Shown here piece by piece: positions 1-64,000 of a DNA stretch of 64,000 nucleotides. Numbering within the stretch: position 1 is the first letter of the stretch; every line of letters begins with the position of its first letter. Position numbers and translations under genes: made by a program. The notes beneath the pieces are model-generated. The model made no database searches. It worked only from the letters and a program-made list of their open reading frames with translations, and had not been told where the DNA came from. This DNA comes from an uncultured Gemmatimonadaceae bacterium. GTDB lineage: Bacteria > Gemmatimonadota > Gemmatimonadetes > Gemmatimonadales > Gemmatimonadaceae. The stretch is from the NCBI GenBank assembly GCA_963817955.1, contig CAWFQK010000004.1, positions 864,001 through 928,000 on the forward strand. Direction: 5' to 3'.

Positions 1-924
1 CTCAATGCTCGTGCCCTGCGGCACGCGCGCCGGCTCGCCAACGGGCAGACTCTCCGCTGCGCGCCCGAGGTACGACGGATATGTCGCGCGCATCGCCACG
101 GCACCAACGAAGGGACGATCGGTGACACGCACCAGCGCCGTGTCGGTCGTGGAACGGCCGTCCGTCGCCACGATCGTGAGATCGCCTCGCAGCGGTCCCA
201 CTTCCATTGACGCGAGCCCGGTGCGCGGATCGACACTCACCGTCTGCGCGGCCCAGGCTTCGCCGGGCATGCGCTTTGACAGTACGATCGTGGTGCGCCG
301 CGGCGCCGCAATCTGTAGGCGAAGCGTTTCCCCGCGCAGCGCGGCGGGCGGCAAATTCGCGAAGCTGATCTTTGGCAGAAGCGTACCCTGCCACGCGCGC
401 ACGGGCTTGAGAATCGCGAGCAGACCATCGTTGTAGGCTGGCGCGGCGAACCCCAGCGCCGCGACCGCCACTGTCGCCACGCCCGTCGCTTGCCAGGCGC
501 CACGGCGCGCGGCGCGTTGCTCGGCGGGCACCAGACGCAGGCCACCCGGCCCGAGTTGCTGGACGACGGCCGCAGCCGCGCGGCGGCCAAGCGCGCCGCT
601 GTTCGCTACTTCCATTGCGCCACGCAACGCCCCCGCGCGCAACGACTGCTCGCGCTCGATTGCCGCAGCGACATTATGGCGTCCCGTTCGGCGGTCGAGC
701 TGGCGCACGGTCCAACGCACCACGACCACATCCACGCCGAGCACGACCAGCCAGACGATGAACGGCACGGCGCGCGGCAGCGTGAGCCAGCGCGCGCTGC
801 CCAGCGCCGATGCACCGAGCGCGAGCAGGAGACATGTCGCGCCGACCGTCAGCGCACCGCCGACAAGCAGGTGCGCGTGGCGCAACCGTGTCCGCTCGCG
901 ATCGACGAGTTCGACGATTGTCAT
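1..924 (-). CDS. Membrane protein, DUF4175-like, partial (runs off left edge)
   Basis: Hand translation from ATG at 924 (overlaps the stop of the upstream gene, ATGA): MTIVELVDRERTRLRHAHLLVGGALTVG..., with hydrophobic segments and 'AAAIEREQSLRAGALRGAME'. No stop seen in the part I translated. Family name inferred from its position after a DUF4159 gene. Confidence 0.55.
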   Translation of the reverse strand, partial: MTIVELVDRERTRLRHAHLLVGGALTVGATCLLLALGASALGSARWLTLPRAVPFIVWLVVLGVDVVVVRWTVRQLDRRTGRHNVAAAIEREQSLRAGALRGAMEVANSGALGRRAAAAVVQQLGPGGLRLVPAEQRAARRGAWQATGVATVAVAALGFAAPAYNDGLLAILKPVRAWQGTLLPKISFANLPPAALRGETLRLQIAAPRRTTIVLSKRMPGEAWAAQTVSVDPRTGLASMEVGPLRGDLTIVATDGRSTTDTALVRVTDRPFVGAVAMRATYPSYLGRAAESLPVGEPARVPQGTSIE

Positions 925-1607
925 GGTGTCGGCCGGCTCGTCACGGCGTAAACGAACAGGTTCACGCCCATGCGTAGCGCGGCTTCGTGGAGCTCCGGCG
1001 GATCGTGATAGACCTCGGGATCTTCCCATCCGTTTCCGAGATCACTCGAGAAGCTGTAGTACACCGCGAGACGGTCGCCGAGGAAAATACCGAAGCCGCG
1101 CGCCGGAAGTCCGTCGTGCTCGTGGATCTTCGGAATGCCTTTCGGCATGTCGTAGACGATGTGGTAGATCGGGTGCGACAGCGGCACGTCCACCAGTGGT
1201 CGGTCGGGGTACACGCGCTTGATCTCGCGACGGAAGCTCTCATCGAGACCATAATTGTCATCGACGTGCAGAAATCCGCCGCGCCGCAGATATTCGCGAA
1301 GGCGCAGGACCTCGGCATCGCTGAAATGAATGTTGCCGTGGCCAGTGACGTGGATGAACGGGTAATCCCACAGCTTGTCATCCATCAGCGTGACGCGTGC
1401 CTCGGTCTTGTCCACCTGCAGCGAGGTCCGTTGGCGGATGGCGGCAAGCAGATTCGGCAAACTGGATGGATTGGCATACCAATCTCCGCCGCCGTCGTAC
1501 TGGAGCCGCGCGATCGTCAGAATTGGTGGATTCGGGCGCGCGCCGGCGAGCGGCAGCACTGCTACCAGGGCGAGCATGCACCAGCGACGACCGAACGACA
1601 GTCTCAT
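921..1607 (-). CDS. DUF4159 domain-containing protein
   Basis: Motifs IARLQYDGGGDWY, YPFIHVTGHG, LREYLRRGGFLHVDD, DLGNGWE, ALRMGVN; N-terminal signal peptide. Confidence 0.85.
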   Translation of the reverse strand: MRLSFGRRWCMLALVAVLPLAGARPNPPILTIARLQYDGGGDWYANPSSLPNLLAAIRQRTSLQVDKTEARVTLMDDKLWDYPFIHVTGHGNIHFSDAEVLRLREYLRRGGFLHVDDNYGLDESFRREIKRVYPDRPLVDVPLSHPIYHIVYDMPKGIPKIHEHDGLPARGFGIFLGDRLAVYYSFSSDLGNGWEDPEVYHDPPELHEAALRMGVNLFVYAVTSRPTP

Positions 1608-2472
1608 TCTGCTTCCTCTTCTCCACCCCGATCCTGCGCCATCTTGTACGCTAGTCGCTTGGGGACACCAAGCTCCTCCGCCACGATTGCCGCCACATCA
1701 CGGCTGCTCATGCCTTGGGCGCGTAGCGTACGCACTCGCTGCCGAACGAGATCGTCGCTCGCCGCCTCCCGTATGGCAGCGCCAAGCACGACCACGACTT
1801 CGCCACGAGGTGGATGTTCCTCGTAGTACGCGCGGAGCTCGGCAACTGTTCCTCGACGCACCTCTTCGTACTGCTTCGTCATTTCGCGGGCCACCGCGGC
1901 CTTCCGGCTTCCGTTTCCTGCGCCCTCGAGTTCGGCGAGCGTCTCTGCAACGCGATTCGGGGCTTCGTACAGCACGGCCGTATGACGCAGCGTCGAGATC
2001 TCGTCGAGGGTAGTGCGCCGTTCATTCCCGGTGCGCGCGAGGAAGCCGAAGAACGTGAACCGGTCGACGTCGAGCCCCGACGCGACGAGCGCGGCGAGCA
2101 GTGCCGACGCGCCCGGAATTGGCGCGACGCGACACCAGCCTCGATGGCGGCGGTCACGAGCCGCGATCCGGGATCGGAGAACAACGGCGTGCCGGCGTCG
2201 GATATCAGCGCCAGCGAATCGCCGGCGCACAAGCGAGCGACGAGGCCTGGGGTCATCTTCGCCTCGTTGTGCTCGTGATAGGCAACGCTCGGTGTCGCGA
2301 TACCGTACCGATCGAGCAGGTGGCGCGTGTGCCGCGTGTCCTCGGCCAGGATGAGGCCAACAGACTTCAGCGTCTCGATGGCGCGGAAAGAAAAATCCCC
2401 CATGTTGCCGATGGGGGTGCTGACGACATAGAGCGTTCCGGCGGCGGCCGGCTCCGTTACATCACTTTCCAC
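1604..2472 (-). CDS. rsmI: 16S rRNA C1402 2'-O-methyltransferase RsmI (frameshift near 2132)
   Basis: GTLYVVSTPIGN, AEDTRHT, ISDAGTP in one frame; PIPGASA, FFGFL, YEAPNRV, REMTKQYEE, PRGEVVVV in the other. Start codon uncertain. Confidence 0.9.
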
Positions 2473-3434
2473 GGCAGCTGATCGTAAAGGCCAGCCGACT
2501 GGAACATGTGCCGTCGATCCCACGTCAGCTCCTTGAGCAGATCGGCGGGCGAGGTCGCGTCGTGATCGACGGCGGTCCACATGACCTCGCGAATCAACGC
2601 GGCGATTCCGAGCGTGATGCCTACCGTATCGGCGAGCGGGTCCTTCGTGGGACGTCCGGAGAATGAGAACCCCTCGAGCGACGGGTGCGCCACGATCAGC
2701 CTCTGGCGTGCGTGCTCGGCAATGGCGGGCGCGCTGTCACGCCCCTGCTCCACGAGCCGCTGCACGAGGGCTGACGCGAGATCGCGGTACGCCTGGATGA
2801 GCGCGGGCGGTGCTTGAACAGGCAGAGGGTTGGGAACACCCCAGCGCGAGACGCGCAGATCGCCGACACGGCCCTCGCGCCCAAAGAGCTTGGCGACGCG
2901 ATCGACCACTGTGCCATGAAGCGCAGTCGCGAGAAAAGCGCGCGCCACGCTGCCGTTGCTGTACGCCAGATAGTTGACGTTGTCGTTGGCGATGATCTCG
3001 ATGATGCCGTCGAACGTCGTAGACATGAGATAGGGGAAGAGCGCCGCCGGGTTGTGCGGCACCATTGACCCCGGCCACGGTTCAGGCGCCATCGACTGCG
3101 TGGCGAACATACAGGCGAGCTGTTCCTCATCTGCCTCGTGGAAGCAGATCTCACCGTATTCCGGCTCCGGCGGCACCTTGTCGATCGCCTCCGCGATCGA
3201 CAGCGCCCTGGCGCCGCGTGCGTCGAGCACCGTCGCATTTGCCACTTCGCCGTCAAGCAAGTAGAGCATCACCAGCTCGTCGGGCAGCGACACGGCGACG
3301 TACCCCGAGATGCGCGCAGCGCGATCACGCTTGGCGTCGGTCAGGAGGTTGCGCAAGTGGACGTACGCCAGCCGCGTTCGAGGCAGCACGACGCGACTAT
3401 GCGGAAATCGAAGACCGGCGGGCGAGGCGGGCAT
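2457..3434 (-). CDS. Conserved hypothetical protein (325 aa)
   Basis: Long ORF with normal globular composition, ATG start, tightly packed between trxA and rsmI. Confidence 0.75.
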   Translation of the reverse strand: MPASPAGLRFPHSRVVLPRTRLAYVHLRNLLTDAKRDRAARISGYVAVSLPDELVMLYLLDGEVANATVLDARGARALSIAEAIDKVPPEPEYGEICFHEADEEQLACMFATQSMAPEPWPGSMVPHNPAALFPYLMSTTFDGIIEIIANDNVNYLAYSNGSVARAFLATALHGTVVDRVAKLFGREGRVGDLRVSRWGVPNPLPVQAPPALIQAYRDLASALVQRLVEQGRDSAPAIAEHARQRLIVAHPSLEGFSFSGRPTKDPLADTVGITLGIAALIREVMWTAVDHDATSPADLLKELTWDRRHMFQSAGLYDQLPWKVM

Positions 3435-3486
3435 GGATACTCAGAAGATCATGCCCGGGACTGAGATTGGCTAGAAGGAACCGAGT

Positions 3487-3813
3487 CTATGCCGTGTGCT
3501 GCTGCACCTTCGACTCGATCTTCGACTTCGGCACGGCGCCGATGATCTGATCGACCACCTTGCCGTCCTTGAAGAACAACAACGTAGGGATGGAACGGAC
3601 GTTGAAGCGCGAGCCGGTCTTGATGTTCGCATCCACGTCCAGTTTGGTGACCTTCAGCGTGCCCTGATATTCCGTTGCGAGCTGATCGAGAATCGGCGCG
3701 ATCATGCGGCACGGGCCGCACCAGGTCGCCCAGAAGTCCACGATGGTCAACCCATCGTTCTTCTCGACCTCTTGCTCGAAGTTGGCGTCATTTACGGCGA
3801 TCACGTTCGACAT
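3487..3813 (-). CDS. trxA: Thioredoxin
   Basis: DFWATWCGPC and SIPTLL motifs; start MSNVIAV. Confidence 0.97.
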   Translation of the reverse strand: MSNVIAVNDANFEQEVEKNDGLTIVDFWATWCGPCRMIAPILDQLATEYQGTLKVTKLDVDANIKTGSRFNVRSIPTLLFFKDGKVVDQIIGAVPKSKIESKVQQHTA

Positions 3814-3888
3814 GAATGCTTCTCTCTGTGGTGGCCTCTGATAATTTACCCGCGCGCCCAAGCCCTCCAACGCCCGGAGTATTCCTCG

Positions 3889-4299
3889 ATGCAAGAACGT
3901 TCCAGCCGCGGCACCCAGATCGCCCACATCGGCATAGCCGTGCGCGGTCTCGATGACAGCGTGTCCTTTTACCGCGACGTACTCGGGCTAGCCGACGTCC
4001 CGATGGACGACGCCGACGGTGCAAAGATCGTCGGCTTGGCCGCCGGGCCATCGCTCGTCGAGCTCCTCGAGGCCCAGTCGCCCGACTCGCCGATTGGAAC
4101 GTTCGTCGCCAAGCGCGGACCCGGCATCCACCACGTCTGCTTCGCGGTCGACGATCTGAACGCCACCCTCGACCGGTGCCGGACGCACGGGATTCGTCTC
4201 ATCGATGAAACGCCGCGCATTGGCGCCGAGGGGAAACGCATCGCCTTTCTGCATCCCGCATCGACGTCAGGCGTACTCGTCGAGTTGACCGAGCACTGA
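3889..4299 (+). CDS. mce: Methylmalonyl-CoA epimerase (VOC family)
   Basis: IAHIGIAV, VELLE, RGPGIHHVCFAVDD, GAEGKRIAFLHP, GVLVEL. Confidence 0.9.
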   Translation: MQERSSRGTQIAHIGIAVRGLDDSVSFYRDVLGLADVPMDDADGAKIVGLAAGPSLVELLEAQSPDSPIGTFVAKRGPGIHHVCFAVDDLNATLDRCRTHGIRLIDETPRIGAEGKRIAFLHPASTSGVLVELTEH

Positions 4300-4304
4300 C
4301 GCCG

Positions 4305-4757
4305 TCAGCTGCGGTGGGAGCAGATCTGCTGCAGCGCCTGCAAGTCGAAGCTCTTGACGAACCACCGATCCGCCGGTCCGCGCACGACTTCGAAGTTGGA
4401 TGACTGGCTGATCGTGCCAAACGTCAGGTTGACCACGATGGCACGGTTGCCACCCGGATTCGGCGCTTCCCCGACAATGTCATAGCGGTCGTGACGCAGA
4501 CACATCATCATGATCAACTCACGTTTCTCCAGCTCGTCGCGCGGCAGTGCGTCGCGAGCCGGTCCATCCGGGCCGCCCCATATGGCACCCATGGCCTGGA
4601 GATCCTGTTGTTTGGCCGCGGTCATGAAGCCGCGCACGGCACTCACGGCGTCGGCCGCACCGGTCTGATTCCCCGACAGCACAGGCGACGATGACGTTCC
4701 CGGCGGCGACGAATGGCAGGCCGCGAGGAGCACGACGCCCATGATAAGTTTCTTCAC
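4305..4757 (-). CDS. Putative lipoprotein
   Basis: GTG start after [19 protein letters not shown] lipobox; globular C-terminal part. Confidence 0.7.
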
Positions 4758-4835
4758 TCGAACCTCTCGATCAGCGTGGTTCCAACAACACGTCGCGTTT
4801 CTACCGCAGCAACGGCTCAGGAGGTCCGCGGCACC

Positions 4836-5561
4836 ATGCGTCAGCGACTCTACATCAACATCGATCATATCGCGACGCTTCGCCAAGCGCGGCGCGGCGC
4901 GGAACCCGACCCGATTGCCGGCGCCGCCGTGTGTGAGCGTGCCGGCGCGGATGGCATTACCGCGCATCTCCGCGAAGACCGCCGGCATATTCAGGACGAC
5001 GACATCGAGCGGCTCGCCACATCCGTCCTGACCGTCCTCAACCTGGAGATGGCCTGCACCGACGAGATGCTCGCCATTGCCGAGCGCTTGCGGCCTCACC
5101 AAGTGACGTTCGTTCCCGAGCGCCGCGAGGAGATCACGACGGAAGGAGGGCTCGACGTCGCACGCAACGACGGGCGGCTCGCTGAGGGGCTGGCGCGGAT
5201 GAACGTCGCGGGCATTCGGACGAGCCTCTTCATCGGGCCCGATCTCGAGGCGGTTGACCGCTCGCGCGCGCTCGGCGCCGCGGCGATCGAACTCCACACC
5301 GGCCAGTATGCGAACGCCGCCCTCGACCCGGCGACGCTCGGTGCATTGCGTGACGCGTCGAGACACGGCGCGTCGATTGGATTGGCGGTGCACGCGGGAC
5401 ACGGGTTGACGGTGGCGAACGTCGGGCCGGTGGCGGCGATCCCGGAAATCGAGGAGCTGAACATTGGCCATTCAGTGATCGGGCGCGCCATTTTCGTCGG
5501 TCTCGCGGAAGCAGTGCGCGAGCTGCGGCGAGCCATGGACGACGCCCGGGCGTCAACCTAA
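4836..5561 (+). CDS. pdxJ: Pyridoxine 5'-phosphate synthase
   Basis: [42 protein letters not shown]. Confidence 0.97.
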
Positions 5562-5591
5562 CTTCGTCACGCGCACACCAACGGAGCGTGG

Positions 5592-7205
5592 ATGACCGGA
5601 GCCCCAGGATTTCTCGAGTTCTTCATTCTCGAAGCCAGCGACTACGTCGAGCAGCTTGACGGGCTGCTGCTCGGGGGTGGCTCCAGTGGTCCTGACCCCG
5701 ACGCGCTACAGCGCGTGGCGCGTGCATTGCGCGGCACGGCGACGATGGCCAAGCTGTCTTCATTCGCCGACGTCGCGGCGGGTCTGGAGCGCATCGGCCG
5801 CGCCATGCAGGAAGCGACGTTGGCCTGGAGCCCGTCGCTCGGCGGCGCGCTCGTCGCAACAGTCGACGATCTGAAGACCCTGCTCCACGCCGCGCGTACG
5901 TGGTCGCCAACGGAAGACCAGCGCGCCAACGCGCGCAGCACCGAGCTGTCTCGCTTCGCACCGCTGCGCACGCCAGCCGCAATACGCGCGGTCGGTGACG
6001 TGGACACGCCGGCCTCAGGATCCACCTTTTTCGCTACGGAAACCGCCAATATCGCTGCCGGACTCGAGTTGCTCACCACACGTCCGGGTGACCGCGATAC
6101 GGCGGCCAATGTGCTGCGCCGTATCCGCGCCCTGCGCGGTGTTGCCGGCGTTAAGGAAATCGGCCCGCTGGCCGACGCGCTTGAAGCAACCGAAGAGGCT
6201 GCGCGGGGACTCGAATGGGGCGACGAGCCGCTGGTGCCGGAAGCACGCGGCCTGCTCGAGAGCGCGGCGGCCTACCTGCGTGCGCTGTCTTCAGCGTTGC
6301 GGACCGGCGGGGCCATCGATATTGCCGGTCAGACGCGCGACAGCTTCATCGCCGCACAGGACGCATGGAACAATCGCGCCGGCGAACGCGACCGGGTGGT
6401 GCCGATCTCCCACCTCTTCTATTCGGACGGGACGCCCGGGCTCGTCCAGACAGATCAGAACCCGCCCACGTCGGCCTCCGAACGCTTCCGGCTGGAGTTG
6501 GTGAGCCTGGGCGAGCATTTGCGGCAAGTGGTAGACAGCGCGCGGCATGCGACCGACGCAGGCTCGTCGGCGCGTGCGAAGCGCGACCTCCGACGCGCGC
6601 TGATCGCCCTTCAGGCTGCGGCCGAGAGCTTTGATGAACTCGAGGTGGCCGCCTTCATTGGCACCCACATCGAGTCAACCCAGCGTCTGGATTTCCTCGG
6701 GCTGGCCGCGCTCGAGGATCTGGCCGCCATGCTCGCCGATCCTGGGACGCAGGGCGAACGCCTTCGCGAACGCGTGCATGACATCGGAACCCATCGCGAC
6801 CTGACCCGCTCGATCGGGGCTGGGTTCGGCGGCGCAGCGCCTGCGCCTGTCGCGACACTCGTGACAGCACCCGTCGCTCCACCTATTGTCGCACCAACGG
6901 TCGCGACACCCGTCGCGCCCGTCGTGCCACCGCCAGTGCTCATCCAGTCGCTTGACTACTCGAGTGCAGACCTGATCGACTCGAGCATCGCGGCGCTGGA
7001 GGCGATGAACGCGCATCCATTCGCGGAGCCCGTGACGCTTCCAGAGGACGCGGTGGTGCCCATCGAGACGCTCCTCTATCGTGGGAGGAACGCTCTCGAC
7101 CGAGCCGTGGAGATCCGCGATGACCTGCGCCGCCATGGTGCGACTTCCGATCTGGTCGCGCTCGAGGAGTTGTTCGATCTCCTCGAGTTGGCACGGGCGG
7201 AGTAA
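5592..7205 (+). CDS. Multi-Hpt-like helical protein lacking the phospho-His
   Basis: N-terminus FLEFFILEASDYVEQLD...LQRVARALRGTATMA resembles CheA P1/Hpt; similar units repeat downstream. Confidence 0.65.
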   Translation: MTGAPGFLEFFILEASDYVEQLDGLLLGGGSSGPDPDALQRVARALRGTATMAKLSSFADVAAGLERIGRAMQEATLAWSPSLGGALVATVDDLKTLLHAARTWSPTEDQRANARSTELSRFAPLRTPAAIRAVGDVDTPASGSTFFATETANIAAGLELLTTRPGDRDTAANVLRRIRALRGVAGVKEIGPLADALEATEEAARGLEWGDEPLVPEARGLLESAAAYLRALSSALRTGGAIDIAGQTRDSFIAAQDAWNNRAGERDRVVPISHLFYSDGTPGLVQTDQNPPTSASERFRLELVSLGEHLRQVVDSARHATDAGSSARAKRDLRRALIALQAAAESFDELEVAAFIGTHIESTQRLDFLGLAALEDLAAMLADPGTQGERLRERVHDIGTHRDLTRSIGAGFGGAAPAPVATLVTAPVAPPIVAPTVATPVAPVVPPPVLIQSLDYSSADLIDSSIAALEAMNAHPFAEPVTLPEDAVVPIETLLYRGRNALDRAVEIRDDLRRHGATSDLVALEELFDLLELARAE

Positions 7206-7210
7206 GTCAG

Positions 7211-8224
7211 ATGAAGTTCGGCTGGCGTGGCGCGCTCGGGATCATCGTCAGCGCGGGGTTCCTGTACTTCGCGTTTCGAGACATCGAGTGGACCCGTTCA
7301 CTCCAGACAGCCAGGCACGCGAATTACTTCCTACTCATTTGCAGTGTCCTGGTAGCGACGGCAATGTTTCCGCTGCGCGCACGCCGGTGGCGGACGATTC
7401 TCGATCCAGTCGCGCCGAAATTGCCGTTCGGACCACTCTGGCGGTCAGTCTCGATTGGCGTGATGGTGACCAATGTCGTTCCGCTTCGTGCCGGCGAGCT
7501 GGCGCGCGCGTACGCGTTGACGCGAGAAATTCGATCGGTGAGCTTCTCGACCGCGATCGCGTCGATCGCTGTGGACCGCGTATTTGACGCGATCGTCGTG
7601 CTCCTGCTCCTCGCCGTAGGACTGCTGGCCGCGGGCTTCCCGGCCGGCACGACCATTAGGGGCTACTCCATCGCCCATGCCGCGACGCTGTTCGCCTTCG
7701 CGCCACTCGTGCTGCTCGTCGCGCTGTACACCCTCGTGTTCATTCCCACTACCCTCATCCGCCTGTTCGAATTGACGGCGCGGAAGGTGTCGCCAGTCGT
7801 GGAGCGACGGGGCAGCGAGATGCTCCGCCAGTTCGCCGACGGGCTGAGTGTGTTGCGCACGCCGGGCCACTTCATCGCGGTATTCGGGTGGACGCTGCTG
7901 CACTGGCTGGTGCAGCCCTTCGCGTTCTGGCTCGCATTCCTCGCCGTCGGCATTCATGTGCCATGGGGAGCAACGCTGATCGTGCAGGGCATCATCGTCC
8001 TTCTCGTCGCACTCCCCTCTGCACCCGGATTCTTCGGCACATTCGAGTACGGGGCCGGAATTGCGCTGGGGTTCTACGGAGTCAGCAACTCGGACGCCGC
8101 CACGTGGGCGCTGATTTTCCACGTCGCGACGTACATTCCGATCACGCTCATCGGGGCCCTCTACGCCGGTAGGCTCGGGCTCACCATGGGCGACATCGGC
8201 TCGGCTGGCGACCAGAGCGAATGA
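7211..8224 (+). CDS. Lysylphosphatidylglycerol synthase TM / flippase-like protein (UPF0104)
   Basis: LRARRWRTIL, NVVPLRAGELAR, DRVFD, PSAPGFFGTFE; multiple TM helices. Confidence 0.85.
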   Translation: MKFGWRGALGIIVSAGFLYFAFRDIEWTRSLQTARHANYFLLICSVLVATAMFPLRARRWRTILDPVAPKLPFGPLWRSVSIGVMVTNVVPLRAGELARAYALTREIRSVSFSTAIASIAVDRVFDAIVVLLLLAVGLLAAGFPAGTTIRGYSIAHAATLFAFAPLVLLVALYTLVFIPTTLIRLFELTARKVSPVVERRGSEMLRQFADGLSVLRTPGHFIAVFGWTLLHWLVQPFAFWLAFLAVGIHVPWGATLIVQGIIVLLVALPSAPGFFGTFEYGAGIALGFYGVSNSDAATWALIFHVATYIPITLIGALYAGRLGLTMGDIGSAGDQSE

Positions 8225-9105
8225 CGCTGTCCGCTCGCGTCGTGGCGCAGGCCAAGGTCAACCTGCTCCTTCGCGTTCTCGCACGTGAAACGAGCGGCTA
8301 TCACTCCATCGAAACGGTATTTCTACGTCTCGACCTCGGCGACGACGTTTGCGTTCGGATCGTGAACGGACACACGCTCGATTGTGCAGGCCCTGCAATG
8401 CCCGCCGCGGGGCTTGGGCCGGCCCAGCAGAACCTGGCCTATCGCGCCGCCGCGACATACGCCGAGGCCACGGGATGGCCCAGTGGATTCGCCATAGAGA
8501 TCGAGAAGCGAATTCCCGTTGGCGGAGGACTGGGCGGCGGCAGCGCTGACGCTGGAGCCGTGCTCCGGGCGCTCGACGCACTGGCGCCGAATCCGCTCGG
8601 CACGCGCCTCGTGGAGCTCGCAACCACGCTCGGTGCCGATGTGCCGTTCATGGCGACCGACAGTCCCATGGCACTCGCGTGGGGTCGTGGGGAACGCATG
8701 CTTCCGCTACGCGCCCTCGAGCCACGGGCCGCCGTTCTCATTATCCCCGATTTCGCGATCAATACCGCCGAGGCGTATGGGTGGCTCGCGGCGGATCGGG
8801 GGTCGTACGTGCCGGCAGCGACGGTCATTGCGCCGGAGGCACTCGATACATGGGAGTCGATGGCCGGTCTCGCCACCAACGAATTCGAGCGCGTCGTTGC
8901 GCGGCGAAGGCCGGTGATCGCCGAACTCGTCGACGAACTCGAGGCCGCGGGCGCGTGTGTGGCCATGATGAGCGGCTCCGGCTCGACGGTTTTCGGGATA
9001 TTCGACTGCTTCCCGGACGTGCCCGCGATCGCGCGCACTTCGAGTCACACTAAGGTCCTGACAGGAACGAGCGATCGAGTTGTAAGAGTGGTGTTGGATC
9101 GGTAG
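8221..9105 (+). CDS. ispE: 4-diphosphocytidyl-2-C-methyl-D-erythritol kinase
   Basis: AKVNLLLRV, KRIPVGGGLGGGSADA, LGADVPF, MSGSGSTVFG. Confidence 0.96.
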   Translation: MTLSARVVAQAKVNLLLRVLARETSGYHSIETVFLRLDLGDDVCVRIVNGHTLDCAGPAMPAAGLGPAQQNLAYRAAATYAEATGWPSGFAIEIEKRIPVGGGLGGGSADAGAVLRALDALAPNPLGTRLVELATTLGADVPFMATDSPMALAWGRGERMLPLRALEPRAAVLIIPDFAINTAEAYGWLAADRGSYVPAATVIAPEALDTWESMAGLATNEFERVVARRRPVIAELVDELEAAGACVAMMSGSGSTVFGIFDCFPDVPAIARTSSHTKVLTGTSDRVVRVVLDR

Positions 9106-9119
9106 CTTTCAGGGCTTGC

Positions 9120-9190
9120 TGCCCCCTCGTCCAATGGCAGGACATCGGACTTTGGATCCGAGAATGGTGGTTCGAATCCACCGGGGGCAA
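9120..9190 (+). tRNA. tRNA-Gln (anticodon TTG)
   Basis: Acceptor TGCCCCC/GGGGGCA, anticodon arm TCGGA-CTTTGGA-TCCGA, T arm GGTGG-TTCGAAT-CCACC; CCA not encoded; classic ispE-tRNA-Gln-prs position. Confidence 0.95.
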
Positions 9191-9227
9191 CGTTCAACTC
9201 CTGCCTATCTCAGCAAGGCTTCGCATC

Positions 9228-10180
9228 ATGGATGGACTAGCGGTCCCGAGTCATGGCTTGAAGGTTTTGTCCGGCACTGCCAACCGTGCGCTTGCGGAGG
9301 AGATCGCCCGCCATCTCGGAGTCGACCTGTGCCGGGTCAATCTGGGTCGGTTCGCCGACGGGGAGATCTTGGTTCGCATCGACGAGAACGTTCGCGGCAA
9401 CGACGTGTTCATCGTGCAGCCCACGAACCCGCCGGCCGAGAACATCATGGAGCTCCTGCTCCTGATCGACGCGGCGCGCCGGGCCTCGGCGGCGCGAATC
9501 ACCTGCGTGATGCCGTACTACGGCTACGCCCGGCAGGACCGCAAGGACCAGCCACGCGTGGCGATCGGCGCCAAGCTCATGGCGAACATGATCAAGGCCG
9601 CTGGCGCGGATCGGGTGCTGGGGGTGGACTTCCACCAGCACCAGCTCCAGGGGTTCTTCGACGTACCCGTGGATCACCTGTATGCAATGCCGGTGTTCAC
9701 GGCGCACTATCGCAAGAAGCAGCTGCAGGATCTGGTGGTCGTCGCGCCCGATGTCGGTTCGGCGAAGATGGCGCGGGGGTTCGCGAAACGGCTGAACGGA
9801 TCGCTCGCGATCATCGACAAGCGCCGGCCTCAGCCGAACGTGTCGGAAGTGGTGAACGTGGTTGGTGAAGTCGAGGGACATGATTGTATCCTCGTCGACG
9901 ACATGATCGACACGGCCGGGACGGTGACGGAAGCGGCGCGGGCGCTGAAGGGACTGGGTGCCAAGGACATCTACGTCTGCGCGACGCACGCGCTGCTGTC
10001 GGGTCCCGCCGTGGAACGGTTGAACGAAGCGCCGATCAAGGAAGTCGCGGTGACGGACACGATCGCGATTCCCGAGGACCGGCGCCCGAAGAACTGTGTG
10101 TTCTGTCCGTCGGCGAGCTGCTGTCGAAAGCGATTCGCTTCACGCATAGCGAGCAGTCGGTGAGTTCGCTGTTCGATTGA
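9228..10180 (+). CDS. prs: Ribose-phosphate pyrophosphokinase (frameshift near 10094)
   Basis: RFADGEI, PYYGYARQDRK, VAPDVG, LVDDMIDTAGT; C-terminal VLSVGELLSKAI...SVSSLFD lies in another frame. Confidence 0.96.
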
Positions 10181-10192
10181 AAGTCTGTTGGA

Positions 10193-10256
10193 CCTCGCGC
10201 AATTCTCATGGTAGGGAGGACGCAGCCTCCCGAGAGTAGACGGGATTGGCGCGAGG
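10193..10256 (+). promoter_or_regulatory. Candidate L25 ribosomal-protein leader RNA (5S rRNA loop E mimic)
   Basis: Hairpin with outer stem CCTCGCGC/GCGCGAGG and AATTCT/GGGATT, internal loop ATGGTAG (10208-14) opposite CGAGAGTAG (10231-39), apical stem GGAGG/CCTCC; 40 nt upstream of rplY. Confidence 0.7.
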
Positions 10257-10295
10257 AGGCTGCGAAGTTTCTGTTATCATACTGGTATTTGCACA

Positions 10296-10952
10296 ATGGC
10301 ATCAGCATCACTGGACGCCACCGTCCGCGCCGACCGCGGCACGGGCGTCGCCCGCAAGATCCGCCAAGCCGGACAGGTTCCCGCCGTCATCTACGGCCAC
10401 GGACGCGAGCCGCAGTCGCTCACGATCAACGCACGCGAGACGAATCATCTGCTGTCGACCATCTCGGCGGCGAGCACCGTCGTCAATCTGAACGTCGACG
10501 GCAAGACGTGCCGCACCCTCATCCGCGAGATTCAGCGCCATCCGTTCAAGCGCCACCTGGTCCACGTCGATTTCCAGGAGCTCGTGGCTGGTGAGAAGGT
10601 AACGGTCAGCGTGCCGCTACGCTTCGTCGGCACGGCAGATGGCGTGCGGAACGGCGGCGGAGTGCTCGAAGAAACGATGCACAAGGTGCACATCAAGGTC
10701 GATCCGGCGCAGATGCCGGAGCACATCGATGTCGATGTCACCGATCTGACCATCGGCCACAGCCTTCACATTCGCAATCTTCCGCTGCCTGAAGGCATCT
10801 CGGTGCTCGACGATCCGAGTGCCACGGTGTGCGTCGTGACGGCGCCGAAGACGGTTGTGGAGACGCCGGTCCCGGGTGCCGAGGTCGAGCCGAGCACGGC
10901 CGAACCGGAGCTCATCCGCAAGCCGAAGCCTGAAGAGGGCGAGGCCAAGTAA
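10296..10952 (+). CDS. rplY: 50S ribosomal protein L25 (CTC-type, long form)
   Basis: GVARKIRQAGQVPAVIYGHG, REIQRHP, HVDF, C-terminal EPELI. Confidence 0.96.
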   Translation: MASASLDATVRADRGTGVARKIRQAGQVPAVIYGHGREPQSLTINARETNHLLSTISAASTVVNLNVDGKTCRTLIREIQRHPFKRHLVHVDFQELVAGEKVTVSVPLRFVGTADGVRNGGGVLEETMHKVHIKVDPAQMPEHIDVDVTDLTIGHSLHIRNLPLPEGISVLDDPSATVCVVTAPKTVVETPVPGAEVEPSTAEPELIRKPKPEEGEAK

Positions 10953-11020
10953 CTGCGTCAGTGCTCCATTTCCTGTTCGGGCGGCGCCGAGCATCTCCCG
11001 CGGCACGCGACGACGAGCCG

Positions 11021-11602
11021 ATGAAAGTCATAGTGGGACTCGGCAACCCGGGCAAGGAATACGAGCGTACACGTCACAACGTCGGTTGGTGGGTCGTCGA
11101 TCACCTCGCCGACGTTTGGCATTTCGGCGGCTGGCGCAAGGACGGCGAAGCGTACGTGAGCAACGGCACCGTGGGAAACGTGAAGGTGAGGCTGGTCAAA
11201 CCGCTCACGTTCATGAATCTCAGCGGGGCTGTGCTCAGGCCATACCTGCGCCGGCCCTTCTGGGCCGCCGCTACCGATCTCATGGTCGTCGTCGATGACG
11301 TCGCGCTCCCACTGGGTCGTTATCGCTTTCGAGCCAAGGGGAGTGCCGGCGGGCACAATGGATTGAAGAGCATCGAGGGCGCTCTCAAATCGCAGGAGTA
11401 TGCACGCCTGCGGATCGGGATCGCGCCCGAGGACCCTTCGCGCCGGGGCCAACTGAAGGACTACGTGCTCGACGACTTCGGCAAGCGGGACGCACAGACC
11501 GTTCGCGACCTGCTTCCCGCGCTGACCGAGGCCGTGGCTCTCTGGCTCACGGCTGGCATCGTGCCGGTTATGAATCGATTTACTGGAGAGGGTGCGGAGT
11601 GA
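11021..11602 (+). CDS. pth: Peptidyl-tRNA hydrolase
   Basis: IVGLGNPG, TRHNVG, KPLTFMNLSG, GGHNGLKSI, RLRIGI; alternative GTG start at 10961. Confidence 0.96.
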   Translation: MKVIVGLGNPGKEYERTRHNVGWWVVDHLADVWHFGGWRKDGEAYVSNGTVGNVKVRLVKPLTFMNLSGAVLRPYLRRPFWAAATDLMVVVDDVALPLGRYRFRAKGSAGGHNGLKSIEGALKSQEYARLRIGIAPEDPSRRGQLKDYVLDDFGKRDAQTVRDLLPALTEAVALWLTAGIVPVMNRFTGEGAE

Positions 11603-11631
11603 TGCGCGCCCTCCATCATCAACACTAGAGA

Positions 11632-12733
11632 ATGCTCAGACTCGGAATTGTCGGTCTGCCGAACGTCGGCAAGTCGACGCTGTTCAATGCGCTCACGTCG
11701 GCGAATGTCCTCGCCGCGAACTATCCGTTCGCCACGAAGGATCCGAACGTCGGCCGGGTGAACGTGCCGGACGCACGGCTCGATGCGCTGGCCAAGGTCG
11801 TTCAACCACGTGGCGTCCTGCCGGCCGCCGTCGAATTCGTCGACATCGCGGGCTTGGTGAAGGGTGCGTCGCAGGGCGAAGGCCTGGGCAACCAGTTCTT
11901 GGCGAACATCCGTGAAACGGACGCCATCGTCCATGTCATCCGCGCCTTTGACGACGACGACGTGCTGCACGTGATGGGCGCCATCGATTCCGTGCGCGAT
12001 CGAGAGGTCATCGAATTCGAGCTCGCCCTGGCGGACCTGTCCGTCGTGGAGAAGCGGCTCGATCGCGCCAAGCGCGCGTCGAGGACCGGCGACAAGGACG
12101 CGCTGGCGGAGCTCGGCGCGCTCGAGCGCGCCTTCGCGCCGCTCCAGGAGGGCCGCGCTCTGTGGCATGCCGCGCTGTCGGCGGAGGACCGTGCCGTGCT
12201 CGCACCATTGTCGCTCCTCACCCTCAAGCCAATTCTCTACGCGGCGAATGTGACCGACGCCGAGTTGTCGGGCGACGAAGGCCCGCATCTCGAGCGCCTG
12301 CGCGAGGCAGTCGCGTCGAGCGGCGAGCCCGCCGAGGTCGTCCCCTTCTCCGCCAAGATCGAGGCGGAGCTGGCCGAGTTGCCCGCCGGAGGACCGCAAT
12401 GCATTTCTCGAGTCACTCGGGTTGGAGTCGGCGGGACTCGACCGCCTCATTCGCGCCGGCTATCACCTGCTCGGTCTGCAGACCTACTTCACCGCCGGGG
12501 AGCAGGAGGTCCGCGCATGGACGATCCATCGCGGGGACACTGCGCCGCAGGCGGCGGGGGTGATCCATACCGACTTCGAGCGCGGCTTCATTCGCGCCGA
12601 GACGGTGGGCTATGACGACTTCATCACCAACGGCGGCTGGAAAGGCGCGCGGGAAAAAGGCGCCGTGCGGTCGGAGGGCAAAGAGTACGTGGTGCAGGAC
12701 GGCGACGTGATGCTCTTCCGCTTCAACGTCTGA
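11632..12733 (+). CDS. ychF: Redox-regulated ATPase YchF (frameshift near 12383)
   Basis: [35 protein letters not shown] domain ([24 protein letters not shown]) in a second frame. Confidence 0.96.
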
Positions 12734-12736
12734 GCG

Positions 12737-13321
12737 TCAACAGGTGTTTTTCACGCCTGGCGTCACACGCCAACGCACCGTCGTGGTGCCGCCCACTGGC
12801 GTGTTATACAGTACGGTATCCTTGGTCGGGTCAGTGCTCGGGTCGACAATCGCGTTGAGGAGAGCGGCGTCTGCCGCTGAGATGCCAGGGATGTCCAGCC
12901 AGAGGGAATCCTTTTTGTTTCCCGAGCGGTCCTCCACCGAGTCACTTATCTCACCCATGGGCGTCCAGAGCCCCGTGGTCGGGATATAGAAATCAATGTA
13001 CGGTCCAGAGGTCTTCCATGTGCTCACGTTCGTTGTGGTGAACCGGCGCGCACGTGCCAAGCAACTCTCAATCGAGCTGGTGGTGATCAGGTATAGCGAG
13101 CTCTGATGGACGCCCCGGGAAATTCCGGTCCATCGGCCAGCTCCATCGCGTTCATGCCGACGCCAATGTCTCTGAGCGCTGACGCAGTCTTCAACGCGCG
13201 ATTGGTGATCATTCGACGCCGATAGATACGGCGCCGCCGTCGCCGCGAGCGCGGCCACGATGACGACCACCATAACGATCCACAACAGCGCAACCCCGCG
13301 CCGCACTCTGTAAGCGAGCAT
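12737..13321 (-). CDS. Type IV pilin/pseudopilin-like protein (probable internal compensating frameshifts)
   Basis: RRG|VALLWIVMVVVIVAALAATAAP class-III-like signal and hydrophobic helix; middle part reads better in alternative frames; C-terminal GPY...DTVLY. Confidence 0.55.
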   Translation of the reverse strand: MLAYRVRRGVALLWIVMVVVIVAALAATAAPYLSASNDHQSRVEDCVSAQRHWRRHERDGAGRWTGISRGVHQSSLYLITTSSIESCLARARRFTTTNVSTWKTSGPYIDFYIPTTGLWTPMGEISDSVEDRSGNKKDSLWLDIPGISAADAALLNAIVDPSTDPTKDTVLYNTPVGGTTTVRWRVTPGVKNTC

Positions 13322-13443
13322 ACAGGAGAAGACGAACATCCGTGCCGCGCGTTTCCGCAAGGGGGGGGGGCGAGGCTGTTCTTGGAAAGCAGCACGTGGG
13401 CTCGCATGCGCAGGTCGTCTGCCAGGCGCTCCAGCGGTACCAT

Positions 13444-13478
13444 GAGCCGGACACTCGCGCGAGGCGAGCGTCCGGCTC
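13444..13478 (-). terminator. Stem-loop downstream of the lipoprotein gene
   Basis: GAGCCGGAC-G-CTCGC / GCGAG-T-GTCCGGCTC on the minus strand (a G-U pair favours minus); no U tract. Confidence 0.45.
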
Positions 13479-13496
13479 CTGGATGCGCGCAGGCCG

Positions 13497-13886
13497 CTAG
13501 CGAATGTATACGGTGTTGTTCTTCAGCCCGTAGCCAACGCGGAATTCGATGATCTCACCCGGGGCAACGATGATCTTGCCCGTGGATGCGCGGCCGTTGC
13601 CGCCGATCGGTGTCGCGACGATCTGCAAGTCCGTGTTCATCATCGAAGGGTCGAGGACGAACGTATCGGACGCGTTGCCTGTGACCGTGCCGAGCCGGGT
13701 GGCCATGCCGTCGGTGACAGCAAACACGTCCAGGTCCAAGAAGTCGTCATTCCTGAGTTGGAGAGCGGCCGAGTTGACCGGCACCACCTCGCCCGCCGCC
13801 GTTTCGCTCGGACGAGCGCAGGCGTTCGCCGTTCCCAAGAGCATTGCCGATGCACAAGCAGCGACCAAGATTCTCATTCCCTGCAT
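13497..13886 (-). CDS. Putative small secreted/lipoprotein with beta-rich domain
   Basis: ATG after GGAGG; signal-like N-terminus ending TANAC; RLGTVTG, ATPIGG. Confidence 0.75.
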   Translation of the reverse strand: MQGMRILVAACASAMLLGTANACARPSETAAGEVVPVNSAALQLRNDDFLDLDVFAVTDGMATRLGTVTGNASDTFVLDPSMMNTDLQIVATPIGGNGRASTGKIIVAPGEIIEFRVGYGLKNNTVYIR

Positions 13887-14050
13887 ACCCCTACCTCCAC
13901 CGTCAGAATCCTTGGTAGGCCGCGCTGATCGCGACCCCTATGGCGAATATCAAAGCATGAGGGGTGCCAACTTGAGACAATTCGTTGTCCTCGTTATAAT
14001 TAGAGGCTAGGCGCACGCGGCCATTGCCAGCGGCGCACATCACATTTCCC

Positions 14051-14100
14051 CTCCCCTTGCTCCGGCAACCAGCGGGGGGCGGTCACGACCAAAGGGAGGA
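14051..14100 (+). promoter_or_regulatory. Probable S6:S18 ribosomal leader
   Basis: CTCCCCTTG...CAAAGGGAGG can pair and occlude the rpsF Shine-Dalgarno; layout resembles known S6:S18 leaders. Confidence 0.5.
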
Positions 14101-14110
14101 TTGCCCACGC

Positions 14111-14479
14111 ATGACGCGTCAATATGAGGCGGTCTACGTCTTCGATTCTACGCTCGAAGACGCCGCCATTACCGACAAGCTTGGCCGCTTCCATGGCCTC
14201 CTCGGCAACCCCGAGGATCTCCAGCTCAACCACTGGGGCCGCCGCCAGCTCGCTTACCCCATCGCCCGCCGTGAATCCGGGTACTACGTCATCGCGCGCT
14301 TCGGCGCCGAAGCCGCCGTGCTCCCCGAATACGAGCGCGCCATCAAGCTCGATGACGGCATCATCCGTCATCTCATCACGCTCTTCGAGCACGAAGTCGG
14401 CGCTCCGCCGATGTCGGAAGAAGAGCTCGCCCTGGCGAACCGTCGGCGTGAGGCCGACGAAGACGAGGACGAGGAATAA
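14111..14479 (+). CDS. rpsF: 30S ribosomal protein S6
   Basis: [22 protein letters not shown]; acidic tail. Confidence 0.96.
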
Positions 14480-14481
14480 CT

Positions 14482-14703
14482 ATGCGCCGCCCACAAAAGA
14501 CCTGCCCATTCTGCGAGACCCGCGTCCGCTTCATCGATTATAAAGATGATCGTACCCTCGGCCGCTTCATCACGGACCACGGCAAGATCCTGCCGAGCCG
14601 CCTGAGCGGTGTATGCGCCCGTCATCAGCGTCAGTTGTCAACGGCGATCAAGCGCGCGCGGTACCTCGCCATCATTCCGTATATCCGCGGGATGCAGGCG
14701 TAG
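14482..14703 (+). CDS. rpsR: 30S ribosomal protein S18 (Zn-binding form)
   Basis: CPFC, IDYKD, GKILPSR, CARHQR, AIKRAR. Confidence 0.97.
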
Positions 14704-14706
14704 CGT

Positions 14707-15789
14707 ATGGCCGAACCGGCGTCCGAGGTCACATCAGCTCCGGCTCCTGTGGCCGCGCCTACCGAGCGCGGATGGGGAAAGCTTCTCATCGCGATCGTGG
14801 CGTTCCTGTTCCTCCCGACGATTCCGCAGTTGCGGGCCGTGTTGCCGATCGAGCAGACGATGATGCTGCTCGTTCCGGCAGTCGCCGCATGTGCGCTCGT
14901 CGGATGGTGGGCGGGCGGACGCGCGTTCCTGGCCGTTGCCTGGGTCGCGATCGCCGCGTTGTTGACGGCGCAATCGGCTACACCTCCCAGTCCGTTCGAC
15001 AATCTCGTGCGCGGCTGGTGCCTGTTGCTCGCCGGAACGTTCGGACTCGTCTGCCTATTGGGTGTGCGACGTCCGCTGTTCTCGCGTTCGTTGCTGACCC
15101 TCGGCATCACCCTCGTGATGGCAACGATGGTGACCCTGCTCGGGCCGGTGACGTTATCGCAGGCGACGAAGACCCTGGCCGGCGAGTTTACGCGTCGCAA
15201 CGCCGAGACGATGTCCACGCTGAACGGCGTGATCGCGTCGCATCAGAAGGAATGGAAGGACCTGGCGGCAAAGGTGCCGAAGCTTGTGGACCTCCCCGCG
15301 GAAACCGAAAAGGAACTCGGCGTGATGTCAGACGCCGGCGCCGACGTGTTTCCCGCACTCCTCGCGCTTCAGTCACTCGCGGCGTTGGCGCTCGCCTGGG
15401 CCGTGTACCATCGGCTTGGCCGCGCTCGCCTCGGTCCCCCGCTCGGACCGTTACGGGAATTCCGGTTCAACGACCAACTGGTGTGGGGATTGATCGTCGG
15501 GCTGACGATCATGCTGGTTCCCACACTGACCGCCCTGCGCGGAGTTGGAATAAATCTCCTCGTCTTCTTTGGCGCGCTCTACGCCATGCGTGGTTTCGGC
15601 GTGCTCACCTGGTTCATGGCACCAGGGAGCCTCGCGATCACACTGGCCGTGGGCTTCGTCCTGCTCTGGGCGCCCGTTCTCAACGCGTTTGCCGCACTCG
15701 CCTTCATGATGCTCGGCGTGGCCGCATTGGCGTTGGGTCTGGGTGATACCTGGGCGGATTGGCGTAGCCGCGCGCGCTCCACTTTGTAG
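14707..15789 (+). CDS. DUF2232 (YybS-like) membrane protein
   Basis: Many TM helices, C-terminal LGLGDTWADWR; located between rpsR and rplI. Confidence 0.75.
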   Translation: MAEPASEVTSAPAPVAAPTERGWGKLLIAIVAFLFLPTIPQLRAVLPIEQTMMLLVPAVAACALVGWWAGGRAFLAVAWVAIAALLTAQSATPPSPFDNLVRGWCLLLAGTFGLVCLLGVRRPLFSRSLLTLGITLVMATMVTLLGPVTLSQATKTLAGEFTRRNAETMSTLNGVIASHQKEWKDLAAKVPKLVDLPAETEKELGVMSDAGADVFPALLALQSLAALALAWAVYHRLGRARLGPPLGPLREFRFNDQLVWGLIVGLTIMLVPTLTALRGVGINLLVFFGALYAMRGFGVLTWFMAPGSLAITLAVGFVLLWAPVLNAFAALAFMMLGVAALALGLGDTWADWRSRARSTL

Positions 15790-15815
15790 ATCGATCACAC
15801 CGATCGGAGTCAATC

Positions 15816-16259
15816 ATGGAAATCATCCTCCGCCAAGCGGTCGAGAATCTCGGCAAGCCCGGCGACGTGGTGAAGGTCAAGTCGGGCTACGCTCGCAACT
15901 ATCTGCTTCCGCGCGGCTTCGCCTACGAGGCGACGCCGGGCAACCTGAAACGCATTCGGCAAGAGCGCGATCGCCTGGACGCGGCCGAGAACGAGCGTCG
16001 CGGCGCAGCGCAGAGCATTGCCGAGCAACTCGAGCAAGTGTCGCTCACCTTCTCGGCCCGCGTCGGCGAGGAAGGAAAGCTGTTCGGCTCGGTCACCGCT
16101 GCAGACATCGCGCAGCAACTCGAGGCCCAGGGATTCCACATCGAGAAGCGCCAGATCGACCTGCACGATCCGATCAAGGCGCTGGGTGTATATCGCGTTC
16201 CGGTTCGGCTTCACGCCGACGTCAAGCCGGAAGTGCGCGTCTGGATCATCAAGCAGTAA
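15816..16259 (+). CDS. rplI: 50S ribosomal protein L9
   Basis: LGKPGDVVKVKSGYARNYLLP, GKLFGSVT, PIKALG. Confidence 0.97.
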   Translation: MEIILRQAVENLGKPGDVVKVKSGYARNYLLPRGFAYEATPGNLKRIRQERDRLDAAENERRGAAQSIAEQLEQVSLTFSARVGEEGKLFGSVTAADIAQQLEAQGFHIEKRQIDLHDPIKALGVYRVPVRLHADVKPEVRVWIIKQ

Positions 16260-16280
16260 GCTCGCTCGAGTGGTGAAGCG

Positions 16281-16323
16281 GTCGAACGGTGGAGCGCCGC
16301 GGCGCTCCACCGTTCGACTGTTT
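16281..16323 (+). terminator. Perfect 38-bp palindrome followed by TGTTT; probable terminator of the rpsF-rplI operon
   Basis: GTCGAACGGTGGAGCGCCG|CGGCGCTCCACCGTTCGAC at 16281-16318. Confidence 0.65.
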
Positions 16324-16401
16324 GAGGAGTCCTCGCCGTGCTCTACAAAGCGTGGTACCACTGTTATGCTACATGTACACCTACCGGGCGCCGCTCACTG
16401 C

Positions 16402-16779
16402 ATGCCGACCATTACATCGACCAACACCCTGACCAACACGCTCGCTCTCGCGCAGCGCGCCGCACAGCTCGCCGTCGACAGCAAAGCGCAGGACATCGTC
16501 CTCCTCGATCTGCGAGGCGTGACGGACATGACCGACTATTTCCTCGTCGCCAGCGGCACATCAGACACGCATGCGCGATCGATCGGTGAGCGGATCATGG
16601 AAGGGATGAAGAAGGACGGCTCGCCAGTGCATCATGTCGAGGGACTGGAGAAGGGCCGCTGGGTGCTGCTCGATTTCGTGGACATCGTGGTGCACGTGTT
16701 TCACCCAACTATGCGCAACTTCTATCAACTCGAGCGCTTGTGGGCCGACGCCGAGCAGATTCCGCTGGAATCACGATAG
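16402..16779 (+). CDS. rsfS: Ribosome silencing factor
   Basis: KAQDIVLLDLR, TDYFLVASG, WVLLDF, IVVHVF, FYQLERLW. Confidence 0.95.
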   Translation: MPTITSTNTLTNTLALAQRAAQLAVDSKAQDIVLLDLRGVTDMTDYFLVASGTSDTHARSIGERIMEGMKKDGSPVHHVEGLEKGRWVLLDFVDIVVHVFHPTMRNFYQLERLWADAEQIPLESR

Positions 16780-16802
16780 GCGTTCCGCGACGAGCGAGGG
16801 GC

Positions 16803-19800
16803 GTGCTCCTCGCAACGGCCATCGCGATCGCCGGCTGGGCCGCGCCTACGCCTGCGCAGAACTACTTCGGGCAGAACCAAGTCCAGTACGACCACTTCAA
16901 GTGGGAGATCCTGGAGACCGAGCACTTCCTCATCTACTACTATCCTGAGGAAGGCCGGGCCGCGATGGACGCGGCGCGTATGGCCGAGCGATCCTATGCG
17001 CGCCTGTCGCGAATGCTCGACCATCAGTTCCGCGAGAAGAAGCCGATCGTGCTCTTCTCGTCGCGCATCGACTTCGGGCAGAACAACGTCACGGGCGATC
17101 TCGGCGAAGGCACCGGTGGAGTCACGGAGGCCACGCGACATCGCATGCTCCTCAACTTCACCGGCGACTACAAGAGCTTCGAACACGTGCTCACGCATGA
17201 GATGGTGCATGCGTTCCAGTACGACATCTTCGCGCGCGGCAAGGCGGGCAACGGGCTGCAGACGCTGGCGCAGTTTCTTCCGCCGCTCTGGTTCGCGGAG
17301 GGCATGGCTGAATACCTGTCGCTCGGCCCCAACTCATCCGTCACCACCGCCTGGATGCGCGACGCGGCGCTGAACGGAAAGATCCCGACCATTCAACAGC
17401 TGGCCGATCAGCCGGACCGGTATTTCCCCTATCGCTACGGCCACTCGCTCTGGAGCTACATCGGCCAGAAGTGGGGCGACGAGGTCATTGGGCAGATCAT
17501 GAACGGCGTGCCGAGTGTCGGCGTGGAACGCGCGATCCGGCGCGAGCTCGGCGTGTCGCTCGAGGAGCTCGGCGATGAATGGCGTGAGGACGTGCAGACG
17601 CGCCTCTTGCCGGCCGCCGGGGGCATGGACCGTCCGCAGAAGTTCGCCCAGCCGCTGCTCACGGAACAGAAGAGCGGCGGCGAGATCTTTCTCGCACCGG
17701 CGCTGTCGAGCGATGGCCGGTTGATCGCGTTCCTTTCGAACGGCAGCTTCCTGCGTGGCCAGGTGTTCATCGACCTGTGGCTCGCCGACGCCGAGACGGG
17801 CAAGCGCGTGACACGCCTGGTGAAGAGCACGTTCAACCCCGACTTCGAGGAGCTACGCGTTCTGTACTCGCAGAGCGCCTTCTCGCCGGATGGCCGCTGG
17901 CTCGCGGTGACCGGGCAGCGCCACGGCAAAGACGTGCTCAACATTTTCGACGTGCGCTCCCGCCGGCAGACGGCGCGCTTCGACCTGCCGCTCGAATCCG
18001 TGACCGGACCAAGCTGGTCGCCCGATGGGCGGCGGCTGGTGGTCAGTGGCTCGGTGGGTGGAATTACCGATCTCTATATAGTAAACGCGACTGGCAGCGG
18101 ACTCCGCCGTCTCACCAACGACCGGTTCGGTGACCTGCAGCCCCAGTGGTCGCCCGACGGCCGCACGATCGCCTTTGCCAGCGATCGGGACAGCGCCAGC
18201 TTGGGTCTGCTCAAGTTCCTGCCCTGGAAGATCACGCTGCTCGACGTGGCATCGGGGGCGATTACCGTGCTGCCCGGACAGGCGGGGCTGAACACGAATC
18301 CACAGTGGGCGCCGGACGGCCGCTCGATCGCCTATGTGTCTGACCGCACGGGCTCGGCGAATGTCTTTCTGTACGACCTCGACACACACGAACACTATCA
18401 GCTGACGAGCGTCATCGGAGCAATCTCGGCGCTCACGGAATACAGTCCGTCCATCTCCTGGGCGCGACAGGCGGACAAGCTGGCGTTCACATATTACGAG
18501 AACGGGAAATACACCATCTGGACGGCGAGCAACCCGCGCGCATTGCGCAGGACGCCGTTCCGCGACACGCCGCGGCCCATCATCGTCGCCAGCGCGCCGG
18601 CAGATTCGGGCGCGAACCCCGTCTCGGTCGCGGCCCTGCTCGACTCCTCCAACATCGGCCTGCCCGACACGACGAAGTTTCGCGTCAATGCGTACCACCC
18701 GCGCTTTCAGGCCGATTACGCCACGCGGCCCACGATCGGCTACTCGCCGGACGCTCTTGGGCGCAGCGTGTTCGGCGGCACGACGGTGGTGTTGAGCGAC
18801 ATGCTCGGGAATAATCACCTCGCGATCGCCGGTGAGATCAACGGCCGGCTGAGCGAAGCGCGCGCTTTCCTTGGCTACACCAATCTCGCGCACCGGTGGC
18901 AGTATTCGACCGCGCTGTCCCAGGCGCCGTACTATTTCTTGTCCGGCGACTCGCTCTCGAGCACCGCGGATCCCGGCGTGGCGCTCGAGAATCAGGAGAT
19001 CACGACCTACGTGGCGCGTCAGGCGTTCGGCGTGACGGCGTATCCGCTCGACCGTTTCACGCGCATCGAAATCGGCGCCGGGTTCAACAACATCGATCGT
19101 AGCCGTTTGTTCGTTACGCGCAAGATTTCCAACGGCAGTGAAGCCAGCGCATACGCGGTGGACAGTACGCATCGCGATCCGTCGTTGAACTACGTGGACG
19201 GACAGGTTGCGCTCGTCTCGGACAACACCCTGTTCGGCTATACCGGGCCGGTCATGGGCCGGCGCTACCGCTTCCAAGTGAGCCCAGTCGTCGGCACCTA
19301 CAACTGGGTGCAGTACCTGGCCGACTACCGACGCTATGACCCGATCATCTTCAACTATCTCACGGTCGCCTCACGACTCTACACCGACCTGTCCATCGGG
19401 CCCGACGAGACGAAGTTCCCCAAGTACATCGCTCGGCCAGACTACGTGCGCGGGTACGACCGCAACAGCACTTTTTCGCTGAGCTGTCCGCTCATCGGAG
19501 CCAACCCGACGAACTGTAGCGCCGTGCAGCTGCTGGGCAGCCGCGTGGCGGTCGCCAACATCGAGCTGCGCTTTCCGGTCATCAGACGTCTGGAGCTCGG
19601 GTTCGCTCCGGTGGACCTGCCGCCGCTCGACGGGCTGTTCTTCTACGATGCTGGCCTTGCCTGGTCGGCCGGGCAGACCGTCTACGGAAGCCGGCCCGTG
19701 GCGTTCGATCTGTCGAAGGCGCGCTATCCGCTGCGGAGCTATGGGTTCGGGCTCCGGCTGAACCTGTTCAATTACGCTATTGTCCGGTGGGACTACGCAG

Positions 19801-19862
19801 TGCCCATCGACCAGCCGGGGCACAAAGGGAACTGGACCTGGTCGTTGTGGCCGAGTTTCTAG
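16803..19862 (+). CDS. Secreted fusion: zinc-peptidase-like domain + TolB-like PD40 propeller + BamA/TamA-type barrel
   Basis: FGQNQVQY, HEMVH plus PLWFAEGMAEY, repeated P.WSPDG, VRGY, VANIELRFP, GFGLR, C-terminal Phe; start uncertain. Confidence 0.8.
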   Translation: MLLATAIAIAGWAAPTPAQNYFGQNQVQYDHFKWEILETEHFLIYYYPEEGRAAMDAARMAERSYARLSRMLDHQFREKKPIVLFSSRIDFGQNNVTGDLGEGTGGVTEATRHRMLLNFTGDYKSFEHVLTHEMVHAFQYDIFARGKAGNGLQTLAQFLPPLWFAEGMAEYLSLGPNSSVTTAWMRDAALNGKIPTIQQLADQPDRYFPYRYGHSLWSYIGQKWGDEVIGQIMNGVPSVGVERAIRRELGVSLEELGDEWREDVQTRLLPAAGGMDRPQKFAQPLLTEQKSGGEIFLAPALSSDGRLIAFLSNGSFLRGQVFIDLWLADAETGKRVTRLVKSTFNPDFEELRVLYSQSAFSPDGRWLAVTGQRHGKDVLNIFDVRSRRQTARFDLPLESVTGPSWSPDGRRLVVSGSVGGITDLYIVNATGSGLRRLTNDRFGDLQPQWSPDGRTIAFASDRDSASLGLLKFLPWKITLLDVASGAITVLPGQAGLNTNPQWAPDGRSIAYVSDRTGSANVFLYDLDTHEHYQLTSVIGAISALTEYSPSISWARQADKLAFTYYENGKYTIWTASNPRALRRTPFRDTPRPIIVASAPADSGANPVSVAALLDSSNIGLPDTTKFRVNAYHPRFQADYATRPTIGYSPDALGRSVFGGTTVVLSDMLGNNHLAIAGEINGRLSEARAFLGYTNLAHRWQYSTALSQAPYYFLSGDSLSSTADPGVALENQEITTYVARQAFGVTAYPLDRFTRIEIGAGFNNIDRSRLFVTRKISNGSEASAYAVDSTHRDPSLNYVDGQVALVSDNTLFGYTGPVMGRRYRFQVSPVVGTYNWVQYLADYRRYDPIIFNYLTVASRLYTDLSIGPDETKFPKYIARPDYVRGYDRNSTFSLSCPLIGANPTNCSAVQLLGSRVAVANIELRFPVIRRLELGFAPVDLPPLDGLFFYDAGLAWSAGQTVYGSRPVAFDLSKARYPLRSYGFGLRLNLFNYAIVRWDYAVPIDQPGHKGNWTWSLWPSF

Positions 19863-19912
19863 CGGCGCGGGCGATAGCCGTTTTACTCAAAACCGACATT
19901 ATCTTTCACCTC

Positions 19913-21367
19913 GTGCGCTCGCTCACCGCGTTGGCGCTCGTGCTCGCTGCCTGCTCGAGCAGCGACCGCTCCAATCCCGCTGCATCCCAAAAGGCGTCCT
20001 CGTCGTCCGCATCTCGCGGCCCGAACGCGCTCATGTTGCGGGTGCCGCAGAATGGCGGACTCGCGCGAGTCACGGACTATCCCAAGGTTGACTCCACTGT
20101 ATGGACCGCAACGGATGCGGCGCCGGCGCTGGAGCGCGTGCTCGCGTTCGACGATGATGGTGGGCTGATCGCCGCGGCGGACAGGCGCGGGCTCCCGTTG
20201 TGGATCGATCTCCGACTCGGCACCGTGACAATCCCCGGACGTGGACGGCTCCGCGGACTGATTTCAGTCGACGGGTCGTCCATCTACGGCGTTGGACTGG
20301 ACGGCGCCGTGGCGCGATTCACGCCATCCGAGAACTGGGTGTTCAAGCCCAAACGGCCGGCGCGCGCCGTCTATCCGCAGGCGAACGGCACGATCGTCGT
20401 GCTCGAGGGACGGGGCGCATCCACGCGCCTCGTCCGCCTTCATCCGCCGAATCCCGCCGTGACGGATTCGCTGGCCCTCACTGATGTCGAAAGCGGCACA
20501 CCGGCGCCATTCGGCGAACGTGTGTTGTTCGAGACGCCGAAACACGCGTTGATCGCGGTACAGGTGCGAACGATGGCGATGACCAAGCCGCAATCGCTCG
20601 ATCGCGACGCCATTGCCGTTGCCTCGACGCCGAGCGGCGACCGGTTTTACGTCCTCACAGATTCATCGAACACGCTCGATGTCGTCGACCCCTACCGGAA
20701 CCGGATCAGCGCGCGGGTAGCGTTGCCGGGACGCGGACGCGACCTACGGGTGGACCCGTTCGGCCGCTACGTCCTCGTGCGAGCCGCCGTCGGCGACTCC
20801 GTCTGGATCGTCAGTATCGGATCGGACCAGGTCGTCGGCGGCACGCGCTCGGCCTGGCGCGGCGATCTTCCATTCGTCGCACCAGATGGAGCGCTGGCCG
20901 TCGCCCACGGGCAGGACGTGGTATTCATCGATGCGACGTCAGGACGCGAGCGGCAGCGCGCGCGGGGCGGCGCAGCAGACTTCTGGTATGCCTTCATCTG
21001 GGACGGCTTCCGGCCGAGGGCGGCGGGACTCGACCAGCCGGCAAATTTCTCGCGCGATACGGATACGACGACGCAGGCGGTCCCGGCGCCATTGGAGTCC
21101 ACCACCGTCCGTCCGCCAGCACCCGCAGCCGATTCGGCCAAGGCAGGCTTCACCGTCTCGTTTGCGGTCGTGCTGAATGAAGCCCGGGCGCGCGAACAGG
21201 CGGCGAAGATCGTCGTCGACGGGCACGCCGCACGCGTCGTCACCAGCATGCCGGGCGGAACCACGGTCTATCGTATAGTGCTCGGCCCCTACCCCACGCG
21301 CGAGGAAGCGGAACGCGTTGGACGCGCGTCAGGTCAAACGTACTACGTCTACGCTGGTACACCGTGA
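19913..21367 (+). CDS. Lipoprotein with beta-propeller-like region and C-terminal SPOR domain
   Basis: LALVLAAC lipobox; C-terminal YRIVLGPYPTREEAE SPOR signature. Confidence 0.75.
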   Translation: MRSLTALALVLAACSSSDRSNPAASQKASSSSASRGPNALMLRVPQNGGLARVTDYPKVDSTVWTATDAAPALERVLAFDDDGGLIAAADRRGLPLWIDLRLGTVTIPGRGRLRGLISVDGSSIYGVGLDGAVARFTPSENWVFKPKRPARAVYPQANGTIVVLEGRGASTRLVRLHPPNPAVTDSLALTDVESGTPAPFGERVLFETPKHALIAVQVRTMAMTKPQSLDRDAIAVASTPSGDRFYVLTDSSNTLDVVDPYRNRISARVALPGRGRDLRVDPFGRYVLVRAAVGDSVWIVSIGSDQVVGGTRSAWRGDLPFVAPDGALAVAHGQDVVFIDATSGRERQRARGGAADFWYAFIWDGFRPRAAGLDQPANFSRDTDTTTQAVPAPLESTTVRPPAPAADSAKAGFTVSFAVVLNEARAREQAAKIVVDGHAARVVTSMPGGTTVYRIVLGPYPTREEAERVGRASGQTYYVYAGTP

Positions 21368-22701
21368 CGCCTCCGCACACACGACGCGGCTTCGATTGGG
21401 ACAGCGCTGGCCGGGAGTTGGGCGAAACGCTGGGCGCCTACAATGCGCTCGTCGTGATCGGCACCGACCCGGTGGCGACCGGTCGCGTCGCCGTAGCCAT
21501 CGGCCGCGCGCAGGCCGCAACGCGCCGCGCGGCCGTGGGCGACCTGTTCGCCGAATCGCCGCCCATTCAGGAGCTGGTCCAGACCGAAGATCCACACGGA
21601 CTCGTGGATTGCTTCCTCTACGGCGTGTCGATGAGCCGCATCGCGTACGAGGTCCCCGGCGCGGGTCAGCTCTTCGTCATGCCCAGCGGCACTGAGCCGC
21701 CTCCGTACGAAGAGATCCTGCCGAATCCGCGCTGGCATCGGCTCGCCGCTGGATTCCGCGAAGTGGGCGCCCTCCTCGTGCTCGCGGCCCCGGCGAGTGC
21801 ACCACACATCGAGGACTTGGTGAGCGCCACCGATGGCGCGATCCTGGTGGGCGATGCGGTCCCGCGCAAACTACCCGTCGCGCGGGTCATCGGCTCGGTG
21901 CGTGAGCCACGCCCAACCGATGCCGAGGGTGTGACGATCTTGCCGCCGGCCACGTCGGCCGCGGCGGCCGCGCCATCACGCTGGCCGCGAAAGCGCGTCG
22001 CGGCGATTGCTGGCGTGGTGCTCACGCTGGCACTCGCAGGCATCGGCGCGTGGTTGGCATATCGACCACTCGCTGAAACGGCGCGGCGTGTTGGCCCCAA
22101 ACCCGACACGGCAGCGGGCCTGAAAAAAGTGATCGCTGCGCAGCCCGATTCGAGCCCGCTCACGCCGGACACCGGGGCCGTCACGACGATCGCGGTGCCC
22201 CGCATCACCAATGTCGCGGACTCCGCCATTGCGTCCGCATTTGCCGTGGAACTCATGGCTGCGAATACGCAGGACGGTGCTATCTTCAAGCTGCAAAAAG
22301 ACGGAAAGAATCTTCCAGCCGCGACCTTCGCGCCAGTACTGATTCAGGGTGCCCGTTGGTACAAGGTGGTCACCGGCGCGTTCATCAACCGCACTGACGC
22401 GGACTCACTGCTCTCCGGGCTTCGGCGCCGAAAGGTGCTGGACGCCGGGAACGGGTCCGTAGTGCGCCTGCCGTTTGCCTTCCTGATCGACTCCGCGGTA
22501 CCGGCGGCGGCGGTGCCTGGAATGGTGGCGATGTACGCGGACCGGGGCCAACCGGTGTACGCGCTTCGCCAGCCGGGCGGGTCCGCCTGGCTGCTGGCTG
22601 GAGCCTTCGAGTCTGTCGAGCAGTCGTCATTGTACGCCGAATCGCTTCGTGCATCCGGGATCGCACCGGTGCTCGTGTATCGCAAGGGGAGATCGTTCTA
22701 G
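21364..22701 (+). CDS. Membrane protein with degenerate P-loop-like N-terminus and SPOR-like C-terminus
   Basis: Central TM helix; WYKVVTGAFINRTDA and LLAGAFES SPOR-like segments. Confidence 0.65.
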   Translation: MTPPHTRRGFDWDSAGRELGETLGAYNALVVIGTDPVATGRVAVAIGRAQAATRRAAVGDLFAESPPIQELVQTEDPHGLVDCFLYGVSMSRIAYEVPGAGQLFVMPSGTEPPPYEEILPNPRWHRLAAGFREVGALLVLAAPASAPHIEDLVSATDGAILVGDAVPRKLPVARVIGSVREPRPTDAEGVTILPPATSAAAAAPSRWPRKRVAAIAGVVLTLALAGIGAWLAYRPLAETARRVGPKPDTAAGLKKVIAAQPDSSPLTPDTGAVTTIAVPRITNVADSAIASAFAVELMAANTQDGAIFKLQKDGKNLPAATFAPVLIQGARWYKVVTGAFINRTDADSLLSGLRRRKVLDAGNGSVVRLPFAFLIDSAVPAAAVPGMVAMYADRGQPVYALRQPGGSAWLLAGAFESVEQSSLYAESLRASGIAPVLVYRKGRSF

Positions 22702-25700
22702 TGCGGCTGACCAAGCTCGAGATGCAGGGCTTCAAATCGTTCGCGGATTCCACGGACATGCTGTTCAATCCGGGAGTGACCGCGATCGTTGGACCAAATG
22801 GCTGCGGCAAGTCGAACGTGTCCGACGCCGTGCGTTGGGTGCTCGGCGAGCAACGCGCGCGCCTCATGCGCGGTCTGAAGATGGAAGAGGTCATCTTTCA
22901 GGGTTCAACAGCACGGCGGCCGGTCAACGTGGCCGAGGTCTCGTTGCACTTCTCGAACGAGGACGGTGCGCTACCTGTCGCATTTCAGGAAGTCGTCATT
23001 ACCCGGCGGTTGTCGCGTTCAGGGGAGAGCGACTATTTCCTGAACCACGCCCCCTGCCGTTTGCGCGACATCTCGGACCTCCTGCGCGGCACTGGCCTTG
23101 GCGCCGGTACCGGCGTGGTCATCGAAAGCAAGATGATCGACGCGCTGCTCTCCGAGCGCCCAGACGACCGTCGGGAGCTGTTCGAGGAAGCGGCCGGCGT
23201 CGGCCTCTATCGCGACCGTCGCCGCACCACGGAGCGCCGTCTCGAGGAGACGGCGGTGGACCTCCAGCGACTGGACGACCTGATCACCGAAGTGCAGAGC
23301 CAGGTCCGCTCGCTCGCGCGGCAGCGCAAGCGCGCCGAGCGATATGCGGAGCTCATGGGTCGTCGCTTCACGGTCGAGATCGCGCTCGCCAAGCGCGAGA
23401 TGGAAGCGTGGCATGCGGAGTTGCAGCGCCTCGACGGCCGCGTCCGCGAGTTGCGCGAGGCCGCGCCCGGTGCCGAGGAGTCCGTACTCGCGGCGGAGCA
23501 GGCGCGCGATGTGGCGCATGGAACGCGCGCCGCTGCGGAAGCACAGCGCACCGAGTTGTTGCGACTCGTTTCCCATCAGCGCGAACAGCTCCATCAGATT
23601 CGCGGCGAGATGGCGGTGGCGGAGGAGCGGCAGCGCAACGCGCTCGCTCGCCGCCAGCGCGCCGAGTCCGAAGCGCACGAAGGTGAAGCGTACGACGTTC
23701 GGATCTCCACCGATCGCGAGCAGGCAGTTGCCGAACGTGCGCAATTCGAGCAGGAGCTCCTGCGCGCCCGCGAAACCCTCTCCCAGTGCCAGCGCGAAGA
23801 AGACGAGACGCGTCAGGGGGTAACGCAGATGCGCGCGGCGCTCGACGAAGCCGAACGTCACCGCCGCGAGCTGCAGGATCGATCGCGGCGCGTAGAGATG
23901 GACCGCGAGCGTGCTCGCCGCGAGAGCGACGAGCTGACGCTGCGGCTGGACCAGCTATCGCTGGAGCGGACGCAGCTCGCCGACGCGCTGACAACGACCG
24001 ATCGGGAGCTCGAGACCGCGGCAGTCGCGATCGAAGAAGCCCGCATACGTTCCGGCGAGGCGGCGATCACTCTCGAGGAAGCACGCGTCGTCGATCGCGA
24101 TACCCGTGAGCGCGAGGCGACCGCCCGCGCCGAGTTGTTCCGCGCCGACGAAGCGCACACGTCGCTCCAGGGCAAGGTCAATGCACTCGATACCCTGGAG
24201 CGCGAGCGCGTCGGCCTCGCGCCCGCCGCGGCGCGTCTGCTGCGCGAACGGGATCGGTTCGGCGACGGTGCGCTGCTCGGACCACTCTCGGATTTCATCA
24301 GCGCCGACCAGAGCTCGGCGTTGCTCGTCGAGCGTTTTCTCGGAGCGACGGTGCACGCCGTGCTGGTGCGCGACCGCGACGTGGCCGAAGCCGTTCGCGT
24401 ATGGCACGCGGACGCGAACCCCGGGCCGTTGCTCTTGCTGCCGCTCGACGCATTGGACGACGAGCAGGTAGCCGGCATGCTGACCGATGCGCTGTCGCAT
24501 CGAGTCGACGCCACGGGTCCGGGCCGCGCGTGGGTGCGCGCATTACTCGGTCACGCACACGCCGTATCCGATGGCACGGCGTTCATCGATGCCCGTGGCG
24601 CCGTGTGGCTGCCGGGCAGCACGTCGGGCCCCGGACCGCTGCGTCGTCGCGCCGAGTTGATCGCGCTGCGCGACGAGCTCGAGGCCACCGAACAGGTGCG
24701 CCAACAAGCCATGACCGCCGCCGATACGTTGCGCGCGGCGATGCTCGAATCGGAGCGCCGCGTGTTGGACGCCTCCGGCGCGCTCGAGGCGGCGCAGGTA
24801 GATGCGCGCCGCGCCGCAGAGCAACAGGGGGAGCTGGCGCGACGGCAGCAGCGTGCACGCCGCGAGGTACAGGAAGCCGACGCGCTGGCCGAACGTCTGA
24901 CTACGCGCCGAGACGAGCTCGTGGAGCAGCTCGCGCGTCTCGATGACGAAAGCGGGTCGCTCGCGGATCTTCTCATCGCGCGCAACGAGGATGCATCCCG
25001 CGCGCGCGAAGAGCTGACGATCGCCGAGCGTGCGCAGGAAGAGTCGCGCGAAGCGCGCACGGTCGCTCAGGTGGAGGCAGCGCAGGCGCAGGCGCGTGTG
25101 CAGGTGGCCCACGACCGCGAGCGGCGGCTGGCGCAGGAGCACCAGTCGGCAGCCGCACGCCTCGACGCATTGCGTGCGGAGCTATCCGATCTGTCCCAGG
25201 CCGATTCAGCCCTCGCCGAGCAGATGGCGATGTGGCAGATGGACCTCGAAACGCGCGAGGCAACGCTGGCCGACGGCGCGGCACGGTTGGAGAGCGCCGA
25301 GAGCGCGGTGAGCGCGGCGGACGAAGCGCTGACCACCATCGAACACGCGCTCGACGAAACCCGTCGTTCGGCGCAATCGCACAGCGACGAGCTGCATCAC
25401 GCCGAGCTACGGCACACCGAGCTTGGCGGCCGGCGCACGGCAATTCGCGAGCGTCTGGAGGCCGAATGGCGCCGCCCGCTCGACGACATGTTCGCCGAAG
25501 CGCAACCGGTGGACCTCGACGACGACTCGCTACGCGCGGAAACCGAAGGCCTGCGGCAGGAGCTGGAGCGTCTCGGTCCGGTGAACGTGCTGGCGATCGA
25601 GGAGCATGAGGAACAACTCAAACGCCAGGACTTCCTCACCGGCCAGCGTGCCGATCTCGCCGACGCCAAACAGCAGTTGCTGCAGGCGATTCGCGAGATC

Positions 25701-26231
25701 GACAGCACGGCGCGCGAGCTGTTCCTGGCGACATTCAAGCAGGTGCGCGAGAACTTTCGCCAGATCTTCATGTCGCTGTTCGGCGGCGGCGAGTGCGATC
25801 TGCGACTCGAGAATCCCGACGTGCCCCTGGATTGCGACATCGAGATCCATGCGTCGCCGCGCGGCAAGCGCACGCAGCGCATCAATTTGTTGTCGAGCGG
25901 CGAGCGCGCGCTCGTCGCGCTGTCGCTCATGTTCGGCATCTTTCTCACCAAGCCGAGCCCGTTCTGTCTGCTCGACGAGGTGGACGCGCCGCTCGACGAC
26001 GCGAACGTTGGCCGGTTCGTGCGCATGCTCACACAATTCAAGACGCGGACACAGTTCATCGTCATCACGCACAACCCGCGCACCACGACCGAAGCAGCCG
26101 ACGCCGTCTACGGCGTCACGATGCAGGAGCCCGGCGTGTCGTCGCTCGTCAGCGTGCGGATGCGCGGATCGGCGGTCGACGAAGCGATGGCCAGCGCAGC
26201 GATCAACGGCGCGGTCGCAACGCCGGTATGA
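22701..26231 (+). CDS. smc: Chromosome segregation protein SMC
   Basis: GFKSF, Walker A GPNGCGKSN, long coiled coils with hinge, LGPVN, LSSGE, LLDEVDAPLD, ITH. Confidence 0.97.
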   Translation: MRLTKLEMQGFKSFADSTDMLFNPGVTAIVGPNGCGKSNVSDAVRWVLGEQRARLMRGLKMEEVIFQGSTARRPVNVAEVSLHFSNEDGALPVAFQEVVITRRLSRSGESDYFLNHAPCRLRDISDLLRGTGLGAGTGVVIESKMIDALLSERPDDRRELFEEAAGVGLYRDRRRTTERRLEETAVDLQRLDDLITEVQSQVRSLARQRKRAERYAELMGRRFTVEIALAKREMEAWHAELQRLDGRVRELREAAPGAEESVLAAEQARDVAHGTRAAAEAQRTELLRLVSHQREQLHQIRGEMAVAEERQRNALARRQRAESEAHEGEAYDVRISTDREQAVAERAQFEQELLRARETLSQCQREEDETRQGVTQMRAALDEAERHRRELQDRSRRVEMDRERARRESDELTLRLDQLSLERTQLADALTTTDRELETAAVAIEEARIRSGEAAITLEEARVVDRDTREREATARAELFRADEAHTSLQGKVNALDTLERERVGLAPAAARLLRERDRFGDGALLGPLSDFISADQSSALLVERFLGATVHAVLVRDRDVAEAVRVWHADANPGPLLLLPLDALDDEQVAGMLTDALSHRVDATGPGRAWVRALLGHAHAVSDGTAFIDARGAVWLPGSTSGPGPLRRRAELIALRDELEATEQVRQQAMTAADTLRAAMLESERRVLDASGALEAAQVDARRAAEQQGELARRQQRARREVQEADALAERLTTRRDELVEQLARLDDESGSLADLLIARNEDASRAREELTIAERAQEESREARTVAQVEAAQAQARVQVAHDRERRLAQEHQSAAARLDALRAELSDLSQADSALAEQMAMWQMDLETREATLADGAARLESAESAVSAADEALTTIEHALDETRRSAQSHSDELHHAELRHTELGGRRTAIRERLEAEWRRPLDDMFAEAQPVDLDDDSLRAETEGLRQELERLGPVNVLAIEEHEEQLKRQDFLTGQRADLADAKQQLLQAIREIDSTARELFLATFKQVRENFRQIFMSLFGGGECDLRLENPDVPLDCDIEIHASPRGKRTQRINLLSSGERALVALSLMFGIFLTKPSPFCLLDEVDAPLDDANVGRFVRMLTQFKTRTQFIVITHNPRTTTEAADAVYGVTMQEPGVSSLVSVRMRGSAVDEAMASAAINGAVATPV

Positions 26232-26322
26232 ATCGCAGGGGCCGCGCCGCGGCGTACCGCGCCGGCCTCACGGTGGATTCGCTCATGCAGGCGCAGTCGA
26301 GCCTGAGCCTGTCCACCTGACT

Positions 26323-27090
26323 GTGCGGCTCACCGCCCTCGGCACCGGTACGATCGCGTTGTCACCGCAGCGGAGCTGCGCCGGCTATTTCCTGGAGACG
26401 GAGCACACGCGGCTGCTGATGGACTGCGGCAGCGGCATCACGCGACGGATGGCCGAGTTGGGACTCGGATGGCAGGCAATCTCCCATGTCGCGCTGACGC
26501 ACTTTCACATCGACCACCATGGTGACCTGCCCTCGCTCATCTTCGCCTGGAAGTATGGGTTTCTTCCGCCGCGGACAGCGCCGGTGGAGATCATTGGCCC
26601 GGTGGGCACGGCCGCGCTTCTGGCGCGGCTCGCGGACGCCTATGGCGATTGGGTTTCGGCACCAGGGTTCCCGCTCACCGTGCGCGAGATCAGCCCGGCG
26701 GAGGTTCTCGACTTGCCCGGCGCGGTGCGCCTGAGTTGCCACGCAGTTCCCCATACGCCCGAGAGTGTGGCATATTCCTTGGAACGCGGCGCGCACCGGA
26801 TCGTCTATACTGGCGACACCGGACCGTCCGACGCACTCGCCCAGTGGGCGCACGGCTGCGACCTCCTCATTTGTGAATGTTCGTTGCCGGCGCAGATGCA
26901 GATTCCCGTGCACCTGACCCCCGAGCAGTGCGGCGAACTCGCCGCGGCCGCTGCGCCAAAGCATCTGGCGTTGACCCACTTCTACCCACCGGTCGAGAAG
27001 ATTGACATTCGAGCGCTGGTCAGCGCCCGATATGCTGGTCCAGTCACGCTGGCGCACGACGGGTGGCACTTCGAGATCGAGGACGAGTAA
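26323..27090 (+). CDS. MBL-fold metallo-hydrolase (RNase Z-like)
   Basis: [34 protein letters not shown]. Confidence 0.88.
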
Positions 27091-28142
27091 TGCTGGTGGT
27101 CATGGAAAATCACGCGACGCAGGAGCAGGTCGACCGTGTCGTGAAGACGATAGAAGAAATGGGCTACGCCGCGCTCCCCATGCCCGGGGAAACGCGTACG
27201 ACCGTGGGGCTCATCGGTAACGATGGCCGCGTGGACGGCTCCCGCATCGAGTCACTGGCGGGCGTGGCAGAAGTGATCCACGTGAGTAAGCCGTACAAGC
27301 AGGTCTCGCGTGAATGGAAGGACGAGAACACGATCGTGACCATCGCCCCCGGCGTGTCGTTCGGCGGCTCGGACATCGTGATCATCGCGGGACCATGCTC
27401 GGTGGAGTCGGAGGCGCAAATTCTCGCCACCGCCCACGCGGTGCGGGCCGCCGGCGCCACGGCGCTTCGCGGCGGTGCATTCAAGCCCCGCAGCTCTCCC
27501 TATTCCTTTCAAGGACTCGGCAAGCCCGGCCTGGAGATGCTTGCCCTCGCGCGTCAGGAGACCGGCCTGCCCATCGTGACCGAAGCGCTGGACGAAGAGG
27601 GCGCGCACATTGTCGCCGAATATGCGGACATGCTCCAGATCGGCGCGCGCAACATGCAAAATTATTCGCTGCTGCGCGCCGTCGGGAAGATCGGAAAGCC
27701 GGTGCTCCTGAAGCGCGGCATGGCAGCCACGATCACTGACCTGCTCATGAGCGCCGAGTACATTCTGGCTGAGGGCAACGGCCAGGTCGTGCTGTGCGAA
27801 CGAGGGATTCGCAGCTTCGACACCCTCGCACGCAACCTGTTCGACCTCACCGCCATCCCGATCGTTCAGCGATTGTCCCACCTGCCAATGATCGCCGATC
27901 CAAGCCACGGAACCGGGCTCCGCGACAAGGTCATCCCAATGGGCCGCGCCGCGGTTGCGGCAGGCGCCGATGGCGTGATCGTCGAGGTCCATCCGACACC
28001 GGATCGCGCGCTGTCGGACGGCGGACAGTCGCTCTATCCGGATCAGTTTGCTCGCTTGGTCACTGAACTGCGCGCCATCACGAACGCGATCGGCCGATCG
28101 GTGGCGGCGATGCCGGGAACGGCCCGCGCCGAAGGCGTGTAG
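27090..28142 (+). CDS. aroF: DAHP synthase, class I-beta with N-terminal ACT-like domain
   Basis: [48 protein letters not shown]. Confidence 0.95.
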
Positions 28143-28150
28143 CACCTGCC

Positions 28151-28804
28151 ATGCGACTCACAACGTTCGTAGCACTCGTCGGATTGGCAGCCCCGCTCGC
28201 CGCCCAATCCACTGATGCCATCGACCGCGCCGTAGCGGCCTGGTCGAAAGTGAAAACGGTTCGCGGCACGTTCGAGCAGACCGTCACCAACGCGCTGACG
28301 GGATCCACCGCCAGCGCGCGCGGAGAGTACATGCAGGAACGTCCGAATCGGCTCGCGATCCGGTTCTCGGCGCCGTTGTCCGACGCGATCGTCGCCGATG
28401 GCAATGCGGTCTGGGTCTACCTGCCGAGCAGCACGCCGGGGCAGGTGATCAAGCGTCCAGCCACGGATCGCGCCGCTGTGCCGATCGATCTGACGGGCCA
28501 GTTCCTCGACGCGCCACGAGAGAAGTACCAGATCACCGCGGCAGGCGCCAAGACTGTAGACGGCCACGTAGCACATGCGTTCACGCTCGTGCCAAAGAAG
28601 GGCGTCACCAGCCCCTTCAGCAAGGCGACCGTTTGGATCGACGATGACGATGCGCTCATCCGCGAATTCGAAGAGACAGAATCGGCGGGCGTCACACGCC
28701 ACATCCATCTTACTTCGGTCGAAACGAACACGGTCATCCCACGGAGTGCGTTTGCCTTCACCATCCCGAAGGGCGTGAAGGTGGTCGATCAGTCTAAGCC
28801 CTGA
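28151..28804 (+). CDS. lolA: Outer-membrane lipoprotein carrier protein LolA
   Basis: Signal peptide, GTFEQ, RPNR, IVADGNAVWVY, FAFTIPKGV. Confidence 0.85.
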   Translation: MRLTTFVALVGLAAPLAAQSTDAIDRAVAAWSKVKTVRGTFEQTVTNALTGSTASARGEYMQERPNRLAIRFSAPLSDAIVADGNAVWVYLPSSTPGQVIKRPATDRAAVPIDLTGQFLDAPREKYQITAAGAKTVDGHVAHAFTLVPKKGVTSPFSKATVWIDDDDALIREFEETESAGVTRHIHLTSVETNTVIPRSAFAFTIPKGVKVVDQSKP

Positions 28805-28827
28805 CCACTCGACCCGGCCTCGAGCGA

Positions 28828-30420
28828 TCAGGGATTCGTCGCCTTGGGCACGGCGGCCGCACGCTGGAATAACGCCTGCTCCGTCGTTGCCCCGGCCATG
28901 AGCCGGAGCGTGCTGCCGATGGCTGGGTCATCGTGCAGCCGGCGAGTGTACTCCGCGGCTTCGCCGAAGACATACCGTGTCACGTCGTACGCCAGCAGTC
29001 GGTCGACGAGTGGGGCCGCGGCGGCGTACGTCGTATCATCCAACACGATTCCACGCGCCCGCATGCGCCGCAGCAGCTCGACCCGCATCTGCGGGGAGAC
29101 AGTGAAATCGGGCGACGAAATGGTATGTGCCGCTTTCAGTGACAGCGCGTAGTCGGTGAGCGCGTCGCGAAACTGCGGCACATGGGTGCCAAGGGCGCTC
29201 TGAAAAACACTGTCGCGGCGCGCCGAACGGTCGCGAGGCAGGACGACGTCGGGCGTGATCCCGCCGCCGCCGAGCACCGTGCGACCCGCGTCGGTCTTGT
29301 AGGCCGGCCGCGCCCGGGTGGTATCAACCAGCACGCTGTCCTCGTCCTCGCCAACGCGCTTGCGGTTGATGCTGCGCCCCGACGGCGTGTACCACAGAGC
29401 GGTCGTCAGCTTCACCGCCCCGCCGTTCGGTAACGCGAACAGGTTCTGAGCGCTGCCCTTTCCATACGTCGTGGTCCCGACGAGGACGGCGCGATCGTGG
29501 TCCTGCAGGGCGCCGGCAACGATTTCAGCAGCGCTGGCGCTGTTGCTGTCCACGAGCGCCACCACCGGGAGGCCGGGCCAGAGCTGTGGCCGCTGATCGT
29601 CATACTCGCGGGTGGCGTCCGGCGTGCGGCCACGCATGACTACGATCCGCTGCTTTGGTTCGAGGAAGAGCTCGGCTACGGCCACGCCCTGGTCGAGCAA
29701 TCCGCCGGGATCGCCGCGCAGATCGAAGATGAGAGACGTCATTCCCGCCGCGCGGAGCGAATCGATGGCGCGCCGCAGATCGGGTGCAGACTCTTCGCTG
29801 AAGATCGTCAATGCCACGTAGCCGACGCCATCGCGCAGCAGGGCCGCATGCTGTACCGAGCGCACGCGGATTTCGCGCCGGGTGAGTGCGAACTCGAGCG
29901 GAGCTGTCACGCCGGGCCGATCGATGGTGAGGCGCACCACTGAGCCTGGCGGACCACGCAGCGCTTTCTGCGCTTCGTCGGTCTTGACGTCGTGCATCGG
30001 CTTGCCGTCCACCTTGACGATGCGATCGCCCGTCTGGATGCCCGCGGCCAATGCCGGGCCACCGGGCATTGGAGCGACGATCGTGACCCAGCCGTCGCGC
30101 ACATCGATCTGCGCGCCGACGCCGGCGTAGCGCCCGCTCGTTTGCTCCGCCAACCTCGCCAGAAGCTGAGGCGAGAGGTACTCGCTGTGTGGATCATGAA
30201 GCTCGCTCACGAGGCCGTCAACGGCCCGCGTATACAGCGCCGAGTCGGCGAGCGTATCGACATACTCGTTCGCGATGTGCTGCAGCACCTGGTCGAACAT
30301 ACGCGCTCGGTCACCGGAGCCGTGCAGCTCCGATCCCAACAACCCGCGCTGTAACAGGAGACCGCCCGAGATCAGCGCTCCGCTCAACAGCACGCCAGCG
30401 AACATCCCGCGTGACCGCAT
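28828..30420 (-). CDS. ctpA: S41 family C-terminal processing peptidase
   Basis: DPHSEY, PDZ domain, DLRGDPGG, SASAAEIVAGALQD, TYGKGSAQ, YTPSGRSI. Confidence 0.92.
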   Translation of the reverse strand: MRSRGMFAGVLLSGALISGGLLLQRGLLGSELHGSGDRARMFDQVLQHIANEYVDTLADSALYTRAVDGLVSELHDPHSEYLSPQLLARLAEQTSGRYAGVGAQIDVRDGWVTIVAPMPGGPALAAGIQTGDRIVKVDGKPMHDVKTDEAQKALRGPPGSVVRLTIDRPGVTAPLEFALTRREIRVRSVQHAALLRDGVGYVALTIFSEESAPDLRRAIDSLRAAGMTSLIFDLRGDPGGLLDQGVAVAELFLEPKQRIVVMRGRTPDATREYDDQRPQLWPGLPVVALVDSNSASAAEIVAGALQDHDRAVLVGTTTYGKGSAQNLFALPNGGAVKLTTALWYTPSGRSINRKRVGEDEDSVLVDTTRARPAYKTDAGRTVLGGGGITPDVVLPRDRSARRDSVFQSALGTHVPQFRDALTDYALSLKAAHTISSPDFTVSPQMRVELLRRMRARGIVLDDTTYAAAAPLVDRLLAYDVTRYVFGEAAEYTRRLHDDPAIGSTLRLMAGATTEQALFQRAAAVPKATNP

Positions 30421-30435
30421 TGTCGTCGTCGAAAG

Positions 30436-31104
30436 TTAGGCTGACGCGCAAGCAGGGAAAGTTTCAGGCCAGTGCGCGCGCAGCACGCGCAGCACGCCAT
30501 CGAACACCGTTGCTTCGTCTCCGCCGGCGTCCACGAGCACGATCGGGCCACATTCGCTGTGCGCTTGCTGCCACGCACTGGTCGCGAATCGCTCGAACGC
30601 ACGTGCAACGCGCTCGTGAAAGGCCAATGCCGCCTGCTCCATTCGGTCGTGGGCACCTCGGCGAGCCGCGCGCGCGAGCCCCTCTTCTACCCCGAGTGTG
30701 AGCAGGAGTGTCAGATCGGGCACCAGTCCAGTCGTCGCCATGCGGTTGGCCACACGCAGCTCTTCCTCCGGCAATCCGCGGCCGTCGCCTTGATACGCAT
30801 AGGTGGACAGGAAGAACCGGTCGACCAACACGACGGCTCCAGCGTCGAGCGCCGGCCGGATTTCCCGCTCGACGAGCTGCGCTCGCGATGCCATGAACAG
30901 GAGCGCCTCGGTGCGCGGCACGATGTCCGACGCCGGATCGAGCAGCAAACGGCGGATCTCGTCGCCGACGACCGTACCGCCAGGCTCACGCACCGCGACC
31001 ACGTCGCGCCCGCGCGCGCCAATCCAGTCCGCGAGCCGGCGAAGTTGCGTGCTCTTCCCGGCGCCCTCCGCCCCCTCGAAGACGATGAGCAGGCCCCGCG
31101 ACAT
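30436..31104 (-). CDS. tmk: Thymidylate kinase
   Basis: FEGAEGAGKSTQ, REPGGT, DRFFLSTYAYQG. Confidence 0.96.
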   Translation of the reverse strand: MSRGLLIVFEGAEGAGKSTQLRRLADWIGARGRDVVAVREPGGTVVGDEIRRLLLDPASDIVPRTEALLFMASRAQLVEREIRPALDAGAVVLVDRFFLSTYAYQGDGRGLPEEELRVANRMATTGLVPDLTLLLTLGVEEGLARAARRGAHDRMEQAALAFHERVARAFERFATSAWQQAHSECGPIVLVDAGGDEATVFDGVLRVLRAHWPETFPACASA

Positions 31105-31110
31105 CGCCGA

Positions 31111-31464
31111 TCAGCCGAGCGTGATGATGGAACTCGTGGCGCCCTTCTCGATGCCTTCGAGAATCCAGTCGTTCACCCGGCCCATGATCTTGTCGAAGTT
31201 CTCCTGCGCGACGAGCAGACGTTGATAGCTCGCACGTCCCTGGATCTGTCCAAGCAAGCCGTCGAGCTCCCGCTCCATCTCCTCGGTGGGGCGCTGACCC
31301 TTCTGAATCATCCGCTGCGCATCGACGCGAAGCTGCTCCATCTTCTGCAGCAGCGCCACGGTATCCTTGTCGTCGTTCAGCGCGTCGCTCGCCCGTTTCA
31401 CTGCCTGATATTCGCTGCTCTGCCCGACCAGCCGGCCGAGATCTTTGGCTTTGGATTCAATCAT
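31111..31464 (-). CDS. YlbF/YmcA-like regulator
   Basis: MIESKAKDLGRLVGQSSEYQ...LLVAQENFDKIMGRVNDWI, all helical, matches the Com_YlbF pattern. Confidence 0.7.
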   Translation of the reverse strand: MIESKAKDLGRLVGQSSEYQAVKRASDALNDDKDTVALLQKMEQLRVDAQRMIQKGQRPTEEMERELDGLLGQIQGRASYQRLLVAQENFDKIMGRVNDWILEGIEKGATSSIITLG

Positions 31465-31548
31465 GTTGCTGGTTATTGGTTGCTGGTTGCTCTGTGCTAT
31501 GTACAGCGTGGCCATCTACCCAACACGACAACTCACAATCACTACCCT

Positions 31549-32436
31549 CTACTCGTCGCCCCTCCACGCTAATACAAACCGCTCCCGCCCGGTCAGGTCC
31601 AGCTCCACCCGCACGCGATCGAAGCGGCGGTCGCGGCTGACCAGCTCCGCCACGAGCGATGCACGGCGAACGTCCACCTCGATCGCCAGCAATCCGTTGG
31701 GGGCGAGCACGCCGGCGGCCTCGCGCACGAGTCGGGTCGTGGCTGTCATGCCATCCGATCCGCTATACAACGCGACGGCCGGCTCCCAATCGCGGACACT
31801 GGCAGGGAGCGCCACAGCCTCGCCGTGGGCGATGTAGGGCGGATTCGACACGACGACGCGCGCGCGCACATCGAGCAGCGGTCCAAGCAGCGAGCCGTGC
31901 AGCATCTCGACGGGCGCGCGCAGTACGGTCTTGGACAGCTCGATGTTGCGCCGCGCCACGGCGAGCGCATCGAGCGATATGTCGGTTCCGTAGACGAGCG
32001 CGAACTGCCCTTCCGCCGCCAGCGCGATCGCGAGCGCGCCCGATCCGGTACCCACGTCGATGGCGAGGCCACCCGTGGTACCCGACGTGGCGTCGAGCAC
32101 GAGATCCACGAGTTGCTCGGTTTCGGGACGCGGAATGAGCACGCGCTCATCGACGTCGAGGGTGAGGTGGCGAAAGGCGGCGCGGCCAACCGCATACGCG
32201 AGCGGCGCGCCTTGCAGGCGCCGCTCCACAGCGAGCGTCGCGCGCGCGAGCGTTGGCGCATCCACTTCGACGCCGCCATTCATCAATGGCCAGAACCGCG
32301 GCGCGTCGTACAGGCCGGAAACGATCTCACGGGCCTCTGAGAATGCCTCGGGAACGCCTCGCGACGCGAGCCGCCGCGCGAGATCCTCCAGCAACGTGCT
32401 GACGGTGACCGTCGTACCGAGGTGTTCCGTGGTCAT
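31549..32436 (-). CDS. prmC: Release factor glutamine methyltransferase
   Basis: VLIPRPETE, DVGTGSG, VSNPPYI; downstream of prfA. Confidence 0.95.
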   Translation of the reverse strand: MTTEHLGTTVTVSTLLEDLARRLASRGVPEAFSEAREIVSGLYDAPRFWPLMNGGVEVDAPTLARATLAVERRLQGAPLAYAVGRAAFRHLTLDVDERVLIPRPETEQLVDLVLDATSGTTGGLAIDVGTGSGALAIALAAEGQFALVYGTDISLDALAVARRNIELSKTVLRAPVEMLHGSLLGPLLDVRARVVVSNPPYIAHGEAVALPASVRDWEPAVALYSGSDGMTATTRLVREAAGVLAPNGLLAIEVDVRRASLVAELVSRDRRFDRVRVELDLTGRERFVLAWRGDE

Positions 32437-33503
32437 TCGTCGGCTCCGAACTGTTCCTCGACGTCGGCGAGCTTCAGCGCTTGGATCAACGGTCCAATGT
32501 TCCCGTCCATGAACCCCTGCAGGTCATGGGTCGCCCAGCCGATGCGGTGGTCGGTCACGCGGCTCTGCGGGTAATTATAGGTGCGAATTTTGGCCGAGCG
32601 GTCGCCAGTGCCCACTTGGGTACGGCGCATCTTGGACCGCGCCGCCTCCTGCTCGGAGATGCGCAGATCGAGCAGGCGCGCGCGGAGCACTTCCATGGCC
32701 TTCAGCTTGTTCTGGAGCTGCGACTTCTGGTCCTGTTGGCTCACGACGAGCCCGGACGGCAGGTGCGTGATGCGGACGGCCGAGTCCGTCGTGTTCACGC
32801 TCTGTCCGCCTGGGCCAGATGAACGGAAGACGTCGATCCGGAGATCCTTGTCCTCGATCTTGACGTCGACTTCCTCCGCCTCCGGCAACACGGCAACGGT
32901 CGCCGCCGACGTGTGGATGCGGCCCTGGTTCTCGGTGGCGGGCACGCGTTGCACGCGGTGCACCCCCGACTCCCGACGCATGGCACCGTAGGGGCCGTCA
33001 CCTGTAAGCTTAAATATCGCTTTTCTGATTCCGCCGAGCGTCGCCTCGGACATCGACAGCATCTCGATGCCGAAGCCGCCGCGTTCGACGTAGCGCGAGT
33101 ACATGCGGAAGAGGTCGGCGGCAAACAGCGCCGCCTCATCGCCGCCCGTGCCGGCGCTGATCTCGACGATGGCGTTGCGATCGTCGAGCGGATCGCGCGG
33201 CATGAGGGCTGGCGTGAGCCGGGTCTCGAGGTCGGCGATCGTGCCCTCGAGCCGGATCGCCTCGGCTCGAGCCTCGGCGGCCATTTCGGGGTCGTCAACG
33301 GAAACGAGCTCGCGCACCTGCGCGAGCTCGTCCTCGGCCTTCTGCAGCTGCGCCGCCATCGCCACCACCGGCATCAGCCGGCTGTGCTCCCGACCGAGCT
33401 CCGCGAACAGATTGGCATCGCGAAGCCCGCTCGGATTGGCGAGCGCCCGCTCCACTTCTTCGGCGCGGGCGAGGGCGGCCGCTAGACGATCGCGGAGCGC
33501 CAG
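32433..33503 (-). CDS. prfA: Peptide chain release factor 1 (start uncertain)
   Basis: AGTGGDEA, ESGVHRVQRVPAT (PxT), GPGGQ, RTYNYPQ. Confidence 0.95.
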   Translation of the reverse strand: MALRDRLAAALARAEEVERALANPSGLRDANLFAELGREHSRLMPVVAMAAQLQKAEDELAQVRELVSVDDPEMAAEARAEAIRLEGTIADLETRLTPALMPRDPLDDRNAIVEISAGTGGDEAALFAADLFRMYSRYVERGGFGIEMLSMSEATLGGIRKAIFKLTGDGPYGAMRRESGVHRVQRVPATENQGRIHTSAATVAVLPEAEEVDVKIEDKDLRIDVFRSSGPGGQSVNTTDSAVRITHLPSGLVVSQQDQKSQLQNKLKAMEVLRARLLDLRISEQEAARSKMRRTQVGTGDRSAKIRTYNYPQSRVTDHRIGWATHDLQGFMDGNIGPLIQALKLADVEEQFGADE

Positions 33504-33510
33504 GAGCGTC

Positions 33511-33729
33511 TCAGTTCGATGCCGCGGCCGTGTGCTTCGCGAACTTCTGACGGAAGCGCTCGACACGGCCAGCCGTGTCCATCAGACGCTGCTTGCCCGT
33601 GAAGAACGGGTGACAGTTCGCGCAGACGTCCGTGTGAATCTCCGCCTGGGTCGACCGGGTCAGAAATGTATTGCCGCAGGCGCACTTGACAGTCGCCGTC
33701 GCGTATTCGGGATGGATGTCGCTCTTCAC
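33511..33729 (-). CDS. rpmE: 50S ribosomal protein L31 (Zn-binding form)
   Basis: [26 protein letters not shown]. Confidence 0.96.
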
Positions 33730-34038
33730 GAGAACCTCGTCATTGCGTGGGGCGTCGAAACACGGAGCGTGAAACGCAACCGCGTTCCGCAACCTCCGCG
33801 GGCATTACGCCCGGGTTTGAATAGCTTGGTAATATACCCATTACGAGCCCTAACAGACAAGGCGACAAGCATTTGGGAATCCAGTGGCCCGCCTCTTGTG
33901 TGTCTCGTTGTCCCGTTGTCTCGTATCCCACGTAACCGCTTACATTTTGACAACTTCCAACGCACGGGCTAACTTCGCGCCGATTTGTGGGGCGCCGTCG
34001 TCCCTCGCCCTTGGATCGTGCACCCTGGCCCAATCTTC

Positions 34039-34716
34039 GTGACCACCACGGCCGACTTCCTGGCAACGGTGCCGTTGTTCAACGGCCTCGACCACACCGA
34101 GCTGCAGCGATTCGCCGAGCTGACGCGGGAAAAATTCTATCCCAAGGGCAGCGTCATCCTGTTCGAGAACGACCCCGGTGACTCGTTGTTCGTCGTTCGG
34201 CAGGGTCGCGTCAAAGTGGTACTCATTGGCGAGGACGGACGCGAAGTCATCCTCGGCGTGCTCGGCGTGAGCGAACACTTCGGCGAGCTCGCGTTGATCG
34301 ATGATCGCCCGCGCTCGGCGCACGTCATCGCCATGGAAGACTCGCATCTGCTCGTCCTCCGGCGCGAGGATTTCCGCAAGCGCGTCGAATCGTCTCCGGC
34401 GGTCGCCTGGTCACTGCTCACGGAACTGTCGCGCCGTCTGCGTCGCGCTGATGAAAAGATCGGCGGCCTCGTGCTGCTCGACGTCCCCGGCCGTATCGCG
34501 CGCCTGCTGCTCGACCTCTCGTCGGAAGGAGGCAGCGACACCATCCAAAAACCGCTCACGCATCAGACGATCGCCCAGATGATCGGCGCGAGCCGCGAGA
34601 CCGTATCGCGCGCGATCAAGGACTTTCAGGAGGCCCATTGGCTGACCGTGGAGCGGCGGCGTATCACCATTGCAGACCGCCCGGCGCTCGAGAAACGAGC
34701 TCAGGCCAAGCTGTAA
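34039..34716 (+). CDS. Crp/Fnr family transcriptional regulator
   Basis: FGELALID, PRSA cNMP pocket, HTH IGASRETVSR. Confidence 0.93.
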   Translation: MTTTADFLATVPLFNGLDHTELQRFAELTREKFYPKGSVILFENDPGDSLFVVRQGRVKVVLIGEDGREVILGVLGVSEHFGELALIDDRPRSAHVIAMEDSHLLVLRREDFRKRVESSPAVAWSLLTELSRRLRRADEKIGGLVLLDVPGRIARLLLDLSSEGGSDTIQKPLTHQTIAQMIGASRETVSRAIKDFQEAHWLTVERRRITIADRPALEKRAQAKL

Positions 34717-34822
34717 ATGCCGGTGGGATGTGATCATGGTCACGTCCCACGCGTGACTTCCTTCCTGGTCCTGTTCGGTTCGCTTCCCCCATATTGCTGC
34801 TGAGCCCTGAGACACTGCGTAC

Positions 34823-35698
34823 ATGACTTTGCTTTTGCGGTTCTGGGGAGTTCGTGGTTCCATTCCCTCCCCCGGGCCTCGGACCGCGCAGTACGGCGGC
34901 AACACACCATGTGTGGAGGTGCGAACCAAGTCCGGTGGGCTAGTGATCCTCGACGCCGGAACGGGGCTGCGCGAGTTGGGACGTTCCCTGGTCGCTCAGG
35001 AAGGTGGCACCGCAGTCATTGCCGACATTTTTTTGACGCACGCACATTGGGATCATATCCAGGGTATTCCCTTCTTCGCTCCACTCTTTGAGCGCGGCAA
35101 CCGGTTCACGATCTGGAGCTCGAAGGTGTTGGCGGTAGCGGGCGGCGCCGAGCAGGTCGTTCGCGATCAGATGGGGCCGGTCGTCTTTCCAGTATCCTTC
35201 GATGAACTGAAGGCGCAGGTCGATTTCCGTGAGATCGCCGAGGAGCAACGGATCGGGAACGGGTATGTCGTCACTGCGTTTCCAGTGCAGCATCCGGGCG
35301 GCGCTGTGGGGTACCGGTTCGCTGATGCAGCAACCGGTGAATCGTTCGTCTATATCTCGGACAACGAGCTCGCGTCGACCGGCGGACCTGGCACGGACGC
35401 GAACTGGCGGACAAGGCTGGTGGAGTTCGTACGCGGGTCACAGCTGCTCATTCACGACGCGACGTACACCAATGACGAGTACCAGGGCCGCCGCGGTTGG
35501 GGGCACTCGACGTACGACGAGGCGGTGGCGTTGGCGCTCGACGCCGGAGTGGACGAGCTCGTGCTGTTCCACCACAACCCCGAGCGTTCGGACGATGAAT
35601 TGGGCCATCACGTGGCAGCCTGCCAGGCGATGGTCAGGGCGCTGGGCAACCCCCTGAGGGTGCGGGCTGCTGCGGAAGGAATGACGTTGCGCGTATGA
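34823..35698 (+). CDS. MBL-fold metallo-hydrolase (putative phosphodiesterase)
   Basis: FWGVRGSIP, YGGNTPC, DAGTG, THAHWDHIQG, HPGG, GWGHS, LFHH. Confidence 0.88.
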   Translation: MTLLLRFWGVRGSIPSPGPRTAQYGGNTPCVEVRTKSGGLVILDAGTGLRELGRSLVAQEGGTAVIADIFLTHAHWDHIQGIPFFAPLFERGNRFTIWSSKVLAVAGGAEQVVRDQMGPVVFPVSFDELKAQVDFREIAEEQRIGNGYVVTAFPVQHPGGAVGYRFADAATGESFVYISDNELASTGGPGTDANWRTRLVEFVRGSQLLIHDATYTNDEYQGRRGWGHSTYDEAVALALDAGVDELVLFHHNPERSDDELGHHVAACQAMVRALGNPLRVRAAAEGMTLRV

Positions 35699-35727
35699 TC
35701 ATCGATTTCGTGTCTCAGGAGGACACC

Positions 35728-36558
35728 ATGCTGCGTTCGCTATCGCATCGCATTTCTTGTCTGGCCGTCGTGGTGACGCTCGCCCTGCCGGCCGCCGCGC
35801 TGGCGCAGGCCGATACGCGGCCAGTCGTCGTGGTGTTCACGTTCACGAACAGCTCGATCGGTGCCGGCCGCGCCGATTTCGACGGTATCTCGACGGGCGT
35901 GCAGGATCTGCTCATCACGGATATCGCATCGAACGACAAGGTCCGGCTCGTCGACCGCAGCCGCATCGACGCGGTGCTGCGTGAACAAAACATGGTCAAG
36001 GCGGGCCAGATCGAGGCGCAGACGGCGGTGCGGATCGGCAAGATCATGGGCGCGCAGTACGCGATCGTTGGCGGCTTCATGGCGGACGGACACGGAACAG
36101 CAGTGCTCACGGCAAGCACGATCGACATCGAGACAACGCAGATCGCCAATCCGCAGAAGATCACGGGAAAGTCAGATGACGTCCTGGCAATGATCGGGCA
36201 GTTGTCGACACGCCTGGCAAAGGACCTGGTGCTCGCACCGAAACCAGGGCGTCGCGTCGGTGATGGCGGTGAGACCGGCGCCAAGAGCGCGCCAGCCCAG
36301 AGCGGCGCGCCATCGGGAACGGCAAAGTCCGCCGCGGTCGAGACCTATGCGCTGGTCGTGCCGTCGCCCGTGGTGGCATCGACGATGAAGACCAAGCTCG
36401 ACATCGCCACGATGAAGGTGTACTCCACGGCGCTCGACGAGATGGACAAGAAGAACACGGCGAAGGCGGTGGAGCTGTTCAGGCAGGTGCGCGCCAAGTT
36501 TCCTACTTTCGAACCGGCCAAGCGGAACCTGGAAAAGCTCGGCGCCGCGACGGGCTGA
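35728..36558 (+). CDS. CsgG/HfaB-like secreted protein with TPR-like tail
   Basis: ATG after AGGAGG; signal peptide; LVDRSRIDAVLREQ, AVRIGKIMGAQY. Confidence 0.75.
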   Translation: MLRSLSHRISCLAVVVTLALPAAALAQADTRPVVVVFTFTNSSIGAGRADFDGISTGVQDLLITDIASNDKVRLVDRSRIDAVLREQNMVKAGQIEAQTAVRIGKIMGAQYAIVGGFMADGHGTAVLTASTIDIETTQIANPQKITGKSDDVLAMIGQLSTRLAKDLVLAPKPGRRVGDGGETGAKSAPAQSGAPSGTAKSAAVETYALVVPSPVVASTMKTKLDIATMKVYSTALDEMDKKNTAKAVELFRQVRAKFPTFEPAKRNLEKLGAATG

Positions 36559-36589
36559 ACCCGCCAGTCCCGATTGTCACCGTGGGTTG

Positions 36590-36718
36590 GGCGCGGCGGG
36601 CGCGCCCAACCACGACCGTGATGTTGTCCGACCCGCCGCGATCGAGGGCCAGAGCCACCAGCGCCCGGCAGGCGATGTTCGGCGTCCAGGAGGCTGGCCC
36701 GATCCCCGTGCTCTGGGT
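36590..36718 (-). pseudogene. C-terminal remnant of a PP2C-type Ser/Thr phosphatase
   Basis: Minus-strand frame reads IACRALVALALDRGGSDNITVVVGR; upstream in-frame stop near 36722; no start codon. Confidence 0.6.
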
Positions 36719-36729
36719 ACGTTAGCGTT

Positions 36730-38690
36730 GTGAAGCCTCTGCTCATCACTGCCATCGGGCGCACGATCTCTTCGACGCCCTTGGGTCGCCGGGAAGGCGA
36801 TGTCGAGGTGCGGCGGGTTCCCGCACTTCCAACGGCCTCGACGATCGATGTCGGCCGGCCCACGGTCATTCTGCTCGATCACGCACTAGTAGCGAGCGCG
36901 GGCGGAGATGCGAAACGACTGGCGGAGCTGGCTGGCGTCGCCGCACTCGTTGGGTTGGGCTACCCGGGTGAGGCAGAGCCGCCGCAGGATTATCCCTCCG
37001 AGCTCCTGACCGGGTATCTGCCGGCCGACGCAGCGGCCGGAACAATCATCGCCATGCTCCGCGGCGGGTTTCGTCATGCCGCGGTCATGGTGGCCGAGCG
37101 CCGCGCGCGCGCCGCGCAGGACGAGCGCCATCGCGAGCTCACCGAGCTGACAGCGGTCGGCGTCGCGCTGTCGACGCAGCGCGACCTGCTCACCCTGCTC
37201 GAGATGATCCTCAGCCATGCGCGGCGCATCACGACGTCGGACGCCGGTTCGCTCTATCTCACCGACCGGGCCGACCACAGCGGGGCGCCGGACACTTTGC
37301 GCTTCAAGCTCTCGCAGAACCATACGCTGCCCGCGCTGCCGCTCACCGAGTTCACCGTTCCCATCGATCACACGAGCCTCGCCGGGTACACAGCGGCAAC
37401 CGGCCAGCCCCTGGCGATCGCCGACGTGTACCTGCTGCCGGACGACGTCACGTACACCCAGAACCGGAGCTTTGACGAGAAGTTCGGCTACCGCACGAAA
37501 TCGATGCTCGTGATTCCGATGAAGACACATCGCGATGAGATCATCGGCGTGCTCCAACTCATCAATCGCAAGCGGTCCGTCGATGATCGGCTCACGACCA
37601 GCGACGTGGTCGAGGAACAAGTGATTCCTTACGACCAGCGGGCCGAGGAGCTGGTGAGCGCGCTCGCGTCGCAGGCCGCGGTGGCGATCGAGAACAGCCG
37701 GTTATACGAAGACATCGAGCGCCTGTTCGAAGGATTCGTCACCGCGGCAGTGACGGCAATCGAATCGCGCGATCCCACCACCTCCGGCCATTCCGACCGC
37801 GTGGCGTTCATGACGGTGAGCCTCGCCGAAGCACTGGATCGCGTCGGCGTCGGGCCGTACAAGGGCGTCCAGTTCACGCGCGCGCAACTGCGCGAGTTGC
37901 GGTATGCCGGATTGTTGCACGACTTCGGCAAGGTCGGCGTCCGCGAGCAGGTGCTCGTGAAGCAGAAGAAGCTGTACCCGCACGACCTCGAAATCATCCG
38001 CAGCCGCTTCGCCTATCTCCTGCAAAGCGCCGATCTCGATTTCGAGCGCGGGCGTGCCGAGGTGCTCATGCTGGAGGGCCGCGCCGGCCTCGACGAGGCG
38101 CTGGACCGGTTGCAGTGCGCGCGGCAGTCTACGCGGGACGAGCTGCACCGTGCCCTCGCCGCCATCGTGACGCGCAAACGAGCCGACGATTCTGCCCGAG
38201 GGGACCTTTGAGGAACTGCACGCGATCAACCAACGCACGTACACCGACTTCGAGGGTGCCGAGCGCCTACTGCTCGCCGATCACGAGCTGCAGTTCCTCA
38301 TGATTCGCAAGGGCACGCTGGATGATAGCGAGCGGCTCGAGATCGAGTCGCATGTCACGCATACGTATCGGTTCCTCGAGCAGATTCCCTGGACGCGAGA
38401 GCTTCGGGGCATCCCGGAGATCGCCTACGGTCATCACGAAAAGCTCAACGGCACGCGGTTATCCCCGTGCCATCGGTGCCGACGCCATCTCATTGCAGAC
38501 GCGTATGATGACCATTGCCGACATCTTCGACGCGCTCACGGCCAGCGACCGCCCGTACAAGCGCGCCATCCCCTGGGCGCGTGCACTCGACATTCTGCGC
38601 ATGGAAGCCCGGGAGGGGATGCTCGATGAGCATTTGCTCACGAGCTTCGTCGAGGCGCGCGTGTACGAGAGTGTGTTGTCGGGCGCCTGA
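36730..38690 (+). CDS. GAF + HD-GYP phosphohydrolase (frameshifts near 38173 and 38456)
   Basis: GAF ([18 protein letters not shown]), [24 protein letters not shown](G)[16 protein letters not shown] spread over three frames. Confidence 0.88.
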
Positions 38691-38702
38691 CGCACGGACG
38701 GC

Positions 38703-39407
38703 ATGCACGTCTCCCCTCTCGGCGACCGGGCGGTCCTGATTACCCTTGGCGTGGCGATCGACGAGGCGACGCACCGGCGCGTGCGCGCCGTGACGGCGCG
38801 CGTGAGCGGCGCGCGGCACGCCGGCGTCACCGATATCGTTCCCGCGTTCGTCAGCGTCACGGTGCACTATGATCCGTGCGCCTTTGCCAGCGCGGACGCG
38901 TCTCCATTCGAAGCGGTGACCGCGTGGCTGCAACAGACGCTTGCCGGCGTGCGTCCCGACGAACTCCCGGCGCCACGCGTGGTAGAGATCCCGGTCTGCT
39001 ACGGCGGCGCGTTCGGTCCCGACCTCGACGACGTGGCACGCCAGCACGCGCTGTCCCCGGAACAGGTGGTGCACCTCCACACGGGCGGCGACTACCTGGT
39101 GTACATGGTTGGATTCATGCCGGGCTTCGCCTACCTCGGCGGTTTGCCAGATGCGATCGCGACGCCGCGCCGGTCGTCGCCGCGGACGGCCGTTCCCGCC
39201 GGCACGGTCGGGATTGGCGGCCAGCAGACCGGCGTCTATCCACTCGAGTCGCCTGGCGGATGGAATCTCATCGGTCGAACGCCGTTGCGCGTGTTTGACA
39301 TCGAGCGACCGGAACCCGCCCTGCTCGTCACCGGCGACCGCGTACGGTTTCGCGCCATTTCGCTCGACGAATTTCAGCGCTGGACGCCGGACGAGGTGAT
39401 GGCGTGA
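38703..39407 (+). CDS. pxpB: 5-oxoprolinase subunit B
   Basis: IPVCYGG, GPDL, GFMPGFAYL, QTGVYP, SPGGWNLIGRT. Confidence 0.93.
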   Translation: MHVSPLGDRAVLITLGVAIDEATHRRVRAVTARVSGARHAGVTDIVPAFVSVTVHYDPCAFASADASPFEAVTAWLQQTLAGVRPDELPAPRVVEIPVCYGGAFGPDLDDVARQHALSPEQVVHLHTGGDYLVYMVGFMPGFAYLGGLPDAIATPRRSSPRTAVPAGTVGIGGQQTGVYPLESPGGWNLIGRTPLRVFDIERPEPALLVTGDRVRFRAISLDEFQRWTPDEVMA

Positions 39408-40417
39408 GCGTACACATCGTCACGGCAGGGCTGCAGACCACCGTCCAGGACTTGGGCCGCGTGGGACATCAGGCGGACGGAGTGCCGGCTGGCGGCGCCA
39501 TGGATCGCGCGGCGCTGCGCGCCGGCAACGCGCTGGTCGGCAATGACGAGGGCGCCGCTGGTCTCGAGGCAACGCTCATCGCTCCAACGATCACGTTCGA
39601 CCAGCCGACGCTGATCGCGCTCACCGGAGGCGAGTTCGACGCGACCGTGGACGGTACGTCCGTCGGTACCTGGCGTCCGCTGTACCTGCCTGCTGGCGCC
39701 ACGCTGCGGTTCGGACATGCGCGCGTCGGCTGCCGCGTCTACCTGCTCGTGGCGGGCGGCGTGGACGCGCCACCGGTGTTCGGCAGCCACAGCACCTATC
39801 TGCGCGGTGGTTTCGGGGGCTGCAGCGGGCGGGCACTGCGCGCCGGGGACGTGCTCGCCACTGGCACGCCGTCGGCGCTGTCGCGCACGATCGCGCAGTC
39901 GTTCGGCGATATCGGCAGCGTTGCCGTCGCAAAGTGGAACGTTCATGGCACCCTCCGGCCCCGCTACAGCGATAGTGCAGTCGTCCACGTGCTGCCGGGA
40001 GCGCATCTCGACGCCCTCGACGACGCGTCGCGGGCGTGCATGTTCGGCGAGGCGTTCCGCGTGTCGTCGAGCTCCGATCGAATGGGCTATCGCTTGGAGG
40101 GAACGCCGCTCGCCTTGCAGGCGCCGATCGAGATCCTCTCCGAAGGAGTGGCGTTCGGCACCGTGCAACTACCACCTGGCGGCGCGCCCATCATCCTCAT
40201 GGCCGACCGGCAAACCACGGGCGGCTATCCCCGCATCGCCGAGGTAGCGAGCATCGACTTGCCGATCATGGCGCAACTCCGCCCCGGCGATCGCGTTCGC
40301 TTCGTGCCAATACCCATCGGTGAAGCCCAGCGACTGTACCTTGAGCAGGAGCAGGATCTGGCGCAGGCACGTTTTGCCATCGCGCTGCGACATCCCCATC
40401 ACCGTGCAACGCCATGA
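39404..40417 (+). CDS. pxpC: 5-oxoprolinase subunit C
   Basis: TTVQDLGR, GGAMD, DRMGYRL, GTVQLP, DRQTTGGYP. Confidence 0.93.
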   Translation: MSVHIVTAGLQTTVQDLGRVGHQADGVPAGGAMDRAALRAGNALVGNDEGAAGLEATLIAPTITFDQPTLIALTGGEFDATVDGTSVGTWRPLYLPAGATLRFGHARVGCRVYLLVAGGVDAPPVFGSHSTYLRGGFGGCSGRALRAGDVLATGTPSALSRTIAQSFGDIGSVAVAKWNVHGTLRPRYSDSAVVHVLPGAHLDALDDASRACMFGEAFRVSSSSDRMGYRLEGTPLALQAPIEILSEGVAFGTVQLPPGGAPIILMADRQTTGGYPRIAEVASIDLPIMAQLRPGDRVRFVPIPIGEAQRLYLEQEQDLAQARFAIALRHPHHRATP

Positions 40418-41178
40418 CCACTCGAGTGGATCTGAACTGCGACATGGGTGAGAGCTTCGGCGCGTACCGCATTGGCGCCGACGACGATGTTCTTCCTTTC
40501 ATCACGTCCGCGAACGTGGCGTGCGGGTTTCACGGTGGTGATCCCTCCGTGATGCGATCGACCATCGCGCACGCCCAGCAGCGTGGCGTGGCCGTCGGCG
40601 CACATCCGGGATTACCAGATCTCATCGGCTTCGGGCGTCGGTCCATGGACATCACGCCCGACGACGTGTACGACCTCGTCGTCTACCAGATCGGTGCGCT
40701 GCTCGGATTCGCCCTGGCGGCGGGCGTGATCGTTCAACATGTGAAAGCGCACGGCGCGCTGTACAACATGGCGGTCGGACGCGCCGATCTTTCGTCGGCG
40801 ATCGCGCGCGCCGTACGCGACGTCGATCGCGGTCTCGTGTTGTTCGGCTTGCCCGGGAGCCACCTGATCAGCGAGGGCAAGGCGGCGGCACTCAAAACGG
40901 CCTGCGAAGCGTTCGCCGATCGGAACTACATGCCCGACGGTTCGCTGGTCTCGCGACGACGCCCCGACGCGCAGGTTCACGACGCAGATGAGGCAGTCGC
41001 GCGCGCCCTCCGCATGGTACGCGAGGGCAAGGTGCGGACGATCGAGGGGACGGACCTCGACATCCAGGCCGACACGATCTGCATTCACGGCGACGGTCCC
41101 CATGCCGCAGAATTCGCCGAGCGCCTGCGGACGAGCTTCGAAGCCGCGGACATCGAGGTGAAAGCAGTAGGGCGATAG
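40414..41178 (+). CDS. pxpA: 5-oxoprolinase subunit A (LamB/YcsF)
   Basis: DLNCDMGES, ANVACGFH, GAHP, HVKAHGALYN, EAFADR, TICIHGD. Confidence 0.95.
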   Translation: MTTRVDLNCDMGESFGAYRIGADDDVLPFITSANVACGFHGGDPSVMRSTIAHAQQRGVAVGAHPGLPDLIGFGRRSMDITPDDVYDLVVYQIGALLGFALAAGVIVQHVKAHGALYNMAVGRADLSSAIARAVRDVDRGLVLFGLPGSHLISEGKAAALKTACEAFADRNYMPDGSLVSRRRPDAQVHDADEAVARALRMVREGKVRTIEGTDLDIQADTICIHGDGPHAAEFAERLRTSFEAADIEVKAVGR

Positions 41179-41222
41179 CGCAGCAGCTCCACTACACCTA
41201 CGAAAGACCTTCAGGGAGGGAA

Positions 41223-41392
41223 GTCGGGTTGGGCTCCGTGTTTTGACGGGCGGGATGTCGCTGGCGGCTCCGTAGCGGTCGGCCCACCGGTCGGCGAGTT
41301 TCGAGTTGCCAGTTGTAAGTGATGCGTGGTGCGTTTTTAAAAACTCACAACTCACAACTCACAACTGGACACCCGCACCTCGCCGACCGGCG
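41223..41392 (+). repeat. Dispersed ~110-bp repeat, copy A, plus an inverted partial copy
   Basis: Core GGATGTCGCTGGC(G/T)GCTCCGTAGCGGTCGGCCCACCGGTCGGCGAG shared with 42908-43070 and 50776-50939; 41339-41392 is an inverted partial copy with (ACTCACA)3. Confidence 0.85.
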
Positions 41393-41438
41393 ATAGTGGC
41401 CTGCGAGCCAGGCGCCCTGGTGCGCATGACCTGTATAC

Positions 41439-42835
41439 TGTGAAGTAACGGGCTGATAGGTGAGCAATAATCCGGGCTGATAGGTGAGCCTCGCATGGCA
41501 GCAGGGTGTTCTCTGGAGAACAGAAGCAATCCCCTCACGGGGCGGGAGTCAAAGGGAACGTCCAACGGACGTTCGGGAGAAACCGATTGGTGGCGAGCAG
41601 AATCTCTCCCAGCTCGAGCGGTCCGTAGGCCACAATGAGGCGATCATCGTGCGTGTCGGTCAGGCGCACGTCTTCGCCGGCCAGGTTGTGCGAGAGCGAG
41701 TAGCTGACCTCGCGCACCTTGATCGCGCCGGCGCTGCTGACGCGGCGCACCACGGTCCCCTCCGGATAGCACATCGGGGGCAGGCGGCGCGGATAGGCCC
41801 GCGGCGAGCCGTGATAGGCCGTGCTCGGGGCGCGGTGCCCGGCGACGCTGGCGTGGGGCCGCTCGTCGTTGTATTCGCTGCGAAAGCGATCGAACCGGCG
41901 CTGCTGCGCCACGAACGAGGGCGCGGGCGGGTCCAGCGTGTGGGCCTTGAGGGTTCTGTGAAACCGCTCGTGCGCGCCGTTGGCGGCGGGCTGGCCCGGC
42001 GGCGTGTGCTCGGGCCGGATGCCCAACCGCACCCACCAGAACGCCAGGGAGCCGAGGCGGCCGATCGCGTTGGGCTGGGCGAATGGCACGCCGTTGTCCG
42101 TGCGGAGGACGTCGGGGAGCCCGTACTCGCGGAACAAGCGCTGGAAGCACTGGCGGGCCGTGGGGACCGCGGTACTGCGCAGGGCGGTGCAGCCGAGGAG
42201 AAAATGGCTGTGCAGATCCAACACGGTCAGGGGATAGCATTCGGGCCCGCCGCCTGAGAGCGCGAATTCCCCTTTGAAATCCGCCGTCCAGACCACGTTC
42301 GGGGCGGTCGCGGCGGTGCGCCCACTCGCCAGGCGGGCATGCGTCTGGCCGCGCCGGCGTCTTGAGTCGACCAGGCCGGCCCGTTTGAGCAGCGCCCCGA
42401 TCGTGCTGGCGGCGGGCCACCGTCCTCCCGCCGGTTCGTGCAGCTGCAGCCAATCCCGCAGCTTCTCTGGCCCGTACAGCGGGTGGCGCTTCCGCAACGC
42501 GATGATGCGGGCGGCCATGGCGGGCGACATTTGGTGGGCCTGCCCGTGTCGGGCATGCGAGCGATCCGCGAGGCCCGCCGGCCCGTCGGTCGCAAAGCGG
42601 TTCAGCCACTTATGGCCGGTCTTCTCGCTAATGCCAAACTCGGCGCAGACGGCGAGGAGCGACTCTCTCCGACGCATGCACTGTTGCACAAACGCCAATC
42701 GTTCCGACATCGGTGAACTCTCTTGCCAAGGCACGGACACCTCCCAGAAGTGTGTCCGAACGTAAGGCTGTCTCACCAAGCTCACCTATCAGCCCGGTTT
42801 GTGGCTCACCTATCAGACCGGTTTGTACCCTGACA
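41439..42835 (-). mobile_element. IS481-family insertion sequence (ends approximate)
   Basis: Each end has two copies, 24 bp apart, of CGGGCTGATAGGTGAGC in inverted orientation (41449-65, 41472-89; 42780-97, 42804-21); TGT/ACA near the termini; no clean target duplication seen. Confidence 0.85.
41535..42734 (-). CDS. IS481-family DDE transposase
   Basis: GTG after GGGAGG; PWQESSPMSER, HTH FGISEKTGHKW, WTADFKG, RTDNG, NGAHERFHRTLK, YNDERPH. Confidence 0.92.
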   Translation of the reverse strand: MPWQESSPMSERLAFVQQCMRRRESLLAVCAEFGISEKTGHKWLNRFATDGPAGLADRSHARHGQAHQMSPAMAARIIALRKRHPLYGPEKLRDWLQLHEPAGGRWPAASTIGALLKRAGLVDSRRRRGQTHARLASGRTAATAPNVVWTADFKGEFALSGGGPECYPLTVLDLHSHFLLGCTALRSTAVPTARQCFQRLFREYGLPDVLRTDNGVPFAQPNAIGRLGSLAFWWVRLGIRPEHTPPGQPAANGAHERFHRTLKAHTLDPPAPSFVAQQRRFDRFRSEYNDERPHASVAGHRAPSTAYHGSPRAYPRRLPPMCYPEGTVVRRVSSAGAIKVREVSYSLSHNLAGEDVRLTDTHDDRLIVAYGPLELGEILLATNRFLPNVRWTFPLTPAP

Positions 42836-42907
42836 ACTGACAACTCACCACTGATCACTGACCACAGCACCCGCGATGCCTGTCCTACTGAGCGAAGGAC
42901 CTGGGAG

Positions 42908-43070
42908 ATCGGATTGGACTCCGGGTATTGGCCGGCTGGATGTCGCTGGCTGCTCCGTAGCGGTCGGCCCACCGGTCGGCGAGTTCCGAGTTGCCAGTTG
43001 TGAGTCGTGCGTTGTGAGTTTCCCGTGTCTCGTGTCTCGTGTCCCGTGTCTCGTGTCTCCCGCCCGTGTC
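42908..43070 (+). repeat. Dispersed ~110-bp repeat, copy B, with (YCGTGTC)5 tail
   Basis: Direct sequence match to copies A and C. Confidence 0.88.
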
Positions 43071-43075
43071 CCCCA

Positions 43076-44080
43076 CTAAAACCGAATCTCCTTCCCCTCC
43101 TCCGCGGCTTTGTAGATCGCTTCCACAATGCGGTGGAGCACCACCTGATCGCTCGGCGACTCGTACGGCGTCTCGCCGCGCACCACGGAGAGGAAGTGCG
43201 CCAGCTCGGCGCGGTACGACTGCGCGAATGCACTTTCACGCCCGGCCGCGCCAGATGGCGAGACGTCCGTTGGCCGGCCGTTCAGCTCCTTCACCACACG
43301 CAGCGGCGCCAGGCGCGCGCTCCCGCGCGTGGCGAGCACTTCGAACCACGACCGCTCCTCCTCACCCACGTACGCCGACGATACATCGAAGAGATACGAT
43401 GACCCGCCGACGCACTCGAGCTGGACGACCATCGATTCCTCGACCGCGCTCGCTCCGCGCGGGCGATCCATGTGCGTCGTGACACGCAGCGGATCCGGAT
43501 AGTCGGCCAGCCAGAGGGCCAGATCGAGCAGCGGAATGCCATAATCGAAGAACGCGCCACCACCCGATTCGGCGCGACGATTTCGCCAACCTTCGGCGGG
43601 GCGTTTGAAGTGGTACGCGCCGGCACGCATGCCGACGATCTTTCCTAGCTCGCCGCCCTGGATGAAGCGCGACAGCGTCTGGACGTCCGTGCGGTATCGA
43701 TGATTATTCGCCACCGCCACCCGACGATCGGACCGAGCCGCCGCGGCAAGAATACGCTCGACACCGCGCGACGAGAGCGACAGCGGCCGCTCGCACAGGA
43801 CGTGGCGCTTGGACGCAAGGGCGCTCAGCACGTGCGGCTCGTGCAAGTGATTCGGCGTCGCGACGACGACCGCATCCAATTCGTCCAGCTCGAGCAGGTC
43901 CTCGATGTCGGTGAACGTGTCGGGAATGCCGAATCGATCGGCCAGGGCCCGAGCCTTGGTGCGGTCGTTGTCGCACACCGCCACGAGTTCGGCATCGCGC
44001 ATCTTCGACAGCACCGGGATGTGCGCGAGCTGCGCGATCGCGCCCGCGCCCACCACTCCGATCTTCACCGTTTCCTTCAT
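43076..44080 (-). CDS. Gfo/Idh/MocA family oxidoreductase
   Basis: IGVVGAGAIA, VATPNHLH, VLCERP, SGGGAFFD. Confidence 0.92.
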   Translation of the reverse strand: MKETVKIGVVGAGAIAQLAHIPVLSKMRDAELVAVCDNDRTKARALADRFGIPDTFTDIEDLLELDELDAVVVATPNHLHEPHVLSALASKRHVLCERPLSLSSRGVERILAAAARSDRRVAVANNHRYRTDVQTLSRFIQGGELGKIVGMRAGAYHFKRPAEGWRNRRAESGGGAFFDYGIPLLDLALWLADYPDPLRVTTHMDRPRGASAVEESMVVQLECVGGSSYLFDVSSAYVGEEERSWFEVLATRGSARLAPLRVVKELNGRPTDVSPSGAAGRESAFAQSYRAELAHFLSVVRGETPYESPSDQVVLHRIVEAIYKAAEEGKEIRF

Positions 44081-44772
44081 TTCGTCCCCCCTCCCGTCCC
44101 GTTGGTCGTTCGTCCGTGGATCTGACCAAAATAGTAACTGGCGCCACCACGGATTTGTGCCGAGCGAAACCCGCTGAACACATCGGCGCGCGCGCTGCCT
44201 TCCACGCCAATGTGGCCGCCCAGCTTCAACGACACTCCGGCCGTGACGTACAGACCGGCCGCGACGCCGTCGAGCGAGCGCTCCACAAAGGTGCCCTTGA
44301 TCAACGTTCCGTCGGCGTTGATGACGTGCGCGGCAATGCCGGCTCCGAGAAACGGCTTGAGCTCTCCGCTGTACCTGGGCGAATACCGCACGTCCCCACC
44401 AAATGTCACGTCGTAGATCGATATGGGCGACGGCGTGACGTGCGCGTTCGGATTACTGACGCTCTTCTGGAGCGAATCGACGAACGCTTGCACCACCGAT
44501 TGCTGGAGGTGTGAGTTCCAGAAACTCGCATTGACCACCACATGCCAGCCCGGCGAGATCTCCCCGTAGTCGGCCGAGATGGCGGTCAGCGCCGCCGGCT
44601 CGACCTGCGACGGATTGATCCGTCCGAACGCGCCGCCAAGCGACACGATCTGCAACTTGTCGAAGCCGAGTTTCTCCCACATGCCATTCTGTGCATGCAC
44701 CGGACGGCCGCCGAGGAGCAGCGCGACGAACGCCGCTGCCGCGCCTGACACACGCCCGCCACCCCGCAGCAC
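44077..44772 (-). CDS. Putative outer-membrane beta-barrel protein
   Basis: Signal peptide ending VHAQ; alternating beta strands, KPFLGAG, C-terminal GGASYYF; start uncertain (44751 or 44772). Confidence 0.6.
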   Translation of the reverse strand: MLRGGGRVSGAAAAFVALLLGGRPVHAQNGMWEKLGFDKLQIVSLGGAFGRINPSQVEPAALTAISADYGEISPGWHVVVNASFWNSHLQQSVVQAFVDSLQKSVSNPNAHVTPSPISIYDVTFGGDVRYSPRYSGELKPFLGAGIAAHVINADGTLIKGTFVERSLDGVAAGLYVTAGVSLKLGGHIGVEGSARADVFSGFRSAQIRGGASYYFGQIHGRTTNGTGGGTK

Positions 44773-44773
44773 T

Positions 44774-46135
44774 CTACGTGGCCGGGCCAATCGTTGTTCC
44801 GGGATAGTAGGTATGGAGAATGGTTCGGAAATCCTGGCCGGCTCGTGCACGGCCGATGGCGCCCCACTGGCACATGCCGACGCCATGACCATACCCGCGC
44901 CCGCGGATCATCAGGAGCGCAAGCGTGCCATCCTCCGCCGACGTGGTCTCGAGCGAAAAGTAGGTGCTATTCAAAATCTCGCCACCAAGCGGTCGCAGGA
45001 CATAGCGAACGTCGTTGCCGCGTACGACAAAATTGCCGCGCTCCGTACTGACCGTGATGGTCCCCACGCGGCCAGACGCCGTATGCGACGCCACGGTGAC
45101 GTCGCGCACCCTGCCCGGAACCTTACCGGGCACCGAGGCATACGATGCGAGATACCGCGCGATGGCCGCGTTCAGCGTTCTGGCATCGAGCGTGCGCGTC
45201 CACGTATAGCGCGGCGCGATGTCGCAGTAGGCGCGATCAGTGCCGGGAATCTGGTCGCTCACACTCTGAAGATACGGCTCGTCGGCGGACCGCCAGATCT
45301 CCGACACCGCGGCGGTGGCACCGCCGCACGTCGAATGATACGGCGCGTTCACCACTCGGCCGTTGTATCGCAGGACGAGGGTTCGCGTGGACTCCACCGC
45401 CTGTGAGCCAACCGCGCTTTCCGCCGCGACACCGCCATACACCTGGTCCGTCACGCCGCCCGTCACGTCGTAACCGCGCGACCGGTCGCTGCCGAGATGG
45501 ATGTACGCGTAGCTCCGCGCCGTGACGGCCTGCGCCTGCACGGCTGCTGAATCGGCCAACGAACGCGTGCCGATCTCCGAGGGGACGACGCCAAGGAGAT
45601 AGTCGTCGATCCGGACCACGTTCACCACGACCACTCCGCTGTCGCTTCCGCGGAAGACCATCTCGCCACGATATGGTTTCGTACCAAGATTCAGCAGGGC
45701 CGAACCGAGCGGCTGCGCGGTGATTGGCCCGCTCTGCCACACCGTGGGCACACCGTCGGGCCGCACCGCGCGCACGTGCCGTCCGTCGTGCTCCACCCGC
45801 CAGACGTCGTCCCGTGCGCCACGGATGATCGTACTGCCATCGGCCGCAGTCAGCACGAAGCCGCCCGGGCAAGAAATTCGCGCCACGGCAGCGTCCGCAA
45901 ACAGAAGAACGCGAATCGTGGTGTCCCCCACATCCCGTACAGACCCACCCCCCCCCCCCACAACCGCTTCTCGCGGGGCGCGCCGCGCCGCCGCGCCCGA
46001 CGGCTTGGCGCCGCTTCCACCCGCCGGGGCCGCTGGGGCGGCTACCGGGAGAGGCGTCACGACCGGCGTGGGAGCAGGGCCCGAGCTGGTGCACGCGGCA
46101 AGGACGACGGCCAGCGCGACCGTCCGCCACGTCAT
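44774..46135 (-). CDS. SpoIID/LytB domain lipoprotein (lytic transglycosylase family)
   Basis: VVLAAC lipobox; YRG, YLLGVVPSE, AQAVTARSYA, DQVYGG, YHSTCGG, GYGHGVGMCQWGA. Confidence 0.92.
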   Translation of the reverse strand: MTWRTVALAVVLAACTSSGPAPTPVVTPLPVAAPAAPAGGSGAKPSGAAARRAPREAVVGGGGGSVRDVGDTTIRVLLFADAAVARISCPGGFVLTAADGSTIIRGARDDVWRVEHDGRHVRAVRPDGVPTVWQSGPITAQPLGSALLNLGTKPYRGEMVFRGSDSGVVVVNVVRIDDYLLGVVPSEIGTRSLADSAAVQAQAVTARSYAYIHLGSDRSRGYDVTGGVTDQVYGGVAAESAVGSQAVESTRTLVLRYNGRVVNAPYHSTCGGATAAVSEIWRSADEPYLQSVSDQIPGTDRAYCDIAPRYTWTRTLDARTLNAAIARYLASYASVPGKVPGRVRDVTVASHTASGRVGTITVSTERGNFVVRGNDVRYVLRPLGGEILNSTYFSLETTSAEDGTLALLMIRGRGYGHGVGMCQWGAIGRARAGQDFRTILHTYYPGTTIGPAT

Positions 46136-47406
46136 CCGGCTACTCCCATGGCCTCGTCCAGCCGACCGAGCGTCATATCGATGTCGTCATTCGTGTGCGC
46201 CGCAGACACAAATGCAGCCTCGAACGCCGATGGCGCCAGATACACGCCCCGCTCGAGCGCCGCGTGAAAGAACCGCTTGAAGCGTTCGACGTCCGATGTC
46301 TTGGCGTCATCAAACGTTCGCACCGGCTCGGCACGGAAGAAGAACCCCCACATGGAGCCAGCGCTGTCTGCCGTGAACGGCAGCGCACGGCGCGCGGCAA
46401 TCTCTCGGAGTCCCTGCACCAGCCGGGATGTCTTCCGCGTGATGTCGTCGTGCACGTCAGGCGTGAGCGCGCGCAGCGTGGCAATGCCGGCGGCCATCGC
46501 CAACGGATTACCCGACAACGTTCCCGCCTGGTACACGCTGCCCAGCGGCGCAATGTGCTCCATGAGATCCCGCCGTCCACCATACGCCGCCACCGGCAGC
46601 CCACCGCCGATCACCTTGCCGAGTGTGGTGAGATCGGCTCGCACGCCGAAACGCTCACGCGCACCGCCGTAGGCAATACGGAACCCCACCATGACTTCGT
46701 CGAAGATCAGCAGGGCCCCATGCTGGTCCGCGAGCGTCCGCAGCCCTGGGAGGAACGCGGGATCTGGCGCGATGAACCCACTGTTGCCCACGATCGGCTC
46801 GACGATGATCGCCGCCACACGATGCGACGTCAGCAGGGCTTCCACCGCATGCAGATCGTTGAATGGCGCGACAACGGTGAGCGCGGCCAACGCGTCCGGA
46901 ACGCCCGGCGAATTCGGCAAGCCAAGCGTGGCAATGCCAGAGCCCGCGCGCACGAGGAAGGAATCGGCGTGGCCGTGATAGCAGCCGTCGAACTTGAGGA
47001 TGACGTCGCGACCAGTCACGGCGCGCGCCAGACGTACCGCGCTCATCGTCGCCTCGGTGCCGCTCGAGACAAAGCGCATCATCTCGATGTGCGGCAGCCG
47101 CTGCACGATCATCTCGCCGAGCTCCACCTCGAGCTCCGTTGGAATGCCAAAGCTCGTCCCACGGCGCATGGTTTCCGACAAGGCCTCGAGCACCGATTCC
47201 TGCGCGTGGCCAAGCACCAGCGGTCCCCAGGAGAGCACGTAGTCGATGTACTCACGCCCGTCGGCGTCCCAGATGCGCGATCCGGCTCCGCGTTCGGCCA
47301 CGAACGGCTCTCCGCCCACACCGCGGAAGGCGCGCACCGGCGAGTTCACGCCGCCCGGAAAGAGGGCGCGCGCCCGCTCCATGATCTCGTGCGAGCGGCC
47401 GTTCAT
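46132..47406 (-). CDS. hemL: Glutamate-1-semialdehyde 2,1-aminomutase
   Basis: PGGVNSPVRAF, SSGTEATM, GCYHGH, FDEVM, GKVIGGGLP, YQAGTLSGNP. Confidence 0.97.
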   Translation of the reverse strand: MNGRSHEIMERARALFPGGVNSPVRAFRGVGGEPFVAERGAGSRIWDADGREYIDYVLSWGPLVLGHAQESVLEALSETMRRGTSFGIPTELEVELGEMIVQRLPHIEMMRFVSSGTEATMSAVRLARAVTGRDVILKFDGCYHGHADSFLVRAGSGIATLGLPNSPGVPDALAALTVVAPFNDLHAVEALLTSHRVAAIIVEPIVGNSGFIAPDPAFLPGLRTLADQHGALLIFDEVMVGFRIAYGGARERFGVRADLTTLGKVIGGGLPVAAYGGRRDLMEHIAPLGSVYQAGTLSGNPLAMAAGIATLRALTPDVHDDITRKTSRLVQGLREIAARRALPFTADSAGSMWGFFFRAEPVRTFDDAKTSDVERFKRFFHAALERGVYLAPSAFEAAFVSAAHTNDDIDMTLGRLDEAMGVAG

Positions 47407-48797
47407 CGTCCAAAGCTCCCGATGGAGTCGAACACGGGCAGCGCGCGCGTCCGGTGCGGCACCGGCGGCGGCGGTGGGGGCGCGGCAATCACGCGCACCA
47501 AAGTGGCGCGGAAATCCACATCCTCGACCACTTCGTCCAACCGCACGTCGATGAACGTACCGGGCAGCACGCCCTCCGCGCCGGCCACATACGTCACGCC
47601 GTCAATGTCTTCCGCCTGGCAGGCAATCCGCGCCTGCACCGCACCGTCGTCGACGTGATCGACCAGCGCGCGCACCGTGCGTCCCAGCCGCTCCTCGTAC
47701 CGATCGGCTGAGATGAGCCGCTGCACTTCATTCAACCGCTCCAGGCGCTGCAGTTTCACGTCTTCCGGCACGTCATCCTCCAGTTCTGCCGCGCGCGTCC
47801 CCTGCTGCGGCGAGTAAGTGAACGCGCCCACTCGCTCGAACTGCATCTCGTCGAGAAAGTCGAGCAACGTGTCAAAGTCCTCCTCTGTCTCGCCGGGAAA
47901 GCCGACGATACACGTGGTGCGAATGGCGACGTCTGCCACGACCTCGCGAATGCCCTGCACCCGGGCTCGAATGATCTGTTGGCGCTCAGGGCGCCGCATG
48001 CGCGACAGCACGGCATCTGAGGCATGCTGAATCGGCATGTCGAGGTACGGGAGAATGCGCGGCTCGGTCGCGATCAGCTCGAGCAACTGCGGCGTCAATC
48101 CCGCGGAGTAGAGATAGAGCATGCGGATCCACGGCACCGTCGTCTCGCGCACGAGGGCGGCAAGTAGCTCGGGAAGATGGGCGCCGTCGTGCCGGTCGCG
48201 CCCGTAATGGGCCAGGTCCTGCGCCACGAGATTGAGCTCGCGTGCGCCCTGCGCCTCGAGAAGTTGTGCTTCCTGCGCCACCTCGTCGAGCGAGAAAGAC
48301 CGATGCTTGCCGCGCATGAGCGGAATGGCGCAGAACGCGCAGCCGTGATCACACCCTTCACTGATCTTGAGGTAGCGCACGTGTGGCATGGCGCCGGTGA
48401 ACAGACGCACGCCTGGGTGTACCGCTGGCACGTCGTCCTCATCGATGAGACCGAGACGCTCGAGCTCGGGGATCAACCGATCCATCTCCGATGCGCCGAG
48501 GAAGAGATCGACTTCCGGCAGCGCGTCGATCAACTCGTCCTTGTGCCGCTGCACCATGCACCCGACGCCGACGACCGCCTTGCAGCTCCCCTCGTCCTTG
48601 AGACGCCCGGCCTCGACGAGCGCGTCGATCGACTCCTTCTTCGCCGCGTCGATGAAGCCGCAGGTATTCACGACGATGACGTCGGCCTGCGACATGTCGT
48701 CCGTGTATGCGACACCGCGGTCGGCGAGCTGCGCGACGTACCGTTCGCTATCGACGGTGTTCTTGTCGCAGCCGAGCGTGATGATGGAAAACTTCAT
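47403..48797 (-). CDS. rimO: Ribosomal protein S12 methylthiotransferase
   Basis: LGCDKNTVDSE, NTCGFI, radical SAM CDHGCAFC, IVGFPGET, TRAM domain. Confidence 0.95.
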   Translation of the reverse strand: MKFSIITLGCDKNTVDSERYVAQLADRGVAYTDDMSQADVIVVNTCGFIDAAKKESIDALVEAGRLKDEGSCKAVVGVGCMVQRHKDELIDALPEVDLFLGASEMDRLIPELERLGLIDEDDVPAVHPGVRLFTGAMPHVRYLKISEGCDHGCAFCAIPLMRGKHRSFSLDEVAQEAQLLEAQGARELNLVAQDLAHYGRDRHDGAHLPELLAALVRETTVPWIRMLYLYSAGLTPQLLELIATEPRILPYLDMPIQHASDAVLSRMRRPERQQIIRARVQGIREVVADVAIRTTCIVGFPGETEEDFDTLLDFLDEMQFERVGAFTYSPQQGTRAAELEDDVPEDVKLQRLERLNEVQRLISADRYEERLGRTVRALVDHVDDGAVQARIACQAEDIDGVTYVAGAEGVLPGTFIDVRLDEVVEDVDFRATLVRVIAAPPPPPPVPHRTRALPVFDSIGSFGR

Positions 48798-48816
48798 TTG
48801 TCTCGTGCTCCGACTC

Positions 48817-48844
48817 CCGTGTCCCGTGTCTCGTGTCTCGTGTC
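48817..48844. repeat. Heptamer tandem repeat (YCGTGTC)4
   Basis: Seen directly between yajQ and rimO. Confidence 0.85.
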
Positions 48845-48846
48845 GC

Positions 48847-49347
48847 TCACCTGAAATTCCCAAACTTCAGCTCGACACCAAAGTCCCCTTTGCGTAACAG
48901 GACGATCGCTTCCTGGAGATCGTCCTTCGACGGCGACGTGACGCGCACCTGATCGCCCTGGATGGATGCCTGCACCTTCTTCAGCTTGGCGTCCTTGATC
49001 GCCGCCGAGACCTTCTTGGCGGTGTCGGAGTCGAGCGCCGTCTTGAGCTTGACCTCGCGCCGCACCGTGTCGCCAGCCGCCTGCTTGACCTCGCCGATAT
49101 CAAGGTTCTTCACCGGCACGCCGCGCTTGATCAGCTTCGACTGTACCACATCGAATAGCGCGCGCATCTGGAATTCACTGTCGGCGACCAGGTTGATCAG
49201 CTCCTCCGTACGCTTGAACTCGATAGTCGCGTTTGAGCCTTTGAAATCGTAGCGCTGCGCGATTTCCTTCTGCGCCTGGTTGAGCGCGTTGTCCACTTCC
49301 TGCATGTCGACGCCGGTGGTGACGTCGAACGACGAATTCTGCGCCAT
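48847..49347 (-). CDS. yajQ: YajQ family nucleotide-binding protein
   Basis: SFDV, QEVDNALNQA, RYDFKGS, KVQASIQGDQVRV, DDLQ, FGNFR. Confidence 0.95.
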   Translation of the reverse strand: MAQNSSFDVTTGVDMQEVDNALNQAQKEIAQRYDFKGSNATIEFKRTEELINLVADSEFQMRALFDVVQSKLIKRGVPVKNLDIGEVKQAAGDTVRREVKLKTALDSDTAKKVSAAIKDAKLKKVQASIQGDQVRVTSPSKDDLQEAIVLLRKGDFGVELKFGNFR

Positions 49348-49463
49348 GGGGGTTGGGTTGATTTCCGTACAAGTATATCTCGTCGTCATCGGAACCGCGG
49401 ACAACGACCCGCTGCAACATCGCAACGGGCCGCCGCCCAATGGCACTGCTGACTATCCCCAGC

Positions 49464-50201
49464 TCACGCCGCGCGTTGCGCGGGATCGGCTGAGGACGGG
49501 CTTGCTGCGACAGGCGCGATAGGCGCGGCAGATGGCCCGACGGCCACCGGCGGACTCGCCGGAGCCGAGGGCATGGACCGCGCGCGCTTGGCCGATCGCC
49601 ACTCGGCCAGGAGCTGGGCATTCCCCCGCAGCTTCTGCATGACGATCGGGTCCAGCATCGCCACCGCACTACGGGCTCGCGCCACCTGCTCCTTGATCCC
49701 CGCCGTGGCGCCAATCCGGCGGCGCTCGGCGTCCTTGCGGGCGCTGAGGGCACTCTCCAACGCGTTGGTAGCCTGCACCAACTGATCGACCGTATCCGGG
49801 GCGAGCTGCGCCCGGGTAAAGTCGGCCTCGTACGGCGCCGCCGCGGTCGCCATGCCGCGCGCGGTATTCACGAGCGCCTGCCCGGACAGATGGACCGGAA
49901 GGCGGGACAACGCTTTGAAGCCCGGAACGCCGCGCAGACTCGCACGGGCGAACGTGACGATGGGCTTCATGTGCTGCTCGCGCAGCGCGACGACGAGCTG
50001 GCGATGGCGATTGCCGTGACCGGCGCGGTCACGATCCGCGGCACTCTGCTCGACGACATGAGCCGCGAGCTGCGCGTTGGCGTCGTGAAGTTGTACGCCG
50101 GCCTCGGTGTCCCTCAGACTGCCGACGACGTCGGCATGCACCGCAATGAACGCCTCAGTGCGATTGAAGGACTCTGCTTGATACAACTGGCTTTGCTTCA
50201 T
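49464..50201 (-). CDS. Uncharacterised alpha-helical protein (245 aa) with Pro/Ala tail
   Basis: ATG at 50201 with CAGGAG RBS; amphipathic helices (LREQHMKPIVTFAR; LLAEWRSAKR). Confidence 0.8.
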   Translation of the reverse strand: MKQSQLYQAESFNRTEAFIAVHADVVGSLRDTEAGVQLHDANAQLAAHVVEQSAADRDRAGHGNRHRQLVVALREQHMKPIVTFARASLRGVPGFKALSRLPVHLSGQALVNTARGMATAAAPYEADFTRAQLAPDTVDQLVQATNALESALSARKDAERRRIGATAGIKEQVARARSAVAMLDPIVMQKLRGNAQLLAEWRSAKRARSMPSAPASPPVAVGPSAAPIAPVAASPSSADPAQRAA

Positions 50202-50226
50202 GGCTGCATGCTCCTGGTGGACGCAC

Positions 50227-50272
50227 GAGAAAAGAATCCGGCCGACGTGGGCGTCCTTCACGTCGGCCGGAT
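50227..50272 (-). terminator. Intrinsic-terminator-like hairpin between the 21-bp array and the downstream gene
   Basis: Perfect 14-bp stem ATCCGGCCGACGTG/CACGTCGGCCGGAT, 9-nt loop, followed on the minus strand by TCTTTTCTC. Confidence 0.7.
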
Positions 50273-50307
50273 GGGAACTGACAACAATTGTGATGTCGTT
50301 TGCCGCG

Positions 50308-50643
50308 GAGTGACCGTCGATCGGCGGTGAGTGGGCGTCGAATCGGCGAGAGCGGCCGTCGATTCAGCGTGAGCGGCCGTCAAATCGGCGAGAGCGGTCA
50401 TCGATCGCCGGTGAGTGACCGTCGAATCGACGTGAGTGGGCACCGAATCGGCGAGAGCGACCGTCGATCGGCCGTAAGTGACCGTCGAATCGGCGCGAGC
50501 GGTCGCCGAATCGGCTCGAGTGGGCGTCGAATCGGCGTTTAGGTGCGTCGACTCGGCCTGTAGGTGCGTCGCCTCGCCGGTTAGGACCGTCGATTCAGCC
50601 TGTAGGGCCGTCGACCAGCCCTCGGTGCCCGTCTAGCGCCGTG
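50308..50643. repeat. Tandem array of 15-16 degenerate 21-bp units
   Basis: Consensus about GAGYGRCCGTCGAATCGGCGW; the CGTCGA core recurs every 21 bp with no indels. Confidence 0.92.
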
Positions 50644-50775
50644 CGCGAGCGGCGGTCAGGCTCGCACCGTCGAGGGCGCGGCCAAACTTTGGTATCGCAC
50701 CCCCCTATACTCTAGTCTCCGCGGGCGCACGCTGGCGCAAGAGGAAATTTTTGCCGCCCACGCCGTTGCGCCGTG

Positions 50776-50939
50776 ACGCGACACGAGACACGAGACACGA
50801 GACACGAGACACGAGACACGAGAAAAACTCACAACGCACAACTCACAACTGGAAACTCGAACCTCGCCGACCGGCGGGCCGACCGCTACGGAGCAGCCAG
50901 CGACATCCAGCCGGTCAACACCCGGAGCCCAATCCACTC
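50776..50939 (-). repeat. Dispersed ~110-bp repeat, copy C, with (GACACGA)6 tail
   Basis: Reverse-complement match to copies A and B. Confidence 0.88.
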
Positions 50940-51006
50940 AGCAGCGGCCGGCGAGAGTGGCTCGCCTCGTGGTCACCCACGATCGCGCCTGCCACGTCCG
51001 ACCACC

Positions 51007-53292
51007 TCACGGCATGCTGGCCGCCGCAGGCTTATCAGCGCCCTTCTTCAGCTTGGAGTCGTACCACTCCACCATCCGCCGCGACATGTCCAGAAAATCG
51101 TCCGCCGTGGCCGTTCCGCCGCCGTGCCCGCCGTTCGCATAACTCACCCACACAACTTCCTTTCCGAGCCGCCGCAACGCGTAGTACATCTCCCGCGTGT
51201 TGTCTGCCGGCACGTTGGAGTCCTGACCACCCGTGATGAGCATGAGCGGCGTCGTGATGCGGTCGGCGAACATGATTGCCGAGTGCTGCACGTACTTCTG
51301 CGGCTGCTGCCAGAGGGTGGCGCCAAGGCGATCCTGCTGGCGCTCGGCGGCCGTGATGTTGCGCACGCCGAGACGCGGACTGTCTGTGTAAAAGCTGATG
51401 ACGTCGACTTTTCCGGAAATATTGATGGCCGCCTTGAAGCGATTCGTCTGCGTCACAAGCAGGTTCGTGGCGTAGCCGCCGTAGCTCTGGCCCTGCACTC
51501 CCAGACGCGCCGAATCGGCGATGCCGAGCTCGATCAGCTTGTTGGCCGCGGCGGTGACACCTTTGAGCCACGCCTCGCCAGGATAGCCCGTCTCGAAATC
51601 GACTGACGGTTTGACGACCACGTAGCCGTTGGCCGCGAGGACGTTCGCCGTCACATCCCACGTATCATCGAAGTAGTCTTCATAGATGATGAAAACGGTC
51701 GGGTACGCGGTGCCCTTCTGGTAGTTCGCGGGATAGTGCACCACGCCGTACTTGGCGTGGCCGTCGGCATCGAGATACGACAGCAGGCCCGTCGGGCCGA
51801 ATTGCTTTGCCGCAAGCTGCGGATTCGACTCCGCGAACGGGTGCAGATTCGACAGGTCGGCGTTGGCCGTAAAGATGTCGCCCGGGCGATTGCCCTGCGT
51901 CACGGTGAGGAATGCGGTGCTTCCGTCCTTCGAGAGACGCAGATTGCTGTACGAGCGGCCATCCTTCACGAGATCGCGCGACTGTTTCGTCGCGCGGTCG
52001 TACAGAACGACTCCGCGCTCCCATTTCGTTCGCGACGCGCTCGTGAAGTACAGCTTCGAGCCATCGTCGCTCCATGCGGCAAACGTCACCCGCGGCATGG
52101 TCGGATTCGAGTCGTTCGCCGCGATGGCCATGTCGCGCTTGCCGGTGCCGAGGTCGAGCACCCACTGCCCTTCCCCGTTGGCGACGAGCAGGGCATCGCC
52201 GTGCGGGCTGAACCGGCTCGCCGAAAACCGGGCAGCTCGTGTGCGTGCGCGGCCAGCGGCGGATGTATCGGGGGGCGTAGCAGGCACGCCTTTCACGGGC
52301 TCCGGCGGACCAGCCATGAGACGCGCCGCGCTGTCGCCAAGCGACGCATAGTACACGCGTCCGTCCTTGGAGTACGCGTACCGAGTGCCGTCTTCCGACC
52401 AGATGATTTGCGCGCCGCGCGTCGAGGCGAGGAGCGTGCGTGGCGTGGCGCCGTTGAGCGGCCGCGCAATCAAGCGGCCATCGCTGCCACCCACGTCGTA
52501 GTCCGTCTTCTTGGTTTGGTCTTCGGCGTAGGTGACGGCGCTGCCGTCCGTGGCCAGCGTGTACGACGCAATCATCGCTTCCGGCACCAGCTCGTGATAC
52601 TCGCCTGTCTTCACGTCTACCGCGCCCACGCTGCGCTTGTTTCCCATACGGCGCAGGTCATCCCAGGCGAGGAACGGGTCCTTGCTGTTCTGCACGAATA
52701 CGGGGCCGACGGTCATGTTCGTGAAGGTGTCGCGCACCTTGTTGCGCCAGTCGAGGGTGTGCACCGCCACGACCACCTGTGTGCCGGCCCCGTTCCACCG
52801 GATGTCGCTGGCCTCGGCGACGTACTTGCCGGCGGGCAGCTTCAGCGACACCAGCTTGCCTGACGCGCGCGTGTAGATCGCCGGCTCATAGGTGTCGCCG
52901 TTCCAGGCGAGCAGGGCGAGCTGGCTGCCATTGGGCGACCAGCGCATGCCGCGCACGGCGCGTTTGTCCGGGAACACCGGCTTCCGATCGCCGGTTCGCG
53001 CATCGGCGATCCAGAGGCGCAACGATGTCGGATGGACGTATGTTGGATCGCCATCGTGGCGAAAGTCGTTGCCGTAGCTATCGCGGCGCACCGCCTGGGT
53101 CAGCGCCAGCCAACGTCCGTCTTCAGAGAGATCGGCAACGGCGTATGTGCTGATCTCGAGGGCGTCTTGAGCCGTGAAAAACGGCGAGTTGGTGGGGCGC
53201 GCAGCCTGCTGCGCGATAGAGACTTGTCCGCGCGATAGCGCTGGTACGAGGACAAGCAGAAGCGCGGCCAGATGAAGCCGATGGCGATTCAT
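51007..53292 (-). CDS. S9 family (prolyl oligopeptidase-like) serine peptidase
   Basis: Signal peptide, propeller repeats, GQSYGG nucleophile, DSNV, GGH. Confidence 0.9.
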   Translation of the reverse strand: MNRHRLHLAALLLVLVPALSRGQVSIAQQAARPTNSPFFTAQDALEISTYAVADLSEDGRWLALTQAVRRDSYGNDFRHDGDPTYVHPTSLRLWIADARTGDRKPVFPDKRAVRGMRWSPNGSQLALLAWNGDTYEPAIYTRASGKLVSLKLPAGKYVAEASDIRWNGAGTQVVVAVHTLDWRNKVRDTFTNMTVGPVFVQNSKDPFLAWDDLRRMGNKRSVGAVDVKTGEYHELVPEAMIASYTLATDGSAVTYAEDQTKKTDYDVGGSDGRLIARPLNGATPRTLLASTRGAQIIWSEDGTRYAYSKDGRVYYASLGDSAARLMAGPPEPVKGVPATPPDTSAAGRARTRAARFSASRFSPHGDALLVANGEGQWVLDLGTGKRDMAIAANDSNPTMPRVTFAAWSDDGSKLYFTSASRTKWERGVVLYDRATKQSRDLVKDGRSYSNLRLSKDGSTAFLTVTQGNRPGDIFTANADLSNLHPFAESNPQLAAKQFGPTGLLSYLDADGHAKYGVVHYPANYQKGTAYPTVFIIYEDYFDDTWDVTANVLAANGYVVVKPSVDFETGYPGEAWLKGVTAAANKLIELGIADSARLGVQGQSYGGYATNLLVTQTNRFKAAINISGKVDVISFYTDSPRLGVRNITAAERQQDRLGATLWQQPQKYVQHSAIMFADRITTPLMLITGGQDSNVPADNTREMYYALRRLGKEVVWVSYANGGHGGGTATADDFLDMSRRMVEWYDSKLKKGADKPAAASMP

Positions 53293-53387
53293 GGCGGACG
53301 ATGGGCGAAGGGCGGTAGCCGACTGGCATGGAGGACTACCAGAAGTACGACATCACCCGCGCAAGGACAACCCTCGTACCAGCCTGG

Positions 53388-54252
53388 CTAATCTCCGAGG
53401 TAACTCTCGAGCGCCCTGGCCCGGCTGACGTGCCGCAGCCGCGACAGCGCCTTTTCCTTGATCTGGCGCACGCGCTCGCGCGTGATGCCCAGCAGCGCGC
53501 CGATTTCCTCGAGCGTCATCGGTTCGCTGGTGCCGTCCAGCCCGAAGTAGAGCCGCAGGATCCTCGACTCGCGCTCCTTCAAATGCGACAGCGCTTCCTC
53601 GATCGACTCGGTGAGCGCCTTCTCGAAGATCACCTCATCCGGGGTTGGGTTGAGCGTATCGGGGAGGTAATCGAGGAGCTTATTGTCCTCGCCCGGCGTC
53701 AATGGTGCGTCAAGCGAAAGGTGCGTCTGCGAGATCGCCATCGTCTTGGCGACTTCTTCTTCGGTGATGTCCATGCCCTGCGCGATCTCGGCATGCGTTG
53801 CGTCACGCCCCAGTTCCTGGAGCAACAAGTTGGCGCGCTTGCCAATGCGATGCAGCGTGCCCGCGCGATTGAGCGGCACGCGCACGATGCGCGATTGCTC
53901 GGCCAGCGCCTGGAGGATGGCCTGACGGATCCACCAGACCGCATAGGAGATGAACTTGATCCCCTTGGTTTCGTCGAATTTGTGCGCCGCGCGGATCAGA
54001 CCGAGGTTGCCCTCGTTGATCAAGTCCGAGAGCGACACGCCTTGATTCTGATACTTCTTTGCCACCGAGACGACGAAGCGCAGGTTCGAGCGCACGAGCT
54101 TGTCGAGCGCTTCCTCATCGCCAGTCGCGGATGTTCTGGGCGAGGCGCACTTCCTCCTCGCGATTGATCAGGGGATACGCACTGATGTCGCGGAGGTACT
54201 GGTCGAGCGAACCTTCTTCGTAGGACGACTTCTTGTTGCCGGTGGCAGCCAT
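53388..54252 (-). CDS. RNA polymerase sigma factor, RpoD/RpoS-like short form (frameshift near 54126)
   Basis: LDQYLRDI...EEEVRLA; SNLRFVVSVAKKY, DLINEGNLGL, KFISYAVWWIRQ, TLEEIG, TRERVRQI. Confidence 0.93.
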
Positions 54253-54348
54253 ACGTACAGCGGCTCCTTCCTTTGGTGCGGCTGGCCCGGTCGTTCGCAA
54301 ACGCGGCCGGCCGGGGGGGCTACGGGAGGGTGGGAACCTGAGACTTGT

Positions 54349-55176
54349 CTACTTGATCCGTTCACCAAGCCGTGTCCAACGAACGTGCGTCAACCAGGCG
54401 AATGTGTCGACTGAATCAGGCGAGTAGCTGTAATAGATCACGAACGGGCGGCCTTTCACCAGGGAGTCGGGCACAAAACCCCAATATCGGCTATCGAGTG
54501 AGTTGTCCCGATTGTCGCCCAAAACGAAGTAGTTCCCCTTTGGGACGACTAACGGTCCCCAGTTGTTTCGAGATGGATGATAACTCGTCGCCGCAGCCGC
54601 CGTGCGAACGAGATACTCGCGCTGCCACCGAAAATCCTCGGGTGCCGGATCCAGGTCCGGCTCCGTGTGCTCGATGTACCGCTCTTGGAGCGCATGGCTA
54701 TTCCGGACAAGCGTGCCGCTGTGCATCTCCAACGTGTCGCCCGGCAGGCCGACGAGTCGCTTTACCAGGTACTTGCTGCGGTCCTCGGGCCACTGGAACA
54801 CGAGGACGTCGCCATGCCGGGGGGCGCGCAATCGTGGCAAACGCGCATGCGTGAATGGTACCTCCGCGCCGTAGACGAGCTTGTTCACGAGCAGGAAATC
54901 ACCAACCTGGAGTGTGTTCTCCATGCTGCCACTCGGGATCTTGAACGCCTCCACAAAGAAGGTTCGGATGAGCAGGAAGAGAAGAATGGAGACCTGGAAT
55001 ATCTTGGTCCACTCCCAAATGAACCCGAACCTCGTGCGCCCCCGGTTGAGCTCGCGTAACGCCTCGACACGCGCCTCGGGCGTGATCATGCGCGACGGCG
55101 GGTCAGCGCCCTCGACGTGATCGGTCCCGGGGGGTGTCGAAGCGGGCTCGTTCATGCTCATCTCTTCCACTGCCAT
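54349..55176 (-). CDS. lepB: Signal peptidase I
   Basis: IPSGSMENTL, GDFLLVNK, VKRLVGLPGD, GDNRDNSLDSR. Confidence 0.95.
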   Translation of the reverse strand: MAVEEMSMNEPASTPPGTDHVEGADPPSRMITPEARVEALRELNRGRTRFGFIWEWTKIFQVSILLFLLIRTFFVEAFKIPSGSMENTLQVGDFLLVNKLVYGAEVPFTHARLPRLRAPRHGDVLVFQWPEDRSKYLVKRLVGLPGDTLEMHSGTLVRNSHALQERYIEHTEPDLDPAPEDFRWQREYLVRTAAAATSYHPSRNNWGPLVVPKGNYFVLGDNRDNSLDSRYWGFVPDSLVKGRPFVIYYSYSPDSVDTFAWLTHVRWTRLGERIK

Positions 55177-55245
55177 CCAGATGTCAGTTCGCGGTCACGG
55201 CCGCAGTCCCGAACTGTCCCGGGTGCCGCGTCCAGTGTCTCACCC

Positions 55246-56745
55246 TCAGTCCGGCGTGCCCAGATAATTGTCGATCTGGGCCCGCTGGAGCGACCCCGAG
55301 AAGTCGATGTATCCGACCTTGGTCTCGGAATAGAACTCGTACACTTCCCAGCCGCCCTCGCGATGGCCATTGCCTGTCTGTTTTACGCCGCCGAACGGCA
55401 GATGTGCCTCCGCTCCAATCGTTGGCGCGTTGATGTACGTGATGCCGGTGTCGAGCTCATTCATCGCGCGCATGGCCACGTTCACGTCCCGGGTGTAGAC
55501 CGAAGACGACAGGCCATACTTCACGTCGTTATTGATCGCGAACGCTTCATCCGTGCCGCGGAAGCGCACTACTGAAAGAACGGGGCCAAAGATCTCTTCC
55601 TGCTCGAGCCGCATCCCGGCCCGCACGCGAGCGAAGATCGTCGGCTCAAAGAAGTAGCCGTTGTCCACGTCCTTGCCCGTCGGACGTTTCCCACCGCACA
55701 TCAGGTCGGCTCCTTCTTGCTGGCCGATGTCGATGTATCGCTCCACCTTTTCGAGGGCGCTCTGGTTGATCAGCGGCCCGACGTCGGTTCCCGCCCGGCG
55801 GCCGTCACCAAGCTTGAGTGCGCGGACGCGATCGATGAGGCGGCTCAGCAATTCATCGTGTACGCCGTCCTGGACGACGAGACGACTCGTGGCGGTACAG
55901 CGCTGTCCTGTGGTGCCAAAGGCCCCCCAGAGCACCCCGTCGAGTGCCAGATCGAGATCGGCGTCGTCGAACACGAGCATGGCGTTCTTGCCGCCCATTT
56001 CGAGCGACAACCGCTTGTGCATGCGACCACACACCTCGCCCACGAGACGCCCGGTCTCGGTGGATCCCGTAAATGAGATGACCGGAATGAGCGGATGGTT
56101 CACGATCGCCGCTCCAACCGACTCGCCCACACCATGCACGAGCTGGATCACCTCGGGCGGCAATCCTGCCTCGAGCATGATTTCAACGAGCATGTGGCCG
56201 GTGGCGGGTACGTCCTCCGCCGGCTTGAAGATGCAGGCGTTCCCGCAGAGCAGCGCCGGGAACATCTTCCACGTCGGAATGGCCATTGGAAAGTTGAACG
56301 GCGTGACGATGCCACACACCCCGATGGGTCTACGAAAGCTCATCGCCCACTTGCTGCGCATCTCGCTGGGCACCGTGTGTCCGAACAGTCTCCGGCCTTC
56401 GGTAGCCGCGTAGTACGCCGTGTCGATGCCTTCCTGGACGTCGCCCCGTGTCTCGGTGAGCGGCTTGCCCATCTCACGCGTCATCTGGTCGGCGAGCTCC
56501 TCTTTGCGCTTCGACATGATGTCGCCGATGCGCCGCAGGACGTCGCCGCGCGCCGGAGCGGGCGTATTGCGCCAGATCTCGAAGCCACGACGCGCCGAGT
56601 CCACCGCCCGCTCGACGTCAGCCGCGCCGGACAGCGGAAAGCGTCCAACCGTATCAGACCGGTCGGCGGGATTCCGGTTCTCGAAATACTCGCCACCGAT
56701 CGGAGGCACCCAATTGCCGCCGACGAAATTATTAAATGTTTTCAT
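55246..56745 (-). CDS. Aldehyde dehydrogenase family protein
   Basis: TPFNFP, FTGSTETG, LEMGGKN, GQRCTA, EEIFGPV, PFGG. Confidence 0.95.
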   Translation of the reverse strand: MKTFNNFVGGNWVPPIGGEYFENRNPADRSDTVGRFPLSGAADVERAVDSARRGFEIWRNTPAPARGDVLRRIGDIMSKRKEELADQMTREMGKPLTETRGDVQEGIDTAYYAATEGRRLFGHTVPSEMRSKWAMSFRRPIGVCGIVTPFNFPMAIPTWKMFPALLCGNACIFKPAEDVPATGHMLVEIMLEAGLPPEVIQLVHGVGESVGAAIVNHPLIPVISFTGSTETGRLVGEVCGRMHKRLSLEMGGKNAMLVFDDADLDLALDGVLWGAFGTTGQRCTATSRLVVQDGVHDELLSRLIDRVRALKLGDGRRAGTDVGPLINQSALEKVERYIDIGQQEGADLMCGGKRPTGKDVDNGYFFEPTIFARVRAGMRLEQEEIFGPVLSVVRFRGTDEAFAINNDVKYGLSSSVYTRDVNVAMRAMNELDTGITYINAPTIGAEAHLPFGGVKQTGNGHREGGWEVYEFYSETKVGYIDFSGSLQRAQIDNYLGTPD

Positions 56746-56833
56746 AATGAAGATGTTGCGGGTCCAGTGAGCGCTCACGGCCAGGCGGGCCGACGGTAGA
56801 AACTTCGTTGGGACCGGGCGGAAGAACCAGTCT

Positions 56834-56889
56834 GGGTGTCCCGTATCCCGTGTCTCGCGTCCCGTGTCCCGTGTCTCGTGTCTCGTGTC
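56834..56889. repeat. Heptamer tandem repeat (YCGTGTC) x8, degenerate
   Basis: Seen directly, 2 nt after the stop of the gene at 56892. Confidence 0.85.
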
Positions 56890-56891
56890 CC

Positions 56892-57374
56892 TTACTGGCA
56901 CGCCCACGTTGCCGGATGTTGCGCATCCGGCTTGGCGTATCCGATGCGCGGTAGCACCTCCATCGACCCGAGCACGAGGCCCCAGAGGATGAGCAGCAGC
57001 GACAGCGTGTGTGCCCGGCTCGCGCGATGGCGCCAGGTCCAGACGGAACTCCACACGCCACTCGTGATCACGACCGCCACGGCGGCCAGATACGCAGCCA
57101 ATCCGGGTCCGCACCGCGCCGGATATGGCCACACGACCATCGCGACTCCCAGGAGCACCGACAGCGTCAGACGCGCGAAGACGCCAAAATTGGTCGTGAC
57201 GCGCGGCTCGCCGGTGGACGCCGCCGGCGCCTTCGCGGAGGATCCCTTGGCCGCAGGCGTGGGTGGCTTTCCGCTCACCTTGACCGGTGTCGGCCCCAGT
57301 AGCGCGTCGTCCGAGAGCGACGCGAGCTGCTTGTCCACCTTCGCCAGTTCCTTGTCCCAGTCGCGGTCGGCCAT
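56892..57374 (-). CDS. Hypothetical membrane protein
   Basis: MADRDWDKELAKVDKQL, three TM segments, LPRIGYA. Confidence 0.75.
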   Translation of the reverse strand: MADRDWDKELAKVDKQLASLSDDALLGPTPVKVSGKPPTPAAKGSSAKAPAASTGEPRVTTNFGVFARLTLSVLLGVAMVVWPYPARCGPGLAAYLAAVAVVITSGVWSSVWTWRHRASRAHTLSLLLILWGLVLGSMEVLPRIGYAKPDAQHPATWACQ

Positions 57375-58756
57375 TAGCCCGCCGTTTCACGAGTGAGGGT
57401 GTACCGCTCGATCTTCTTGTACAGATTGGAGCGCGGCATATCGAGTGCCCGCGCCGTTTCCGACACGTTCCAGTCGAACTCCCGCAGTTTGGCGAGCAGG
57501 AACGCGCGCTCGGAGGCGTGCTTGAATGCCTCAAAGGTCTTGCATTCGAGCAGCGAGCTGAGGCCGGCCTGCTCCGGATCGCGCCGCCCTACGAGACGCG
57601 CCACGTCGTCGCCCGTGATGCGCGGCCCCGCAGACAGTATGAGCAACCGCTCGATAGTGTTTCGCAACTCCCGGACGTTGCCGGGCCAGTCGAGCTGCAT
57701 GAGCTGTTCGACGGCCTCGGATGCCATCATCCGCGGCGCCACCCCTTCACGATTGGTGAGCACGTTGACGAAATGCGCCACCAGGAGCGGAATGTCCTCG
57801 CGCCGCTCGCGGAGCGGCGGCACGTGAATCGGCACGACATTCACGCGGTAGAACAGGTCTTCGCGGAACCGCCCGTCGGCAATCTCGGTCTCGAGGTTCT
57901 TGTTCGTCGCCGCGAGCACGCGCACGTCCACCTCGATCGGCTTGGAGCCGCCGATGCGCATCACCACGTTGTCCTGAAGCACGCGCAACACTTTTGCCTG
58001 CGCCGCCAAGCTCATGTCGCCGATCTCATCGAGGAACAGGGTGCCGCGGTTTGCCTGCTCGAACTTGCCGGCGCGATCCATCACCGCCCCGGTAAACGAG
58101 CCTTTCATGTGCCCAAACAGCTCGCTTTCGATGAGCTCACTGGGAATCGCGGCGCAGTTCACCTCGACGAATGGCCCGGCGGCGCGGGACGAGTTCGCGT
58201 GCAGCGCGCGGGCCACCAGTTCCTTGCCCGTCCCGTTCTCGCCAGTGACCAGCACCCGCGCCGGCGTCGGGCCCACACGCTCGATCTTGTCGATCACGGC
58301 ACGGATGCCGTACGACTTCCCAACAATCTCATAGCGGGATTGGATCGTCTCCTTGAGACGCGCGTTCTCCTCGTGCAGATCCAGATGCTGCAGCGCATTC
58401 CGGAGTGTGACGAGAATCCGGTCCGTATCGAGCGGTTTCTCCAGCATGTCGTACGCGCCGAGCTGCGTCGCTTCCACCGCCGTCTGAATGGTGGCGTGGC
58501 CGCTGATCATCACGACAACCGCGCTCGGATCCGACTCTTTGATCTTCTTCAGCGCCTCGACGCCGTCAATGCCGGCCATCTTCACGTCGAGAAAGACGAG
58601 ATCGGGCCGCTGCTTCTTGTATTCGGAAATGCCGTCGACGGCATTCCCGACGGCGCGCACCTCGTAGCCCTCGAATTCCAGGAGCTGGCCGAGCGCGGCA
58701 CGTATGCCCTGCTCGTCGTCGATGATCAGGATGCGACGCGGCGGCGCCATCGTCAT
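57374..58756 (-). CDS. Sigma-54-type response regulator (NtrC/NtrX family)
   Basis: Receiver (IIDDE, FLDVKM), GENGTGKE, ESELFGH, GSFTGA, FLDEIG, WPGNVREL, HTH. Confidence 0.93.
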   Translation of the reverse strand: MTMAPPRRILIIDDEQGIRAALGQLLEFEGYEVRAVGNAVDGISEYKKQRPDLVFLDVKMAGIDGVEALKKIKESDPSAVVVMISGHATIQTAVEATQLGAYDMLEKPLDTDRILVTLRNALQHLDLHEENARLKETIQSRYEIVGKSYGIRAVIDKIERVGPTPARVLVTGENGTGKELVARALHANSSRAAGPFVEVNCAAIPSELIESELFGHMKGSFTGAVMDRAGKFEQANRGTLFLDEIGDMSLAAQAKVLRVLQDNVVMRIGGSKPIEVDVRVLAATNKNLETEIADGRFREDLFYRVNVVPIHVPPLRERREDIPLLVAHFVNVLTNREGVAPRMMASEAVEQLMQLDWPGNVRELRNTIERLLILSAGPRITGDDVARLVGRRDPEQAGLSSLLECKTFEAFKHASERAFLLAKLREFDWNVSETARALDMPRSNLYKKIERYTLTRETAG

Positions 58757-59403
58757 TCCACGTTCTTGTACAGGGTGATCTTTCCGTTCGCCACTCGAAT
58801 GTCGCCCACATACCGTGGCATCGGCAACGGCAGGGCGTTTTCGTCGAGGCCGGGCGGGCGCTGGCCTCGCGCGAACTGCCGGACCAGACGAGGGATCATG
58901 CCCTGCGGCACGTTGAGCTTTCCCACCTTCATGTCCTCTACTTGAAACTCGCCCATGCCTGGCTTGACCACCCGGAACGTGCCGGTGAGTTCCACCTGTT
59001 CGCGGTCGCCGAGCATGGCTGCGAGTGGTCCGAGACCGCCCGCGCCCCCAAGGTCAGTCAGCCGGACGTTCGCGCGAAGCGACACTTTGTCACCGCTCAC
59101 TCTCGCGGCAATGCTGTCGCTCGATGGCGGTAGCTGCTTCGCCAGCGCCGTGAACACGTAGGAGGCGACATCACCGCCGGACAGCGTCTGAAACACCGGT
59201 CCGCGCGGCTGGCTGAGCTTGGACAACGCGGCGCGCGTTCGCTCACTGCCCTTGGCGCTCAACGGCTCCCACGTAGCCACGGGCGCACTCACGGCGGCGT
59301 GCGCCCGGAATTGCTGCGGCATCCAGCGGTCGCGCGTGAACCAGCCCACCACGGCCAGAATAGCGAGGATGAACAGACAACCAAGTCGTGCGATGCAGCC
59401 CAT
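58753..59403 (-). CDS. Hypothetical membrane-anchored protein
   Basis: N-terminal MGCIARLGCLFILAIL anchor; packed in an operon. Confidence 0.72.
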   Translation of the reverse strand: MGCIARLGCLFILAILAVVGWFTRDRWMPQQFRAHAAVSAPVATWEPLSAKGSERTRAALSKLSQPRGPVFQTLSGGDVASYVFTALAKQLPPSSDSIAARVSGDKVSLRANVRLTDLGGAGGLGPLAAMLGDREQVELTGTFRVVKPGMGEFQVEDMKVGKLNVPQGMIPRLVRQFARGQRPPGLDENALPLPMPRYVGDIRVANGKITLYKNVE

Positions 59404-59406
59404 GTG

Positions 59407-59970
59407 TCAGTCGCTCCGGAGCGCCGCCGACACGAGGGTCGTGTAGGCAGGGCCCGACTGGGAAAGTTCGCTCTGCATCAAATCGATGGACCGAACAAGG
59501 AATTCACTCCGAATTTCCGTTTGCTTCGCGACGCGCGACAATTCGCGCAGCCGCTCTTCCTCCAACGGATGTCGTACCCGCGCCAGCGTCAGATGTGGCC
59601 GAAAGGGACGTCCGTCGAGCTCGAAGCCAAGCGTCTCGCACGCCACCTCCACATCATGGTGCAACAGCTCGAGCCGTGGTTCGTGCTCGATACCCATCCA
59701 TACGACGCGCGCTCGCCGAAAGTTCGGGAACGCCCCAATGCCGCCGAGCGTCATCTGGAGCTCCTTGTGGCGGCCGGCAACTCCGCCAATCGCCGTCCCG
59801 ATGTCCGCCACGCGCTCGGCTGGTTGTTCGCCAAGGAACTTGAGGGTGAAGTGCAGCCGCGGCGCGCTGGCCCACGCCAGCTCGGGTGCGCAATTGCGCA
59901 ATGCCGCGGTCGCGTCGGCGACGTCGCACCGAACCGCCGCGGGGAGATTAATGGCGAGAAACAGACGCAA
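59407..59970 (-). CDS. thpR: RNA 2',3'-cyclic phosphodiesterase (2H family)
   Basis: RLFLAI, HFTLKFLG, FRPHLTLAR, GPAY; TTG start. Confidence 0.92.
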   Translation of the reverse strand: MRLFLAINLPAAVRCDVADATAALRNCAPELAWASAPRLHFTLKFLGEQPAERVADIGTAIGGVAGRHKELQMTLGGIGAFPNFRRARVVWMGIEHEPRLELLHHDVEVACETLGFELDGRPFRPHLTLARVRHPLEEERLRELSRVAKQTEIRSEFLVRSIDLMQSELSQSGPAYTTLVSAALRSD

Positions 59971-60793
59971 GCTGGACCAGATTCTCGTTGAGCGCGCCCG
60001 AGCGGAATCCGCGTGGATCAACTTCCACTCGCTCGTAACCGGCAGCAATGACTGCTGCCTGGAGCATGGTGCACGCCGGGGGCACGGCCCAGCGGGCGAG
60101 CTCACTCGCCGCGAGCTCGACGCGCGCCATATCGCCGTAGTGGCGAACGCGTAAGTCCCCCGTCACGCCCAGGGCGCGCAGGGCGGCTTCGGCGCGCTCC
60201 ACCTGCTCGAGGCGTTCCACGGTGACGGGCGTCCCATAGGGCAGGCGCGACGACAGACAGGGGGAAGACGGCAGGCTCCAGGTGGGCAGACCGCGTGCTC
60301 GCGACAACTCCCGGATTTCCACCTTGGTGAGTCCGAATATCGCCAGCGGCGAGACAATGCCCTGTTCGCGAGCCGCCTGTGCGCCAGGACGATAGTCTTG
60401 CCGGTCATCGGCATTCGTTCCGTCCGCCACGACGCGCACGCCGCGAGCCGCCGCAGCGGGCACGACCCGCGACCACAGCTCGGTCTTGCAGAAATAGCAG
60501 CGGTTGGCGGGGTTCGCGGCGTAATGAGGATCGTTCAACTCGTTGGTGTCGAGCTCGATGATCGGCAAGCCGATCTGCGCCGCAACGTCGCGCGCCGCCG
60601 CCCATTGGCTGTCGGGATACGACGCACTGCGCCCGACGATCGCGATCACGCGCTCGGCGCCGAGCGCCGCGATGGCGACGGCGGCGAGATACGCCGAGTC
60701 CGCGCCGCCGGAGTAGCCAATGGCAATCGATTCCTGGCCGCGAAGCCAGTCCATGAGCTGGATTTCCTTGGCGCGCGCATCGATGGGCGACAT
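59948..60793 (-). CDS. larE: ATP-dependent sacrificial sulfur transferase LarE family
   Basis: PP-loop YSGGADS, NRCYFCK, DGTNADD, DYRPG, SPCLSSR, RVRH, GFRSG. Confidence 0.9.
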   Translation of the reverse strand: MSPIDARAKEIQLMDWLRGQESIAIGYSGGADSAYLAAVAIAALGAERVIAIVGRSASYPDSQWAAARDVAAQIGLPIIELDTNELNDPHYAANPANRCYFCKTELWSRVVPAAAARGVRVVADGTNADDRQDYRPGAQAAREQGIVSPLAIFGLTKVEIRELSRARGLPTWSLPSSPCLSSRLPYGTPVTVERLEQVERAEAALRALGVTGDLRVRHYGDMARVELAASELARWAVPPACTMLQAAVIAAGYERVEVDPRGFRSGALNENLVQLASVSRH

Positions 60794-60924
60794 GTGTGAA
60801 ACGTAACCCGGCGCCGGCCACTTGATGGACGCGTCAACTCGCGGCAACGGGCGCCAACATGCCCGCGCAGTACCGCACGTCCGGGTCGGCGTGTGGGGTG
60901 ATGCTCCTCTGGTCGAGGTGGTAA

Positions 60925-62316
60925 TCAGCCCACGGTGAGCGCCTCGTGTGCCGGCTCGAAGGTCGCCGTGAAATGTCGCAGCACTTCCGGCGCATCCACC
61001 ATCCGAACTCCGCGGATGCGGTGCGCGATCGTATTCACGTGCAGCAGCACCTCGGCCACATAATCCACGTGACTCTGGGTATAGACGCGCCGGGGGAAGG
61101 CTAGCCTCACGAGCTCGAGGTCGGCCGGCCGCTCCGTGCCGTCAGGTTGGCGGCCAAACATCACAGAGCCAATCTCCGCGGCTCGGATGCCTCCCTCTAC
61201 ATACAGCACACAAGAGAGCGCCCAGGCCGGAAACTCACTCTGCGGAATGTGCGAGAGCCAGCGTTTTGCGTCCAGGTACAGGGCGTGCCCGCCCGTGGGC
61301 GTGACGATCGGAATGCCCGCCGCCAGGAGCTTCTCCCCCAAGTACTCGATGGACCGAATGCGATACCGGAGATAGTCCTCGTCCAGGGCCTCGCGCAATC
61401 CGACGGCGATGGCTTCCAGATCATAGCCGGCCAGGCCGCCGTAGGTCGGGAAACCTTCCGTCAACACCAGACGCGTGCGGCAACGCCGCGCCAGCGCTTC
61501 GTCGTTCATCGCCAAGAAGCCGCCGATGTTCGACATGCCATCTTTCTTTGCGCTCATCGTGCAGCCGTCCGCGAGCGCGAACAATTCACGCGCGATGGCG
61601 ATCGGCGTATGGCTCGCGTAGCCCGGTTCGCGGGTCTTGATGAACCACGCGTTCTCGGCAAACCGACAGGCGTCGATGAACAGCGGCACGCCAAAACGGT
61701 CGCACACCGCGCGCACGTCGCGCACGTTTCCGAGACTCACGGGCTGCCCGCCCTCGGAGTTGTTGGTGATCGTCACCATCACGAGCGGCACGTTGCCACG
61801 ATGCTCGCCGAGCACGCGCTCGAGCGCCGCCACATCCATGTTTCCCTTGAACGGGTGCATGGATTGCGGCTGATGCCCTTCGGGAATTGGGATGTCGAGC
61901 GCCACGCCTCCACGGTCCTGCACGTTGGCGCGCGTCGTGTCGAAGTGCGTGTTGTTGGGAACGATGTTGCCCTGACGCACCATGGTGGAGAACAGAATGT
62001 GCTCAGCCGCGCGTCCCTGGTGGGTGGGCACGACGTGCGCGAAGCCGGTCACGTCGCGCACGGCACGTTCGAACGCGGCGTACGAGCGTCCGCCGGCGTA
62101 TGACTCGTCGCCCTTCATCATTCCCGACCACTGATACACCGACATCGCTCCGGTGCCGGAGTCGGTGAGCAAGTCGATGAGCACGTCCTCCGCCTGGAGG
62201 AGGAACACATTGTGGTTCGCAGCGGCTAACGCGGCGGTTCGTTCGGCGCGGGTCGTCTGCCGGATCGGCTCGACCGTCTTGATGCGGAACGGCTCGATAA
62301 TCGTTCTGAAATTCAC
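60925..62316 (-). CDS. tnaA: Tryptophanase (beta-eliminating lyase)
   Basis: EPFRIK, DLLTDSGT, THQGRAAE, MSAKKD (PLP lysine), LRHFTA (His favours TnaA over tyrosine phenol-lyase). Confidence 0.85.
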   Translation of the reverse strand: MNFRTIIEPFRIKTVEPIRQTTRAERTAALAAANHNVFLLQAEDVLIDLLTDSGTGAMSVYQWSGMMKGDESYAGGRSYAAFERAVRDVTGFAHVVPTHQGRAAEHILFSTMVRQGNIVPNNTHFDTTRANVQDRGGVALDIPIPEGHQPQSMHPFKGNMDVAALERVLGEHRGNVPLVMVTITNNSEGGQPVSLGNVRDVRAVCDRFGVPLFIDACRFAENAWFIKTREPGYASHTPIAIARELFALADGCTMSAKKDGMSNIGGFLAMNDEALARRCRTRLVLTEGFPTYGGLAGYDLEAIAVGLREALDEDYLRYRIRSIEYLGEKLLAAGIPIVTPTGGHALYLDAKRWLSHIPQSEFPAWALSCVLYVEGGIRAAEIGSVMFGRQPDGTERPADLELVRLAFPRRVYTQSHVDYVAEVLLHVNTIAHRIRGVRMVDAPEVLRHFTATFEPAHEALTVG

Positions 62317-62478
62317 TCGTTTGGCGTAGTTAGAGATCCCCGATTCTGGCGGAACAGGCGCTGACGCGCAGTCGGGGAATCACCGACGGTCGTGGCCGCC
62401 TCGGGGCGCAGCTGTTGCAGTATAGTCGCGCCTGCGGGCATCGGTGCGCATGTCACCAGGGTTCTACGATTGGACGAC

Positions 62479-64000
62479 ATGCGGTTTTCCTCATCCCCAG
62501 ATCATTTCCCCGAGGCCGCCATTTCTCCGGAGACACCAGCTCGACCCGGCCCAGTGCCCCATGGCTCGGTGACCCACGTTACCCGGAAGATCCGGCGTGC
62601 CGCATTCGTTGGTGCGGCGGCGCTGATCGCCATTGCCGCAACCATGGCAGTGATGACCAGGGTACAGCGCTCGACACATTACTGGGTGCAACATGCCCGC
62701 GACGCGGCACGGCTAGCCCAGTTGACGGTGACTTTGCTCGACGAAGCCGACCAGGCCCACGAAGAAGGGCGGGAGCTCAGTGAGTCGAACGAGCCTGCGC
62801 CGCCGAATGAATCGGAAAGGCTCCTGCTGAGCGCGGTCGATTCTCTCGCACGGATAACGAGGACCCAAGAGCATCGCGCGCTCGCATTACGGTTTCGGGC
62901 CGCGGTTCTGCGATGGGAGAGTGTCGTCACACAGCCGATCCGCCCGAAGCAGAACGACGAGGCGGCGAGACTCCTCGCTGCGTTCTCCGCGGCGCGGAAC
63001 CTGGGCGACTCGCTCGTGCGCGCGGAGGATTCGGAGTTCGCGGATCGCCTGCAGGCGTCCGATGTGGAACACAGCGCCTCGTTGGCCGCGATTCTCCTCG
63101 AAGTGGCTTTCGTGCTGATCGTGCTTGGGCTGATGACAGCGCACATCACCCGACAGACCGAGGGCATCGAGCGGCAGACCGTCGAGCTGGCCGCGTCCGT
63201 GACCGACGCGACCGCGAACCAGCGCCGCGCCGAGGCGTTCGCTCGCCAGAAAGAACGAGTGACCGCTGTTCTCGACGCGGTCCTCGGATCCACGCCAATC
63301 GCCTTTGCATTCTTTGATGCCGACCTGCGCTTCTTGCGTGTGAACGCCAGTCTCGCTCAGCTGAACGGGCGTTCACCTGAGGAGCACGTTGGCTGCACCC
63401 TGCGCGACGTCGCACCGTGGATTGCCGATGAGGCCGAGCCGTACCTCGTGCAGACGCGCGCCACGCGCGAGCCTGTGGTCAACGTGCCAATCACCGAACG
63501 GCGGGACCATACGCGCGCGCGGCGATTCCTCACAAACTGGTATCCGATCCACACCGAAGACGGGGAGTTCCTCGGCGTCGGCGCGACAATGATGGACGTC
63601 ACCGAGCACGACCAGCTCATTGCGCAACTGCAGCAGGCACAGAAGATGGACGCCATCGGGCGACTCGCCGGCGGCATCACCCATGATTTCAACAACCTGC
63701 TCACGGTCATTCGCGCGAATGTGGACTTTGCCGACAAGAACCCAGACCTCCGGGAGAGTCGGCCCGAGCTCAATGAGATCCGCGCGGCCGTCGATCGCGC
63801 CACCTCACTGACGCGACAGCTCCTGGCGTTCAGCCGGCAGCAACCCGTGGAAGGGCTGCTCGTGAACCCCAACGCGGTCGTCGACGGAATGCGCCAGTTG
63901 CTGCTGCGACTCCTGAACGGCGGCCCTCAAATTCAGATCGACCTTTCGCCGGCGATACACCGCGTTCGCGTCGATCCGAGCCAGCTCGAGCAGGTCATTA
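62479..64000 (+). CDS. Membrane PAS sensor histidine kinase, partial (runs off right edge)
   Basis: Hand translation: two TM segments, PAS (AFFDADLRFLRVN), H-box QAQKMDAIGRLAGGITHDFNNLL, in frame with the ATG at 62479. Confidence 0.88.
   Translation, partial: MRFSSSPDHFPEAAISPETPARPGPVPHGSVTHVTRKIRRAAFVGAAALIAIAATMAVMTRVQRSTHYWVQHARDAARLAQLTVTLLDEADQAHEEGRELSESNEPAPPNESERLLLSAVDSLARITRTQEHRALALRFRAAVLRWESVVTQPIRPKQNDEAARLLAAFSAARNLGDSLVRAEDSEFADRLQASDVEHSASLAAILLEVAFVLIVLGLMTAHITRQTEGIERQTVELAASVTDATANQRRAEAFARQKERVTAVLDAVLGSTPIAFAFFDADLRFLRVNASLAQLNGRSPEEHVGCTLRDVAPWIADEAEPYLVQTRATREPVVNVPITERRDHTRARRFLTNWYPIHTEDGEFLGVGATMMDVTEHDQLIAQLQQAQKMDAIGRLAGGITHDFNNLLTVIRANVDFADKNPDLRESRPELNEIRAAVDRATSLTRQLLAFSRQQPVEGLLVNPNAVVDGMRQLLLRLLNGGPQIQIDLSPAIHRVRVDPSQLEQVI

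Follow-up and report, generated by a model that had tools for sequence, protein, structure and literature searches.

A candidate L25-binding leader with a copy of 5S rRNA loop E upstream of rplY in part of the Gemmatimonadaceae

Known L25 operators and the rplY locus

It is a long-standing idea that ribosomal proteins regulate their own genes through copies, in the mRNA, of the rRNA sites to which they bind. The operators of L20, L1 and S8 are leaders that mimic the rRNA site of the encoded protein, and in these systems surplus protein represses its own synthesis through the copy. The general principle is also laid out in the available excerpts of a study on the Escherichia coli rplY leader (PMC4408793), the leader that contains the only L25 operator studied so far. 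In these excerpts, competition with the 30S subunit was shown to be the means of control (Aseev, Bylinkina & Boni 2015, PMC4408793), the operator hairpin, HII, carries a conserved GUCG loop and is unlike loop E according to the authors, and the question of mimicry was left open (PMC4408793). A strong (canonical) Shine-Dalgarno (SD) sequence abolishes control, as described in the accessible parts of two papers (PMC4408793, PMC10931766), and the features of the gammaproteobacterial leader are reported there only from species with a short, one-domain L25 (PMC10931766). A listing of ribosomal protein leaders (r-leaders), in the portion available, contains the enterobacterial L25 leader as the only one for this protein (Eckert & Weinberg 2020, PMC7247131). 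Our full-text literature search on L25 and rplY leaders, and on rplY together with Gemmatimonad*, returned only the gammaproteobacterial leader, and subscription papers or supplements may hold more; in the literature searched, neither a loop E mimic for L25 nor a regulator of a two-domain L25 was found. The initial annotation of the DNA studied here had named L25 leaders from Gammaproteobacteria and none of the present kind in this lineage, and the searched papers, as far as their available text extends, agree with it.

Here we analysed a window of 64,000 nucleotides, the whole stretch of DNA under study, from an uncultured Gemmatimonadaceae bacterium. The plus-strand neighbourhood of interest comprises ispE, a tRNA gene, prs, rplY and pth. 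The rplY product matched the bL25 chains of many solved ribosomes and 1feu, and the gene is, judged by its sequence, a bona fide bL25 gene. The tRNA gene (9120-9190, plus strand, 63.6 bits), located between ispE and prs, has the anticodon loop CUUUGGA, by reading of which it is tRNA-Gln(UUG). The upstream gene prs is split into two overlapping frames (ORFs 9228..10163 and 9884..10180), and its conserved C-terminus, ...SVGELLSKAIRFTHSEQSVSSLFD, falls in the second one; this frame break, at about 10090-10100, points to a one-base indel, an assembly error or a real frameshift.

The spacer between prs and rplY holds a hairpin at 10193-10256, which could be read directly in the sequence at the position first proposed (Table 1). 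The gap between the prs stop codon and the outer stem is 12 nt. At the other end, the rplY ATG at 10296 lies 39 nt past the 3′ end of the hairpin, matching the distance of about 40 nt given before, and 31 nt past the end of a conserved tail. The proposal that this hairpin constitutes the element held in part: the hairpin stood, an inner stem (P1b) was added on the basis of RNAfold and comparison, and the GGCUGCG tail and the AU-rich spacer also belong to the element.

Table 1. Features of the candidate leader and its flanking genes, in positions of the window
Feature	Positions	Strand	Details
prs, ribose-phosphate pyrophosphokinase, upstream gene	9228..10180	+	Pfam domains; stop 10178-10180
P1a 5′ strand, outer stem	10193..10200	+	CCUCGCGC; partner 10249-10256
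P1b 5′ strand AAUUCU, inner stem adjoining loop E mimic	10201..10206	+	partner 10242-10247 (RNAfold)
5S G72 equivalent	10207	+	C here, unpaired or mismatched
Loop E mimic 5′ strand AUGGUA (5S positions 73-78)	10208..10213	+	invariant in 31/31 protein-found leaders
P2 5′ strand GGGAGG, helix IV mimic	10214..10219	+	G10214 = 5S G79 equivalent; partner 10226-10231
Hairpin loop ACGCAG	10220..10225	+	
P2 3′ strand CCUCCC	10226..10231	+	C10231 = 5S C97 equivalent
Loop E mimic 3′ strand GAGAGU (5S positions 98-103)	10232..10237	+	invariant in 31/31 protein-found leaders
Unpaired 3′-side bulge AGAC	10238..10241	+	replaces 5S A104 and helix V
P1b 3′ strand GGGAUU	10242..10247	+	G10248 bulged
P1a 3′ strand	10249..10256	+	GCGCGAGG; partner 10193-10200
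Conserved tail GGCUGCG	10258..10264	+	complementary to 10221-10227 (loop and first P2 3′-strand bases)
AU-rich spacer	10265..10295	+	weak SD-like GGU at 10284-10286
rplY, two-domain (CTC-type) bL25, 218 aa	10296..10952	+	Pfam Ribosomal_L25p 3.7e-27, Ribosomal_TL5_C 6.1e-29

Compared with the gammaproteobacterial rplY leader, as described in the excerpts available, the Gemmatimonadaceae leader precedes the same gene, has the same presumed ligand and displays the same layout, in which an irregular hairpin is followed by an AU-rich stretch and a weak SD. In contrast, the two RNAs are unrelated. The loop is ACGCAG in one and GUCG in the other, and an explicit copy of loop E is present here and not in the E. 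coli HII hairpin. The gammaproteobacterial leader carries a GAGA(G) SD-like element before the start codon, whereas a GAGAG is found here about 60 nt upstream, within a strand of the loop E copy. The proteins differ as well, with a two-domain L25 (L25p and TL5_C, 218 aa) here and the short one-domain L25 in the gammaproteobacterial case. With the L20, L1 and S8 operators, the candidate leader would share the logic but neither the protein nor the motif.

Likeness to 5S rRNA loop E and conservation of the fold

We aligned the leader with positions 66-110 of E. coli K-12 rrfH. AUGGUAG (5S positions 73-79) and CGAGAGUAG (97-105) were identical in the two RNAs, which bears out the near-verbatim copy of loop E noted at the outset. 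The available excerpts of two papers identify these 5S positions as the loop E bound by L25 (PMC4408793, PMC1976436), and the numbering agrees with the residues named there for loop E and loop D (PMC1976436). The shared strands AUGGUA / GAGAGUAG also match the genome's own 5S rRNA at positions 73-78 and 98-105, a comparison that had been proposed with the original observation. The two 5S genes of this genome read AUGGUAC ... GGAGAGUAGG, so that the closing pair is C-G in them and G-C in the leader; their 5S rRNA found no match in E. coli genomes by blastn. Within the 4,533,955 bases of the genome, the pattern ATGGTA-N8-40-GAGAGTA occurred three times, namely in the two 5S genes and in the leader, and a reversed control pattern occurred once.

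The leader thus shares these bases of loop E and helix IV, the site of L25/CTC/TL5 in 5S rRNA (RF00001; 1feu for the Thermus thermophilus protein), and both RNAs have a Watson-Crick helix on the helix IV side. In the leader, however, helix IV itself is replaced by an unrelated 6-bp helix with the ACGCAG loop, and the helix V-side half of loop E is uncopied: G72.A104, C71-G105 and C70-G106 are absent and, in their place, one pyrimidine faces a bulge of 3-4 nt that is followed by an unrelated stem. Across leaders, the G72-equivalent position varies (C/U/A/G) and forms a C.A mismatch in most of them, and in some it pairs with the base after a 3-nt bulge (U-A or C-G). The 3′-side bulge measures 3-4 nt (AGC+A, AGA+C, UGC) in 71 of 108 leaders and has other sizes in the remainder. 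The internal loop originally drawn, with AUGGUAG opposite 10231-39, therefore kept both of its strands but not its limits: G10214-C10231 is a Watson-Crick pair, and the bulge A10238-C10241 lies outside loop E. RF00001 gave no match to the spacer at E up to 10 and the three-arm fold of 5S rRNA was not found in it, and a covariance model built for the leader (R1) had no hits in the genome's own 5S genes. Likeness to the rRNA site of the encoded protein, a frequent though not obligatory property of r-leaders, is present here.

The folding energy of the single sequence was unremarkable (RNAfold, z = -1.01; an equally good or better fold in 35 of 200 shuffles), and the structural evidence is therefore comparative. 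When plain MAFFT alignment was combined with RNAalifold on 31 full leaders, only P2 was recovered and the outer stem was misaligned. This misalignment was overcome with register-matched seeds and a covariance model: alignment A3 contained 65 register-matched seeds and was gap-free at P2 and P1b, and in alignment A4, 100 of the 108 leaders were fitted to the model, the eight omitted being duplicates of a core that was kept. Covariation was tallied on 96 distinct sequences, in an alignment that, being fitted to the model, leans towards it. Results showed that 96.5% of cells were paired, compared with 77% in shuffles, that 8 of the 10 modelled pairs changed on both sides, and that none of 500 shuffles reached the covariation score, so that both helices flanking the loop covary in the test that the initial annotation had called for. 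P2 and P1b, however, adjoin invariant anchors, and pairing fell to 35-57% when the partner was slid by 1-3 columns.

P2 was paired in 100% of the 96 distinct sequences, and four of its six pairs changed on both sides. Its closing pair was G-U in 55 sequences, G-C in 35, A-U in 4 and C-G in 2, and other P2 pair types were A-U 62 / C-G 34 and G-C 85 / A-U 10. The commonest core of the P2 5′ strand is GGCGG, which indicates that the GGAGG seen here is not an SD sequence. All four modelled pairs of P1b were doubly changed, in 22-33 of the 96 distinct sequences. For the 45 leaders of the GGGCGG type, RNAalifold on a plain MAFFT alignment yielded a three-way junction made of P1a, an inserted hairpin, P1b and P2, in which the hairpin inserted on the 5′ strand showed 5-20 double changes per pair and the P1a-equivalent stem showed compensatory changes. 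The 5′ and 3′ flanks of the leaders, many of which are kin, formed duplexes averaging -18.6 kcal/mol with their own partner and -15.9 kcal/mol with the flanks of other leaders, and the own partner was the best one in only 7 of these 108 related leaders. A conserved secondary structure with covariation, as is characteristic of r-leaders, is thereby found, and RNAalifold predicts the same structure.

Distribution and placement before rplY

The protein-anchored sample consisted of this genome and 60 relatives; rplY was located in 59 of the 61, and the upstream DNA was read in these 59. The motif preceded rplY in 31 of them (29 of genus g1, this genome included, plus G032 and G034), and alignment of the spacers showed the loop nucleotides to be conserved in all 31 protein-found leaders, as the initial annotation had anticipated. 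The motif was found neither in four other genera of the same family nor in any of the 24 genomes from two other families of the order; these 28 genomes have short spacers, and 28 of 28 were negative both by regular expression and by model R1.

An exact-pattern scan over one genome per species (185,579 species), in which the named bases are invariant by construction, gave 106 loci. Among the 80 titles listed for these loci, 76 named Gemmatimonadaceae, Gemmatimonadales, Gemmatimonadetes/-ota or Gemmatimonas, three gave only 'bacterium' and one was a Burkholderiales bin. The contig of this last metagenome-assembled genome (MAG) (L139, JBBQNG010000466.1, 2169 bases) carries a Gemmatimonadaceae-type leader and the start of rplY, and has probably been mis-binned. 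After merging the scan with the protein set, we obtained 108 unique leaders, all of them before an L25-like reading frame (rplY), and all carriers are uncultured MAGs.

A looser pattern, made of ATGGTA, 18 free bases, GAGAGT and a nearby ATGKC with loop and tail unspecified, matched 69 of 401 family genomes. By reading of the listing, 66 of these matches are leaders and three (G327:C353:6889-6971, G293:C25:14677-14759 and G099:C20:53281-53375), which have neither the P2 helix nor the tail, were rejected as chance matches. The 66 leaders span 8 of 77 genera (g1, g3, g5, g29, g101, g102, g122 and g125), and, this genome excluded, 65 of the 70 genomes sampled from those eight genera are carriers. 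Of 151 genomes from 12 families across the phylum, model R1 was positive in six, which all belong to the Gemmatimonadaceae. There is one copy per genome. In the present one R1 found a single copy, and a further match at 63624-63659 (minus strand, 10.5 bits, E = 2) was discarded as a chance match that skips the whole of loop E and P2.

The distance from the start of the motif to the rplY ATG was 81-94 nt (sd 2.4, n = 94), whereas that from the prs stop codon to the motif ranged from 20 to 235 nt (sd 53.5, n = 97). Since the spacing is fixed to rplY and variable to prs, the element belongs to rplY, and it has the conserved position directly 5′ of a ribosomal protein gene that is expected of an r-leader. 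The spread after prs is accounted for by variable tandem and inverted repeats that occupy the relatives' spacers 5′ of the leader (L013, L024, L025, L030, L005 and L008), for instance, L013 has runs of AACCAGT, L024 and L025 have runs of GGTGGACC, and GGTAGGAC units form a long inverted repeat in L030. Just 5′ of P1a (10184-10190 here), 18 of 108 leaders have a GUAGG-like box, where shuffling predicts 5.9. The box is similar to the 5′ strand of the loop E mimic, and L011 has GATGGTAGGAC at this place; it is lineage-specific, occurring mostly in one genus, and is no general feature.

Rfam 15 gave no match to the spacer at the gathering score or at E up to 10, and none to the leaders in five other loci at E up to 1, where five sub-threshold hits fell outside the leader or on the coding flank. 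Rfam 15 therefore has no family for the element, which bears on its novelty as first suggested. As far as can be judged from comparison, the candidate leader forms a novel structural class within a known kind of regulator, confined to part of a single family of soil bacteria, all of them uncultured.

Proposed function and alternative readings

The last 30 nt before the rplY ATG have a G+C content of 33% here, compared with 65% in the window; across leaders they average 46%, and the structured part 66%. With the 16S tail of this genome (read from L174), the best pairing was -2.9 kcal/mol, in keeping with the initial annotation's remark that rplY has no clear SD. The average SD pairing was -4.5 kcal/mol in 104 carriers and -5.9 kcal/mol in the 28 leader-less relatives, a modest difference among genomes that are kin. 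RNAfold ensembles of the 104 leaders with P2 forced or forbidden left the accessibility of the SD and AUG unchanged (0.50 / 0.50 / 0.49), in a model that excludes non-canonical pairs and pseudoknots. A simple consensus scan of positions 9000-11100, which says nothing about the transcript start, detected neither a sigma-70-like promoter nor a terminator in the spacer, so the element could lie in a prs-rplY co-transcript; the same scan returned two terminator-like sites, both on the minus strand inside rplY.

The comparative evidence supports the candidate L25 autoregulatory leader put forward at the beginning. On the grounds of mimicry, conservation, covariation, fixed spacing to the start codon and a weak SD, we consider it probable that the element is a cis-acting leader of the rplY mRNA that would act as an operator for bL25. 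The hairpin would present a copy of 5S loop E and of the first helix IV pair, the natural site of L25, and L25 in excess of free 5S rRNA would bind to it. The bound, compact RNA would then lie at the 5′ edge of a landing zone of about 30 nt, AU-rich and with a weak SD, where the complex may out-compete or block the 30S subunit, and rplY translation would fall in an autogenous repression by molecular mimicry. Direct masking of the start site is excluded, since the structured part ends 39 nt before the ATG.

Binding of L25 alone leaves the invariance of the loop GCAG and of the tail CUGC unaccounted for. In the search with a free loop, the hairpin loop was NGCAG in 66 of 66 leaders by reading (ACGCAG in 60, AUGCAG in 4 and AAGCAG in 2), and in the search with no tail specified, CUGC was likewise read in the tail of all 66. 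Among the 108 unique leaders, the tail, 48-53 nt past the start of the motif, contains GCUGC in 106 and CUGCG in the other two. The GCAG of the loop is complementary to the CUGC of the tail, and in this genome the complementarity extends to 10 bp (10221-10230 with 10255-10264). The alternative helix, in which the hairpin loop and the P2 3′ strand would pair over 10 nt with the stretch across the end of P1a and the tail, would exclude both P2 and P1a; no more than 4-8 bp of it are retained in other genomes. The four core pairs are invariant on both sides, and loop-tail pairing is therefore without covariation support; next to them, loop position 2 and tail position 6 are mostly mismatched, and the sole hint of covariation is a C..A in L133 against a U..G in L140. 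The outer stem varies in length on its 5′ strand only, and the 3′ side between loop E and the tail does not vary. With about 13 pairs, the arm that loop E and P2 form above the bulge is similar in length to P1b plus P1a (12-15 pairs), so that folding back at the bulge would set the loop beside the tail. The tail CUGC probably pairs with the hairpin-loop GCAG, to judge from these invariant complementary bases, and such pairing may equally well be a tertiary contact made after folding back at the bulge or a competing alternative helix. A possible, if doubtful, extension is a protein-sensing RNA switch, in which fold-back would pair the GCAG loop with the CUGC tail and L25 binding would set the fold, thereby gating the AU-rich standby site.

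It is unlikely that the RNA binds L25 with an output other than translational repression by competition, for example a loop-tail toggle that alters mRNA decay or the processing of a prs-rplY co-transcript, an effect on transcription elongation, or retention of nascent L25 on its own mRNA. Outputs of this sort would suit the 39 nt between the structured part and the ATG, the modelled start-site accessibility, which is unaffected, and the conserved loop-tail complementarity, which is superfluous for simple operator models. They would also suit the 12 nt from the prs stop codon to P1a in this genome and the result that no promoter-like site was found between prs and the hairpin. However, no terminator-like U-tract follows the hairpin, the fixed spacing of 81-94 nt, the weak SD and the AU-rich stretch fit control of initiation, and the sole studied L25 operator acts on translation, according to the excerpts available (PMC4408793).

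We consider it quite unlikely that the element is an intergenic structured RNA with no link to L25, for example a stabiliser in the prs 3′-UTR, a processing site or a small RNA, whose likeness to loop E would reflect a common RNA motif or the binding of another protein. Loop E-type motifs recur in many RNAs, and this wide occurrence would be compatible with such an RNA, as would a start only 12 nt past the prs stop codon here, the uncopied helix V side of 5S rRNA and the unexceptional folding energy. Against this, the position is fixed to rplY rather than to prs, the bases of 5S positions 73-79 and 97-105 occur elsewhere in the genome only in the 5S genes, and 108 of 108 unique leaders precede rplY.

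A further reading, in which the ATG within AUGGUA opens a short upstream frame (MVGRTQPPES...) whose translation controls rplY, is highly improbable. The ATG is present and, by reading, that frame encodes the same residues with the commonest P2 variant (GGGCGG / CCGCCU), yet other P2 variants are non-synonymous and still paired, the changes in the spacing from the motif to GCUGC (48-53 nt) are not multiples of three, and the ATG is buried beside the stem with no SD preceding it. We rejected this frame because its length is unconserved across the 108 leaders, running from 10 to more than 66 codons, with no stop codon before the stretch ends in 46 of them. A decaying, functionless fragment of a 5S rRNA gene, which would explain the loop E bases held in common with 5S rRNA, deserves practically no credence and was rejected on the covariation, as neutral decay would not preserve pairing: the element is kept in eight genera with compensatory changes and fixed spacing, its P2 and loop do not resemble the helix IV and loop D seen in the 5S rRNA of this genome, and it has no match to the Rfam 5S model at E up to 10.

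The operator for bL25 that we favour bears on the mimicry question left open, in the excerpts available, for the E. coli operator: the Gemmatimonadaceae leader is a natural base-for-base copy and occurs with the widespread two-domain L25. It adds an RNA family that is missing from Rfam and offers a clean system in which to ask what portion of loop E is required by L25, as well as a way to see how a protein bound some 40 nt upstream may control initiation on a weak SD. If the switch reading is true, the leader would be more than a passive decoy, and the proteobacterial operator would serve the same purpose with an RNA of unrelated make-up. The presence of the leader in only 8 of the 77 sampled genera of one family gives a view on the origins of such operators.

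Follow-up and report, generated by a model that had tools for sequence, protein, structure and literature searches.

A multicopy, Gemmatimonadota-specific cassette of 21-bp tandem array, hairpin leader and helical-protein gene, with an apparent type III toxin-antitoxin layout

The window analysed here, a stretch of 64,000 nucleotides from the genome of an uncultured Gemmatimonadaceae bacterium, carries on its minus strand a phased 21-bp tandem array, a hairpin and a gene for a protein of 245 residues. The locus raises the question of whether these elements form one unit and, if so, what the array contributes to it. In the initial annotation, the block was described as an inserted, attenuator-like module with a possibly translated leader, for which no described system could be named. 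The reading as a single module, its insertion and the RNA structure of its leader all held; the translated leader and the lack of a described counterpart did not. The block is a single copy of a multicopy cassette that is specific to Gemmatimonadota.

Anatomy of the cassette and its insertion site

The array, hairpin, ribosome-binding site (RBS) and open reading frame were all recovered where they had originally been placed, as were the neighbouring yajQ and S9 peptidase genes (by domain matches) and a dispersed repeat (by blastn). Their positions are collected in Table 1, together with the additional elements recognised in the course of the analysis.

Table 1. Features of the cassette and its surroundings, in window coordinates.
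Feature	Position	Strand	Evidence
S9 peptidase and yajQ genes, flanking the cassette			Peptidase_S9, E 2.5e-29; DUF520/YajQ, E 1.3e-61
Dispersed MITE-like repeat, ~160-190 bp, with 7-bp tandem runs	50776..50965	-	blastn against own genome
Promoter/operator-like head	50700..50755	-	motif recurrence
Exactly phased array of 16 degenerate 21-bp units, noncoding	50308..50643	-	TRF, repeat search, autocorrelation
Conserved array-end segment with palindrome ACAATTGT	50273..50307	-	comparison of two array copies
Leader hairpin P1: perfect 14-bp stem, 9-nt loop AAGGACGCC (50258-50250)	50236..50272	-	inverted-repeat search
Pyrimidine/U-rich tract TCTTTTCTCGT after the hairpin	50225..50235	-	sequence reading
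GCGTCC, pairs with P1 loop bases GGACGC (50256-50251)	50219..50224	-	complementarity
RBS AGGAG, 9 nt upstream of ATG	50211..50215	-	sequence reading
Gene for basic, all-helical bundle protein of 245 aa	49464..50201	-	ORF, AlphaFold2
3' hairpin: stem of 19 pairs, some of them G-U, with a 4-nt loop, then GGTTCC	49398..49439	-	fold of 49347-49470

The phased units claimed initially number 16 when 50643 to 50308 is cut at 21 bp. The repeat search returned 14 in-register copies (50314 to 50633), all 13 spacings of which are exactly 21, and TRF reported period 21 over 50308-50538 (11.0 copies, 72% matches) and 50524-50615 (4.4 copies). Autocorrelation of the array reaches 0.64, 0.64 and 0.62 at lags 21, 42 and 63, respectively, and is 0.34 or lower at all other lags from 1 to 69. 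The array's sense strand is rich in C (0.39, versus 0.27 for G), and the GGA motif is absent. A second copy of this array (76-77% identity), which lacks a gene, is located elsewhere in the genome (G000:C4:30503-30842), with the unit variants in the same order. The array-end segment is nearly identical in the genome's two array copies, while the arrays themselves differ by ~23%. The array DNA was not found in 40 relatives, save for one weak match of 30 nt.

Upstream of the array, at 60-110 nt from its first unit, is a conserved head that contains an AT-rich box besides a palindromic motif. In the window it reads, in order, palindromic GGCAAAAATTTCC (50755-50743), TTGCGCC (50740-50734) and TAGAGTATAGG with a G run (50714-50700). 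The motif CAAAAATT[TG]CC occurs only four times in the 4.5-Mb genome, three of them upstream of family genes, and both this motif and a AAGTAGAGGGG-like box are found upstream of arrays at the loci of other genomes. We infer that the head may function as a promoter; a scan for the sigma-70 consensus yielded no promoter sites at the locus. The pattern TTGCGC-N20-TA is common to the heads of the own genome, but was rejected as a general promoter, since, of the 73 loci in other genomes, only two show it. A sigma-54-like reading of the palindrome was likewise discarded owing to its wrong spacing, as judged by eye.

At the opposite end, the 3' hairpin is likely both a terminator and the boundary of the cassette. 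Paralogous cassettes align from the conserved head through this hairpin, just past the stop codon, and their homology stops there; in other cassette subfamilies, homology stops directly after an equivalent 16-bp hairpin, followed by GTTCCT. Judged by these alignments, the cassette is a bounded unit with the shape of a transcription unit.

The junction between the S9 peptidase gene and yajQ measures 1659 bp in the window, versus 15-75 nt in 6-7 relatives of the genus, which bears out the first impression that the block had been inserted; the window copy is an insertion into an otherwise conserved junction. The dispersed repeat, present in more than 25 genome copies at 84-95% identity and containing 7-bp arrays at 50776-50823 and 50826-50850 (TRF), adjoins the 5' side of the cassette and probably does not belong to the cassette proper. 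Heptamer runs precede the heads of many other cassette copies as well.

The protein family and its recurrent association with arrays

The start codon at 50201 matches the first residue of 11 homologues in the alignment. Structure prediction and fold search, both proposed in the initial annotation, agreed with its description of an all-helical protein lacking a recognised motif. The AlphaFold2 model (pLDDT 85.5) is an all-helical bundle with a disordered Pro/Ala-rich tail (residues 212-245) that ends in -AA, and Foldseek comparison of the model with PDB and BFVD gave no match at E≤0.001. The protein had no match below E 0.06 in Pfam, NCBIfam, PHROGs or PADLOC, none of 56 family members matched Pfam, and the best hit of the family profile among PDB sequences had an E value of only 0.56. 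In a wide VIA-align comparison, the sensor domain of McpS scored best (Z 10.1), ahead of receptor bundles from trypanosomes and of TorS; since these scores fall within the range common for helical bundles, no function was deduced from them.

Family cores are basic, with a median pI of 10.3 and values above 9 in 132 of 134 members. Across 56 diverse members, W201 is the only invariant residue, and no catalytic signature is therefore seen in the family. A HEPN-like R-x4-H of the window protein was considered and dismissed, as it is not conserved in homologues. From its model and composition, the 245-residue protein looks strongly basic and non-enzymatic. Half of the members (67 of 134) share the C-terminal -AA, which may be a protease tag; if so, the labile member of the pair would be the protein rather than the RNA, opposite to the situation in toxin-antitoxin (TA) loci of type III.

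At E≤1e-3, 3325 relatives (representative clusters) were collected. The family is uncharacterised and restricted to Gemmatimonadota, where 48 of the 201 genomes sampled contain it, these belonging to only 2 of 12 families. The genome of the window carries 23 family loci, within a range of 13-23 per genome. Each protein subfamily is paired with its own gene-proximal unit type.

Inspection of the flanks of homologues, suggested at the outset as a check, revealed that periodicity and hairpin recur together with the gene. A 21-period array is present within 2 kb upstream at 21 of the 23 loci of the own genome (gap ~110-300 bp) and downstream at only one, compared with 985 of 20000 random 2-kb windows (4.9%). 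In other genomes, the upstream 210-bp window reaches an autocorrelation of at least 0.5 at 38 of 73 homologous loci, the best lags being 21 (26 loci), 42 (8), 43 (3) and 22 (1); only 1 of 54 control segments reached 0.5, and did so at lag 17. The arrangement of array and gene exceeds chance. Arrays range from the 16 units of the window up to ~60 in paralogues. ORFs beside 21 other 21-bp array regions look spurious; none matched the family profile, even with a threshold of E≤10.

At least six copies retain the array, with or without the leader, but have no gene, and only one apparently intact gene lacks an array; the gene thus seems to be lost from cassettes more readily than the array. Terminal inverted repeats and target duplications were not seen at the cassette ends. 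All loci are chromosomal, and the family was not found in plasmids (72,556 records), phages or IMG/VR. In its copy number, patchy occurrence, insertion and gene loss, the family behaves at the population level much like toxin-antitoxin or defence modules. Three soil-metagenome DNA runs yielded only short contigs of low depth and gave no indication of unit number. Literature searches on tandem repeats of Gemmatimonadetes/Gemmatimonadota and on 21-bp or 21-nt tandem repeats found no such bacterial module among the papers listed.

Evolution of the arrays and structure of the leader

In two pairs of cassettes, mismatches within the gene are distributed over the codon phases as 5/22/7 and 5/21/7, third positions accounting for 22 of 34 and 21 of 33, whereas those of the arrays are flat (26/23/28 and 77/70/56). 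Period-3 variability is absent from all 12 arrays analysed in this respect. Between the two cassettes B1 and B3, the array has diverged by ~21%, the leader by 7.5% and the gene by 4.4%, and arrays diverge faster than synonymous sites. On this evidence the arrays are noncoding and fast-evolving.

These codon phases speak directly to the option of a translated leader raised in the initial annotation, which they contradict. According to this option, the array would encode a heptad-repeat leader peptide or an antisense coiled-coil protein, 21 bp being equal to seven codons. Long stop-free frames do exist, chiefly antisense (257-588 aa in seven cassettes), some with an LxxLxxx pattern. In addition to the flat mismatch profile and the lack of period-3 variability, however, periods of 22 and 43 bp occur, no plus-strand frame is open through all 16 window units, and these units contain compensating 1-nt shifts, such that translation of the array is barely conceivable.

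The rapid turnover bears on a further explanation, which we regard as improbable: the array may lack any sequence-specific function and be a satellite that unequal crossing-over maintains within a selfish, duplicating cassette. It would then serve at most as a spacer or as a homology tract driving recombination and gene conversion, and its period would be inherited rather than selected. Persistence is the difficulty for such an account. Arrays remain upstream of the gene across two bacterial families despite complete sequence turnover, in unvarying position and orientation, whereas useless tracts of 0.3-1.3 kb would be expected to be lost from compact bacterial genomes; moreover, orphan arrays outlast genes and not vice versa. 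What a satellite would explain well is the divergence in excess of synonymous sites, the whole-unit differences between close copies (gap columns of 63 and 84), the sharing of unit families by several loci of one genome, the many decayed and orphan arrays, and the general richness of this genome in tandem repeats (926 TRF rows).

It is likewise unlikely that the array acts as DNA, with sites phased every two helical turns in the manner of iterons, centromeres or operators, which the cassette protein or a nucleoid protein would bind to autoregulate, insulate or organise the locus. All 38 periodic loci do have periods (21, 22, 42 or 43 bp) that correspond to two or four B-DNA turns, and some of these periods are not divisible by 3; half a unit also gives a weak signal (0.34 at lag 11 versus ~0.25), the protein is basic, and the head contains an operator-like palindromic motif. 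Plasmid iterons (19-22 bp) and sopC of the F plasmid (12 x 43 bp) adjoin the gene of their own binding protein, and the cassette resembles them in its helically phased repeats (~19-22 or 43 bp in those systems) beside the gene of a putative binder. The period fits, yet no Rep, ParB, ParR or RHH-type domain was detected in the protein, and its model contains no HTH, RHH or winged-helix fold. In contrast to iterons and centromeres, the cassette is chromosomal and multicopy, is missing from the plasmids and phages searched, and its arrays lie within a probable transcribed leader ending in an RNA-constrained hairpin. The array is always placed between the conserved head and this leader, on the strand of the gene, and its unit sequences drift fast. 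Finally, C exceeds G on the sense strand in 44 of 53 arrays (mean skew +0.12, near 0 in the large arrays of the own genome), a strand bias for which a pure DNA site has no need. The skew is only modest, and the idea that the arrays are Rho sites was abandoned for this reason.

The leader itself provides evidence at the RNA level. The hairpin P1 conforms to its first description as a 14-bp hairpin with a U-rich tail: the two 14-nt arms (50259-50272 and 50236-50249) are 100% complementary, the tail is TCTTTTCT, and the local fold has an energy of -29.8 kcal/mol. P1 is positioned 35 nt downstream of the array and 34 nt upstream of the ATG; the RBS, also annotated correctly, is followed by this same start codon at 50201, and paralogues carry GGAG or GGAGG in the equivalent position. 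A consensus terminator scan did not report P1, because it permits loops of 3-8 nt only. A U-rich tail is present in only ~7 of 22 aligned related leaders, the remainder being C/U-rich. In the window, the tract following P1 can be read as an intrinsic-terminator tail and, equally, as a pseudoknot linker, and the GCGTCC beyond it is predicted to supply an H-type pseudoknot with its second helix, or else to pair in an alternative way.

Among the 22 related leaders, which were selected for showing the motif and are mutually related, so that the covariation counts should be read accordingly, compensatory change is seen at 15 of 21 pairs, and G-U pairs occur as well. Twelve of the 14 P1 stem pairs exhibit changes on both sides, and the second helix is paired in 92.9% of cases, with compensatory changes at three of its pairs (A-U 15/G-C 6, C-G 19/U-A 1 and G-C 13/C-G 3). 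Overall, 89.2% of leader cells are paired, a share that drops to 75.5% in shuffled controls and to 27-49% with slid partners. The covariation supports RNA structure on the sense strand of the leader and points to selection at the RNA level directly after the array. The hairpin and the pseudoknot are confined to part of the family: a match of at least 6 nt between the loop and the downstream sequence was detected in 16 of 71 leaders, compared with 8.2% after shuffling. The fold of the whole leader (z-score -3.68) is dominated by the hairpin and was not taken to indicate structure in the array.

Could the pseudoknotted leader alone be functional, as a riboswitch-like element or a protein-binding translational operator, the array being incidental? 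Covariation of both the hairpin and the helix between loop and downstream sequence argues for such a role, as does the position of the pseudoknot, whose 3' strand ends 3-17 nt ahead of the Shine-Dalgarno sequence. The leader is also the most conserved noncoding part of the cassette (1.5-7.5% divergence), and its motif is confined to the cassette context, all eight matches of a leader covariance model in the genome adjoining arrays or family genes. Against this, the Shine-Dalgarno sequence itself is not sequestered, the Rfam 15 covariance models gave no match at E≤1 on either strand of 48500-51500, the motif is missing from many members that still carry arrays, and the array would be left unexplained. 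A function of the leader alone is accordingly rated as very unlikely.

A proposed role of the repeat RNA as partner of the cassette protein

The explanation favoured here, at a probability of about 0.45, is that the repeat RNA is a partner of the cassette's own protein. A single promoter would transcribe the array; the majority of transcripts would stop at the hairpin, resulting in a surplus of repeat RNA, and read-through transcripts would yield the protein. The repeat RNA would then act as a polyvalent binding partner, sequestering or neutralising the protein. The GC-rich hairpin would double as a terminator-like element and as the first helix of the conserved pseudoknot, and the cassettes would be selfish or addictive units that duplicate, enter new sites and decay.

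A described system with such a layout does exist, contrary to the initial annotation. By the criteria set out for type III TA loci, a tandem array is followed by a palindromic terminator, which sets the ratio of RNA to toxin, and a gene (PMC3401426; PMC12283969), while a promoter directly upstream of the array is preferred but is not a strict criterion (Blower et al. 2012, PMC3401426). The latter account comprises three ToxN-like families, mainly from Firmicutes, Fusobacteria and Proteobacteria, with repeats of 31-62 nt in 1.9-5.6 copies (Table 2 therein) and with loci in which truncated toxin genes retain full repeats; it also predicts that further families could be found by means of "tandem repeats + palindrome + ORF". 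The cassette shares with the type III systems (ToxIN/AbiQ, CptIN and TenpIN), as portrayed there, the order of a direct-repeat array, a predicted Rho-independent terminator and a protein gene, with a promoter ahead of them that is putative in the cassette, as well as the mostly chromosomal location, the frequent occurrence of several copies per genome and the specificity of repeats to the toxin subfamily.

Examined feature by feature, the likeness is incomplete. A tandem array (16 x 21 bp) is present and recurs at paralogous loci, and a palindrome with predicted termination is present in the window, the hairpin being found in a subset of the family. The geometry of 21 nt in 16 to ~60 units differs from that of the known repeats. 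No match to a toxin was obtained in PADLOC, Pfam, NCBIfam or PHROGs at E≤0.01. Type III toxins are ToxN-like endoRNases related to Kid/MazF, whereas the protein described here is an all-alpha bundle, basic and devoid of conserved catalytic residues. As no likeness to ToxN, CptN, TenpN or Abi_2 was found in Pfam and PADLOC either, toxicity of the protein is pure conjecture, drawn by analogy. The repeats of type III systems fold as pseudoknots; in contrast, the 21-nt units do not provide the length needed for a ToxI-like pseudoknot, and not every unit of the window array preserves the small hairpin that such a unit could form (by eye). It is also odd for a specific binding partner that the arrays evolve faster than synonymous sites. 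In terms of its sequence organisation, the cassette appears to combine the layout of a type III TA locus with a new protein family and unusually long arrays.

A more specific version of the partner hypothesis, which we consider doubtful, would make the cassette a phylum-specific, type III-like class, in which the 21-nt array, freed by the terminator/pseudoknot, scaffolds the protein, and the two form an addictive or anti-phage pair. The array would coat or sequester the basic helical bundle in an RNP filament or condensate, rather than in a closed 3:3 ring. An addictive or anti-phage module of this kind would explain the multicopy, patchy and quickly decaying distribution and the survival of orphan arrays.

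Other RNA-based systems offer partial parallels. The sponge RNAs CsrB and RsmZ are similarly noncoding, with many short repeated sites that titrate a protein; they are, however, unlinked to the gene of the target protein, and their repeats are GGA hairpin loops rather than tandem units of exact period. AbiF (Abi_2) is neutralised by the noncoding RNA RCd22 through direct RNA-protein binding, according to a preprint on this pair (10.1101/2025.04.15.648962), and in AvcID a protein that is not of the ToxN type is reported to be neutralised by an upstream or adjacent noncoding RNA (PMC10511110). As described in these sources, the two systems resemble the cassette in that the logic of RNA partner and protein is not bound to one fold, but their RNAs are single structured small RNAs (RCd22 with two abiF motifs), whereas the cassette has long arrays. 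Pfam revealed no Abi_2 or deaminase match in the protein, nor did Rfam detect an abiF motif in 48500-51500.

The cassette follows the grammar of type III TA loci in a poorly studied soil phylum, with an unrelated protein family of thousands of members, and its arrays are ten times longer, and their units shorter, than any described. If the array acts as DNA, the cassette would represent a multicopy counterpart, on the chromosome, of iteron or centromere arrays. Should the repeat RNA and the protein indeed be partners, the concept of RNA-antitoxin and RNA-sponge modules would be broadened, an RNA-binding fold and a pseudoknotted leader motif, both new, would be added, and a large share of the tandem-repeat load in these genomes would be explained.

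Architecture and insertion of the window cassette

The array, hairpin, ribosome-binding site (RBS) and open reading frame (ORF) described in the initial annotation were all found at the window locus, and were then generalized to further loci. The 21-bp periodicity of the array is real: two TRF rows report period 21 across 50308-50615, the 14 copies recovered by a repeat search are spaced by 21 bp in 13 of 13 cases, and the autocorrelation is 0.62-0.64 at lags of 21, 42 and 63 bp (≤0.34 elsewhere). The leader hairpin was overlooked by the terminator scan, since the latter permits loops of only 3-8 nt.

Elements of the window cassette and the preceding repeat, in order along the minus strand
Feature	Position	Strand	Remarks
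Dispersed repeat	50965-50776	minus	first element
Head	50755-50700	minus	AT-richer; 3' of dispersed repeat
Array	50643-50308	minus	16 degenerate 21-bp units in exact phase (TRF, repeat search, autocorrelation)
Array-end segment	between array and hairpin	minus	35 nt
Leader hairpin	50272-50236	minus	perfect 14-bp stem, 9-nt loop
U-rich tract	directly after hairpin	minus	
RBS	between U-rich tract and ATG	minus	AGGAG
ORF	ATG at 50201, end at 49464	minus	245 codons
3' hairpin	49439-49398	minus	counterpart of the paralogues' post-stop hairpin

The dispersed repeat is MITE-like, ~160-190 bp long, and present in more than 25 genome copies of 84-95% identity. Its end is made up of 7-bp tandem units (GTGTCTC/GGGACAC types); runs of this kind also occur at window positions 48799-48844 and, in either orientation, directly 5' of the heads in many cassette copies.

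The flanking genes encode YajQ/DUF520 and an S9 peptidase. The distance from the S9 stop to the yajQ start is 1659 bp here versus 15-75 nt in 6-7 genomes of the genus, which bears out the earlier view of the block as inserted. None of 27 relatives carried a family gene at yajQ, and no other retrieved family locus was syntenic with the window.

Paralogous cassettes are alignable over 2.1-2.3 kb, with sharp ends and five distinguishable parts. At the 5' end they share a conserved head (~130 bp in an alignment of 18 loci), which may serve as a promoter/operator; a sigma-70 promoter scan at the window locus found nothing. The motif GGCAAAAATT(T/G)CC is present in the head of the window copy and in those of two further subfamilies. 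Three of its four genome occurrences lie upstream of family genes, and in other genomes it is also found upstream of arrays, together with a AAGTAGAGGGG-like box. At the opposite end, a long hairpin lies ~25 nt 3' of the stop codon, and cassette homology stops right behind it.

Association of arrays with the gene family

A profile built from paralogues detected 23 family loci in the bacterium's own 4.5-Mb genome, ~11 of which look intact, the remainder being fragments or frameshifted. TRF returned 926 rows for this genome, 191 of period 21 and 70 of period 42; merged, these form 176 regions that add up to 30 kb (0.6% of the genome) and contain many different unit sequences. Such arrays lie within 2 kb upstream at 21 of the 23 loci, with gaps of 110-300 bp to the protein start, and downstream at only one; as a control, 985 of 20000 random 2-kb windows hold a qualifying array. 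The sole apparently intact gene with no detectable array is at C5:177213 (contig C5).

Within the genus, the family occurs in 18 of 31 genomes, at up to 13 places per genome. At 38 of 73 homologous loci in other genomes, an upstream 210-bp window has an autocorrelation ≥0.5, peaking at 21 (26 loci), 42 (8), 43 (3) or 22 bp (1) and at no other lag; of 54 segments from the yajQ region of relatives that served as controls, one reaches 0.5, at lag 17. The periodicity that the initial annotation proposed to seek beside homologues is therefore present at both own and foreign loci.

In at least six copies the gene has been lost a few codons past its start or earlier, leaving either head, array and leader or just the array; two further loci consist of a head and arrays with no gene. 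A second copy of the window array (C4:30503-30842; 76-77% identity, unit variants in the same order) has an end segment nearly identical to that of the window and no gene behind it. This orphan lies ~0.7 kb upstream of smpB, and in place of hairpin and gene it is followed by a 13-bp tandem repeat family. The only doublet seen is at C1:440895-442532, where two family genes stand in tandem behind one head, array and leader.

The genome is unusually rich in tandem repeats generally, other short families (the 13-bp AGAGAACTGCAAG type, the 17-bp CTGACGGCGCTGACTCC type and 20-bp units) being scattered through it, for example at C4:1419384, C2:838224, C1:219364 and C4:1158908. Long period-60 arrays at C9:137200-146900, in which a 28-nt unit stays constant while the spacers vary, are CRISPR arrays. 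Very regular 90-, 126- and 144-bp repeats at C2:629400-630557 (up to 97% matches, rich in GGC/GCC triplets) probably encode a collagen-like or Gly-rich repeat protein.

The family comprises 3325 representative clusters at E≤1e-3 (333 at E≤1e-30), of Gemmatimonadota lineage according to ESM Atlas. Of 201 genomes sampled from the phylum, 48 carried it, one of them the unpublished G095. It was present in 5 of 38 genomes of one family and 42 of 96 of another in the same order, and in 0 of 66 from ten other families. Searches of plasmid, phage and IMG/VR collections yielded no member.

Leader and array sequences

Across 22 leaders, drawn from this genome and others, the hairpin is followed after 8-15 nt by a stretch complementary to its loop (loop:downstream pairs GGACGC:GCGTCC in the window; GGGCGC:GCGCCC and GGATGC:GCATCC elsewhere). 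In their MAFFT alignment, 89.2% of cells are paired versus 75.5% after shuffling (none of 500 shuffles attains 89.2%), the leaders having been picked for the motif, being mutually related and having themselves supplied the structure; two rows (own A and B types), off by two columns, were kept uncorrected. Sliding the partners by 1-3 columns leaves only 27-49% pairing. Changes on both sides were seen in 15 of 21 base pairs; the helix between the loop and the downstream stretch shows 92.9% pairing and includes three compensatory pairs. G-U pairs occur, in keeping with an RNA from the gene's strand. A covariance model of the hairpin located eight genome places, all adjoining arrays or family genes, including a new one (C6:89315-89365) with only 8 codons of the gene left. 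The leader might be the regulator by itself, a reading we consider improbable. Not every leader has this motif: 16 of 71 show a match of ≥6 nt between loop and downstream stretch, versus 8.2% after shuffling; leaders of other subfamilies have two successive hairpins, or none.

The arrays, 0.3-1.3 kb long, are the fastest-diverging part of the cassette: in one pair, the array has diverged by ~21%, the leader by 7.5% and the gene by 4.4%, and gaps come as multiples of 21. An array that is a functionless satellite within a selfish cassette would be a rather unlikely explanation. We likewise give little credence to phased sites acting at the DNA level. C exceeds G on the sense strand in 44 of the 53 arrays examined from other genomes (mean skew +0.12); the skew is +0.17 in the window array and near zero in the large arrays of its own genome.

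Translation of the array, an option raised in the initial annotation, has a probability close to nil. Between cassette pairs, gene mismatches fall by codon phase as 5/22/7 and 5/21/7, and array mismatches as 26/23/28 and 77/70/56; no period-3 variability was found within 12 arrays (permutation p 0.1-0.98). The flat array counts, together with the 22- and 43-bp periods that exist among homologous loci, indicate that the arrays are noncoding. The opposite strand is stop-free for 257-588 codons across arrays (e.g., C4:1540890-1543010 and C5:100270-102180), with Cys-, Arg- and Gly-rich LxxLxxx heptads that gene callers may annotate as proteins; given the noncoding pattern, these frames are a by-product of the repeat. 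The earlier interpretation is partly supported: the insertion and the array's association with homologues held, and the translated leader did not.

The helical protein and its relation to type III systems

The AlphaFold2 model of the window protein (with 12 homologues; pLDDT 85.5) is an elongated helical bundle, with helices at 33-88, 107-130 and 137-190 as well as shorter ones; from residue 212 onward it is a disordered Pro/Ala tail. Family libraries, searched with this protein and other members, gave no recognised family, and sequence searches of solved structures gave no match; fold searches returned only generic helical bundles (Foldseek, nothing at E≤0.001; VIA-align, Z≤10.1). The helical core is basic (median pI 10.3; >9 in 132 of 134 members). 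Over 56 diverse members W201 is the only invariant residue, and no conserved acidic, histidine or lysine catalytic candidates were found. From these sequences, a binding or structural role would be likelier than catalysis. Half of the members (67 of 134; 200-270 aa) end in -AA, often as ...EVKAA, after a disordered Pro/Ala-rich tail of variable length, an ending we take to resemble C-terminal protease-recognition tags.

No published description of the module was found in the openly accessible literature. In the type III toxin-antitoxin systems, according to PMC3401426 and PMC12283969, a tandem array is followed by a palindromic terminator and then the toxin gene. The terminator determines how much antitoxic repeat RNA is made relative to toxin mRNA, and some truncated toxin genes still have their full repeats. 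The present cassette has the same locus grammar and population behaviour. In contrast, its protein belongs to another family, and its units are 21 nt in 16 to ~60 copies, as against 31-62 nt in 1.9-5.6 copies; on these grounds it fails as a member of type III. AbiF with RCd22, and AvcID, show that proteins of other folds can serve in type III-like pairs (10.1101/2025.04.15.648962; PMC10511110). The authors of PMC3401426 foresaw further type III families discoverable by the same grammar. By analogy, the best reading, to which we assign a probability of roughly 45%, is that, within a mobile, multicopy cassette, a repeat RNA would be paired, in type III-like fashion, with a basic helical protein.
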